Of a stretch of DNA of 64,000 nt, positions 1 through 64,000 are shown in pieces. The stretch is from the NCBI GenBank assembly GCA_977017645.1, contig OZ360230.1:74090001-74154000 (forward strand), read 5' to 3'. Source of the stretch: Torpedo marmorata (Eukaryota). Positions within the stretch are counted from its first letter, which is position 1; the number at the start of each line of letters is the position of its first letter. The notes beneath the pieces were generated by a model that was given only the letters and a program-made list of their open reading frames with translations, ran no database searches and had not been told where the DNA came from. The position numbers and the translations under genes are program-made.

Positions 1-3000
1 GTGTCGAGGTGAACTGTGCCCCTCTGTCCGAAGTTATGTTCGTTGGCAGCCCGAAACGGGCTATCCAATTGGCGATGAAGGCCCTGGCGTAGGATGTCAC
101 AGATGTGTCCGAGAGTGGTACCGCCTCTGGCCATCTGGTAAACCTGTCAACCATAGTGAACAGGTACATGGCGCCTCTGGAGATCGGCAGGGGACCAACG
201 ATGTCGACGTGCAAGTGGTCGAAACGCCTGTGCATTGGGGGAAACGACTGGAGCGGAGCTTTGATGTGCCTCTGAATCTTGGAGGCCTGGCAGTGTACGC
301 AAGTTCTGGCCCAATGGCCGACCTGTGTACTCAGGCCGTGCCACATAAACTTGTCGGCGACCAGCTGCATCGTAGCACGTATGGATGGGTGCGCTAAGCC
401 ATGAATGGCGTCGAAAACACGACGCCTCCAAGCGACGGGTACGATGGGTCTTGGCTGTCCGGTGGATATGTCGCAGAGAAGCGTAGCCCCGGAAGGTCCA
501 AGCCTCACGACCTCCAGTTTGAGCCCCAAAATGGCGGTACGGAAGGGCGGTATCTTGGCGTCCTGCAGCTGCGCTACTGCCAGAGCGGTGTAGTCGATCC
601 CAGGAGCCAAAGGGCTGATCGATTGAATGGACGTACAGGAGAGTGCGTCTGCCACGAGATTGCCCTTGCCTGCAATGTGCCTGATGGTAGTGGTGTATTC
701 CGAGATGTAGGAGAGATGTCTCTGTTGTCTTGCGGACCACGGATCTGACCTCTTAGCAAAGGCGAATGTCAGGGGCTTGTGGTCCGTGAAAACGGTGAAA
801 TCCCTCCCTTCCAGGAAATACCAGAAATGGCGGATGGCAAGGTAAAGGGCCAAGAGTTCTCGGTCGAACGCACTGTATTTCTGCTCCGGCGGCCTCAACT
901 GCCGACTCAAAAAGGCAAGTGGCTTCCAACGCCCATCGACCAGCTGCTCCAGGACACCTCCTACGACCATGAGGTCCATGGGCACGTTGACTCATGGGTG
1001 CACAAGCATGGTGGCATTGGCCAATGCATCTTTCGCTTTGTCAAAAGCTGCTGTGGCGTCCTCGTTCTACTCCAAGTCCTTGGGCTGGCCGGAAAGTAGT
1101 TTGAAGAGCGGCTGCATGATCCTGGCTGCCGCTGGTAGAAAGCGATGGTAGAAATTTACCATGCCTACAAATTGCTGCAGGCCCTTAACTGTGGATGGCC
1201 GGGCGAACCTGCGTATAGCTTCCACCTTGGAAGGAAGCGGCACTGCCCCATGCTGGTCAATGCGGTGCCCGAGGGAATCGATGGTTGTAAGCCCGATCTG
1301 GCATTTAGCAGGATTGACAGCTAGTCCGTATTCACGAAGGCTCTGGCAGAGCTGGCGCAGGTGCGTGCTGTGCTCCTGCCGGGAGCGGCTGGCAATAAAA
1401 ATATCATCCAGATAGATGAACACGAAGTCCAAGCCGCGGCCTACTGAGTCCATTAGCCTCGGGAAGGTTTGCGCCGCATTCTTTAACCCAAAGGATATAC
1501 GCAGGAACTCGAAAAGCCCAAAAGGAGTGATGAGCGCTGTTTTTGGGACGTCGTTGGGGTGCACCAGGATCTGATGGTATCCCCTAACCAGATCGATTTT
1601 CGAAAAAATCTTTGCATCGTGAAGGTTGGCGGTGAAATTCTGGATATGGGGAACCGGGTATCTGTCTGCCGTCGTGACGTAGTTGATACGGCAATAATCA
1701 CCACAAGGTCTCCAGCCACCAGATGCCTTGGGTTCCATGTGCAGGGGGGATGCCCATGGACTGTCGGAGCGTCGTACTATCCCCATTTCTTCCATTTTGC
1801 GGAACTCCTCCTTGGCAAGCTGCAGCTTGTCAGGGGGCAGCCTGCAGGCCCGGGTGTGTACAGGTGGTCCCTTTGTGAGGATGTGGTGCTGGACGCCATG
1901 CTTCGGCATGACTGATGAGAATTGGGGAATGACTATGCTCGGAAACTCCGCTAAGATCTTGGCGTAAGCGTCGTGAGAGAAAGTCACCGAATCGAGGTGA
2001 GGTGCCGGAAGAGTGACCTGGTATAGGGCGAGGGACTGGAAGGTCTTAGAATTCACTAAGCGGCATCCTTTCAGGTCCACGCGAGGCAGTGGGCTCGGAG
2101 GAAGTCTGCTCCCAGCAAGGGTTGCGATACGTCTGCCAGTGTGAAGGTCCATGTAAACCGGCCGGGGCCTAATTCCAGAGGGATGGTCTGCACTCCGTAT
2201 GTTCGGATATTGCTGCCATTAGCCACAGTGCGGCAAGACCCGGTCTTTCCCGCACGAGTGTCCCAGCTCATGGGAGGCAACACGCTGATCTCTGCTCCCG
2301 TGTCGACCAGGAAACGCCGACCGGAATGCCAGTCCCAAAGATAGAGCAGGTTGTATTTGCGGCCAACCATCGTAGTCATCAACGACGGCCGGCCGAGGCA
2401 TTTCCCGGATGCGAGCAAGGTGGTCGGCAGCGGAACCCCAGCGCTGATGGTAGTAGCACCACCGTTCCTTGTCCGAGCTGTCCCCAGCTGTGTTAGGCTT
2501 TCTCTCCGGCACTGGGATAGTACGACAACCCGGTCGATGGTTGCTCTGCCATATTGATTGGCCTGTGATGCAGCAACGTAGTCAATGGCAGGTCCGCCAT
2601 CTCGCTTAGCCTGCCATAGGGCGTCGGCTAGGGCCGTCACCCTGCGAGGGTCGCCGAAGTCGTCGTCGGCCAGGAGCAGGCGAATGTCCTCCGGCATCCG
2701 TTCTAGGAATATCTGCTCAAACAGCAGGCAGGGTTTGTGACCGTCCATCAGCGCCAGCATGTCGCTCATGAGAGCGGATGGTGTGTGGTCGCCCAGGCCA
2801 TCCATATGCAGCAGCCGCGCTGCTCGCTTGCGGCGGGAGAGCCCGAAAGTGTGTATGATGAGCGCTTTGAGTTCCTCATACCTGATTTCGGTGGGGGGCT
2901 GCTGCAGGAAATCGACAATCCTGCCGGCGGTCTCCTGGTCCAGAGAACTGACCACGTAATAGTATTTTGTGGCGTCAGCGGTGATTTGCCTAACCTGAAA

Positions 3001-3085
3001 CTGAGCCTCAGCCTGCTGGGACCAGACAACAGGCTGTGAGGTCCAGAGTGTAGGCTGCTTCAAGGAGACTGCGTTAGCATCGTTC

Positions 3086-3103
3086 ATCACGTCGGGGTCA
3101 CCA
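3086..3103 (-). promoter_or_regulatory. Primer-binding site complementary to the tRNA-Trp 3' end
   Basis: Minus strand reads TGGTGACCCCGACGTGAT, the reverse complement of the eukaryotic tRNA-Trp 3' terminus ATCACGTCGGGGTCACCA. Confidence 0.9.
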
Positions 3104-3106
3104 AAA

Positions 3107-3341
3107 TGTAGCGAACCAAGACACGGTAGTCCTTGTGAGGCGGTTTAACTCCACGTTTTATTGGCACTCTCTGGTGTATATTTCAAGCACAAAAACCCCC
3201 AAGATCCTTTGCGGCCCCCAGGACCATTGTGACGTCAGCCTGGAGGTCTGATAACGCTCCCAGTGTCTCGGGGCTCTCAGCCCCGCGCGAGCCTGCACCT
3301 CCGTGACCCAGTTCGCTTGCGGATCGGCGCAGCCTGCTACA
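3107..3341 (-). repeat. 5' LTR of Gypsy element 1 (235 bp)
   Basis: Terminal inverted TGTAGC...GCTACA; AATAAA on the minus strand near 3157-3162; lies 3 nt from the PBS. Confidence 0.9.
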
Positions 3342-3344
3342 GTT

Positions 3345-3580
3345 TCATAAATATGAGAGTCTTGGATTATTAGTGTGAGCAGATCCTTTTGTCATTCAGC
3401 ATTCTCGCTGCCCGTGGGAAGAAGCTGTTCCTCAATCTGGTGGTGCTTGGATCTGATACTCTTATATCTCTTTTCCAATGGGAGCAGCTGAAAGATGCTG
3501 TGTGCAGGGTGGAATGGGTCCTCGTTGATTTTGCGCGCCCTCTTCAGACAATGATCCCGGTAGATCACGTTGATGGGGGG
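3345..3580 (-). mobile_element. Rex1/Babar-type LINE 3' fragment
   Basis: Reverse complement contains ...aacagcttcttccc (NSFFP), the same C-terminal motif as other Rex1 copies at 14.5 kb and 53.8 kb. Confidence 0.7.
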
Positions 3581-4059
3581 GTTGGCCTACGAGATGTCCT
3601 CTGGTCTGCTTGCAAAACAACCTCTATCACTGCATTTACGATACCTGACAATAAATGTGAACTTGAACCGCATGTATAATGGATGGGGATTTTATAGGCC
3701 TGTTCGCATGAGTAAATGACATCACACAAGGCCCGAATGCTTGTACGGGCCTCTGATCACGTCCTGGATGCTCTTGGCCAGCAAGTTCATACTTACAAGT
3801 CTTAATCAGTGTGAGAAGATGGAGAATTTGATTGACAGGTGTGAATCGTGAAAGCCAATTAGTAAGATCTACGGCATTATGGTTATTGAAAGCTTTTTAT
3901 TTTAGATGTCCAGCGTTTGTAGCTTTTTGATTTTCACCAGTTAAGCTAACCCAGTCCTCTTAAAGGGAAGGAAGATTATGGCTTCTGCAAGTCATTTTAA
4001 AGAATGAATTTAAGAAACTTAGGGGACATTGGAATGATTTTCAAGGGAGTACCCAAGTA

Positions 4060-4230
4060 ATGGTGCAGGAGGTGAAGAGAAGGAGAATACTGTTTCAGTG
4101 GGGTTGGGTGGGGGGTCCTTCAGGCACAGAATCAAAAGGCAGTGAGTGGAGCCAGAGACCAAGGCCAATGTCAGAAGTAAAGCCAAGGGAACTTGATGTG
4201 GTACAGCAACCGGTTCAATGACTTCATATG
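4060..4230 (+). mobile_element. Possible decayed PIF/Harbinger Myb-like ORF fragment
   Basis: Translations VQEVKRRRILFQ and WYSNRFNDF resemble the Myb/SANT (EV..RR.VLF ... W.QCRKRFNDL) domain of the second Harbinger ORF; heavily degraded. Confidence 0.35.
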
Positions 4231-4329
4231 CATGGACAGCAGATGTGCCTTTAATAAAGAGACTGCAGCTCTAGTCTCAGACACTGCTAATTGCTACACT
4301 CTCAGATTCACCCATCAAAATGTTACCAG

Positions 4330-4850
4330 TTCAGAGTTGTGCAGTGTGCACTTGATAATAGAAAAACAGGGTTTTGCTTAAAGGGATAGGGAGTACAGAA
4401 TGCTGCTCTACAGATGGTACTAGATGTCCTCATACATGAAGCACAGAAAATCTGCAAGTATAGCAGGCAATAAGGAAAGCAAATGAATCTTGTTCTTTCT
4501 GGCAAAGAGATGTAGCATAAAAGTAGGGGAGTCTGGCTACAGGTAAGGCTACACCTGACACAATCTTGGTCTCCCTGTGTAATGGGATACACTTGATTTT
4601 GAGTCCATTCAGGGAAGGTTAACTTGGTTTAATTCATGGGATAAAAAAAAAAATCGGTTGAGTTTGGAGGAAAGTTTAACCAGTTTGAACTTGTACTCAT
4701 TAATGTTTAGAAGAATGCAAGTGATCTTATTGCAACTTAAAATTCTCAGGGGGTTTCAAGGGTGGATGTTGGAGGAAACCAGTCAACAGATTTTATTGTA
4801 CTTGATTGGTCTCAATGCGCTAAATGGCTCTCCTTCTCTAACCTTCTATT
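4330..4850 (+). mobile_element. Old CR1 LINE 3' fragment
   Basis: Decayed match to the CR1 RT C-terminus (gcaataaggaaagcaaatg, ttgtactcatt..gtttagaagaatg..gatcttattg) and to the CR1 3' tail. Confidence 0.65.
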
Positions 4851-6402
4851 CTTCGAAGGACACTCCATTCATAAGCAATCTTCAAGTTACAGGGACAAAT
4901 GCATCCTGGAAATTGCAGCAGGTTACCTTTTGAAATCTCTAAGCCGTCAATATTGGCTCTGGGATGCCTCCTCAATTCATCCATCAGACAACCTGAAGTC
5001 TCCTGAGAAAGACACTGTTAGACATACTTTAATACAACTGTATACACATTTATTAATATTTAATGACTTGTATGTCTTTATTGTATCACAATGCATTTTT
5101 AGTGACAAGGTACTCTGTGACATTTTTAAAGCAATTTGGCAGCCAAAAAGGGGATCTTAAACTATTTCCCCTGATTTGAAAGGACCTGTGGGTGGAATGA
5201 GTGAGTTGCTCTGATAAAATATCAGCAAGATCATGATAGGCCAGGCCAAATAATCAAGAATTCAACACTTGTTTTCACATTTTTTTATTGCTAGAGTTTT
5301 CTGCTGGCTTGTGCTTGTTTCATCATTTTCCTGCATTTAGGTATTGTTTCATTGATAACTTTCCTATCTATTTCTTACAATTCAATTGGATAGTTATCAA
5401 GCACAAATTGTTCATATGACTTGACACACATCAGTTAAAGTAAGTTTTTGTACATTTCAAGTGATTTTTTTTCTGCATAAAATACAAACCAATAGCCATG
5501 GTCCCTGAAACACTGGGGTCTTTTGTGCATCTGAAGTAATCCTATGGTAAGCAAAGACTGACACAGCTGAGGAGCTGGGGGTGGGTGAATATAGCCAGCT
5601 TGAACAGCACTAGGTATATTTCTGTCCCAAACAGAAATCTCCTGGTGCTTTCTCTGGGAATGGGAGGGAATGTGGTCTTCCTCTCGACCTCCAGATGTTG
5701 CATTTGAAGAGAAGGTGGGATCAAGATTATACTTCACTGCTGGCCACAATTCTCACTCTAATAGATTTGCTGCAGCTGTGTGGATATTTGAGACCTGTCT
5801 TTCTGTAGAATGTGTTCTTCAAGAATGCAATAGCTCTGACCATCTTCTGCATACCAACACAGACACATATCCTTTACACCACTCATATGTCAATTGAGCT
5901 AGCAAGAAGCCTTAGGACACATCTTTCTTCCTCCTCTCCCACTGCCCACCCTTTCTGTTTGACTTCATCTGCTTCAGTTGGAAAATTTGGAAAGGTTTAT
6001 CCTCAGTGTTTGCCCTTCAATGGCAGGTTGCCTGGTCTATTTAGAAGGGAGGAGCTCTTTCAAGGTGAAAACCACTAATTCCATTGTACACAAGGAAAAT
6101 CAGATTAACAAAGCTACATATGTAAATTAAATGTTTGTAATTTGTCTAGGAACTTTTTTGTTGACCTTGTGTATTAGTTTTACATTTGTTATTTCATTTT
6201 TAAATGTGGCTTGCAAGGGATTATTTGTACGAAGTGAAGGTAATGTTCAGATAACCTTAATTTCAGTCCTTGTATTTCAACAGTGAGGCTAAGGCAGTCC
6301 CTCTTTCAGGTGTACAGTCAGCCAACTAGACTTTTTCTTGTTAGATTCCAATAAGCAATGGGGTACGGAGGGTGGTGAATGTAGAACAAAAGCCATCTAT
6401 TT

Positions 6403-6559
6403 TAAATTTGCACCCAATTGACCAACAAACCCTGGTACGCTTAGAAGGGTGGGAGGAAACCCACCCAGACACGGGGAGAACGTAGAAACTCCTTGCAGAC
6501 AGTGCAGGATTTGAACCCCAGTCCCGATCGCTGATGCTGTAACAGTGTTGCGCTAACTG
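6403..6559 (-). mobile_element. tRNA-derived V-SINE (HE1-like), partial
   Basis: Reverse complement has a B-box (ggttcaaatcc) and the V-domain GTTCTCCCCGTGTCTG.GTGGGTTTCCTCC. Confidence 0.8.
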
Positions 6560-6956
6560 ATTGTGGTAGCATGTGTTTGGGCCACTCGGTAATTGGCATA
6601 CCACATCATAATTATACTGTAAGATTTGAAACATGAAGTTCTCCCACACAAGATTACACTAGACTGCATATTTCTTTAAAAAAATGAACTTATCTGGATA
6701 TATTTAAGTTTAGAGACATAATATTTCTGTTGCAGGAAATGAAGAAGGGCAAGGCTTTATTCAAACAATAAAAATGTTTTGCCTCTACCTTTTGTTATTG
6801 TATTGAATCAGTAATAACGTCCCTAACTGGAAATGATTAGTGCACAGTACCCAAATCTGACACAAGTTCATTGTCTTTATGCCTTTCAAAAATAATTATG
6901 GACAACCAATCCAGTCCCCTCCCTGTCTCTATTTGGTGCACACGATTTGATTACTC

Positions 6957-7337
6957 TGTAGCCGACTGCTACGAAGAAACACACACACGCAGTGTGGAAG
7001 GTTAAGCTCTCTGGTTTATTGAGGCTGGAAATGCTTCTTTTGTACAGTTGGAGTTCCCGTCGTTTGAGTTGATTGGTTGACATTAGCTGCATGAATAACA
7101 ATAGCAGGCGGGAACGTTCTTGCATATGAATACCCTTCTTTCCCAGCCTGGTATTGATCTGTTAGCTGGGCAGCTTGGCCAGCGCCATTTTAGGGCTGCT
7201 GGTCTTGTACTGCTCCAGCTTTCAACCGCGTCGGTTCGCTATGCTAAGGGTCGCGTTACAGTATGTTATGCCGCTGTTTACTACCATGTGCATCGCGCGA
7301 TGTGCCGGCTCGATCTCCGCGGTGGCTGGCCGCCACA
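6957..7337 (-). repeat. 3' LTR of Gypsy element 2 (381 bp)
   Basis: Minus strand TGTGGCGGCC...CGGCTACA immediately after the PPT; AATAAA on the minus strand near 7015-7020; unrelated to the element 1 LTR. Confidence 0.85.
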
Positions 7338-8869
7338 TGACCCCCCCAGAACCGGTGCTACAGTTCATAGTGTCCGTGGATGCAGTCCCCAATGTCTTTG
7401 GTGGTCTGCCTCTGCGCCAAGGTGCTGGCATCTCCACGGGTTGTGTCGGGTCCGTGTGTGCCAGCTTGAGCCTGTCTGCGGTGAAGACCTCTGGTTTGCC
7501 ATCGATGTCCAGTTCGAAGGTGGCCCCGTTGTTCCGGTCGACTTGGAAGGGGCCTTCATAGGGCTTCTGTAGCAGTGGACGGTGTGGCCCTCTGCATACG
7601 AATACATACTCACAGTCTTGGAGTTCTTAAGGGATGTTGAACTTGGCTTGCCCATGTCTGGAGGGTAGGATCGGAGCCAGGTTACTGACCTTTTCCCGCA
7701 GCCTGTCCAGGAAGGTGGTTGTATCCTCCTGTTGACCTCTGGCCGGTGGGACGAAATCCCCGGGGACCATGAGTGGAGCTCCGTAGACGAGCTCGGCAGT
7801 TCGTCAACCCAGTTGGGGCCCTTGAGTCTGGTCATAAGGGCGGCCTTGAGGTACCTGTGGAAGCGCTCAACCAGCCCGTTAGACTGCAGGTGGTATGCTG
7901 ACGTGTGGTGTAGCTGAGCGCCCCACAGGTTGGCAATGTCGGTCCATAGGCTGGAGGTAAATTGTGTGTCTCTGTCGGAGGTTATGTGGCATGGTAGCCT
8001 GAACCTTGCTACCCAGGATGAGATGAGTGCCTTAGTGCAGGACCTGGTGGATGTGTCGGCCAGGGGGATTGTTTCTGGCCACCGGGTGAAACGGTCAACC
8101 ACCGAGAACAGGTAGCAGAAACCCTGAGAGACTGGTAAGGGTCCCACTATGTCCACATGAATGTGGTCAAACCTTCGCTCCATTGGCTTGAAAGGCTGCG
8201 GGGGGACATTGGTGTGCCTCTGTACCTTGGCTGTTTGGCACTGTGTGCATGTCTTGGCCCATCCGCTGACTTGATTCCGCAATCCATGCCACGCGTACTT
8301 GCTGGCCACCAACCAGACCGTGGTCCTGATTGATGGATGTGCCAGCCCGTGGATGGAGTCGAAAACTCGTCGCCTCCATGCCATTGGGACGATAGGTCGA
8401 ACCTGCCCGGTGGCCATGTCGCACAGGAGGGTAGTGTTACCTGTGTCGACTGGGATGTCCTGAGGCTGCAGCCCCGTGACGGCAGTCCTGTACTGAGGCA
8501 TCTCGTCATCCTGCTGCTGTGCCTCCGCCAGTGCCACGAAATCCAGTCCGTTAGCCAGAGCGTGGATGCTCTGTCTCGACAAGGCGTCCGCGACCACGTT
8601 GTCTTTTCCCGAGATGTGCCTTACGTCGGTGGTGTACTCCGAGACGTAAGACAAGTGTCTCTGCTGGCGGGCTGACCAGGGATCGGAGATCTTGGCCAGG
8701 GAGAATGTCAGTGGCTTGTGGTCTGCGAAAGCTGTGAAAGTCCTTCCCTCTAGGAAGTACCGGAAGTGGTGGATGGCTAAGTACAGCGCCAGTAGCTCTC
8801 TGTCGAAAGCACTGTACTTTAGCTCAGGGGGCCGCAGATGTTTGCTGAAGAAAGCTAGTGGACGCCACA
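6957..8869 (-). mobile_element. Gypsy element 2: RNase H, integrase, PPT and 3' LTR; 5' half missing
   Basis: ORF 7365-8870: WRPLAFFSKHL..YSAFDRELLA (RNase H), HGLAHP..C..C zinc finger, DIVGPLP, SNGLVERFH (integrase). PPT TCTGGGGGGG at 7341-7350. Confidence 0.95.
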
Positions 8870-11800
8870 AACATTACAATATGTTGTGGGACTTGAAACT
8901 TCTTCAGATTCAGAGGATAAGAAGAAAGAGAAGAAAGGAATGATGGAAGAATAAATGGGAGAAATGGAGGGAGAGGCTGAGGATTCAAGTGAAGAAGTGT
9001 TTCCAAAACCGCAAACTCAACAAATGCTTAAAGCTATTTCAAAAATGGAATATCGTTTGGAATTTAGACTTAATGGAATTGAAGAAGAAATTAAAGCTAT
9101 GAAACAAGATATGAAAAGATAGACAAATATTGTGAATACAGTGAAAGCGAAAGTTCAGGAAATTGAAAAAGAAGTTAAAGAACATTGTGAAGAAATGGTG
9201 GATTATAAGGATAGAGTTGATAAAGTAGAAGATTCATTTACAGGTTGGGAACAACAAAGAAATGAACTTTTACAAAAGTTGGATGTATTGGAAAATCTGA
9301 GCCAGAGGAATAATATTAAAATTGTGGGATTACCTGAAAATTTTGAAAACTACGATACGATTGAATTTTTTCAGAAATGGATTTCAGATGTTTTGGGTTT
9401 TGACAATGAACTGGAGTTAGAGAGAGCGCATAGAGTCGGTAGACGGAATCAGTATGCTGGTCAAAGACCACGTTCAGTTTTGGATAAATGTCTTCGGTAT
9501 CCGGACAAAGAGAAAGTATTGAAAGTAGCTATTCAAAAAGCTAAGCTACATAATGGTCCACTGATGGTTCAGGGAAACAGAGTTTTCTTTTATCCTGATT
9601 TGAGTTCAGTTATAGTTAAAAAACATAAAAAATTTAACCCAGCAAAAGTGATTCTTTGGAATAAGGGATATAAGTTTTCCTTTAGATATCCTGCGGTTTT
9701 GAAGGTTCAGTCTGCAGAGAATCAATTTCGTTTTTTTACGGATTGCCAACAAGCGCTCCAATATGCAAATTCTCTTCCGTATTTGAAGAAAGATCAAGAT
9801 TTGATGGATCATCACCAAGTTCAAGAGATTTCACCATCGCAAGTTTCTTTGCCAAGTACTTCAGGAAAAGAGGAGGAGGTTGAGATCGAGATTGATGAAG
9901 ACCAAGTTCATAAGGACCTTGAAGAAGCTAAATGAAGTTATGATAATAAATGTTGTGTAAAATCTGTTGGGGGGCGGACTTTTTGTTTCTCCTTCCTAGC
10001 CACATACCACCTTAGTGGCGAGGGCCACTTCTCGAGTAATGGAGGGGGGTAATACTGGGGTAATTTTGCCAGTATTGTATACATTGGGGTTTTGTTTCTT
10101 TTCTATTTTCTTGTTTTTTCTTTTTCTTTTTAAGGAGATGTCAAATAGATTACGATTCTGGAGGAGGGTGCTGGTAGATTTGATGGAGAGAGACTTAATA
10201 AGATTTAGTAATGATGGATAGTAAAACAATAAATGTAGTAAGCATTAATATAAATGGGCTAAATAACCCGATTAAAAGGAAGAACACTTTAGCGCATATT
10301 AAAAAGTTAAATGTAGACATAGCTTTTTTACAAAAGACACATTTGACAGATTTGGAACATCAGAAGTTGAAAAGAGAATGGGTTGGTCAAGTGGTTGCTT
10401 CTTCATTTAATTCTAAAGCAAGAGGAGTGGCCATATTATTTAATTAAAAGTTACCCTTTAAAATACAATCTGTGATTATAGATGTGGTAGGTAGATATGT
10501 TTTAATACATTGTCAGATATATTCAGAATTGTGGACACTTATGAATATATATGTACCAAATCCGGATGATGAACAATTTATTCAAGATTCTTTTATGCAT
10601 CTGTCAGAAGCTAATGATAATATTTTAATTGATGGGGATTTTAATTGTTGTTTAGATCCGATAATGGATAAAACATCAAGATCAGTTGCTAAATCTAAAA
10701 TTGCCAAAAGAGTTCTTAGTTTGATGAAAGACTTAAATTTAATAGATATTTGGAGAAAATTGAATCCTAGAGAAAAAGATTGGTAGGATAGATATGTCTT
10801 CACAAGTCCAAGATAGAGTAACACAAGCATCTTATAAAGCAAGAATAATTTCTGATCATTTGCCTTTATTAATGTCTTGTATAATTCCAGAAAAAGAGAA
10901 AACTATATATAGGTGGAGATTTAATTCTTCTTTATTAAAAAGAATGGATTTTTGTGATTATATAAGAGAAATACAGGAATTTTTACAAATAAATTCTAAT
11001 TTGACTGATAATAAATTTATTATTTGGGAAGCTTTAAAGGCTTATTTAAGAGGTCAAATAATAAGTTATTCAGCGAAAATTAAGAAGGATTATCTTCGAG
11101 AGGTGGATAATTTGGAGAGGGAGATTGAATGTTTGGAGAAGGACTTGCAAAAAAAGAGATCAGAAGAAAAGAGGAATAATTTAGTTGGAAGAAAATGCAT
11201 TATAATTTGTTACAAACATACAAAATGGAAAAATTAATTGAAATAACTAAACAAAGATATTATGAATTGGGAGAAAGAGCACATAAAGTGTTGGCGTGGC
11301 AATTAAAGAAAGATCAAACTTCTAGAACTATAAATGCTATAAAAAAGAATTCTAAGAAAATAACATATAAACCTCGAGAAATAAATGATTCTTTTAAGGA
11401 TTATTATTTGAATTTATATAAATCTCAGATTGATGAAGATGACTCTAAAATTAATAGATTTTTTATCTAAAATTAAGCTACCTAGATTAAATACTCAAAG
11501 TAAAGAACTTTTGGATTCGTCTTTTTCAATGAGGGAAGTTAATGAGGTTCTTAGTTCTTTAACAAGTGGTAAATCTCCAGGGGAAGATGGTTTCCCATCA
11601 GAGTTTTATAAGGAGTTTAAAGATTTATTAATACCTCCATATGTGGATGTGTTGAAACAAATAACGGAAACTCATTCGTTACCGGAAACATTTTCGAATG
11701 CAATAATTACAGTTGTACCTAAAAAAGATAGAGATGTGTTGAAAACAGAATCATATAGACCAATTTCATTGTTAAATATGGATTATAAGATAATGGCTAA

Positions 11801-14045
11801 AATTTTAGCAAATAGAGTGGCTAATTATTTACCAGATTTAATCCATGTAGATCAAGCTGGTTTTATTAAGAATAGATATTCAAAGGATAACAGCTAGATT
11901 AATTAGTTTAATTAATGTGGAAAAAAAGAAAGATGATTTAGCATTAGTATTAACGTTAGACGCTGAAAAGGCTTTTGATAGATTAGAGTGGAATTATTTA
12001 TTTAAGGTATTGGGGAAATTTGGTTTTGGAACTACATTTATTAATTGGATTAAAACTATATATAAAGAACCATCTGCTAAAGTGGACAAATTTCTTCAAA
12101 ATTTCTTTTGACTAGGTCAACTAGATATTAAGATTGCAGGTATTAAAGTCGGAAGAGAAGAGCATAAAATTAGTTTATTTGCAGATGATGTATTGATTTA
12201 CATGATAAAACCTATTCTTTAATACAATTGACTGCTTTATTGAGAGAATACAGGGAAATATCTGGTTATAAGATTAATTCTGATAAAAGTGAAATTATGG
12301 CATTAACGCAAGGGGATTATAGTAAATGTAAAGAAATTACATAATTTAAATGGTCAAAAGAAGGAATTAAATATTTAGGGATAAAGATTGATACAAAATT
12401 AACTAATTTATATAAATTAAATTATTTACCATTATTTATGAAAATTAAAAAAGATTTAGAGAGCTGGAAGGATTTAATGGGAAGGGTAAATTGTATTAAA
12501 ATGAATGTTTTTCCAAGAATTCAATATCTTTTTCAATCAATTCCTTATGAAAAGATTTAAATTTAATTATTAGGAAGTTTTTGTGGAAAGGAAAGTTGGC
12601 TAGAGTAGGTATAGAGAAATTAACTTGGAATTATGAAATGGGTGGATTACAACTTCCTAATTTTCAAAATTATTATAAAGCAGCCCAATTTGTTAATGAA
12701 TCCTATGATTTAACTTAGTCTTCTACTTGGATTAGAATAGAACTAAATAATATAGGAGAAGATTTCAAAGAAGAAGTTATTTATAAATGGAATTCTAAAT
12801 TAATATTAACAAGAAGGAAGAACTCTCCTATCTTTAAACATTTGTTAGAAATATGGAATAGAGTAGATAGGAGGGAAACTTATTCCATTTACTGTTGATA
12901 ATCAATTATTTAAAATTTGGTTTCAAAAGTGAATTAAGAAAATAAATGATTGTTTTGAAGCTGGTAAATTTATTACTTTTCAAAGAATGAAAGATAAGTT
13001 TAATGTATTGGATAATACACTTTTTCTTATTATCAAATTGGAGCATTTTTAGTTGGGAAATTAGGTTATAATTTGATTTTACCAAGACAGAGTAAGTTAG
13101 AATTATTAGTGACTAATGGGGGTGCAAATAAATTTATTTCTCAAATGTACAGATTGTTTCAGAGAAAAATCCCTAAAGTAGGAATTCATAAGTCAGATTA
13201 AAATGGGAATCAGATTTGAATGTAACAATAGATGAAGATCATTGGAAAGAACTATGTAAACTAAGTATGACGAAGATTATTAATGTTAGATATAGATTAG
13301 TTCAATATAATTTTTTTCATCAATTAAATTTAACACCTAAAAAAATAAAGAAATTTAACGCGACATTATCAAGCTTATGTTTTAGATGTAATAGAGAGGA
13401 AGGTTCTTTTGTACATTCTACATGGTTTTGTCCAAAAGTTTATGATTTTTGGTTGAAAGTTAAAAAGTTTTTAGATAAAGTATTAAAAATTACATTCCCA
13501 ATGGACCCTATGATATTTTTATTTGGAGATATTAAAAGAGTTAGTATTAAGATGAAATTAAATATGTATCAAATAGAATTTTTGCGAATTGCTTTAGCTG
13601 TTTCTAAGAAATGTATTGCTATTACTTGGAAATCTGATGTAGATTTAGGATTAGAAAGATGGCATGCAGAACTTCGTTCATGTATACCACTTGAAAAAAT
13701 TACTTACAATTTACGTAATAAATATCATTTCTTTTTGAAAATATGGAGCCCATATATGAAGGTTGTTGGTTTTAGGATTTGAAGATCTCTGGACATCGGA
13801 TCTGACTGGCGAACCTAACCTCCATAATAAAATTAGTTTATAGATGTATTTTTTAGATTGACATTCTCCTTATTCTATCTTTTTCTTTCTTTTTTTATTT
13901 TTATTTTAGTAGATTAGTAGGGATGGGAGGGTTAGGGAGGGGAGGGAGGGAGGGGGGTGAAAATGTATCACAAGTATTTTGATAATTTTATATTTTACCT
14001 TATGTATTTTGTGATTTAAAATTTTAAATAAAATATTTTTAAAAA
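8870..14045 (+). mobile_element. L1 LINE, near full length and decayed (ORF1, ORF2 EN-RT-CCHC, 3' UTR, A-tail)
   Basis: ORF1 9132-9935 (ENLSQRNNIKIVGLPE, LERAHRV, FYPDLS). ORF2 pieces from 10211: SININGLN, GDFN, SDH, KSPGEDG, YRPISLLN.DYK, LDAEKAFD, FADD, CFRC..H..C. G-rich 3' UTR and AATAAA near 14027. Confidence 0.95.
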
Positions 14046-14069
14046 GGGTGTGGCATCCCCAAATACTTA

Positions 14070-14275
14070 GACAAAAGTTGTAAGCACTGACGGTACGTTT
14101 AGTTTTCTTTTTCTTTCTCTTTTGTCTCGGATTTATTCTTTTTGGGTGGGGAAAGGAGGGTTAAAGGGTGTAATGTGTTCTGTACTTGATACGTTTGAAC
14201 TTTGTGTATATTCGTGATTGTTTATTAATGTTTTGTGAAGACTTCTGAAAATGAAAAATAAAATATTTTTTTAAA
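14070..14275 (+). mobile_element. Short 3' UTR remnant of a second L1-like element
   Basis: T-rich tract, G-rich tract, then AATAAA and tail, the same layout as the L1 3' UTR just upstream; it interrupts a Rex1 copy. Confidence 0.55.
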
Positions 14276-14755
14276 ACTTTCTACAGGTGTACCGTGGTGG
14301 CCATTCTGACTGGTTGCATCACTGTCTGGTACAGAGGTGCCAATGCACAGGACAGGGAAAGGCTACAGAGGGTTGTAAACTCAGCCATCATGGGCATGGG
14401 CATGATCGATTTTTTAAGACACGATGTCTCTAGCAGCTTCTATCATCAAAGACCCTCACCATCCAGACCTTTTCTCACTGCTACCATCAAGGAAGTACAA
14501 GAGCCTGAAGACACACATTCAATGTTACAAAAACAGCTTCTTCCCCTCTGCCATCAGATTTCTGAACAATGAACCAATGGACACTACCTCACTTTACTGT
14601 TTTTTTGCACTAATTATTTATCTTTTTTAAATCTTGAATTTAGGAATTGTAATTTATAGCAATTTTGCACCTGTATTGCACAATACTGCTGGCACAAAAC
14701 AACATATTTCTTGACACATGTTCACGACATTAAACCTGATTCTGATCCTGAACTT
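14275..14755 (+). mobile_element. Rex1/Babar LINE 3' fragment
   Basis: ILTGCITVWY, IIKDPHHP, NSFFPSAIRFLN; short-repeat tail cctgattctgatcctga. Confidence 0.85.
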
Positions 14756-15061
14756 GAATGGGATTGTCATTCTGGGGAAATACTGGCTTTTCCAGTCTTG
14801 GTACCAACAAGTTCAGAATTTCCCTGCATGTGTACAGTACGTGAAGACAAAGTGCCAAGCTTGTGGACAGTTGCTCACCTGTGCTTCTCCCAAAAGCAGC
14901 TGAAGCTGGTTTCTTCGCACACAGGGAATCTGTCTGCAAGATTGATTTTCCAGGTCAAACCTGGTGTAGTCAGGTCTGCTCTGCTGTCTTCCAAACAAGT
15001 GAGGCATCAAGGCAACTGGTGGAACATTTGGATGGTTTTAATCATCCAAGCTTAAACAATA

Positions 15062-15351
15062 GAATGGTGCAGCTGTTAGACCCACATTCTTCCAGCCCCA
15101 GAGACCCGGGTTCAATCCTAACCACAGGTACTGTTCGTGAAGAGTTTGTATGTTTTCCCTGTGACCCTGCGGGTTTCCTCCCACAGCTCAATGAGGTTCA
15201 TTGCCACTGTAAAGTGCACTAGTGTGTGGTAGAAACTAGGAGTGTGGATGAGATAGTAGGGAGAATAAAATGGATTTAATGTGTGTAACTGGGTGCCTGA
15301 TGGTCAGTCTGGACTTGGTGGGTCAAATGGCCTGCTTCTGTGCTGTAACTC
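15062..15351 (+). mobile_element. V-SINE (HE1-like), older copy
   Basis: B-box gggttcaatcc, V-domain gagtttgtatgttttccctgtgacc, CR1-type tail atggcctgcttctgtgctgtaa. Confidence 0.75.
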
Positions 15352-15399
15352 GAGGGCTGATTAAAATGTTTTATTTCATAGTTGAGAATACTTTAATTA

Positions 15400-17451
15400 C
15401 ACTGGACAGCAAAAATTTTGCTTCCTGAATACTTTTGGGTGTATTTTATGGATTATGGGCTGCTGATCACAAAATTCACCTTAAAATTTTCCTATCACGT
15501 ACTGTTTTTTTAAGACATAAAATATGACAGGGATAGTGCCGGAGGATTGGCGTATTGCGCATGTGGTTCCGTTATTTAAAAAGGGTTCAAGGAGGAAGCC
15601 TGGCAATTATCGGCCTGTAAGTTTGATGTCTGTGGTAGGTAAATTAATGGAGAAAGTTCTCAGAGATAGTACTTATAAATATCTGGATAGACAGGGTCTG
15701 ATCAGGAACTCTCAACACGGATTTGTGAGCGGAAGGTCCTGTTTGACCAATCTGATTGAATTTTTTGAAGAGGTGACTAGGAATGTGGATGAGGGTAGCG
15801 CGGTGGATGTTGTCTATATGGACTTCAGTAAGGCCTTCGATAAGGTTCCGCATGGAAGGTTAGTTAGGAAGGTGCAGTCTTTAGGTATAAATTCTGAGAT
15901 AGTCAAATGGATTGAACATTGGCTGGAAGGGAGAGGCCAGAGAGTGGTAGTGGATAATCGTCTGTCAGGTTGGAGGCCCGTGACCAGTGGTGTGCCTCAG
16001 GGATCTGTATTGGGCCTATTGTTGTTCGTTATATATATCAATGATCTAGATGATGGGGTGGTAAACTGGATTAGTAAATATGCAGATGATACTAAGATAG
16101 GTGGAATAGTGGATAATGAAGAAGGTTTTCAAGGATTGCAGAGGGATTTGGGCTGCTTAGAAAAGTGGGCTGAAAAATGGCAGATGGAGTTTAATGCTGA
16201 TAAGTGTGAGGTGCTTCATTTTGGTAAGAAGAATCAGAACAGGACATATGTAGTAAATGGGAGAGCATTGATGAATACAGAAGAGCAGAAAGATTTAGGA
16301 ATAACGGTGCATTGTTCCCTGAAGGTGGAAACTCATGTGAATAGGGTGGTGAAGAAGGCTTTTAGTATGCTGGCCTTTATCAATCATTGCATAGAATATA
16401 GGAGTTGGGAAGTGATGTTGAGATTATATAAGGCTTTAGTGCGGCCTAATTTAGAGTTCTGTGTGCAGTTCTGGTCGCCAAATTATAGGAAGGATATCAA
16501 CAAGGTGGAGAGAGTGCAGAAAAGGTTTACCAGAATGTTACCTGGGTTTAAGAATCTAGAGTACAAGGAGAGATTGAGCATATTAGGTCTTTATTCTTTG
16601 GAGTGTAGAAGGTTGAGAGGGGATTTGATAGAGGTATTTAAAATTATGAAAGGGATAGACAGAGTGGATGTGGATAGACTATTTCCATTAAGAATAGGAG
16701 AGATTGAAACAAGAGGACATGAGCTAAGAGTTAAGGGGCAGAGGTTTAGAGGTAACATGAGGGGGAACTTCTTTACTCAGAGAGTGGTAGCGGTGTGGAA
16801 TGAGCTTCCGGGAGAAGTAGTGGCGGCAGAGTCAATTTTATTATTTAAGAAAAAGTTGGACAAGTATATGGATGAGAAGGAAGTGGAGGGTTATGGGCAG
16901 GGTGCAGGTAGGTGGGACTAGATAGGAATGTTTGGTTCGGTGCGGACTGGAAGGGCCTAATGGCCTGTTTCCGTGCTGTAATTGTTATATGGTTATAAAT
17001 CAAAAAAATAGGATAAGTTGACTTCAAGCATACAAAACCATGAGTGCATCATGTCATTCAAAATTTAAATTTCTGCATTCGCACTTGGACTTCTTCCCTG
17101 CTGATCTTGGTGCAGTCAGTGACGAAAAAGGTGAAAGGTTTCACCAGGACATTGTGACCATGGAAAAGCAGTATCAAGGCAATTGGAATCCATCAATGCT
17201 GGCCGACTGTTGTTGGACACTGACACAAGAGGCATCAGATGCTGGTACAATCTAAAATCAGCAGCAAAACATTTTAGGTCAGTATGCGATTAAACTTGCG
17301 AAATTCAATAGAAGTTAATTTAATGTTTCTCCAACTACCCATGCGATACAGCCAATCTGAAATTATTTTTGTGTTCAGCTTGAAGTTGTCTATCATAATT
17401 CCCAATTTTTTTTCAGGTAGCAAACCTTTTGAAAAAAATTGTTGTCCATTG
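15400..17451 (+). mobile_element. Internally deleted Chapaev3 (CMC superfamily) DNA transposon, interrupted by CR1
   Basis: TIRs CACTGGACAGCAAAA and reverse complement CAATGGACAACAATT; TTA on both flanks. Transposase C-terminus FLHSHLDFFPADLGAVSDEKGERFHQDI.TMEK.YQG.WNPSMLAD.CWTL at 17040-17255. Confidence 0.85.
15524..16997 (+). mobile_element. CR1 LINE, 5'-truncated, with uninterrupted RT ORF
   Basis: 465-aa ORF 15524-16921: NYRPVSL, DFSKAFDKVPH, GVPQGSVLG, YADD, FFTQRVV..WN.LP. 3' tail ggcctgtttccgtgctgta plus short repeats. Confidence 0.95.
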
Positions 17452-17999
17452 TTATTGGATGAAATGTATTTAGGGCATTATAGGAATTTAAGCTCTGATC
17501 CATAGAAGAACATATTAGATTTAATATTAATGCACGAAATCATATGTATTTAACATAAGCAACAATATATTTCACAGATCTGTAAAGGGCAAGTGTTACT
17601 TTGAGTTAGGTAATCAATACAGAGCCAAATGAAGAAGAAATAGTTAAAAAAACAAAAAGAGCAAGCAAATAAAGGGTGAAATTTCAAAAATGACTGAGCA
17701 TCAGAGCCATGCTTGGGAATTATATTCAGAAAAATAGAGTGCAAGGATTTTCAAAACAACATTCATGTCAACTACAGTATTCTGGGAGCGCACATAAAAA
17801 CATCCAATCCATTGTAATGAAACAACATCTACAGTTCAGTGTGTTCACCAATAAAGCAGGTTTTTTTTTGCTAATTGCCCATCCTATGGCCACCCCCTCC
17901 CCCTCCACCCCGCCCCACTTGCAAGCATCAACAGAAAAAACACATAAGAAGTCTACACAAATAAATGGAGAAAAAGGATGCACAGGCCTTGTCATTTTC

Positions 18000-18470
18000 A
18001 GCACACTACTGGCCAGCCTCTCTGGTTCTATTTGGAGTTATCCGATGTTCGTGCCTTCACTTGCACCAAGTTCATTTAACCCATCACCCAGTAATAAGTG
18101 ACCTACATCAGCTTCCAATAAAACAATGCCTTGATTTTAAAATTCTCAGTCCTTTCGTGGCTTTGTGCCCATCGATCTCTGCAATTGCTTCCAATCTTAC
18201 AAGATATCTGTACTCCTATGATCCTAGTTGTTTTTTTCATCTGAAAGTTTAATCAATCCATCTTCAATGACTGTGTCTTCAGCTGCCAAAGCTCTAAGTT
18301 CTGGAATTCACACTACATCTTCCTACCTTTTCAACCTTCTTTTCTTCCATTAAGATTTTTATTGCTTACCATTTGCTGTTCATAACAAATCTTATTTCAC
18401 AATGCTCCAATGTAACACATTGAGATAATTTGTTACATTGAAGGCACTATAAATACAAGTTATTATTATT
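18000..18470 (+). mobile_element. Old L2 LINE 3' fragment
   Basis: HPVISDLHQLPIKQCLDFKIL resembles the L2 HITPVL..LHWLP...RI.FK motif; ends in ataaatacaagttattattatt. Confidence 0.65.
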
Positions 18471-18544
18471 TAGGCATGCACAAGTTGAGCTCTGCTTTGC
18501 TTATTATATATTAAGTTCAGTCAAATTTGCAAAGACCTTAGAGT

Positions 18545-18752
18545 GAAACACGAAAGTCTGCAGACGCAGTGATCATTGTAAAAAAAACACAAAAATGATG
18601 GAGGATCTCAGCAGGTCACCAGCTTCCATCGGAGGTAAAGATATATAACCAGCACTTTGGGTCTGAGCCCTTCCTCAAGGTCCTCATACCTTGAACTATG
18701 GACACTGAGTGACCTGCTGAGTTCCTGCAGCATTTTTGTGTTTTTGCAATGA
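18545..18752. mobile_element. Penelope-derived inverted-repeat element
   Basis: Arms cattgtaaaa..cacaaaaatg..tcagcaggtcac and gtgacctgctgag..catttttgtgtttttgcaatg; decayed hammerhead segment between them. Confidence 0.7.
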
Positions 18753-19849
18753 CATTAGTTATTTGTACCACATTAAAACCATAGGCTCTAATCCCCTTGC
18801 CAACAAAGCATAACATACCACTTGCTATAATAATGCATAAATGTAGGAATATCTTGCTGTAATTATATACAACGCCAGTGATGCCTCACCTTGAGTATTG
18901 TGTACAGTTTAATTCTGTAAAAAAAATCATTGGCGAGGGTTCCAGTAATTGATAATGAACTTAAGATGAAAATGCATGAAGTTTCCCACTACACATATGC
19001 CATCTGCTGGCAGAAATTGGGATTTAGGGCACCTCTTAAATAGGCTTTGATATCATACAAAGTTTTATTCAATCCAATCCTCAAAGTGGTAAGTTATGAG
19101 CGTTCTCCGATTCATAGCTACCAAATGGGCATATGTAATGGATCATTAGATAGTAATGGCAGTACTCTTTTGACAGGAGGAAGAATTGAGGTGGCCAATC
19201 AATTCAAAATTAAATGTTAAAATAGAGCCCACTTCATTAGTTCACAGTGGGAATTCCATAATGAAAACATCAAATTTATTCCTCCACAATAAAAGGCAAA
19301 CATGAATGATGAAATTAATAGAAAACCGTTATCTTCTTTGAATTACCACCCTGCTAATATTTCCAGAATTGCTCCCAATTTTTGAAAATCGTTGAGTGTG
19401 TTTCAAACTGGTTTATTTGATTGCAGAGGCATGTCTATCATTTGATTTCCTTTATTTGATAATGAAACAGACTCAGAAGACTGTATCATGGATAAATATC
19501 TTCCTGGGTCATGTTCTACAATCTCTCTTCAAAATCCTTCAATCCAGCTGGCTCCAATGTTTAATTATTGCCAATGGTTTAACTTGTTATGTGCAAGTTT
19601 CTCTAATATTATGTTTACATCTTATGCTAAATTAAAATTTGGATCCATATTTTATGATATTCTTGCTCATTTCTTATTGAATCTAAATTTTATGATATTC
19701 TTGCTCAATTCTTATCCTTCTTGTGTATGTGGAATATCTATGTGCTGACGTATGCTTTTAAATTTTGCTGTGCAATAGTATTGCAGTACAGTTGCAAATA
19801 ATTTTAAAGCATTTAACAGAAACCAGTAAATGATTTTTGTTAGAATAAT

Positions 19850-20525
19850 GGAATTTCCTGCGAGTCCATATTATCAGAAGACCTCTCCTGGAGCCAGCAT
19901 ATTGAGGCAACTGTGAAGAATGCACACCAATTTTCCAAGAAGTCAGAGGAGATTTGTTGAATACTCTTATCAAACTTCCATGGGTGCACTGTGGAAAATA
20001 TATTGACTAGTTGCATCACAACCTGGATTGGTAATTTGAGTGCCCAGTAATGCAGAAGGTAGTAAACACAGCCAGGTCCGTTACAAGCTTCGATCTCCCA
20101 TCCATTGAAGACATGCACATGAGGCACTGCCTCAGGAAGGCAGAAAACATCTTAAAAGACCCCCATCACCCTGGTCACACCCTCATCTCATTGCTACATT
20201 TGGGAAGAAGTTACAGAAGCCTGAAGACCAGCACCTCCAGGTTTAAGAACATATTCGGCTATCAGGCTCTTGAATCTTTGGAACACTAATCATGGTCTGC
20301 TCTGACACCAGAAAAGGACCGTCTGCACTATTGTAACACCACGTTTTATTCTTCTTTGACTATGCTAACTGTCTTTTGTATATATAATCTCTTTTTAATT
20401 TAATAAGCACTACTATAGTTTTTTTTAAAAAGGAAACAAAGTACCTATTTGGCTGCAGTAAGTAAGAATTTCATTGCATATGTACATGGTACAATGTATA
20501 TGACAATGAACTCATTATCATTATG
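19850..20525 (+). mobile_element. Rex1/Babar LINE 3' fragment
   Basis: QKVVNTARS, ILKDPHHPGH.L.SLL..GR.YRSLKT.TSRFKN; 3' tail atgacaatgaactcattatcatt. Confidence 0.85.
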
Positions 20526-20637
20526 AATTATGGTAATCACAACGTCTAATCAATAAAAAACATACAAAATAGTTTCACACGAGTAATATTCAACAAAATT
20601 TAGCACCAAGCCATAACAAGATATACTGATGTAATTT

Positions 20638-20744
20638 AGTAAAAAACACAAAAGCTGGAGAACTCAGCAGGTGTTTTTTACTACATTATTACGGTTTGTG
20701 TTTTTTACTACATTATTACGGTGTCTACAGATTTTCGTGTTTAC
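20638..20744. mobile_element. Short Penelope-derived inverted repeat with a 14-bp target-site duplication
   Basis: Family motif aaacacaaaagctggagaactcagcagg; flanked by TACTGATGTAATTT at 20624-20637 and 20745-20758. Confidence 0.7.
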
Positions 20745-23700
20745 TACTGATGTAATTTGGCAAGATCCAAGTCAAAGACACAGGTTTCAAAGAGTCTAAA
20801 ATAAGAAGGAAGAGGTAGTAAGATAATGAGTTTCAGAGTTTAGCATTTGTGCAACTGAAATGATGGCAACCAATAATAAATACTTACAATCCAAATAGCT
20901 TTATTTTTGTTTAACACACAATTTAAATTTTTAATTTTACTTATTAACAATTACATTATTTAAAAATAATTAACCACTGCTCATCTGTTTGGTTCAACTG
21001 ACAATGTGCACTACATTTTGCCACACTCTCTAGTCACTTATCTCAAAATACTTGGGAGTCGATTCATTAAAATTACAATAATTTAAATAAACTCATCAAT
21101 TGACAATTAACATGACAATACAGTATTCAAAGTGTTTCATGTTAATTGGAAATGAACAGTCAACAAGCAATCGTATTGGATGGGGAAAGCCATTTTCTTA
21201 CCAGTATTCTTAATTTTATATCTGTACTGTTTCTCTCGCCATTAAACATTAAAAAATCACTAAATTTACCTTTTGAGTAACTGTATGGCGATCACACAAA
21301 GATATTTTATCTTAAAATTTTAAGTAAGATGGACAGAAATTCTGATAGAAAGATTTGTATATAGTCTGTGGAAATTGAAGGGGCAATGAACCAAGTGACA
21401 TTTTCTTGCTTTGTGCTTTATTTATTTCACTCTGAAGACTTTATTCCTTTCAGTTTCACAATTTGGAGAGCTGCATTTCAAAAACTATAACACACTCATA
21501 CGTCTACTTGTGAATGGTTTAAAAAAACTCTACGAGACACTGTATGGAACACTGGGATAGACATCGACCTTGTATTAATGGAATCGGAGTTCAAATCGAA
21601 TGCACACGGTCTCCTGTCTGTAAGGGCTCTGAATCCAGTTCTGAAAGAGCATTGATACTGCACACTTTCCATACCTTAACATTAACTAGTTATCTCAAAG
21701 AAGAGAGGAAAGACAAACAAAATCATCTTCTCTTCTTCTAATGATGAGGCTGAAATACACTCAAAGAAACGTGGAGAGAGTGTTACTCTGTGTCCAACCG
21801 TGCAATGCCTGTTTAAGAATCAAGTGGATCTCTGAGATGGATAAGCACCCCTCCCCTAGCACTAACATTCCTCACGTTATTAAGTGCCAAAAATACAGTA
21901 AATTATTTTGAATATAACCTCGGAGTCATGGGCGTCTAATCAAGTGCAACATGCTTGAATATCCGTATGATTGAAAAGATTCCTCATACCTGCTTAGAGG
22001 GAAAGAGGAAGCTGAAACAGTCAGCATTTTTCATCATTAAGCAGAACAGTCTTCACTCCATACCTTTCTAAGCAGAAAAAAAGACCGATGCAAACAATCG
22101 GATGGATTTTGAAATCTGATTTTCGTATTATATGTGGGGTTTGGTGAGGGAAAGGTATCCCACATTTCCCCACACCAGCTGCTCCTGGCGTGGGGAAATA
22201 AAACAAATATGGTGAAAGAAGCACAAACCACGTGATAAGATTATCAGAACAGATAAGTGGTGTCATTGTATAGTGTTTCTTCATTATAAGCAGTTATATT
22301 CATCTTTCTTTTATTATAAATCAAATAACTCGCTAATTGTAAAAAGTTAAACGCGTGTCTTAAAAGTTGCGATATGCCAAGATTATCTACAATATTGTGA
22401 TTATTATTTTAATCCAAGTACATTTTAAACTTGTAATATTATTTGTTAATGTGTTCCCATGTTAATTTTATAATTCTGAAAAAGATTAGTCTTTAAATGC
22501 TATTAATAGATATTAATTGGAAAGAATAATGAACTAGCATCTGCTAATTGATATTTAGTATTTTTTAAATGTATTTGTAGTACTCAACGATTTTGAGATG
22601 AGATTGCAAGAAAACAATTCAAAAAGACAATATGACTAACGTAGTTTGCATAGCTGTAGTTCGAACAGCGAATAACTATAATTATGTTCGAAATCAATGG
22701 TTAATAGTGTCTGCGACAAATGCTGTGGTAAATGAATACCCGGTGCGTCAAGGAACAATACGAATACCAAGAATCCGATTATTATATAAACAAATGGGTT
22801 ATTCGTGTTCCAAACAACATGACAAATGTAAAATTTAACTACAGTGTCTTTACTTATCATATTAACTGAAGGATAAAACAAGAGACCGTACAGCGGTTGT
22901 AATTAATATTACCGTTGTGAATGCCGCCACTCTACTTTAGAAGGAAAAGATGCCGCACCTGTGACGATTTAATTGCATCTGCGTTAACACTTTGGAAAAG
23001 GGCAAACTTTTTCTTTACGAATAAAGCATCTTACTTACGAATTTGCTCTCTCCAAAGCACAATCTACACATAAAATAACGTGAAAATAAGTTTTATTGAA
23101 CGCATACTATATAAATTTTAAGTACTAATTGTTTGTGTTTTAAAAAGCTCCTTTGAAAACTTTGGAGAAAAAATATAGTTTAAGAAAAGAAATGTCCACA
23201 CATACAAGCAATATTCCTCCTTGGTGAAATAAATTGCGTGCATTTCAACATCTACCTTTACCGTATATGCTTGATTGGTGCAAATCGCTACCGCTGGCCG
23301 TATTCACTCTAAATCCTGATCCAATTAAAGTGCACCTGGCCTGAAAGATCGCTTTAATTATCGGGTCACATTCAGTTGCCTTTTTATACATGCAATTCGC
23401 ATTTCTTTTGGAAACTTCAATAACATTGCTAATATATCCTATATATGCAAGCTTTTTAACTTGTTTTACTCTATCCGTTAAAATTAGCACTTTCATTACC
23501 TGTAACAATTGTCTCATCTCTAAACAAGAGAATTTCCCCCCTTGGATATTTGTTATAAAATGAGCCACAATTTATCTAAATGTCGTGTCTTGAACATTCG
23601 CACAGCCCATATACAGTTTTTTTTTAAAGATGGAAAGGGTAGAAATGCGCGCAGTGCGTAAATATATAAAGCTATTAAAGTAACTAGTAATTGTATTTGG

Positions 23701-24019
23701 GAAATCTATTTTTCGCATTGGGATATAAAATAACGATCTTAAAGAGTTACTGAGATTTTGGTGGTTGATTTTGGTTACAGTAATCGTTTTCTAATTCAAT
23801 CCCAAAAATGAAGGGATCACTCTTTTTCAGGAATGTGGGCTAATTCTGGCGCTGGGCAGGATAATCACTGGAAATGGGATGATTCTGTTTAAGTTATATT
23901 TTTAAACAATTTAAAAGGGGGAATTAATAATATAGCGACTGAGTCCGTTTAATCTTTCTTTTTTGTTACGTCACTGGATAATCATTCTGTTCTGGTATAA
24001 GAGAACAATTGTTGAGATT

Positions 24020-24365
24020 AAGAATCAGTAAGTGAAAGCGATGACTTTTTGCCAAAAGAAGGTTGTTTCTCTTTTGGAACCGCCTTTCAAACAAAGCCCA
24101 GTCTTAACTATCTCATCGTTTGATTGATTAAGGCTTTGAATAAAGTTCCGCGCCAGACTGACAGGGTTTTTTGAATAGCCACTTCCAAATAAAGCCCACT
24201 CGGATGGCTGTGCTTGAAGATCAGAGTGTAAAGGATGAGTTTACCGGCAGTTAGCAAGTTATAAATAGAGGACTCAGACAATGGTACCTTCTCTGAGGAC
24301 AGACGGGCTTTACAACAGTCCTGGCGTCATATCCTGCTGTGGCGCTTCAACTCTCAGCCAGACCA
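24020..24365 (+). promoter_or_regulatory. Upstream enhancer cluster, probable counterpart of the Pax3 neural crest enhancer (NCE1/NCE2)
   Basis: About 1 kb upstream of the ATG: Pbx-type TGATTGAT 24121, TCF CTTTGAA 24134, Meis TGACAG 24159, Cdx-like TTATAAA 24259, Sox ACAATGG 24278, CRE-like TGGCGTCA 24322, Zic-like CCTGCTGTG 24333. Orthology is inferred from position and motif content. Confidence 0.6.
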
Positions 24366-24844
24366 TTTCTTTCTCTTTTTTGGTTCTTCCTTGATTCTTA
24401 ATACTACACATATAAACCCAGGAAAATGCGAAGGCTGGATTCATCTGTGATCATCACAGTGCCTTGGTTATTACCTGAGAGGCATTTGTTTTTTTTTCCA
24501 GATTTTCTGTTGGACTGTCCTTCACATTAATAACCTCAAACACAGTTTTGCCAGAGATTGGTTTGAGAGGGACAGCTTCTAAATGTTAGTAAATGGTATT
24601 GCTGATAATAATTCAGAGTGTCAAAGAATGTAGCCCTGTGTTAATAGACCGCTTTCATTTGCCTTCAAAATTAGACTTTGCCTTGCAGATAATCTCTTAA
24701 AAATTGGTGCGCGATTTAGATCTATGACAGATAACCAGCGAAAGCTGTGCGTTACAAAGCTTTCAGGAGGGGTTCTATTCCTGCCGCAGTCGCAAGTTCA
24801 CTTTTTATTTCAAAATCATATTTCCAGTGATGGGAAAGGAAGAT

Positions 24845-24990
24845 TGCGGGGATTGGCCAATCAAAGCACACGTTTCCATAGAGAAGAATCTCGCTTATTC
24901 TCCAATCAGAAGGCAGGGGTCTCGGTGGAGCCAGGGGTGGAAGAACTGATAAATTCTCCAGGTCACCGTCCCATCGACTTCTGGTTGTGA
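24845..24990 (+). promoter_or_regulatory. Pax3 core promoter
   Basis: CCAAT boxes (GATTGGCCAATC 24851-24862; CCAATCAG 24902), TATA-like GATAAAT 24948-24954, then ~340 nt with no ATG up to the start codon. Confidence 0.6.
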
Positions 24991-25291
24991 CCACAACAAC
25001 TCTTAGCCCCTGGACCACAGTTGTACCTGTCACGCACAACAGAGGAACGCGCGAACCACCACCAGCACTAACTTTAGAAACTTCGACAAAAAACTCAACT
25101 TTCTTGAGATCGCCGGTTAAGTATTGAGGGCATCACATCAGCTGAGAACAACTGAAGCTGCATTTTACTTTTCCTGAAGTCGACTGGCCTGAGTGGATTT
25201 ACCTAAAAGTGGCCATTATTTTTATTATTTTTAAAAAATCTCTCCTCCTTCGACAACCCACTGAAAATTTGGGACTGAACGTGTCCATAAA

Positions 25292-25379
25292 ATGAGCACG
25301 TTGGCTGGACCGGTCCCAAGAATGATGCGGCCAGCCCCGGGACAGAATTATTCTCGCAGCAGCGGATTCCCACTGGAAG
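25292..25379 (+). CDS. pax3: Paired box protein Pax-3, coding exon 1
   Basis: [29 protein letters not shown] followed by the donor G|GTGAG; matches the PAX3 N-terminus MTTLAGAVPRMMRP.. with one extra Ser; 88 nt. Confidence 0.9.
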
Positions 25380-26227
25380 GTGAGCTCTACATGCTTTAAC
25401 GGATCGAGTAATCTTTAGTTTCCGACTATGAAAGAGAAAAGCCGTTTACGCGCATCCACTGAGAATCTTCTGTGCGTGGGAACGGCAATACATTAATACT
25501 GACCCAATAATGGTTTTATGTGACTGCAACTGTACAGGCCTCTTTAGTGGATGCCTTTCTGGGGTTTCATAGCTCACAAACGTGCCTTCTCCAAGAATCA
25601 TGTTCAGTTCATACAGTAAGTAGATTCTAATATAATTGAGGACTTTCTGGGTGTTTGGCACGCACTGAGCCACGTTAAGTGTCGATGGAGACAAACTGTG
25701 AAATCTAACAGAAACAAATATACTTGTGTTCGTTTCAGATTCCGAAGTTTGGTTCGTTTTAACCGTGTTAAATGCCAAATTTAATGTGAGCAGTCCCTCC
25801 CGAACTTTTAGTTTTATTTCAACTCAGGCTGCGGAATCGCAGTTTATAAATGCATTAGACTATTTTTTGTAACCGATGCGGATTGCTTTGCTTTTCAAAA
25901 CATAGATTGAAATATTGTGGTTGCAGGTATAATCGCGTTCATTGCAACGTATCGGAACCATTACTTCCAACTTTTATGGTGCAATTTGAAATAATATTGT
26001 CAAGAGACATCCATGCATAGATTTTTACATTTTAGTTCTGAAACAAGGAACAGTTTTATTTGAACGCGTTTTCTACAAATAGATATTGCGCGATATATAA
26101 ACACCCGTTGACCAACGTTTACGAAGCGTTGATAAAATATATTCAGAGTTCCTTTCTACTTTTCTGTGCGATTGGTTGAGTTACAACATATTTATTGACA
26201 CTGCATTTTCCCCCCCTCTTCAAATAG

Positions 26228-26460
26228 TGTCAACGCCTTTAGGTCAAGGGAGAGTGAACCAGCTCGGAGGAGTTTTTATTAACGGCCGGCCTCTGCCAAA
26301 TCATATCAGGCACAAGATAGTGGAAATGGCCCATCACGGCATCCGACCTTGTGTCATCTCCCGACAGCTGAGGGTCTCCCACGGTTGTGTCTCTAAAATC
26401 CTCTGCAGATACCAGGAGACGGGATCTATCAGGCCAGGGGCGACTGGAAGCAAACCTAGG
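26228..26460 (+). CDS. pax3: Pax-3 exon 2 (paired domain PAI subdomain and linker)
   Basis: TAG acceptor; [78 protein letters not shown]; GTAAGT donor; 233 nt. Confidence 0.95.
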
Positions 26461-27961
26461 GTAAGTACGATCACTCATCAAAAAATCGCATTCTGTATTA
26501 CAACTTGGTTGATGCATCTACCGCGTCATGAAAGACGTTGTTACGGTTTCTCTCCAAAGTACACGGATGGCGCTGCTATCTTTTCAAAGGCTCTCCAAAT
26601 ACAGACAGTTAAATGGACATAAACCACCTGAGGATTGGAGTACTGCATCATTTTTTAAACTGTAAATCAACATCTGCTTTTGCAGATCTGCCCCACTAAC
26701 ATCTGTGGTTACACAGACATGTGCAACACTTAGAAACGCCTGTCATAATCGAGGTACTGAAGACAATTTAAGCGTTATTTACTAATCCATCTCTTATAAA
26801 ATTAACTAAACCTTTATAGCTTCTAGAATATGAAATTTGTCAACGCGGCATTTTAGGGCAGTGTTTTTTAATTCCGTGTATTCTAAGAGTTATATTAGAA
26901 GTTGCACAAATTTTATCAGCTGAAACTATTACTGTTAAGAACTTCCATCAACCAAAAAGCCAAGAATAATAAAACGTCTATCAGCAGCGAAGGTACCTGT
27001 AATAATCGGATTTAATTAGTTAAAATAACCCAAGGAGCAACATAAATAATCGGTTCATAATTTTAATATTTCTAAAAGAGTAAAACTAAATGCAATTTTC
27101 AATTTGGTAAATTAAATGAACTGGATTTATTAAATAATATTTCTTTCATACTGTCTATATTAAATGTGAACATTGTTTAATATTTGCATTGTACACATCC
27201 AGAAACATGAATTAATTACCATTTTGATGTATGATGCTACATATTTAAACATAAGATGAAAGGAAATGTTGAACAATTTAAACGATTTCGGCAAAACCTT
27301 TCTAGGGGAAGGGGTGCTTTTTAGACGTAACTGTAGTTTACCGTTTCGTTTCTATTGGGGATGGCCAATTCTATGTTTATAATGGCAAAACATTATTGCT
27401 TAATTTGTAATTCAATCTTTAATGTTTAATGGTTTTGACACAGACAATTAAACACGCAAACTGTAATGGCCCGCAATTATCGTAATATAGGTCATTAAAC
27501 ACAGGAATTGTACTTCGGTTACTCCGCTTTTTCAATAAACATGACCGCAAAGTTCAAGTACCGATTTGCAGCGAAGTTACCAATCAATAAAACCGATTTT
27601 TTTTTTTTGTCGAGTTTGACTTTCATTTCTGTAAGTCAAATTCATAGCGTGATCAGGAACTATGTTTGCGCTTCCGACTATCATGTCCAAATAAAGTTTT
27701 AAATATTAAATCTGAAAATTATTCCACGCGTTTAATTTTATTTTGTCTGATGCATTCAGCAGGATTTTTCCTATCAAAATTCGTAGAAGGAATTATAATG
27801 TACGCACTTCTGTATCGGGAGTAAATGGAAATTGAGTAGAAATTCCTGCTATATTAGATTTTCAAGGCAGGATATTTCTGCAATTGATTAGTTTACCAGT
27901 TGCAACGAAGAAAAGTTATAAACAAACTTTTGTTCTCTTTGTTGTATCATTTCCAATGAAG

Positions 27962-28091
27962 CAAATGACAATACCAGACGTGGAAAAAAAGATCGAAGAA
28001 TATAAGAAAGAGAATCCTGGAATGTTTAGCTGGGAAATTCGGGATAAGTTATTGAAAGACGGCATGTGTGATCGGAATACCATTCCCTCAG
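27962..28091 (+). CDS. pax3: Pax-3 exon 3 (RED subdomain)
   Basis: Pyrimidine tract and AAG acceptor; [43 protein letters not shown]; donor G|GTTGGT; 130 nt, phase consistent with neighbours. Confidence 0.95.
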
Positions 28092-28608
28092 GTTGGTTCA
28101 ATATTACTGATTTGTGCGAATTGAAATAAAGTCAAATAATATTGTGATTAACATGCAAGCACAACAATTCTTATTTCACTTAAACATGTAATTCGCTGCA
28201 AATATAAATGATATCCAGCTGCATTGCTGATAATAAATGAAACAACAATGCATGGTGTTCACAAATGATTTCAATGCCTCAGATTTGAAAATATTATTTC
28301 TCTGGCCCTTTAACTTATTCGCTGCGCTAATATTGACAACAGTTAGGTCATGACTTCTGTAGTTTAGATTGAGATTCAACATTTGCAGGAATTTGCTTTT
28401 CACGATGTTCTTGATCAAGAATGTGATCTTTCTCTTGAGAGGTGTGACCATGTGATTATTTTTAATGTATAAAAGTAAAATATAATGTCTTCATCCGAAA
28501 TTATAAGTGAAATATTTAACTTCATGTTCTGGATAGTTTACATGAATATAATATTGCACAGAATTTGAAACATTTTGTTCATCTTATTAAACATTTATTT
28601 CAAACAAG

Positions 28609-28743
28609 TGAGTTCAATAAGCCGTATCCTGAGGAGTAAATTCGGAAAGAAAGAAGAGGAAGAGGAAGAGTGTGGAAGAAAAGAATACGAAGATGGCGAT
28701 AAAAAGACCAAGCACAGTATTGACGGGATTCTGGCTGATAAGG
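28609..28743 (+). CDS. pax3: Pax-3 exon 4 (end of paired domain, acidic stretch, octapeptide)
   Basis: AAG acceptor; [45 protein letters not shown]; donor G|GTAAGA; 135 nt. Confidence 0.95.
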
Positions 28744-29569
28744 GTAAGAGGTGGAATTTATGCAATCACTTGTACATTCTTTTTGTGATTAAAATCTGTC
28801 AATTTTTTTTGTCAAGATAATATCTGTTTTATAGATATAAATTAAGTAATCCAAAAGCTTGTATTGTGTACATATTTTGGACAAAATACATATTCGTATA
28901 TATATATATATATATGAACCAGAACTACTGTAACTACGAATTAAAGTTAATTAACTCAAAACTATGATAGAAACAAAACGGTCCCTTGGAGGTTTCAACA
29001 GAATGGCCACAAGCACAGTTGCCTCCAGATGCAAATGCCTAGGTGCTCTGAGCTTTGTTTTGCTGTTCTGGCATTTCCCGGAGTGAGGGAAAGTGGACGG
29101 AAGTATTGCTTTTGTTTCACCCTGTGAGTTTTATTGAGCTTGTTAAGGTGGTAAAATTTACGCCAAAGTGTTAAAACAATTGAACAAAGTTTAGGAAAGG
29201 GCGGCAATATCAAAGTTCGAAACGCAACCAGGACAATCCTTATCAGCACCACAACCTGTTGACAGTTTGCCGCTTCGTTGTGGGCAAAGTTTAACAGATG
29301 TTTTTCAACGTTTACCATCTGACTGCAATTCCATTGACTTCCAGAGAATGCTGCTAGAGGAATAAGCTTAATATTGTTCATGGATTATCAGTGTTCTTGT
29401 TGATTATTACAGAGTAATAATACTATATAGTACTACTTGGAGTGTGTCAACTCCATCAGGAAAATCAACAGATTGCGCCTGGTGAAGGACTTCGCCTCAT
29501 TATTGCTAAATTCCTGTTAATTTAAATGATACAGATATCAAATATAGATTGCAGATAACAGAGAAGCAC

Positions 29570-29755
29570 ACAAAAAAACCCGCAGATTTTGGAATATTAA
29601 ATGAATGAAGAGAAACTAGAGTGATTCGGCGGATCAGACAGCATCCATGGATAGAAATGGTCACAGTGTTTCGGGTCGGGAACCTTTATCGATAAAGAGT
29701 CTCGACCCAAAACGCGGACCGACTATTTCTATCCATGGATGCTGCCTTTCCAGCT
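29570..29755. mobile_element. Penelope-derived inverted-repeat element
   Basis: Arms cagcatccatggatagaaatggtc and gactatttctatccatggatgctg around a decayed gtttcgggtcgg / ctcgacccaaaac core. Confidence 0.7.
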
Positions 29756-31644
29756 TTTATTAGATCGCAGATAATATATGCAAACAAGTGCAAATACCTT
29801 ACCAAAAACCTTCTTAATTTCGAGCATTAAAAAACGATTTTAGTGTCAATTTCAAAGACCAACTATTGTTGTCTTAAATTAGCCACCCCTTAAAGTTGTA
29901 GTATTATATAAGAAAACATCACTTTGTAAATTTGTCCTCATTTTCGTAATCATTCGGCCAGTTTTGGAAGATGAAGGAAGTTTCAGATAATCAAATAAGA
30001 TAGCTGCCCTGACATGCAATATAACATAACTTATTAAAATTAGACGTTATTGTTTCAGATATTCTTTTAAACCGATACCTATACTGATGGAATTTGCAGA
30101 ACGATTTGAAATATAATGATAAATGTGTCGGATAGGGGGACAAATATATGAGCGCATTCCCGGACTAATTTCAATATGATGTTATATCAAAACTGGTCTA
30201 AAATTGACTAATTACGTTTCAGCAAGATCCGAAAATTGGAACTGATTCAGTGCAGATGTGAATCGAATTGTCTTTAATTATGTAATATTTGGAATGCATT
30301 AAATTATACAAGAAAGCGAGATTCGAGATATTTAAAGAAAATGGATCGTTCTAAAGAAAATTACAGCGAATTCTGGTTTATATATGCATCTTGTGTGTAA
30401 CAAAACGAAAACCACACGTTTGGTGCCTTTGTAATGTTTTAAATCAATTCTAAATTGTAAGGGGAAATTTCTACTTGGTGACTTTTGCATATATATTTTT
30501 ATCGCCAATGACAATGTGCTAAAATTGTTCATTCAATATTGGAAGTCCTGAAATCCACCCTGTACTTCCTTTCGATATATCCTTAGCAATACACTTGACC
30601 GTAACTGGAAAGTACCACATGGCGCATTAGAAATAAGGGACAGGTATTATTTTCGAACTTTGGCTGACTGCTTCCTTTCTTGGGAGTCGTTTAACCCTTT
30701 GAGACCCAACTGCAGGAACTTTTTTTGTCCCGCCTATCAGTAATTCGGGATATTTCCCCCCAAAAGAGATACCACAAGAACTTCATCCAGTTTATTACTC
30801 AGAAAAAGAGACTCCCGCTTTGTTCAGTTCTTTTAATGTTTGCTAATATATTTAGGGGACGTTTACACGGGGCAAATTAAAACATGGAACACTGTTTTTG
30901 TTGTGATTGCTTTGTTTGAAAATCACAATGATCCCTATTAAGGAGATAACATAAATAATTGATTAAACTATGCCCAGCCTTTGAAGGAAAATGACTAATC
31001 TCATGTCTGGCTCTGGGATCCTTGCAGGACTATGTTCATGTACAGTTCCTGGGAAAGGAACACTTGCTCCCACTCCAGTTCTAGGGGTTATGAGGGTGCT
31101 GATGAGGTCGATGCTGTGCCAGGGTTACCAGGAAGTGCTTGGTGGGATGTGAGTTGGGTATTTTAGAAAAATTAAAATGCTTCAGATGCAGAAACTCAGA
31201 AATATATATAAGCAGAAAATGTTGGAGACACTCAGTAGATCAAGCAGGATCTGTGGAATTAAAAAGAGTCTCCGTTCCAAGAAGATCATCTGTCTGATAT
31301 GATATCTCTGTTCTTTTTCCATGGATGCTGCCCGACTTGATGAGTGTTTCAGGCATCTTCCTTTATGAGGGGTATTTTGCCGTTAGTATAGGGTTTCTGT
31401 GTGCACTTGTTACATGGATTCGTGGTTCTCGTCGCCAATGCCCCTTCTCCACTTTGAGTGGACATGGGCCAAAAATTCCCAGGAATAGATGGGGAAGTTG
31501 CACGTTTTCAAGGAGGCTTTGAGACATCTTTGCATTTTTGCCTCTGTGCATCTCTTGGCTTGGCGAAATTCGGAATAGTATGTGATTGGTGAGCGTCCTC
31601 GGGGGCGACATGTCCTGCCCATTGGATTCGGTTCTGATCGACAC

Positions 31645-32155
31645 AGAACATATAACAGTCTAGCTCAGGAACAGGCCCATTGGCCTACCATGATACTTAT
31701 GGAAACAAATCGCACCTGGCTGCACGTGGTCCATACCCTCTATTCCCTGCCTATTCACGTGTCATTCCGAACGCCTTTTAAACGTCAATATCGTATCTGC
31801 TACCTGTCCTGCAGCGCGTTGCAGGCACCTTCTCCTCTGTGTAAAAAAACAACTTGCCTCGCACATCTCCATTAACACCTTCTACCCCCACCATAAAGCT
31901 ATGTCCTCCAATATTTGACATCTCAATCCTGGGGAAAAACTGACTGAAATGACTGACTAGGCATCCAATAATTTTATAAACTTCCAGCAGGTCGCCCTGC
32001 AGCATCCGATGATCCAAGTGTGCCGAACCTTTCCTTACAGCAAACACTGTACATTCCAATCTCGCATCATCCTCGTAAACCACTCTGCACCCTCTCTCAA
32101 GCCTCCAGAATCCCGTCCAATGGTATGGTGACCAGACTGCACATAAACGTGGCCA
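31645..32155 (-). mobile_element. CR1 LINE 3' fragment, antisense in intron 4
   Basis: Minus translation RMLQGDLLEVYKII..FFP..E.SN..GH.F.V.......DVRGK.FF; CR1 tail acaggcccattggcc. Confidence 0.8.
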
Positions 32156-35100
32156 AACTATTTATTCAGCTGGAATATAAACAACATTGCGAGAATTAAA
32201 TCAGAATCCTGACATTTTCCAAAAATCCTACAATCGTACCATGCTTTGACAAAAGACATTTTGCCATCAATTTTTTTTTTTAAACCCAGAAAATATATTT
32301 CTCTCTCTGCTGGAGTTTTGGCGGGGTATATGTGCAATGTAGAAATGTCAATTTCCTCTGAGTGGTTCTGAAAGATCGGCGCGGTCTCCATGGGGCTGGT
32401 AGGGAGTTGAAGGCGACCGTGAAACTGTGACCTGATTCATGAAGCGTGATAGCCCGTTTATAGTGGGCAATGTTTATTGATCTGATTAATATACCGTATT
32501 CACCATTTGAATTATCCTGGGTGTGTATTTAACGAGCTCCTTTATGGATCATAATAGCACGGAAAAGGTATGGAGTGCCTCGTTTTAACTTGTTGGGCAT
32601 TGTTGTGAATTGATTTTCTTTTTTCCCCGCTAACAAAGTACCTTTTCGCAAAGACATGATTTGTTAATCAAAACATCGAATCTATATAAAAAAGACTGGA
32701 AAACTCTTGGAGAGAGTGGATAAATTTAAGTCCTTTTTAGCATTAGCCTTGCGCACAAGCTTTGACACAAAGTGTCGCTTGTTGCAGGAGTCCATAGACC
32801 TGCACGAAATTCGCTGCAAATAGGATCTTGAGTAGACAAAAACGACCAAATGAGCTGGTCAAACATTTGTACAACTTTTCCAGCTATACAAAGAGGTCCT
32901 TGAATACACAATCCACACTTGGAGATGAACTTGGAAAACAAAGAAGCGTGAGTCCATTGAAAGTTACACTTTAGGCTTGGAAGGACAAAGCCTATGCCAG
33001 TGACAGCTTGGTCGCAACAAAAGAAGGCAACCTTTTTGTAATTCAGGGAAAAAAAAGAACAGAAACCGTCCAAACAAAAGGCTGAGAAAAGACATTATGG
33101 GCTTGCAATGAGGGATGAATTATTCAGTGATCGCCAGTAGCAGCCAGTTCTTGGAGTTTTATGGACTCTGCTTCCACCGTGGAAAACTAGCCATTTTCAC
33201 CTACAAAATGTTTCTTTTGCCATCTTTTTAGACGTGTAAGATGCCGACTGTCATTCAAAACCAAAATACAATTGGCACTATTTTGAGTGAACACATTCTT
33301 TGACTCAGGGGCTGGCATTAGATTGGAAGGAGAGAGAAAACTGCGAAGAATGCTGGATATTTCCTTATAGTTATTAGATTAAAGTTCAAGATTTGCAAAT
33401 TAATGTAGCTAAATACAGTATTGCGGTTCAAGACGTAAAAGGTTTGTGTATTAATTCTTGTACCGTCTACTCACTTCGTCATCATTAGTTTAAAGAGGGG
33501 AATAAGTTATTGGGGAGAGAAAATGCCCTTTGCATTCTAATCTCAGCAAACTGTTTAGGTTGTAATTAACCCAGGATTACAGGTAATCAAACGGTTCAAA
33601 TCACTGGAGAGTTTTGCCGTTTTCACATACCCGGTGATACGAGGCATTCGACCACAGAGTGTGAAGTTTGTAACTTCCAAGTAGTTTGAAGAAGCCCTTA
33701 ATAGCAACATCTTGTTCAGGCGCATCTGACAAATTTACAAGATCAGAATAAAAGATAATTGTAATTTAGAAAAAAAGATTTTAAAATAAAAGTGAAAAAA
33801 GCTTGCTTGTACTCAAGGACATTGTGTAGGAGCTAACTTTAGGTGGACTTTTCAAATCTCGAAAGTGCTGGTCTTGCCTTTTTTATATAAAAAAGTCAGA
33901 TAAATATAATAGATCATTGAAAGTTTTATTTTCAGGTCAGCTAATTACGAACCGTTAGAGCAGAACCCGCTTGCTAAGTTCGCCTCGTGGTTAATTCTCT
34001 CTGCTGGCCATTTTGCTTTAAATATAAACGGCTCCTACAAATGTTTCTGCCAGGGTTATATTTAATGATTTAGAAGTGTACTTAAGTGACTGAGGTTGCC
34101 GGCTCTTCGTTGAATGGGTCACTGTTTTCGCGCAGCTTCAGGCGTGGTCAAGCTCGATTTATCTGCAATCATGCGCAGGTCCAAAATTCAATCACGACCC
34201 GGACCGAAGCCTCTTAAAGCTGATTAAATCGAGCCTTTTATTTCTTCTCACTTTCATCTCTCCCTGACCCGCCCCCAATTCGCCCGGGGCACAAATTCGT
34301 GAAATTTCTCTCCCCTTTTTTCTCTCTCGCTGGGACCGCTGTTCGAAGCAACTAACAAGCAAAGCTGCGAGGGAGGAACGAGATGAAATAAATTTTGTGG
34401 AATGTGGGAAGTTTTGAACGAGCCGAAGCATTTTTGGTTCGTGTAGTCATAAAATTCCTGATAGCTGATAACTACTGCAGACACGCGACTCCCGGAGACT
34501 ATCTTAATATTTAGATGTAAGATTACAACTCACAGTTTTGTTCATTCACTTGGGTGTGCGCGGAGTGACAGAGCTAGGAGCTGTTAGGGTGAATAAGGGA
34601 AAGACAACAGATTCAAAGTGCGATGCTATCAGATAAAACTTATTTCTCCACTTGCAAAAGTATGACGAGGCAAACCAAATGTTGGGAGTTACAAGACTGA
34701 AAATTGTGTTGCGCGGGGAGATGGGTGTAAACGGGAGGGTTGTGATTATCACTCCAAGAAGCTAGACAGTGTTCCCTCATGATGACTCCCTTAAGATAAG
34801 CGCACGGACCAATGTTATATTTCGGTTGACAACTGCTTTGAAGAAACAAAGTAGACGGGATTGCAATGCCATGAACCTTCTTGCTGATTCATCTCTTAGG
34901 TGTACACAAGTCTACTTTTTACATGCAATGTATTAAAAAAATAAATCATGTTGAATTAGCATATATTTCGTGGATGCAGAGGTGATAAGCTTTTCACGAC
35001 TCCTCGGGCAGTTATTCTTCGTGCCAATCACACTTATCAGTTACGCACACAAATAAAATAAGCGAATTATATCTGCACGGGTAAGATTACAATTACAGAG

Positions 35101-38100
35101 AGAAACAAACAATAGCCCGGACCGTTTCACTTAGTTGTGCGCCACCGTATGTATGTTCACTACTCTCTGCAGTTGCTTGGGCGATGTTGGCGACCTCGTC
35201 TGAAATTGAGTTTGTAGGCATTAAACGGTAGATCTTTTCTCAGAAGACTGCTTTGGATCGTACGGTCTCATCACATCACACTAATTTAATAGGATATTTT
35301 AAAAGTGTGCTGTCAAAGCAGTTCAATTGCATTCGGATGTGAAACTCCCGACAGATAATTGAAGACTGAATTCATGTGCAGGACTGAGAGAGTGCCGCGT
35401 TGTTGTTTGTGCTTTCTGGTTGGAAATGTTGCCTGAGCGGGGTGTTCTGTTGTCCAGTATTCCTTTGGCATTTCCTCCAATTGGTTGGCCGAATCCCAGA
35501 AGAAAGCCCAACACCAGATAAGATGGTCATTTCGCCTTGTTCCATACAAGTTAGCTGTTGTGCTTTGCCTACACAGCAACAAATATAATAGGTGTTACAT
35601 ATTTTCTGTTGGCAATGAAAGAATTTGCATACAAGACTTCGTTATGGAATTATTGGGAAAGGAATTATTGGGAACCTAACGTTACGGAAGCTATACATGT
35701 TAAGGGATAAAATGCAACGATTTACAAAAATCGCAGCTAGCTTCCCAGTTTGTTCGTATTTTCATATGAAAAAGGCAACGTGTGATTAAACCACATGAAC
35801 CAAATCGTCTCATGGCTTGTACTAACTGTTCTTAGCTCGGACAAGGGTAGGGATCTGATAATTGCTATCAGCCCCGGGGTTATACAGGGGAATAATTATC
35901 TTGACCTTCCATCCTTAATGAGCATCCCTTCACTTGATGATGTGCACGTGTATGCGCCCGCGCGCGCCCATGTAATGCGAAAGACAAATGCTGGACGTGT
36001 AATGCTGGGCACAATTGAATCGTTTTCTATCACTGTTTAGGTTCAGACCAGCCAAATGGTCACATGGGTGAGGCATAATTGGGAATCTGAACTCAGAATA
36101 TTAAAGCTTCAAGATGAGGGAAGAGGGAAGGGACAATATTTAATTGTGAATGTTCATGTATACCCAGGTGTTTCAGATCCTAGGATGGGTATACCATTCA
36201 TCCTCTCTCTGGGCAATACAAATGGAGTCAATATTATTTTGGCAATTAATTCAGCAAATGTTCTGATGAATTGAAGATCTGAACAATTCTGAAATTCTGG
36301 ACCCAATCCAAAACCGGGAGTAATTGTTTTATTGTTCACATTATATATGATGAAACCTGGTGTAGATTTTGTAGTGGAGTGAAATTGGTCACATAGGTAT
36401 GTTTAATTACCAGTGTGAAAATTCACCACTCCAGAGGTAGATTTCATGTACCCATCACTCACAAGACACTGCAATGTAATGCCACATGGTGATAGCTTCA
36501 GTCTCTATGCCAGCAGATTGCTAAAGTGTATTAGTGAAGCTTTGTATATCACAGTCAATAGTTTGCAACCCAATAATTTTTAAATTAATTTCTTTGCAGA
36601 ACTTGTACTTTGAATGTAACATTTACAACTAAAGCAGGTTATATTCTATATTCTATTCATTGTTGTATTTGTTGCAGGTAAAAACTTTAAAGTATGAGGT
36701 TTGGACATATTATTTGTTGCAAAATAAACTTTTCCTCAAGTCATTTGATCACATTTTTTCTAGATATTTGCTCATTGGTAACTTAGTACAAAATAACAAT
36801 TACGTTGTCATTATTTTTTAATGTCAAGAAAATGCAAAGTATCTTTTAATTTCATAAACATTAAATGCAACAATAACAGATTGCAACACAGGGATTACTG
36901 GAGAATTCTGCCACATGTTCAAAATATTTGATCAACTTCACATGCAACAAGCATACCTAGAAGTGCTATCAAATAGTGAGAAACAAAGTGAAAAACTTTG
37001 AGTAAAAATTAGATTAAAAAATACGTAAATATGATTAAAATCAGGAATTAAAATTTCACAGAAATTATTTTACTGGTTATTTTCTTCAGTGTTTTAATTA
37101 TTTTAAAAGGATACAAGAAACATTGATGTCATTAAGTGTTGTATTACTGATTGATAAATCTTTGGTCATGATCAATCCACTAATTTCAAATTCTGTATGA
37201 TCAAAACCAAACAACCTCATTGGTGTGGTTCTGCTGCATTAATGCATAAATGGTTTAGAGAATTTCATTGGGTATAGCTCCAATAATCCCACACTGTGAA
37301 ATAAATCAAATCTCAAGAACATTCATGCTCGACATTGTGCCAATTTTAATGTAATGAATTAAAATAAAGCCAACAAGTTTTGATTAGAAATGAAACTTGA
37401 TACTAAAAGATAAAGTTTGTTCATATACAATATGTTTTGGCTGGTAATGTGGATATCAAATTAATACCAGAAGTTACCCTGAACTGTAAAATGGTGAAAT
37501 TCAGCCATTGCATGTGGACATTAATTTTGTTTGGTTCAGCTTACCCAAACAAAGGTTTGCTTTAAATGAAGTACAGTAATGAATTATAATACAAGTTAAG
37601 ATTTCTTCTGAAGCAACTCTCTATGATATAAATAAACCCAGCAACCAATTATGACATGAAAGTCTTGTCTCTTATTTTCTGTGTACCTAGAACACATGGT
37701 AAGATTTTGATCAAGTGAGTTCATAGAATAACATTGACTTCTTTGTTAAATAATACCATATTTTTGAAATCTGTATGAATGACAACAGCTGAATTAAAAT
37801 GTTTGGCCATTTGTCCCAGAGAAATTGTATGGAGCAGAATATGTCGATGATGGCTGTGGTCATGCAGTTACTACATACTAAGCAGGCAGGAAAGGTTCTT
37901 CACAAGTGAATACACTGGAGTTTTATGTCCCTTTTTGCCCTACAGCTGTTTTACAACCTGGAATTAAAATCTGTAAAGAAACTTTTCAGTTGCCTTGGCC
38001 AAATATTGATCAAGTGCTTGTTTGTTGATGCTGATGCTATTGTTGTATGAAGAGGGGCCAGTAGCTCTGCCCCTTGTTGCTGAACTTCTATTGTCATTGC

Positions 38101-41100
38101 CTTTTAACAACAGGGATCAAAGCTCTATGTTTTTGCCTTCCACCAGTTAAACAGAAGATATCTTTATTGTATCTAATATAGGATATTGTAAATGGAATAC
38201 TTCATTAACATGTCTTTTCAATTTAATTATTAACTTAGTTAGGTCTCAGTGCACACTAATGACATAGTTGAGTACTGATGTATAAACGAAAACATCCTAC
38301 TGCATCAATTCTAATGAATCTTTTCTATTGAATATAAGATTATACCGGTATTAAGTTTAATTTAAACATTAATTCAGATGCATAATATAAAAGTTGTATA
38401 TAATATTTGTTAATTTAAATTTTGAAAATATAAAAATGATTTAAAGTAAAATTTCATCGTAATTGGTTATCACCAAAATAATTGTGGTTTAAATTGTTTG
38501 GTATAAATCCCATCTGTGGATCACTTTCTCTTTCTTTCCTTTTTTTAAAGCTTCTACCTAAAATCAACACCAGATTTGGAAAAATGCTAAGAAGCCTTTC
38601 ACGGCCATGCATTTAAACCATTCCTGAACTGTCTTTGAACCAAGAAAAAAATCCAGAAAATAATTATAATGGAGCAAGAAGCCTTTTCAGCTTTAATTAT
38701 TCTCATCATTCTCATTGTAAAATGATATGGTAAGAGAGTATAGGGAACTAAAGATCAATGTTCTTAAGTACACTGTATACTAATAACAAGTTAGATGTTT
38801 GGTTGGGATAACTCATCAAGTTAACCTTAAGATGGAATGGTGTCTTCTATTCACACTATAGCAGATCAGTTCTTTTGGTCATCTCACTATCATTCTATTT
38901 AATGATATTTTACTTTATTTTTTTAAGTTATGAACAATTGTTCTATACATTCAAATTAGGGTGGCCCAATAATTTCCCAATTAAGATGAAACAAAAGGCA
39001 ATCAATTTAGAACAGAGTAAATAATATCATCATTTAACTTTGCCTTAAATTAAAGTATACTTTGATTTGTACTCATGGAGCATAACTCATGTAATTTATT
39101 TTGTGACAAGCAATACTGCTGCCATAATCCCTTAAACCTTCAGAAATTTTGTCAAGGAATACCTGTATATTTTCTAAATAAAGCACCTACATAATGCTCC
39201 CTGTAGCACTGCATCATAAAATTAGGTAAAAAATGTTGTACATATTATGTTTGAACTTTCATAACTAAGTTTTATCATTGCATAATCTGCAACATCCATC
39301 TTAAACAACTTCAATACCTTTGCTTGATTTTCAAAATTATATTGGTTAACAAGATATGATGAAAAGATTTGCATACGATTTAACTAATTATGAAGTTAGA
39401 AGGGACAACAGAGATATAAACTAAATCATCTAAAGGCTGGGCATTTACTGATACTTCAGATTTGATATCTTTCTTGCAGAGAAAACATCAGTCACTGCAT
39501 CGCCTTGAGCTCTATGGTTAAAGGTTTGATTCATCAGGCACTGTAACATGCTGCTCACTGAGATTTGACATTCATGTAGATACATCCTGCTGTATTTTTA
39601 TGAATACTTCCTTGTTCTGGGGAGATGTGGGGAGAAGTCTCAGAAAATTTTTTTTAAGTTAAAAATATCTTGTGAACAAAATATTTTATGAAGACAATTG
39701 ACGTTGTATGAGAATGTGTGGCTAAATAAGATTGTTATAATGAGAATATCATGTATTTGCCACAGTACATATTCTGATAAATGTCTCATCTTGCAAAAGG
39801 TTCACTTCTTTGTGGAGGAGTGTGGTACCACTGCCATGAATTAGGATGATGCAACATACGAGGCTCCCTTTTAAATTCTTTATTACAGATAATCTAAAAA
39901 CTGCTTTTCACAGATGGAAACATTGAGTTATATAATTCCAAAACAGGCCTTTCAGCCCATCGTCCATGCTGACCTAACTAGAATAATTCCATTTACAAGA
40001 AATCAGTTTGTAGCCTATTGCTGGACAAAATAGCGACCATCTGTCTGCCTCACGGTAGACAAAAATTAAAGAATTTCATGTATGTTAAATTCTAAAATGT
40101 AGTATTACGTGACAATAACGGAACCTTTACCTTTACCTGTGTAATTTATGCCATTAATTATAACTGAACAAAATTCTTCAGGATTTAACTGCAGCAAATA
40201 CTAATCATGCTCAGTCTAATATGGTGTCAGTCTAAATTTTATGTAGAATAGCTATAATTTGGAGCATGATCTCAAATGTTGAAAGAGAGATGTATTTGAT
40301 ATTCAGTGGGTTTATATATTTTAATTAATTGTGGAATAATAGCCTGTCACATTGACATTCTGTATTTTGGAGGTGGATGCACTAAAGAATGCTTCACAGA
40401 TCTTGATTAAATAACTATTGAAGACAGAGGCACTTGAGTGGTGGAATAGTAGGTGCTATTGTAGAATGAGCTTGTTGAAAGTTGTGAGCCAGAGGTTTCT
40501 CATATAAATACCCAGTGGTTGGTGCTCCTACTTGATGGAGATAGTAATGTTAAGCCTCAGCTGGAATCCTAGCTATTCCCAGGCAATCTTCAAAGTGGTA
40601 AAAAGGATGAACTGTTTTCAGTGGAACAGGAGAACTTCAATTTTGACCAATTTGTCAGCAAGGGCAGGGTTTTACGTGCAACTTTGCAATTGTGAATTCA
40701 CAGGAAGTCAAAGCTGAAATGCTGAGGAGTTAATCACATATACATGAACGATTTGCATTTTAAAAATTTATTTATTATTGCCATGTGTACTTTCTCTTGC
40801 GTGCCATTCAACAGCTAGCCAAGAGTCATCACAAGTGCCATCTTGCAAACGAAACAAAGGAGAAAAAGACAAGAAAGAAAAGAATAAAGAAAGTCCCTTC
40901 AGATAGAGCAAGTGGTCAAGGATCATGCTGCCTGTAATGTATCCGCCGCCTCTGTAACCAGCAATAGCCACTGATGCTGCTACAGCCTCCGCTACTTGTT
41001 CCTGTTGTTCCTGCATGTTGCTCAGCAGTGGGTGCATCAGAGCATTTAAGATCTTGCAATTAAATTGCAGAAATAGCAATGTAGGTTCATATGAAACTCC

Positions 41101-44100
41101 TACACATATTACTCCACCAAAGATCCTAATCTACTTGGAATGAAGTATTATTTTAAGATAAATTAACCTAAGGAAATCAATACAATCACTTGGCATTTCT
41201 CTTATTTGTAAATACATATTTAAAGCCTGTTTATTTTTTAATTTATTTTCCCCATTAATAATAAATGTATTGAAATGTTCTCTTTAAATTCCTCTCCAAA
41301 TTCCTCAAGTACAATCTGGTGAAATTTTGAGAAGGCACACATATAGTCCAGTGTCTCTGTCTAATCACTTCAAGGACATATGTTAGAGTGGTCTTGAGGT
41401 CGCCTCCCCTTTTGAGAAAGGTGCTTCTCCCAAGTAGCCAAGCTAAGGTCAAGAGTACATTGAAGGGATTGGGGTTCGTTTGAATGAAAGACCAAACTCC
41501 CATGCTATTGAATGATGATTGAATGCTGATTCTAACTTTCATCACCTATAATTTATCAGAGGTCATTAATAATGTTAAGCCCCAGTATAATTTCTCATTA
41601 TTGAAATAAAAACAAATTTAAAGTGACCCAAGAGGTGTAATTAAAAAAAAAACATACAGTATATTTTAATGGTGTGTTTTCTTGTTCCAGGGAAACATTC
41701 CCTGTCTGCTTCAGTATTCAAAGTAGTAAAAAGGAATTAGCTGTTCTCAGTGGAAGAGAAGAACAGCATTTTTGAGAACTGGAAAGGTATGTTGAGTTGT
41801 TTTCAGTGGCAGATTTCTCAAGCTTAGAAATTTCCTATGTTGTGCTTTCTTTAAGAGACACTTTGCTCATATATGTTCAGAAAAGTCTTGGGACTTAATA
41901 ACTGCTGGCACAAACTTAAAAATTCCATTCATGAACAAGCTACAACTGTAAATGGTAGGAAGAATGTTAGAGACTGCCTTTTTGCATGCTGTAAGCTTTT
42001 CATTATATGAAGTCCCTGGGGGTAGGTAGAGGTGATGGGAATGGTTGTTCAGTTGCTGGAGAACATTGAGTGATGAGTGGAAGAGAAACACTGTCTCACA
42101 ATACAGTAGTGATAATCAGAAGATAAGTTAACCTAAATCAAGTTTTTTTTTGCATTTTTTACTAACTGGTTCAGAACTGGCAGAGACGTAGCAATAGAAT
42201 AGCACCATCCACTAAGTTGGGTGACAATGTACACTATAAAAGGATGTAAACGAGGGGATATATAAAACAAAGTACCAAGTGAACTATTGATTTAAAATTA
42301 TAAAACCATACAGAATGTTTAAGCAGCATTCAGATTGTGGGTACAAATCATTAGAGTGTCTCAATTTGTTTTCCAAACTGCTAAGCATTCATATTTTCAG
42401 GACGTATGTTACTAAGATATTTTTGCTTTCTTTCATTGGCTCTATTCTAATATACTCTCGCTGAGCAGCTGCCGTTAGTTGGCATCTGCAAAACCCACAC
42501 CATGATCATCAGGCATTACAAGTCCCGTGTTCACCAAACTGTCAATGCCTGTTGTGATTAGCAACATGAAATGAAATGTGTTTTATACCGACAAGAAGCC
42601 AGCTCTCCAAAAAAAAATCAGCTCCAGCCTCATGGTTCTTTTTTGAACCACGTCTGAAGGAGGGATCTACAAAATATCACAGTTGCTATAAAAATACAAG
42701 ATGAAAAAATCTTTTTTCTTTGCTACTAAGCCTTTCAAACAAAATTATGTCTTTAATATCCCATTGGTGTTTACTTAATTTGGAAAGGGGTATAATAACG
42801 GTAACAATGTCATCCCTCACAGATCAGGGATTGTGCTTACAGATTGAACATAAATGCACTTCAGAAATACAAACATTGAAAAGGATAAAATATTTGTCAA
42901 AGGGAAATCTGGAAAGGGTAATTGAATAAGCTTGGATCCCTGAAATATGTCATGGTGAGTGCAGTCAACATGTCATAATTAGTTTCACTGAAGACCATTC
43001 CAACAATCTGCTTCTATTCTTCCTGCATCATTGTCCGCAGCTAGGCAAATAGCCAGAGGACAAAAGGAATCAAGTTCTGACAAAACATGAAAGAGTAAAA
43101 AAAGATTTAACTGCTTTTATCAAAGAAACTGAGAAAAACTTTGTGTAAATAAAGCGAATAACTTGCCATCAATATTTCAGCAATTGCATTTCTCATTACC
43201 TGCTGTTGACAGATAAAAAAGAGTAGTGTTTGAAAGTTCTTTTGCAATACATTTCAAGATTTTTAAAAAAAAGGGATCAATAAGCACATCAGTGCGAACA
43301 ATGAAACAGCTTTAACTTATCGGATCACAGGATGTAAGGCTGTATTTTAGTGATGCTGTAACATTGACTCGATTGAGGCCCCTGCGTGCTTAATTGAGGT
43401 AACAAACTGTTAATGTTTTCATCAAAATATGTGTGATAGATTTACAAAATAATGTTGTAAGCTGCTTTGGAACTGGTTTGTAACATGTTATGATTTAATA
43501 TTAAGGAAAATAAATTTCCAAAAAAATAGTAACAATATATGCATAAGATTGTAGAAGATAGAGAAAACAAAGTTTAAACCCAATCACGTTTGAAGTTGCG
43601 AGAAGAATCTGGTAAGTTAAAATGTAACATTTTATTATTTCATTGATATATAGGGTGAATTTGTTTAATATCAAGGATTCTGATTATATTTAAGTTCAAA
43701 CAAAAACTTTGAAAGTTGGAGTGAATGATCTCATTTTTTATAATAACATATTAATTAAAATAAGACACTGATCTGAAGAACAAGTAATTTAAACTTTTCC
43801 TTTGTTTTGCTGCTCGTCATAATGGCAGAAAGTTGTTATGCCATTGTGACTTGAACTGACTACGACTATTTTGTAGTATATTTGTTGGTTTTCTCTTGTT
43901 TGTTTACAGTACAAATTACCATTAGAGCAAAGCTTCTTCAACTCTTTCTGCCTCCCCCATCATGAGGCCTTCAGCATGGTGACCATCCAAGCATAAAAAC
44001 ATGCTTATCTGCAAATGAATGGCAGTTCTATGCTTCATTAAAGCTCCTTTCTCTTTTGGCACTCGCATTGTGACCCTTTGATATTAATTCAAAGGCCAAT

Positions 44101-46774
44101 TAATGAATGCGGCTTGTCTTTGAAGTGAAGTATTCAGGGCAGGCAATAGGATGAACCTGAGGCTCCAATGGACTATATTCATTCAGTAGCCCTTCATAAG
44201 GGGTACATCCAGTTCAGGCAGTTTTGTTTCAGCTTGTGGTTAATGTAGCGCAGCTGATTCTGTGTTTGTTAATTGCATTATATGGGATTGAGTACTAGCT
44301 GGGCTCCTCCAGCATATTGCACCTAAGTTTATTTTAATGTTTCCACTCAGTTTGGCTTAGAGTTCTGATGTGGTTTATTATTATTGTCATTTATTGTACC
44401 AATCTAATTGATTGTACTCAATTGCAGTAAGTTTTGGGATTGCCGAATTGGTGTTGCAGAGTTGACTCAGAGCTAATTTGGCTGCACTCTGATAACTATA
44501 GGCACTGAATTGGGAGTCACTCTACTGTGACCAAATCCTTCATAAGACCATTTGAATTGACTAAAAGAATATGGACAAGAGAAGGTCAAGGAGAGAGGGC
44601 TAAAGAAGCACTCTATTTGTTAGAAGTATTAGCCAAGCAAAACTCCAAATAGCAACAATATGACCACAGTTAATAGACAAGCCAGACAGAGGCATGTCAA
44701 TCACTAACCTTGGAAAGCAATAGACTGTAGCCCACTGTTTTATCCAATTAGCTTGGTAAACTCAGCATCTGTGATGATAATGTGCTCATTCCAGATTGCT
44801 GAGTTTGTTAATTAATTACAAAGATAATATTCAGCTAGCTTTCTATGTCTTTGTACCAATATATAAAGATTTTCCCCATAGTCATTGAGTTTTCAAATTC
44901 ACAGGCCTTTGATACTTAAGCAAATCAGCAAAAAGTGCTAAACTTTGCTAAGTATGTGTATCTTTCACACACAAAATACCTTCCATTTTATTAATTTTAA
45001 TTTATTTTGAAAATTGAATGCAGTATGGATCCTTTTTTTGCATAGCTGGTAATTTAAATATTATCAATATAACTATGTGAGCACTGTCAGATTTAGTGAC
45101 TTCACAGCACCTTCCCAGCAGCGTTATTTGCTTGGAGTAAAATACTCTGTAAAAGGCTGCATTGGATGCAGCCAGCCAATGCAGTTTCCTTGGTAACCAC
45201 ACAATAAAATTACATATATTTGCATTGAAATATATATAGCCATATAGCCAATTATTCAGATTATATTGGTTTGGTAACTTGGATCTTCCAGTGATATAAA
45301 CCAATAAATATTCAAGATATTGGACTTAATCTTGTGCTCATGCTCAGGAAGGAAACAATTGCAATGCTGAAGTGATTAGTTCATCAAAAGGTTTTCCTCC
45401 AAACAAATATATAGTTCAAGAATAACAATAATGTTTGCATCAGGGGCTAGAATATATGACTTAAGAAAACAAGACCAAAGTTTAGATTTCTTGGTGACGT
45501 AGGATTAGTTTTGATATGGCATCAATTATAAAGGTATTATTGATACTTGGAAATAGAAATTAAACTAGATTAATGTTGAAGGATATGGATTGTTCTGAGT
45601 TTGGATCAGTTGGTTTTTGATGAAGAAAAATATAACCAACTGACCTCACAAGCATATTAAATAAAATAGATATTTTTGTATTTCTCTATGTACAACCAGT
45701 GACTTTAAATTGCAGATGGGTGTGTCTGTGAACATTTCGAGGAGGTAACCAAAAGTTGATAGGTCTTTATGATTAATCATAGTTAATGATGTAAAATATT
45801 ATTTTTAGTCCTGCATTTAATTTACATGTCCATATTAAATGTGCATTCTTCAAAATCATGTTTTATCAAATTCCAGGAAAATTAGGCATGTCTCAAGAAG
45901 GAAGGTTCCCATTTTTGATCGAATACCCATTTTATAATTTTGTTTTATATGTGAATGAGTGAACATTCAGTTGAAAGTGGCATATTACAACAGAACAATA
46001 TTAATCAAATCCAGATCCTTGTTCTGTGTGAGATACATGTTAATTCCCACATCAACTTGTTGGTGCAAACAATCCCAACAATTGTGCCATATTTTTTTCC
46101 TCCATTCCTGAAATATGGATATTGGATTAACTATGTAGGGTTGTAGGAGTGCTTTAACATAAACTGTGAATCCAAATGCTTGAATGAACTCTTTGTTTAT
46201 CGCTGGCAATTGTTGACCTGTTCAAATATATGAGAAAAGAAGCACTGACTGAGTCACTGAAAAGACATTCTTGACCATTGCCCTCTTGTGGTCATGTGAC
46301 ATGGTTACTTCAGCCTGTTCACCTTTGCAAATAACTTGGAAGCAGGTCCTCCAACAAAAAAAAAATCTGCCTATAAGAAAATGGAAGATTTTAATTAGCT
46401 CCTTGAATAAAACCTCTTTCTGCGATTGGGAATTTGGAGGCCGAACGAGTGACAAAGGTGAAGCAATTGGATCAAGTGACTCACTGTATCCCTGTTTATA
46501 TTTTACTTTCAAGTAAACAAAACAGTGAAAAGATAGGAAGTAAAAGGAAGGACAACATAAGCATTCATTCACATTAAATCTATAAAGATTCATTTGCAGC
46601 ACTGTATATTAAATCAAACTATTAATAAAAGTATTCTGTGTTAACAACATTTAATGAAGTTTTAGCTTCAGACTCTCATGTGCACTAAGAACCATGGTTT
46701 TAATATTACCTCACTGAAATCCTACACAAGAGATAAAATAACGTTAAAATATCAAAACCAAGTATGAAATATTC

Positions 46775-47685
46775 TTTTTTTATTTTTTTAAAATTATTTT
46801 ATTTAAACTTTTAAATCACAAAATACATAAGATAAAATATAAAATTGTCAAAATACATGTGATACATTTTCACCCCCCCACCCTCCCTCCCCTCCCCAAT
46901 CCCCCATCCCCACTAATCTAATAAAAATAAAATAAAAGTAAAAATAGAAAAAAGAAAGAAAGAGAAAGATAGATTAAGGGGAATACCGTCTATAAACTAA
47001 TTCTATTATGGAGGTCAAATGTGCCAGTAGATCCGATATCCAGAGATCTTCAAATCCTTAAACCCACAGCTCTCATATATGGGCTCCAAATTTTCAAAAA
47101 GAAATGATATTTATTACGTAAATTATAAGTAATTTTTCCAGTGGTATACACGAACGGAGCTCTGCATGCCATCTTTCTAATCCTAAATCTAAGTCAGATT
47201 TCCAAGTAATAGCAATGCATTTTTTCGAAACAGCTAAAGCAATTCGTAAAAATTCTACTTGAAACATATTTAATTTCTTTTTAATACTAATTTTTTTAAT
47301 ATCTCCAAGTAAAAATAATATAGGATCCATTGGAAATACAATATTAAATACTTTATCTAAAAAATGTTTAACTTTCAACCAAAAATCTTGAATCTTTGGA
47401 CAAAACCATGTAGAATGAACAAAAGAACCTTCCTCATTATTGCATCTAAAACATAGTCCTGATAATGTCGGATTAAATTTCTTTAATTTTTTAGGTGTTA
47501 AATATAATTGATGAAAAAAATTATATTGTACTAATCTATAACTAACATTAATAATCTTCGTCATACTTAACTTACATAAATCTTTCCAGTGATTTTCATC
47601 TATATTTACATTTAAATCTAATTCCTATTTTAATCTTGATTTATGCAATCCTATTTTAGGCATTTTCCTCTGAAACAATTTATGT
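46775..47685 (-). mobile_element. L1 3' fragment, same family as the 8.9-14.0 kb copy
   Basis: ORF 47094-47564 is nearly identical in protein to 13216-13782 (YRLVQYNFFHQL, CFRCN.EEGSFVHSTWFCP, LERWHAELRSCIPLEK); same 3' UTR. Confidence 0.95.
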
Positions 47686-49823
47686 ATGAAATATTCTTGG
47701 GTTATAATTTTCTGCTGAAATAGAAGCGAGTTGCTCATCTAAATATATAGCAGGAAATCTGTCAGCACAACTTTTGAAGGCATGCTTGTAACATACTGCC
47801 AGGTCAAAGTTTATCATAAGGTCAATTTCTACTAGTGTTTCCCAGTTTGATTTTCAATTAACTGATCATTTACTTTTGACTGGCAATGAAAAATGTAATC
47901 CCTGAAAAATATACTTGGTGAGATTTCAGTAATTACAATCAATGGTGATAACATAAAATAACCAGATTTATGTGGAAAAAAAAGTGTGAATCACAACACA
48001 ATTATTTCCATAGTTATGGTGTAAAAACTGTGGGGAGGCTATTTTTGATGTTAGCACCCCAGGCCAGCATAGAGATCTTTCATGGTAGATTTGCAGTTTT
48101 CAAAGCAAGAGAAATATTTGGTGTGCTATGTTTAAAAAGTAAATTTTTCACGGTTCATTTGTTCACATTACAATACAAAATCAAAGAACATGGGGAAAAA
48201 GGGTAGAATTGGCATCATAGTCAAACATAATTCTATGGTGTCATTAGACGGATCAGTTTTGCGTGTTTTACGTAATTAAAATTCAACTTTCATATGGCTC
48301 CGAGTGCCCATAAAAATGTCCATTTTATGCTTTTCAACATGGCTTTTTCTAATCGTCCTGCGCTCTGGCATGACATAAGCAAACTTTCCTGGGGTGGTGC
48401 CAATTGGGAATTTGTTCCTGGTTTCACACCAGTGAAACATGCCCCATCTCCACATGTGACCATGAATGTTGCTGTGATGATATCCATTAGGAATCGTGCT
48501 TTCTAAATGCTTATTTTTTTCAAAATAAACAATAATTCCAGAAAGTAGCCATTAGATACGGTTGAACACACTTCATAATTTAAAACATTGCATGGTTTTC
48601 CGATAACATTTTGGGAACAAAGACTGAATCATTTCAAAAGCAAATCTGTTCTTAATGGAGAGAAGTAATTTAGTAAGGGTAAAAGGCCAATAGTCAATTC
48701 ATTTCAATGTACTGCAGCCATGAACTAAACTAAGTTTTTATGTTTTATAGTTTCTGAAACCCAACAAAAAATTTTGAAACATCCTACAGCAGCAATTTAA
48801 TTTTTAATACAATAATGTATGTACTTGTTTCTGATACAGCAGAATTATTAAAAAGCAAACTATTTAATAACTAAAAATCAGGGATAGATATTAGTATTTC
48901 TTTGGTCATTTACAAATTATTATATTAATTACACTTGAGAATACCAGAAGCATTTCTTTCAATGGCGAAGGAGTTAATAAATGACAACGTTTATCCTTGG
49001 CCAATATGCTCCTGTTGTTCTGCTCCAGATGTTTATTTATATTTTAATGAATCTAAACAAGTTTTAACTCTAAACTAAACAAACTATTGGTTGGTGGGTG
49101 CATGGTATTAAATAAAGTGAAATAATTTCATTATGTTTTACTTTGACAGCTTTGTACATATCGGGCAGTGAAGGCATTACATCTTTAATAAATGGTTGAT
49201 ATTTTGCCACAATATTTCTGAAATAGTGTTACCTATAATGTATCAATTTTAAAGACAACCTAGGCAGGTGTAAAATTAATGTATTTGGTAGATACTGAAG
49301 CCCTAGAAGCAGAACGATAGGCACAGATGGGCCAGAAGCTGTCACCCCATCATTGCTATGAGTACATCTGCTTTACTTCAATGTACTGTTATATGTACTC
49401 AGTCAATCACTTTGTTCCATTTGCTGAGAAGCTAAACTGGTCTGATCTGCAAATAAATTGTTCATTTGTCTTTTTTCCCTTTTGTTTTGTTTTGGTAACA
49501 CATGTCGACAGCTCAATTACCCAGTTCATTAACAGCTCCCAAAAGACTCTGTGGCTGGTCTCTGATAGCAACTGTGCTTGGAGCACATATGGTCTGTAAA
49601 GGCCTCCTGCTTGATAGTTATATAAACTAAAATGACTGCTGCCTTTATCTTCAGTATTTCCTTCACCAGGACTACACCTCTCAAAGCAAGCAACTGTTTT
49701 TGATTGTATTACTGATTTGGATTTCCTTTTCTCAGTAATACTCCTACGTGCAGTGCTCTGTTCGAAGCATTTTTGTTTACCGGTAATTTGATTATGTTGA
49801 TTGGTGCAGGGATGTTGTTGGTA

Positions 49824-50050
49824 AATTTAATTTTAATTTAGACATACAGCATGGTAACAGGCCATTTCGGCCCACGTCCTTGCCGCCCAATTTACACCCC
49901 ATTAACCTACACCCCCGGTACGTTTTGAACAGTGGGAGGAAACCGGAGCCCCCGGAGAAAACCCACGCAGACACGGGGAGAACGTACAAACTCCTTACAG
50001 ACAGTGCGGGACTCGAACCCCAGTCCGGACCCGATCACTGGCGCTGTAAA
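49824..50050 (-). mobile_element. V-SINE (HE1-like), young copy
   Basis: Reverse complement: gggttcgagtccc B-box, V-domain GTTCTCCCCGTGTCTGCGTGGGTTTTCTCCGGGGGCTCCGGTTTCCTCCCAC, CR1-like tail ggcctgttaccatgctgta. Confidence 0.9.
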
Positions 50051-53000
50051 GTTTGGTTTGCAATGTGTTTTAAGATCTAAGATATAGCTGAAAACCAATT
50101 CATTGAATGCACCTCAAACTTTGACAAGGTGATCTTATATTCCTCCTAAATTTTCTTTCAGAAGTTTCCATACATCTTTATTTAATTCCACTGTAAGATA
50201 TTTTAGTTTGAATAGAATGTATGCTAAATTGTGTGAAGCCGAGTTGTTGAACTGCTATTTTCTTACATATTGTCAACTGTATGATCTTTAAAAGTAAACT
50301 GCAGTCAAAATACCGTAGCAAGATAATGGCACATAATGCTGCCAATATTGCATTCTTCTAAAGTTTCAGAAAGGGACGTAATCATATTCAAAACAATACT
50401 TCAGAGTTTTTCAATTTAAAATTAGTATTGAGAAAAATGTGGTTGTTTTAAACTAATAAAATCACCCAGTTAGCATTCCAATTGAAACAGACAGTACAAA
50501 AATGGTGTTTTATAAATCTAATTTAAAGTATAGGGGTATTTTTTTGTAACTTGCACTTGGATTTAAGAATTGAAATTGATTTAAACGATGCTTGTTCTGA
50601 ATTAACCATCATCACACTATAAGAAGAAATAATGGATAAGGCTTGAGGGGAGCTCCTGGTTGACTTTAGACCTTCTGAACTTGTCTCCTGCTGTTTACGA
50701 TATTCATATTTAATCTGTATTCTCCACCCACAGCAAAACCACTGTGGGAGTTGTTGGATGTCAGAGTTTATTTGTACCATTTTGGTTAGCACGGAGCTGT
50801 CAAAGGCTTATTTTATTATTAATGACCCCTTGCTGTGGAGTTAAGAGACAGGAAAATGGAAGAAGGGAAAGTTGTTTGAGGGTGGCAGAAATTAAATGCA
50901 TCTTCATCGAAGACAATCAAGTTTAAAAAAGCTTGAAGGAACGTCGATAGATTTCATCAAGCTGCTACTCTTTCCTCCCCAAAATTAAAAAAGCACCGAC
51001 CTCTCACTTATAGAAAATATAAACTATTGCTTTCTCACAAATTATGGATTATCCAAAATTCCCAAATAATACCTTCTGCAGTACATACACATTGTTTGCA
51101 ACAATGCACCAAACCAACATTTACTGCTGATAAAGCAACATCTTGTGTTAAAATGAAACACGGAAACATTGTATAACACGAGTCCCTCCAGGTGCTACGG
51201 GATCCTAAAACAGAGGGAGCTGGATTAACCCCTGCTGAGTTTCCTTCTCCAGCCCTCAACTGTTCTACTCCATTCCTCTTCAGTGTCTCTTTGTGCCAGG
51301 CAGGTGTCAGAATGCTTACTGTGAGGAAGGGCCTGTTGATGTATACCACAGATGGAGCGTGGAAATTGGCAGAATAGGCTTCTGCCATAGGCCACTTCTT
51401 AGGCCCCAACAAAAGGAGCCAAATATGTCAACAAAACTCCTGAGAACCACAAAGAGGAAAGTGTCATTTGTCATTAACTCTGATCCAGTGATGGGGTATC
51501 AGAGTTACTAAAGCATGCCTAGTTTTCAGGGAAGTAAAAATGATAGTTCTGCTTCTTTAGAATGAGGTTTGGTTTAGTTTTGAGAACAGGTGGCTTTAGG
51601 CAGACTGCAATTCTTTTTTTTCAGTACTTTCAGCTGGAAAGATTATACTACCTTGTACATGTTGAAATTTTGTTTAAGGATTTATCTGAATTAGCTTTAT
51701 TATGGGCTAGCAAAATCTTTTAATTTTTGTTTTTTATATAAGCTTTCACAAATGAAATGGGGCAAAAAAAAGCATATCTATGAAGGACAATGAATCTGAT
51801 TAATTGATCTCCTGAGAAACAACATTTAACTCCATAGTGAGCATTTAATTCAAAAGTTTAAAAAAAATCTATGTGAAAATTACACATCTTCTTTAAATGT
51901 ACATCTTCTTCCACAGACTCACTGCACCTTTTGAGGATTATATTTTTTTAAACACTTGTGCTGAAAGCCAGAGCAGCTGTGGAAGTACGGACAATGTTGC
52001 TTTTTTAAAAAATCTATCACCCTTGGGCCAAAATGGGGAGGACCGGAAAGATTCACAGGGTGATTAATAGTCTTGACAGACCCCTGATTGAGTGCCTTTT
52101 CTCTGGCTATAAGTTAGCACCTAAGAGCAGGGGAAGAGACAATCAGACCTATCAGATATGAATATCCCACTGGTTGTCATTAGAGACTCAGAACCAATAC
52201 TCCATTTAATGTGACTATCTGGAGCAACTTTTCAAACCCACACTTTATGATTGAGAGGCAGGAATGTGACCAGTAAACCAAATGTTGCTTCATATGGGAA
52301 TTGTTTCTGTTGCTTTAATACCTGAGAGTGCAGTCAAAACATTTGAATTGTTCAACATCTGCACATTTTGTTATTTATCTTCCCTTTGTGAACTTCCGTC
52401 AAAATGTCAAAGCTTTCTGGAAAAGTGATGCAAATGGGCCAGAGAAAACAAGATGATAAATCAGGGTCCACAGAAGTGGTTCAGCAAATCACTCATGTTA
52501 GCTGTGGCAATGAACTAAATCCAATTGATCAATATTGGCACAACGCAGTTCTTCATTTCAACTCATTCCAATGTGCTGAACTTGATCATCTATAGGAAAG
52601 TGTCCAAGGCATAGCTGTTCTCAGTGGTGTAGCCCATTTTTGGGAGCAGCCTAGATTAAATATTTTGGGTGCATTCCACAGGACCCACAACAATTTTACA
52701 CGAGGCCACTCCACAGACAAATTAGATCAAGCATGAAGCCTTGGGTTCCTTGTAGTTGAGGATAACTTATTTCCACACCAGTTCTATGGATTCTGAGGTC
52801 ACTAATGAGGCCAAAGTGGGACCAGCAGACTCATTCCTTTGGGATCAGTAACAGGTAGCGTGGACACAGTGTGTTCCACCCATTACTCTGGAGTTCTGTG
52901 TGCTCCTAATGAATAGACTGGAGGTCAATGCTTTCTTGAATGATCATTTGGAGTGATCATTGGCCAGAGATTGCCACAAATGTTTTTCAAAGAACACTCT

Positions 53001-53207
53001 TGAATAATTTCCTCTGTGCATCTGGCAATCTCTTTTAGTGTCAGCTTCAGGAATTTGGTGCTGGGCATGTGAATGATGTGGCCTGTCTATCAGAGTTGAG
53101 AGGAGTAAAACACGAATGTCTGCAGACACCGTGATTGAAGGAAAAACACAATGCTAGAGAAACTCAGCAGGTCAAACAGTGTACTTTATATAGCAAAGAT
53201 AAAGATA

Positions 53208-53248
53208 CATAACCAACGTTTCGGGCTTGAGCCCTTCATCAAGGTATG
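53208..53248 (-). ncRNA. Minimal type I hammerhead-ribozyme-like motif (Penelope-associated)
   Basis: Minus strand CAUACC-UUGAUGA-A-GGGC(UCAA)GCCC-GAAAC-GUU-GGUUAUG: core boxes, stem II hairpin, palindromic ACGU stem III, closable stem I. U replaces C3; activity unknown. Confidence 0.55.
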
Positions 53249-53265
53249 AGCCTCAAACCTTGATG

Positions 53266-54092
53266 CACTAACAATTACCTCGCACTCAATGTCACCAAAA
53301 CTAAGGAGCTGATTGTTGACTTCAGGAAGGGAAAACCAGATATGTACAATCCAGTGATCATTGGGGGATCAGAGGTGGAGAGGGTGAGAAAATTTAAGTT
53401 CTTGGGAGTCACTATCTCGGAGGATCTTTCCTGGACCCAACACACTAATGGCATCGTGAAGAAAGCACGTCAGCGTCTCTACTTCCTCAGGAGATTGCAG
53501 AGGTTTGGTATGACATTGGAAACCCTGGTAAATTTCTACAGATGAGTGGTGGAAAGTGTGCTGACCGGCTGCATCATGGTCTGGTATGTGAACACCAATA
53601 CCCCCGAGCGTAAAGCCCTGCAAAAGGTAGTGGACACAGCCCAGGACATCACGGGCAAACCCCTTCCCATCATCAAGAACATCTACGGGGAATGCAACCG
53701 TCGGAGAGCAGCAGCAATCATCAAGGATCCACACCACCCAGCACACGCTCTGTTCTCGCTGCTACCATCAGTAAAAAGGTATAGGTGCCACAAGACTCGC
53801 ACCACCAGGTTCAGGAACAGCTGCTGCCCCATCTCCATCAGACTTCTCAACAACAAACTCAATCAGGGACTCATTTAAGGACTCTTACTTGGGCACTTTA
53901 TTGTTTGTTTTTCCCCCCTCTCTGTATTGCACAGTCAGTTGTTAACATTTGTTTATTTGTTTACATGTGTACATTGTGTACAATTTTTTTTGCACTACCA
54001 ATAAGTGGTAATTCTGCCTGGCCCGCAGGAAAAAGAATCTCAGGATTGTATGTGATGTCATGTATGTACTCTGACGTTAAATCTGAAATCTG
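53266..54092 (+). mobile_element. Rex1/Babar LINE 3' part
   Basis: KTKELIVDFRK, FKFLGVTISEDLSW, KKARQRLYFLRRL, ESVLTGCI.VWY, IIKDPHHP, RFRNS; tail aaatctgaaatctga. Confidence 0.92.
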
Positions 54093-54559
54093 ATTATGTA
54101 TCTTTATCTTTGCTATATAAAGTACACTGTTTGACCTGCTGAGTTTCTCCACATTGTGTTTTTACTGTCCATCGGAGTTGACTGAATGTAATTAGGGCTT
54201 TAAAGCTGGCAATATTTTCCTAGGAGGGGGGATGGTGATATTGTTTTAGATATTAAGAGGTTCAAGGGATGCAGGATTTGTAGAGAAAAGTGGTGTTGAG
54301 TCAAAAGATTAGCTACGATCTTTCTGAAAGTTGGAGCAAGCACAAGGGGCTGAATGAACTACTTTTACTTCCATTTCTTTTGTTCCTCAACATACCCTGC
54401 CAATGGATTTGGAGGATTATACAGAGACAGCGTTAGTGATACTTTTGCTCTGTTTTGAGATGACTACTATAGATCATCCTATCAATAGACAATGAACATT
54501 GTACCAGGTTTGGTCTTTAATATATTCTCTATTTCTAGAACTGTAACTGGAGGTGAAGG

Positions 54560-54710
54560 CCTGTGACATAGGGCATTACAGGTTAAAGATGATAGTAGGT
54601 CAGACAGCCAACAAAGAATTGGTCAGATTAGATGGGCAATTGAGGATTGCAAGGGTGGCATTAAGGTGTTTGGACAGGTGACTGGGGACCCTGAGCTTCT
54701 CCTTATTTTC
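54560..54710 (+). mobile_element. Possible decayed Harbinger DDE nuclease fragment
   Basis: RCLDR*LGTLSFS at 54664 resembles the Harbinger motif RFRCLDRSGG.LQYSP. Confidence 0.3.
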
Positions 54711-55184
54711 TTTCAACAGTGGAGAGGCAATAGCCTGAAATGAACTTGAGGTCAGTTGCCAATGTATTTGACCCCCTGTTCTGCTCCCAGACTCACCATC
54801 AAGCCTAGACATGGAACATTGAATCACTCAAGGGCGGGATTAGATGGACATTGTATTTGGGCCTCAGTTTTATGTTAGGGTGGGCAGGTGTGCGAGGGGT
54901 TGGAGAGTCAGTGGGAAATAAAAGCGTTTTAATGATTTTATTTCATATTAATTTGTAATTACTTGTTTGTATATTAATGCTTTCTATCACAATCATATTT
55001 TACGTAAATTTTATTTTTGAATTAATTCATATATATTTGAATAGTTTTTAAATGTCTCTGACTTTTAAAAGTATTTAAAAGTAGTTAAAAGCTGCCATGG
55101 CATTCCAGTGGGATGTGGCCTCAGGACATAATGAAAGTTTAAAATAAATGAAAGTCAAAAGTTAGAAACACTGAAGTTGATGGA

Positions 55185-55600
55185 ATTCTGAAATGAAATC
55201 AGAAAATAAAAGCAGTGGAAGTACTCAGCAAGTTATGGAATATCTTCAGAAAGAGAACAAAGCTAACATTTCAGGTCCGGGACTCTGTCAGAACTGGGAA
55301 AGAGAGAAACCAAGTTGATATTCTTTTAGATGTGAAGTGCTGAATGAGCAGACCCTCTAACATAACTGCAGGTGATAGAAATCTAAAATAAAAACAGAAA
55401 ATGCTGGGATTACTCAGCAGATCAGGCTGCCTCTGTGGGAAAAGAAGCAGAGTTGATATTTCAGCTTGAAGATTCTTTGTCAGAACCCAGTTAACTCTAT
55501 TTATCTTCCCAGGGATGAACCTTGACGTGAGTATTACCAGCACTTTCAGTTTTTACTTTAGATTTCCAACATCAGCATTTTATTTTGCTTTTGACCCTCC
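55185..55600. mobile_element. Old tandem/inverted Penelope-derived repeats
   Basis: Repeated aacagaaaatgctgg..tactcagcag.tcagg motifs (55200, 55390) and their reverse complement at 55520-55580. Confidence 0.55.
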
Positions 55601-58037
55601 AGAACTAATTTGTTTTTCATTTTTTTTCTCATTTCTGAGAAATGGTCTTTAACCTTAAACCTTAACTCTCTTTCCTAACCTTTGATACCCAGCCTGATAA
55701 ACATTTACATTTTCTGTTTGTATTTCAAATTTCCAGCAATTGCATCTTTTTATGATTAACATACACAAATAATTGCCATGGAATAATTGTAAGGTAAGTA
55801 ATTGTCCATCATCACTGTATTTTTTTTTACGGGCAGAATAATATATTTTGAGATGTTACAAAAGGATAATATGGAACAGTTAGTTCATGTAATCCTTATT
55901 TTATTTAATCCTTCTTTAACAGTTGCAAAGGTTTGTTAAATAGAACCCATCTTATTTTCTGCTGTGCAATGCTCCAGAGTAATCATTAAAGATTTTTCCA
56001 TTTCAAATGCTTTCAGCCATACTAATATTCATAGTAGCAATGAATTGGGTCAGAGGAATATTTTTTGGCCATCAGATTAAAATACTTTGGTGCAGGACAT
56101 CTATCTTTGAAACTAAGAATTATTCTCTCCAACCGTACAAAATAGGAGCCAACCTACAAATTTATATTTCAAGCACCACTGCTTATGTATTTTCAACGGC
56201 ACATCCATAATCACACAATTAGTGAAAGAAATCTTGCTAAAATGGCATGTACCAGAATGTCATGCTGTGTTCAGTTCCCTATGAAATTGGTTGAAGTGTT
56301 CATATATCACTGCCTTAACAAAGCCAAATATTTCCTGAAGTCACAGTAAAGGTCAGAGTGAGAAAAAATGCTTTTAATTCCTTAATTCCTTGTTTAATTA
56401 AACTTCATGGCATGTTCACTGGTGGTATTTATTTATGGCTTCCCTCCCTTTTTCATTTGTTCCTCTCGTGAAGAATTTGTAATCCTACAGAGAGTTATCG
56501 CCTTCCTGTTGTTGACCCCTTTGCTAATTGCTGCTTTTCCTACTTTCTCCCAGTTTCATTATTCCTAAGCAGGGTTCTCTCCTACAAAAGCAGCATAGGT
56601 TGCATCAGCCCTCACCAAGGAAGAATGTCATGGATACATAAATGGGCTTCTTAGTGTTCATTTGCTGGTATCCTTTCTTATATTTGAACTGATCCCAAGC
56701 AACTGTGCCACTTTATAATATTCATGTTAATAATATTCTGTTTTAGCTCATGAAATGAATTCCATTGGAATTTTATAATGTTTAATGAGCCTTGCCTTCT
56801 TTTCCTTCATTGAGTAGAAATGACAGCTATATTTAAATTTAACATTAATCTACACCATTCGATAGAATTATGATCAGAAGAATTGTGTTCATTCTAATTT
56901 GTAGATTTATACAGGAATATGTAGAGGTTAAACTATTGTAAGTTACAGAATAGTTGTACTGGACTTGAAGCCGGAACACCGATAAAACTGGTCAAACTTT
57001 GCTTGCAAAAGCATAATGATATTTTTTCCTCAAGGCTGGATAGGTGTTGCACTCAATAGGTGGAGACAGAATGTTTGGTGATGCTCAATACTATTTGCTG
57101 CTGGCACTTCATTATAAACATGAACATATTAAATATGATGTGTCAGCAACAACTTGAGATCAGTTCAAATATATGGATATCTAAAGAAGGACACTAGCAA
57201 ACCCATGGAATGTTACTTGTATCCTGTTATTCCTGAGTGTTGTACGACTGCATATCAATGCATGATAGTCTTAGCTCATTGAGCTTTTCTGCAGTTCATT
57301 GATGAGATGTGCAGTGATCCATATCTTGCTGTAGCTTTAAAAAAATCTGAGAGTCACTGTTCAGAACTGAAGACATGTATTAATTCATAGCCTCAGATAG
57401 ATAAACTCTAAGTAAAGAAATTGTCGATTTCATCTAACTGGGGCATTTATCATCCAAGCATGTTGAATTTCTTATTGGCCAGACAAAAGTCTCATTTTGG
57501 AGAGAATAAATGACCAAGAATTGAAGGCAGAATAGTTAGTCAGAATCCTTAGTCCACCTTCCCACCCTGATTCCTTGCCTGTTTAACCCACTACAAACTC
57601 TGCAATGACATTTGTCATTTGTGCATATTTACCTGCATAAGGCCGGTTATATTTTGGATGTTGTCTTTGGTCCCGTCCGTGGTCTTGAGCTACAAGCATA
57701 TGATCCATGCAGCATCACACTAATGTGCTTCTTTTGGAGCAATTGAAGAATCTCTGGGCCAGTATACAGTAATTGGTTGGAACCTGACTATTATCTGTAC
57801 AGACAGATGATTTCTTCTTGTATTTAAGAGTCCAACATTTCCAATTAGCTGCCAGTGACCTGGTATAGTTTATTGAAATTCTTGAAATTATCATTGTGGT
57901 TAATTATTATAGTTATTATTATAGTTCATTGAAATTCTTTTGGATTGGTATGTTTCTGCTCAAATAGTTATAATTTGACAAAAATTGAGGGATGGAATTG
58001 TGTTTAATTTTGGACATTGTCCATTAGGAAAGATGCA

Positions 58038-58303
58038 CGGCACAGTTAGTGTAGCGGTTAGCGCATCGCTGTTACAGCACCAGCGATCGGGACCTGGGTT
58101 CGATTCCCGCGCTGTCTGTAAGGAGTTTGTATGTTCTCCCCGTGTCTACGTGAGTTTTCCCTGGGGGCTCCAGTTTCCTCCCACCCTTCAAAACGTACCG
58201 GGGGCGTAGGTCAATCAAGTGTAATTGGGCGGCACGGACGTGTGGGCTGAAAGGGCCTGTTACCATGCTGTATGTCTATGTATGTATGTATGTCTATATG
58301 TAT
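58038..58303 (+). mobile_element. V-SINE (HE1-like), full length
   Basis: A-box tagtgtagcgg, B-box ggttcgattcc, V-domain, CR1-like tail, (TATG)n terminus. Confidence 0.9.
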
Positions 58304-58337
58304 GCCAAGAGATTGGAAAGGTTGAAAAAGAGTGAAG

Positions 58338-58480
58338 GTGGCACAGTTTCACAGCTGGTAGAGTCACTGTCTCACAGGACTAGAAACACTAGAGACACAG
58401 GTTCAATCCTGATCTCAGGTGCTGTCTGTGTGGAGTTTGCATGTTGTCCCTGTGATCCTGTGGACTTTCTCCAGCACAAT
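58338..58480 (+). mobile_element. Older V-SINE 5' part
   Basis: ggttcaatcc B-box and gtgtggagtttgcatgtt V-domain. Confidence 0.7.
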
Positions 58481-58664
58481 GGCCTCTTTCTTTGCTCTTT
58501 GGTGCAATCATAGCTTAGAAACATTGAGTGTGAAATATATTTAAATTGACTTGCAATTCCATTTCTGAACTGCTTGGGGTTTGCTATTGTGGTATGAAGT
58601 TAAAGAATTAACTTAATTGATCAGCTGGTGTGCAGTCAAAAATAAACATTATTTTTAGAAAGCT

Positions 58665-59260
58665 AATCACAATCTGCTGGAGGAACTCAGCAGGTCAAGC
58701 AGCATCAGTGGGAGAAAAAGAATAGTCAATGTTTTGAGCTGAAGCTCTTTATCGCGACTGGGGAAATGTAGAAGAGAAGATAGTGTAATGAGCACAGGGT
58801 GGCAGAGGTGGGATAGAGGCCCCATATGGGATTAGTGAACCAGACTTAGCTTTAACATGACAGAGGCAGTAGATCTCCCCCTCCCCCCACCCAGTTCCAT
58901 CTGTCTTTCTTTACACCACCATTCTCACCTGCTCCTTATCAGATTCCAGCGGTAGCGGCTTTTGTCTCACCCTTGTATGGCTCATTTTCCTCCACCTGAC
59001 CCCTTTGGTTTTCTTGCAGCTCTCCCTTTGGCTGGCACCCGTCAAAACATTCACCAGACCAACATGGTGCCCCCCCCCCCCAAAACCCCTGTCTGCATTA
59101 AACTGGCTTCTCTTCTCCATATCCCCAACCTTGGTAAAGGGTTTTCGGCTCGAAATGTCGACCATTGTCTTTCTCCCTAATGCTGCTTGACCCGCTGAGT
59201 TCTTCCAACTGATTGTGTTTAGCTTCAGATTCCAGCATCTGCAGTCTTCTGTGTGTCTCA
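58665..59260. mobile_element. Penelope-derived element with inverted termini
   Basis: Arms ctggaggaactcagcaggtcaagcagcat (58678) and atgctgcttgacccgctgagttcttcca (59180) enclose pyrimidine-rich pLTR-like sequence. Confidence 0.65.
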
Positions 59261-59662
59261 TGTTTTCTTTCAATATTCCAACATAGAATTGTATTTCCAA
59301 TATTTTGTTTGTACCCTTTGGTATGATTCAAATGAATAAAAGATATTCTTGCATACATATGTAAAGTAAATAACTCCCAACCATTTCCACAAAAGAGCAA
59401 TCAATTATGCTCAGCAATTAAATAGGTGTTAAACTGATTAAAGAACTTGAAACAGAATCGACTACATTTTTGGGTCTTGTGTACATTGAGACTTGCCTCA
59501 AATGATATTGGTTGTTAATGAGTCTCCATGGACCTTGAGACAATTTATGAGAGTAAACCATTTACTTGAGTTCCCTGTGATTAAAATGTTTTAATCACTT
59601 TGCCAATAATTCATATTGTCAAGAAGCCAGAATAGAGTTTGAACACCAAGGACCAATATGTA

Positions 59663-59869
59663 AAACACGAAAATCTGTAAAAACACAATGCTGGAGAAAC
59701 TCAGCAGGTCAAGCAGTGTCCTTTATATAGCAAAGGTAAAAAGACATAACTGACGTTTCGGGCTTGAGCCCTTCATCAAGGCATCCCCGAAACGTTGGTT
59801 ATGTATTTTTACCTTTGCTATATAAAGGACACTGCTTGACCTGCTGAGTTTCTCCAGCATTGTGTTTTT
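59663..59869. mobile_element. Young Penelope-derived hairpin with an 18-bp target-site duplication
   Basis: About 85-bp near-perfect inverted arms at 59677-59762 and 59786-59871; ACCAAGGACCAATATGTA at 59645-59662 and 59870-59887. Confidence 0.9.
59745..59784 (-). ncRNA. Minimal hammerhead-ribozyme-like motif with a GUC cleavage triplet
   Basis: Minus strand CC-UUGAUGA-A-GGGC(UCAA)GCCC-GAAAC-GUC-AGUUAUG. Confidence 0.55.
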
Positions 59870-60534
59870 ACCAAGGACCAATATGTATGGACTGTGCTTG
59901 AGTATATAGCCCAAAAGGGAATTTCGTCATTGTGAAATACACAGTTAATGTAAGGGCAGAGCCATAACTTGATGAATGGAATATAATCTTCAGATATGAA
60001 GTCAGTAATTCAAATTAATCTGAGTGTGATCAAACTCATCCTCTTTACCTCATTAACAAAGTCTGGATCCAATAAAACAGTTGGTAGAGTAAGCAAAGAT
60101 TCAAATTTATAAAACATTTTAACAGTGGGTCTTCAACAGTTAAAGCCTTCGTGTTTCCTATTTTTAATTTACCACTGTTAATCTTTTCTTTTCCAAGGCT
60201 TATTGGGTATCCAAGCAGCTCTAGCATTAAAAATAGTCACTGGGTAAAATATGTCCATTTTAAAAAATCTAGGTTCTGGCTTTTGAAACACTCAGAGAGA
60301 TATTTTGATATTTTGGATGCAAAGAAGGAATTCAATTATAGGGAATTACAGATATCCACAAACTAAAGTGAATAACTGAAATAAAAGTTATCAAAGTGGA
60401 TGATATGAATGGAAAATTTTAATATAGATTAATCTGAGCAATGTGCAGAGTTGAAGCATTTAAGATTGAGAAAGAAAGATCTTCAGGTGCTCATGTTCAT
60501 GGAAGTGGTTGTCAACAGTTAATTAACCTGCAGC

Positions 60535-61690
60535 ACCTAATTACACTGAATCACTCTGTATTAATTGTGATTCAGATTGAATCTCATTCGAATAAGTGTT
60601 AATTTACATAAGTGCTCATTTATAGGGAGAATCCCTGCTGTATAAAGTATCTTTATACAATGACCTTTCCTGCATAAAATTGTCTATTTACAGTGAATCT
60701 CTGTGTAAAGCGTCAGTTTACTTTGAACTTTGAGTAATCATTGACCATGAATCCCCTACAGACACATTGTAGAGTCAGTGAATCACCCTGCTGTATTAAA
60801 TGTCTACTTGGGAGTGAGCTTTCTTTGTAGTACTGTTCATTTGCAGTATAACTCTGCACCATTAAGCATCCTATTAAAAGGAATCTTCTCCTGTATAAGT
60901 GGTCCATTTACAGAATATCTCCATATATAAATGGTGTGCTTATGGTAGTCTCCCTGCATAACTCAAGTATTTACTGGATGTTTCCTTGTAAGAAGTATTC
61001 ATTTATTGTGAATCTCTCTCAAATAAAATGGCCTTTCATAGTGTATCTCGTGTATAACATATTGAAATAGTAAATCTCCGTACTATATAATGCGTCAATT
61101 CACAATGAATTCACTTTGTACTGAGTGTCTATTTACAGTGAATCCCCTGCAGGAATTGTCAATTTACAGTAAATTCCCTGTGCAACTTATGCATTTACAA
61201 CAAATCCTTCCACTGTATAAACTGTCCACGCTAGAAAACTTGTTGAAAGCTCACATGATGTAAGTTAAAGGTGGTTGGTGAAGGGACTTCATTGTAGGAA
61301 GGGCTCAGGCCCAACTATGGACGCTGTGAGACCTGCTGAGTTCCTCCAGCATTTTTGTATTTTTACTACAATTACAGCATCTACAGACTTTTGCATTTCA
61401 GCGCATTGTAAATGAACATCTTATGCAGTAGAAATTTATTATACGTGTGCACTTAAGACCAAGAGAAAAGCTGTGAAGGAAGTGTAAGAGTTATGGTGAA
61501 TCTCCCTTTGACTGAAGTTATTAATCATGGTGAATCTTCCTGGTACATTAATGTAAATTATTCATTCCCAGAGAATCCTATTGTTTTAATTGTCTACATC
61601 CAATGAAGTTCTGTCTTATTTGTTGTTGCGTAAATGACAGTAAATGTCTTTGTACGATTTGTCCCCTTTCAGTCAATTTTGTTGTTTGAA
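60535..61690. repeat. Degenerate ~31-33 bp tandem array
   Basis: Recurring unit like TGTCYATTTACAGTGAATCTCCCTGTATAAA at 60681, 60902, 61126 and 61157 (31-nt spacing for the last two). Confidence 0.7.
61295..61402 (+). mobile_element. Penelope-derived half element inserted in the tandem array
   Basis: gaagggctcaggccc..gacctgctgagttcctccagcatttttgt..tctacagactttt matches the hairpin family arm. Confidence 0.7.
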
Positions 61691-62289
61691 GAACATACCG
61701 GACTAGAAAAAAATTGTTCAATGTATTGGTCTTGAAAATCTCCAGGACTGTTGTGACTTGCAGCTAAAATTTCACCCATTGGTCCTCTCCTAAACCATTC
61801 TTGGGATACAGTGCAGTGTCAGTTCATTTGAATTTCCATTTGTAGTTGAGCAGAGTAATTCTGAGATGTGTGCTCTGGGGAATGCTGCCCATGAAAAGAC
61901 AAAAAAACAATGAAGATTGTATCAGCTGGTTGAATAGCAGCAGGTAAGTAGGACATTGCTTGGCACACTGGGTTGCCTTTCAGACTGCCATAATGGATGG
62001 TTCACATACAATTCAAAGCCATTTTTATGGTACATCTCCAAGTGGAAAATCTGGTGGAATCACACAAAGAAAGGCATTGTAAAATGGCATAAAGTGTGGT
62101 GTCAACCTTTGCACAGTGATGACATGCTAAAATGAAAGGAAACAGACTTGGCTTTATATAGCACCATTCACTATCCAACAGCCTAAGTACAATGTTGTGA
62201 GTTTGACTCCTTAAAGGACGCACAATTATACTGATCTGTATGATCTGGCAGTGCCTTGCCAGTTCTTAAGTACAACATGCATCAGGAAA

Positions 62290-62400
62290 TAAGATTATCA
62301 TTTAAAGTTTGTCTATTTCTGGGATGTTGTGTATAAAATGGCTGCCTTGTTCTCCAACATTACAACAATATCTTTATTTCAAAAGGATATCAATTGCTGT
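62290..62400 (+). mobile_element. Old Deu-SINE-like (SacSINE1/AmnSINE1-type) 3' fragment
   Basis: aaatggctgccttgttctccaacattacaaca...ttcaaaag resembles the recalled Deu-SINE 3' consensus. Confidence 0.45.
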
Positions 62401-62402
62401 TA

Positions 62403-62622
62403 AATCAGAATCAGAATCAGAATCAGAATTTATTGTCATGAACAAGTCATGAAATTCGGTGTTTTGTGGCAGCATCATAGTGCAATTAACATTCATATTA
62501 ACCATCTTACGACATTACTGTAAAAATTATAAATAATAGTGCACGATAAGTAAGGCAGTGTCTTTGGTTCATTAATTATTCAGGAATCTGATGGCAGCGG
62601 GGAAGAAGCTGTCCTTGTGCCT
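62403..62622 (-). mobile_element. Rex1 LINE 3' end
   Basis: (AATCAG)4 tail followed by tttattgtca; reverse complement gacagcttcttccccgctgccatcaga (DSFFPAAIR). Confidence 0.85.
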
Positions 62623-63676
62623 TTGTGAAGCTCTAAGATTCTAAATGATATAGTTTAAAAGCAAGAACATTCTCAAAATATTCCATATGCTTGGGGAAGA
62701 TGATATTAGAGTGAAGGCTGGTGAAAGTTGAAGTGAAATGTATAGAAACATAATTTCACCTCAATAGGACAGGAAAACTCCTGTGATTTTTGTCTGTCTT
62801 TTTTCCAAACTTCAATGAGGCTTTGTTTTCTTCGTCAGGTCCCTCCTTGCATGCAAGGACATAAAAGAGTTGAGAGAAAAGAAGTTGATGCTGAGGAGAG
62901 GGTGATGTTGAGGAAGAGGAAGTTATTCCAGGTCTTTGCTTATAACAATAAACAGAACGACACTGAGAACAAGGCTCTTCGTGAGTCCTAACCAGGTGTA
63001 AGGTCCGGGCCCAATGTCCCTTTGACCCAGTCTATGCATAAATCATGACGGGTCACATATTTGTGCACCATTTCAGTAACGTTTTGATCATGGCCAGATG
63101 GGGATGGGGAGAAAATTTGATAATGTCTTTAAAGGGCTTAAAACATGCAGGGCAAGGATTGTTGAGGAATAGGTTGACAACGTGCCTGTTTCCAGGCAAG
63201 GGTTGACAAAAACCATCACCATGGGTTTGGAGTTGTGGACTTTGAACTAATTGGGAGATTATGCAGGACAATCCCACCTACAGGAACCATTTTGATCAGT
63301 TTTAAAGAATGTAAACCATTTGACAACTGGAATTCTGTCTCTGTAACAACCAGAACATAGTCAGCTCCCTGGTGGCAGTATAGAATAGACATTAGACACT
63401 AATCTTCTTATTGGCTTTTGGACCCGACAGGTCAGGATGAAGGCTTCTATGTCTCAAAGGTTTCAGGATCATATCTGTGCCATTGGGCCAACCTGTCCGT
63501 TAATCATTGGGGACACAGATCAGTGCCCAGTGAAATGCCAAGCAGCATGCTTCTCTTCTCGGTACTAGCATGCAGGGGTTAACATGTGGTGTCCAGATAT
63601 CAGCTTCAAAGTGCAGACAGTTGTGGTTCTCTGCAGCATAAGTGGAGGGACAACTCAATCTCACAAATCCCACAGG

Positions 63677-63900
63677 TGCCACAGTGTTGTGGGTGTTAGT
63701 GCTTCTGCCTCACAGCCCCATCAATCAGGGTTTAATCCTGATCTTGAGTGTGTAAAGATTGTTCATTCTCTTTGTAACCACATGCCCTTCAGTTTCATTC
63801 CACATCCCAAGGTTTGCTGATGGATTAATTGCTACTTAATGGAGATCATTGGAAAAAACAAAGGGGAATTAATGGGCATGGATGAGAGAGAACATGTTGC
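63677..63900 (+). mobile_element. Decayed V-SINE
   Basis: gtgttagtgcttctgcctcacagc head, gggtttaatcc B-box, tccacatcccaag motif. Confidence 0.55.
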
Positions 63901-64000
63901 CAAGAAATGAGGAGAGGGTGAATGGAATTAGTGGGATTGCTTGGTTGGGAGTGGGCAAGACCCCAATGTTATCTATACAAGATAAATAACAGAGTATCCC

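Follow-up and report, generated by a model that had tools for sequence, protein, structure and literature searches.

The closest described counterpart of the gene analyzed here is the pair of Pax3/Pax7 isoforms, Q+ and Q-, which arise when a tandem splice acceptor includes or skips one Gln codon in the linker between the PAI and RED subdomains of the paired domain. As summarized in the review of these isoforms, Pax3 Q+ and Q- occur at about 2:1 in mouse and 3:2 in zebrafish, Q- binds two-subdomain sites more strongly (Vogan 1996, via the review), and zebrafish Pax7 is reported as Q+ only (PMC5852603). For mouse pituitary, the published account gives no Q- Pax7 and a marginal effect of the Gln on Pax7 transcriptomes (PMC10415112). 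Few parts of the paired domain are as constant as the Gly-Gly linker, and human eye disease results from changes at this place in PAX6. A review of PAX6 describes extensive minor-groove contacts of the linker (PMC4901127), and a saturation scan places residues 71–79 in the 3–4 Å bins from DNA and, in its abstract, presents position 71 as a sequence-specific switch (PMC11219921).

The Pax3 locus of Torpedo marmorata

We analyzed a window of 64,000 nucleotides (positions 74,090,001 to 74,154,000 of contig OZ360230.1, assembly GCA_977017645.1), in which motif scans located four group III Pax exons on the + strand. The coding part of exon 1 (25292..25379) carries one residue extra before GFPLE that is common to elasmobranch Pax3; exon 2 (26228..26460) encodes the PAI subdomain and the first half of the linker; exon 3 (27962..28091) encodes the end of the linker and RED helices 4–5; and exon 4 (28609..28743) encodes RED helix 6, the acidic stretch and the octapeptide. 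All introns are of the GT-AG type, intron 2 opening with a phase 0 gtaagt donor (26461..26466, +), and exons 1–4 join into an open frame of 195 codons. The homeodomain exon is located 2.4 kb past the window end (74156423-74156599 of the contig, C42) and is 100% identical to shark Pax3. The spliced 195 residues are the same as the first 195 of the RefSeq Pax3 of Narcine bancroftii and differ at 4–11 residues from five other shark or ray Pax3 proteins, and all 67 PAI residues (67/67) are identical to those of gar, bird and chimpanzee Pax3.

A complete paired domain, an octapeptide and a homeodomain are thus found together in one gene, as expected of a group III Pax gene such as Pax3. The homeodomain of the matching RefSeq protein is identical to gar and bird Pax3 at 60/60 residues and differs from catshark Pax7 at 2. 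In a tree of 17 rows, the Pax7 rows were set apart from the rest by a branch present in 100% of 200 bootstrap replicates (branch support 64/30, with weak deep branches), and a genome search revealed Pax7, on C60, as the one further Pax3/7 locus. Judged by homeodomain residues, the tree and the separate Pax7 locus, the window gene is identified as an intact elasmobranch Pax3 and not Pax7. The possibility of a third Pax3/7 paralog was rejected, as the genome search gave two Pax3/7 loci only.

Several other features of the locus were recorded. The extra exon 1 residue (window 25349-25363) is present in each of the 10 shark and ray rows aligned and missing from bony Pax3 and Pax7. Upstream of Pax3, long open frames occupy 2-3144 and 7368-8873 on the - strand and 9123-9932 and 15521-16918 on the + strand; we take them to resemble remnants of LTR retrotransposons and LINEs. 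By eye, the mammalian-Pax7-type acceptor that adds Gly-Leu before exon 4 is absent from both Pax7 (C60) and Pax3 (28575-28608) of this genome. Differences of 2–3 residues before NNSD among elasmobranch proteins point to a short alternative acceptor of exon 5, just beyond the window.

Linker and intron 2 acceptor

Exon 2 ends in GGG GCG ACT GGA AGC AAA CCT AGG|gtaagt, one codon fewer than in Pax7 of the same genome: Pax3 has GCG ACT GGA AGC where Pax7 has GCT ATT GGA GGC AGC, and the linker reads GATGSKPR vs GAIGGSKPR. At 26443..26448 (+), ACT GGA encodes Thr for Ile68 and, in place of the Gly69-Gly70 of other paired domains, a single Gly, one codon having been deleted; the other derived linker residues, V75M and T77I, are encoded by ATG ACA ATA at 27965..27973 (+). 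The deletion, accompanied by I68T, V75M and T77I, affects the DNA-contacting Gly pair, and the Gln follows it five residues downstream. With its single Gly, the linker departs from the canonical Ile/Val-Gly-Gly-Ser-Lys-Pro, and it also departs from Q- as defined by the canonical register and the absence of a Gln between K/R74 and V75, for here the Gln is retained and a Gly is missing. Two candidate explanations of the exon 2 end were rejected: the origin of ACT by one deletion of 3 bases, as the ATT GGA GGC of Pax7 suggests one transition plus the loss of one codon, and an alternative donor restoring the lost codon, as there is no in-frame GT donor near the exon 2 end.

On the other side of intron 2, positions 27955-27976 read aatgAAG|CAA ATG ACA ATA CCA, with no tandem NAGNAG acceptor at the junction with exon 3. 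The 3' end of the intron (27916..27961, +) is a 44-base AG-free pyrimidine-rich stretch with a single AAG acceptor at 27959-27961, whose AG (27960-61) is the sole one within 44 bases upstream. The next AG (27978, at the start of the exon) is out of frame, and in-frame alternatives are found 51 bases upstream or at least 30 bases downstream, with weaker pyrimidine tracts. The Gln codon, CAA (27962..27964, +), corresponds to a CAG in the Pax7 paralog that forms a second acceptor; the tandem junction in Pax7 of this genome, ttaaag|CAG|GTA, begins with an identical AAG, which suggests that CAG>CAA, a single synonymous transition, is the derived step in Pax3. Given that an AAG acceptor is reported to be weaker than CAG (PMC2699507), AAG|CAG would readily yield the form lacking Gln. 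We infer from the genomic sequence that splicing in T. marmorata uses the AAG|CAA acceptor. A sequence-only reading of the locus had proposed that the Q+/Q- tandem acceptor is lost, and the comparison of AAG|CAA with AAG|CAG in Pax7 bears this out; its count of a 16-residue linker, the same length as in Q- forms and one below the 17 of Q+, was right on the spliced exons.

The clustering of changes in the linker was assessed by comparing ten elasmobranch rows with six bony Pax3 rows, three Pax7 rows and one lamprey row. Derived columns amounted to 8/129 in the paired domain and 0/60 in the homeodomain, and 4/8 were at positions 68–77 (I68T, the Gly deletion, V75M and T77I). For four of 8 derived columns to fall within 11 of 189 columns, P = 0.024 on the assumption of equal site rates, one of the 8 being fixed in 5/10 rows only. 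Within the listed elasmobranch proteins, no PAI column varies (0/67), and variable columns number 1/10 in the linker, 2/51 in RED and 10/22 in the acidic stretch behind the domain; set against the acidic stretch, the new linker looks selected rather than decaying. AlphaFold models without DNA have normal PAI and RED helices and a linker pLDDT below 50 in both the skate and the chimpanzee protein, with an rmsd of 12.6–14.9 Å to DNA-bound structures.

Distribution among sharks, skates and rays

Exon 2 is matched at 100% by three protein clusters with 99 members in total; the 26 members listed come from 15 named species of sharks, skates and rays, which we take to span seven orders. The deletion is present in all 26 listed elasmobranch Pax3 proteins (26 of the 99 cluster members), and the Gln in 25/25 of those that reach exon 3, where they read Q-M-A/T-I. 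In a set of 447 proteins, mostly Pax3/7 and often several isoforms per gene, the motif could be parsed in 437, yielding 27 with a single Gly (the 26 elasmobranch proteins and that of the window) and 410 with Gly-Gly. The co-occurrence of the two changes across chondrichthyans, proposed earlier as a check, holds at the protein level as deletion with Gln in 25/25 complete elasmobranch linkers, while at the DNA level CAA is known from this genome and two close relatives, the remaining species being represented by annotated proteins.

Chimaera Pax3 was not found among the best 120 rows of each protein search or the listed cluster members, although it may be among the unlisted members, and the change thus goes back at least to the ancestor of sharks and rays. 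Nor was an intermediate form, with one change and not the other, found among the sequences compared; either change may have come first.

The Q- form is annotated in 19/75 listed bony-vertebrate Pax3 proteins (a mis-binned lamprey row was removed and 2 rows were unparsed), a weak contrast with elasmobranchs because the rows are not independent and elasmobranch Pax7 is also all Q+. The 5/5 elasmobranch Pax7 proteins are Q+ even though the Pax7 tandem acceptor is kept in this genome, so little can be concluded from a lack of Q- annotations. The Gln is absent from amphioxus, tunicate, mollusc and arthropod proteins and present in both lamprey proteins, which makes the Q- length the old one and the Gln a vertebrate addition; amphioxus and insect paired domains have a linker of length 16. 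Teleost Pax7 proteins retain GAIGG, and V75M also occurs naturally in 4 pipefish Pax3 proteins. Elasmobranch Pax3 sequences with the deletion are already in RefSeq; motif and topic literature searches, the latter by title and opening of the abstract and with subscription journals, old gene-cloning figures and bioRxiv supplements outside their scope, found no paper on the shark-ray Pax3 linker change.

Possible consequences for DNA recognition

The Pax3 motif aligns to PAX6 Ile71-Gly72-Gly73-Ser74-Lys75-Pro76-Arg77-Val78, for which scores on two sites are reported. For BLX, a site derived by SELEX, the scores of the 19 substitutions at Gly72 run from -1.80 to -2.41 and those of the 19 at Gly73 from -1.93 to -2.45 (PMC11219921, supplement 6), which makes all 38 null-like, comparable to changes that destroy the core in these tables; Ile71Thr scores +1.10 on LE9 and -0.34 on BLX (PMC11219921). 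When the shark linker is threaded gap-free on Q-, the reported BLX scores of the resulting substitutions are -2.28 for G73S, -1.81 for S74K, -1.53 for K75P, -0.93 for P76R, -1.50 for R77Q, -1.39 for V78M and -0.10 for T80I. In the alternative register, with S-K-P-R held fixed, one Gly is missing, the Gln bulges as in Q+ and V78M stays. By this alignment neither register is that of Q-, and in either of them lost consensus-site binding is predicted from the PAX6 scan, a set of single PAX6 substitutions rather than a deletion in Pax3, the transfer of which is imperfect. The same imperfection is evident from V75M, which scores -1.39 on BLX and yet is natural in pipefish Pax3. As for LE9, the reported scores of Pax3's own Gly66 (PAX6 R69G; -1.94 on LE9, +0.13 on BLX) indicate that LE9 scores do not transfer. 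In the calorimetry reported for PAX6, G72C and G72S lowered affinity only 1.4- and 2.8-fold, and G73D still bound one site and lost another (PMC7046147).

We give close to an even chance to a length-neutral linker with a shifted register, whose preference for paired-domain sites is altered or weakened, as opposed to a plain copy of Q-. What this reading starts from is observed: the sequence changes themselves, their presence in every listed shark and ray protein, and an unchanged PAI subdomain and homeodomain. One Gly codon is lost, three more linker residues are changed and, in this genome, the second acceptor is gone, with a linker as long as that of Q- as the outcome. The missing Gly would let S-K-P-R move by one position along the DNA minor groove in the direction of PAI, and the retained Gln would take up the space left ahead of RED, such that the ancestral PAI-RED spacing is kept and the central contacts are changed. 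A linker shifted in this way likely prefers different sites or binds canonical paired-domain sites more weakly. CAA may be maintained since skipping of the Gln would now produce a linker of 15 residues, a length found in none of the parsed proteins; removal of CAG prevents this outcome, which would give both changes a reason to persist. The site-dependent loss caused by PAX6 G73D is what a change of preference would predict, whereas the small affinity losses of G72C and G72S, and the marginal effect of the Gln on Pax7 transcriptomes as reported (PMC10415112), count against the register-shift reading.

A change this rare might be suspected to be an assembly error or a feature of a decaying gene copy, beyond which rarity nothing speaks for that explanation, and it is already refuted. 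Contigs of two other samples, from two studies and belonging to close relatives, contain both changes and show no difference at 27955-27993. Over the exon 2 end, one of the matching records (run X7, record 20) aligns with 0 gaps and differs at six places, all of them outside 26443-26448, another (run X1, record 3) has 2 gap letters only and no 3-base insertion, and the sole match of run X2 was a short piece of another Pax gene. The same sequence recurs in 15 species, the frame is open, the homeodomain exon is in place and 100% identical, and just two Pax3/7 loci were found in the genome. As a separate observation, organism C is without 35 and 40 intron bases found in the window at 26573-26609 and 28152-28193. 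If length alone mattered, a protein with the deletion and the fixed Gln would function just as Q- does and bind the same sites fully through PAI and RED; this would agree with the length of 16 shared with Q-, amphioxus and insect paired domains, with the joint occurrence of deletion and Gln in all 25 complete listed proteins, and with the better performance of Q- on two-subdomain sites given in the review (PMC5852603). We regard it as improbable, for what was deleted is a Gly in contact with DNA, PAX6 scores are null-like or strongly negative in both registers, length leaves the three further linker changes unexplained, and zebrafish Pax7 is reported as Q+ only and has no deletion (PMC5852603). 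A product fixed in the Q- form, as proposed earlier, is not supported as it stands, as the missing residue is the contacting Gly and not the Gln, which puts S-K-P-R one place out of register, and three other changes accompany it. Of the related proposal that a compensating genomic deletion replaced the splicing switch, it is supported that both changes are real and the length is that of Q-; the compensation itself is not required, as zebrafish Pax7 reportedly does without Q- and has no such deletion.

Somewhat more credible than a Q- copy, though still unlikely in our estimate, is a loss of linker function, whereby a poor grip on the minor groove would leave RED uncoupled as in Q+ or worse, Pax3 would act mainly via PAI and the homeodomain, and the second splice site would have been lost by drift, with Pax7 supplying canonical binding. 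Every derived linker change except I68T is predicted to be harmful, Pax7 of the same genome has a canonical linker and a tandem acceptor, and CAG>CAA is one synonymous transition in a switch whose loss alone is tolerated elsewhere. The conservation of the linker (1/10 columns variable) and RED (2/51) in the listed sharks and rays is unexpected under such relaxed selection. A broader reading, for which we see a limited chance, is that sharks and rays have rewired DNA recognition by Pax3 through a fixed deletion within the near-invariant Ile-Gly-Gly, which the lost splice switch would have locked in, with a site preference and in part muscle and neural-crest targets that differ from those of Pax7 and bony-vertebrate Pax3. 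Work on fin muscle, in which Pax3 is expressed, takes sharks and skates as proxies of the ancestral jawed vertebrate (review PMC8505881); at the DNA interface, their Pax3 is derived, not ancestral. A whole vertebrate lineage with a linker deletion constitutes a natural experiment in which the length of the linker can be told apart from its sequence, the question that underlies the Q+/Q- effect.

Small changes of paired-domain length are known to alter binding in Pax6(5a) and Pax8(S), which are splice isoforms affecting RED or PAI and not genomic changes of the linker. The same holds for the reported GL+ and GL- isoforms of Pax7, in which a small change of paired-domain length alters binding or pioneer activity by splicing and not by a genomic linker change (PMC10415112). 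I68T has arisen independently in a protein of the killifish Austrofundulus annotated as Pax7 (GATGGSKPR), which, unlike shark Pax3, keeps both glycines; the end of its linker is diverged. The human PAX6 variants I71x, G72C/S and G73D affect the same Ile-Gly-Gly positions, with site-dependent effects as reported (PMC7046147, PMC11219921), and are substitutions from patients or libraries only, whereas the shark-ray change is a deletion fixed in a whole lineage. Zebrafish Pax7 is, by the review's account, likewise without Q-, but its linker is canonical, with 17 residues and no deletion (PMC5852603). With the Q+/Q- isoforms of Pax3 and Pax7 as reviewed, the Pax3 analyzed here shares the junction, the Gln and the total length of Q- (PMC5852603); in contrast to them, it has no splice choice, and the length is regained by loss of an upstream Gly together with I68T, V75M and T77I.
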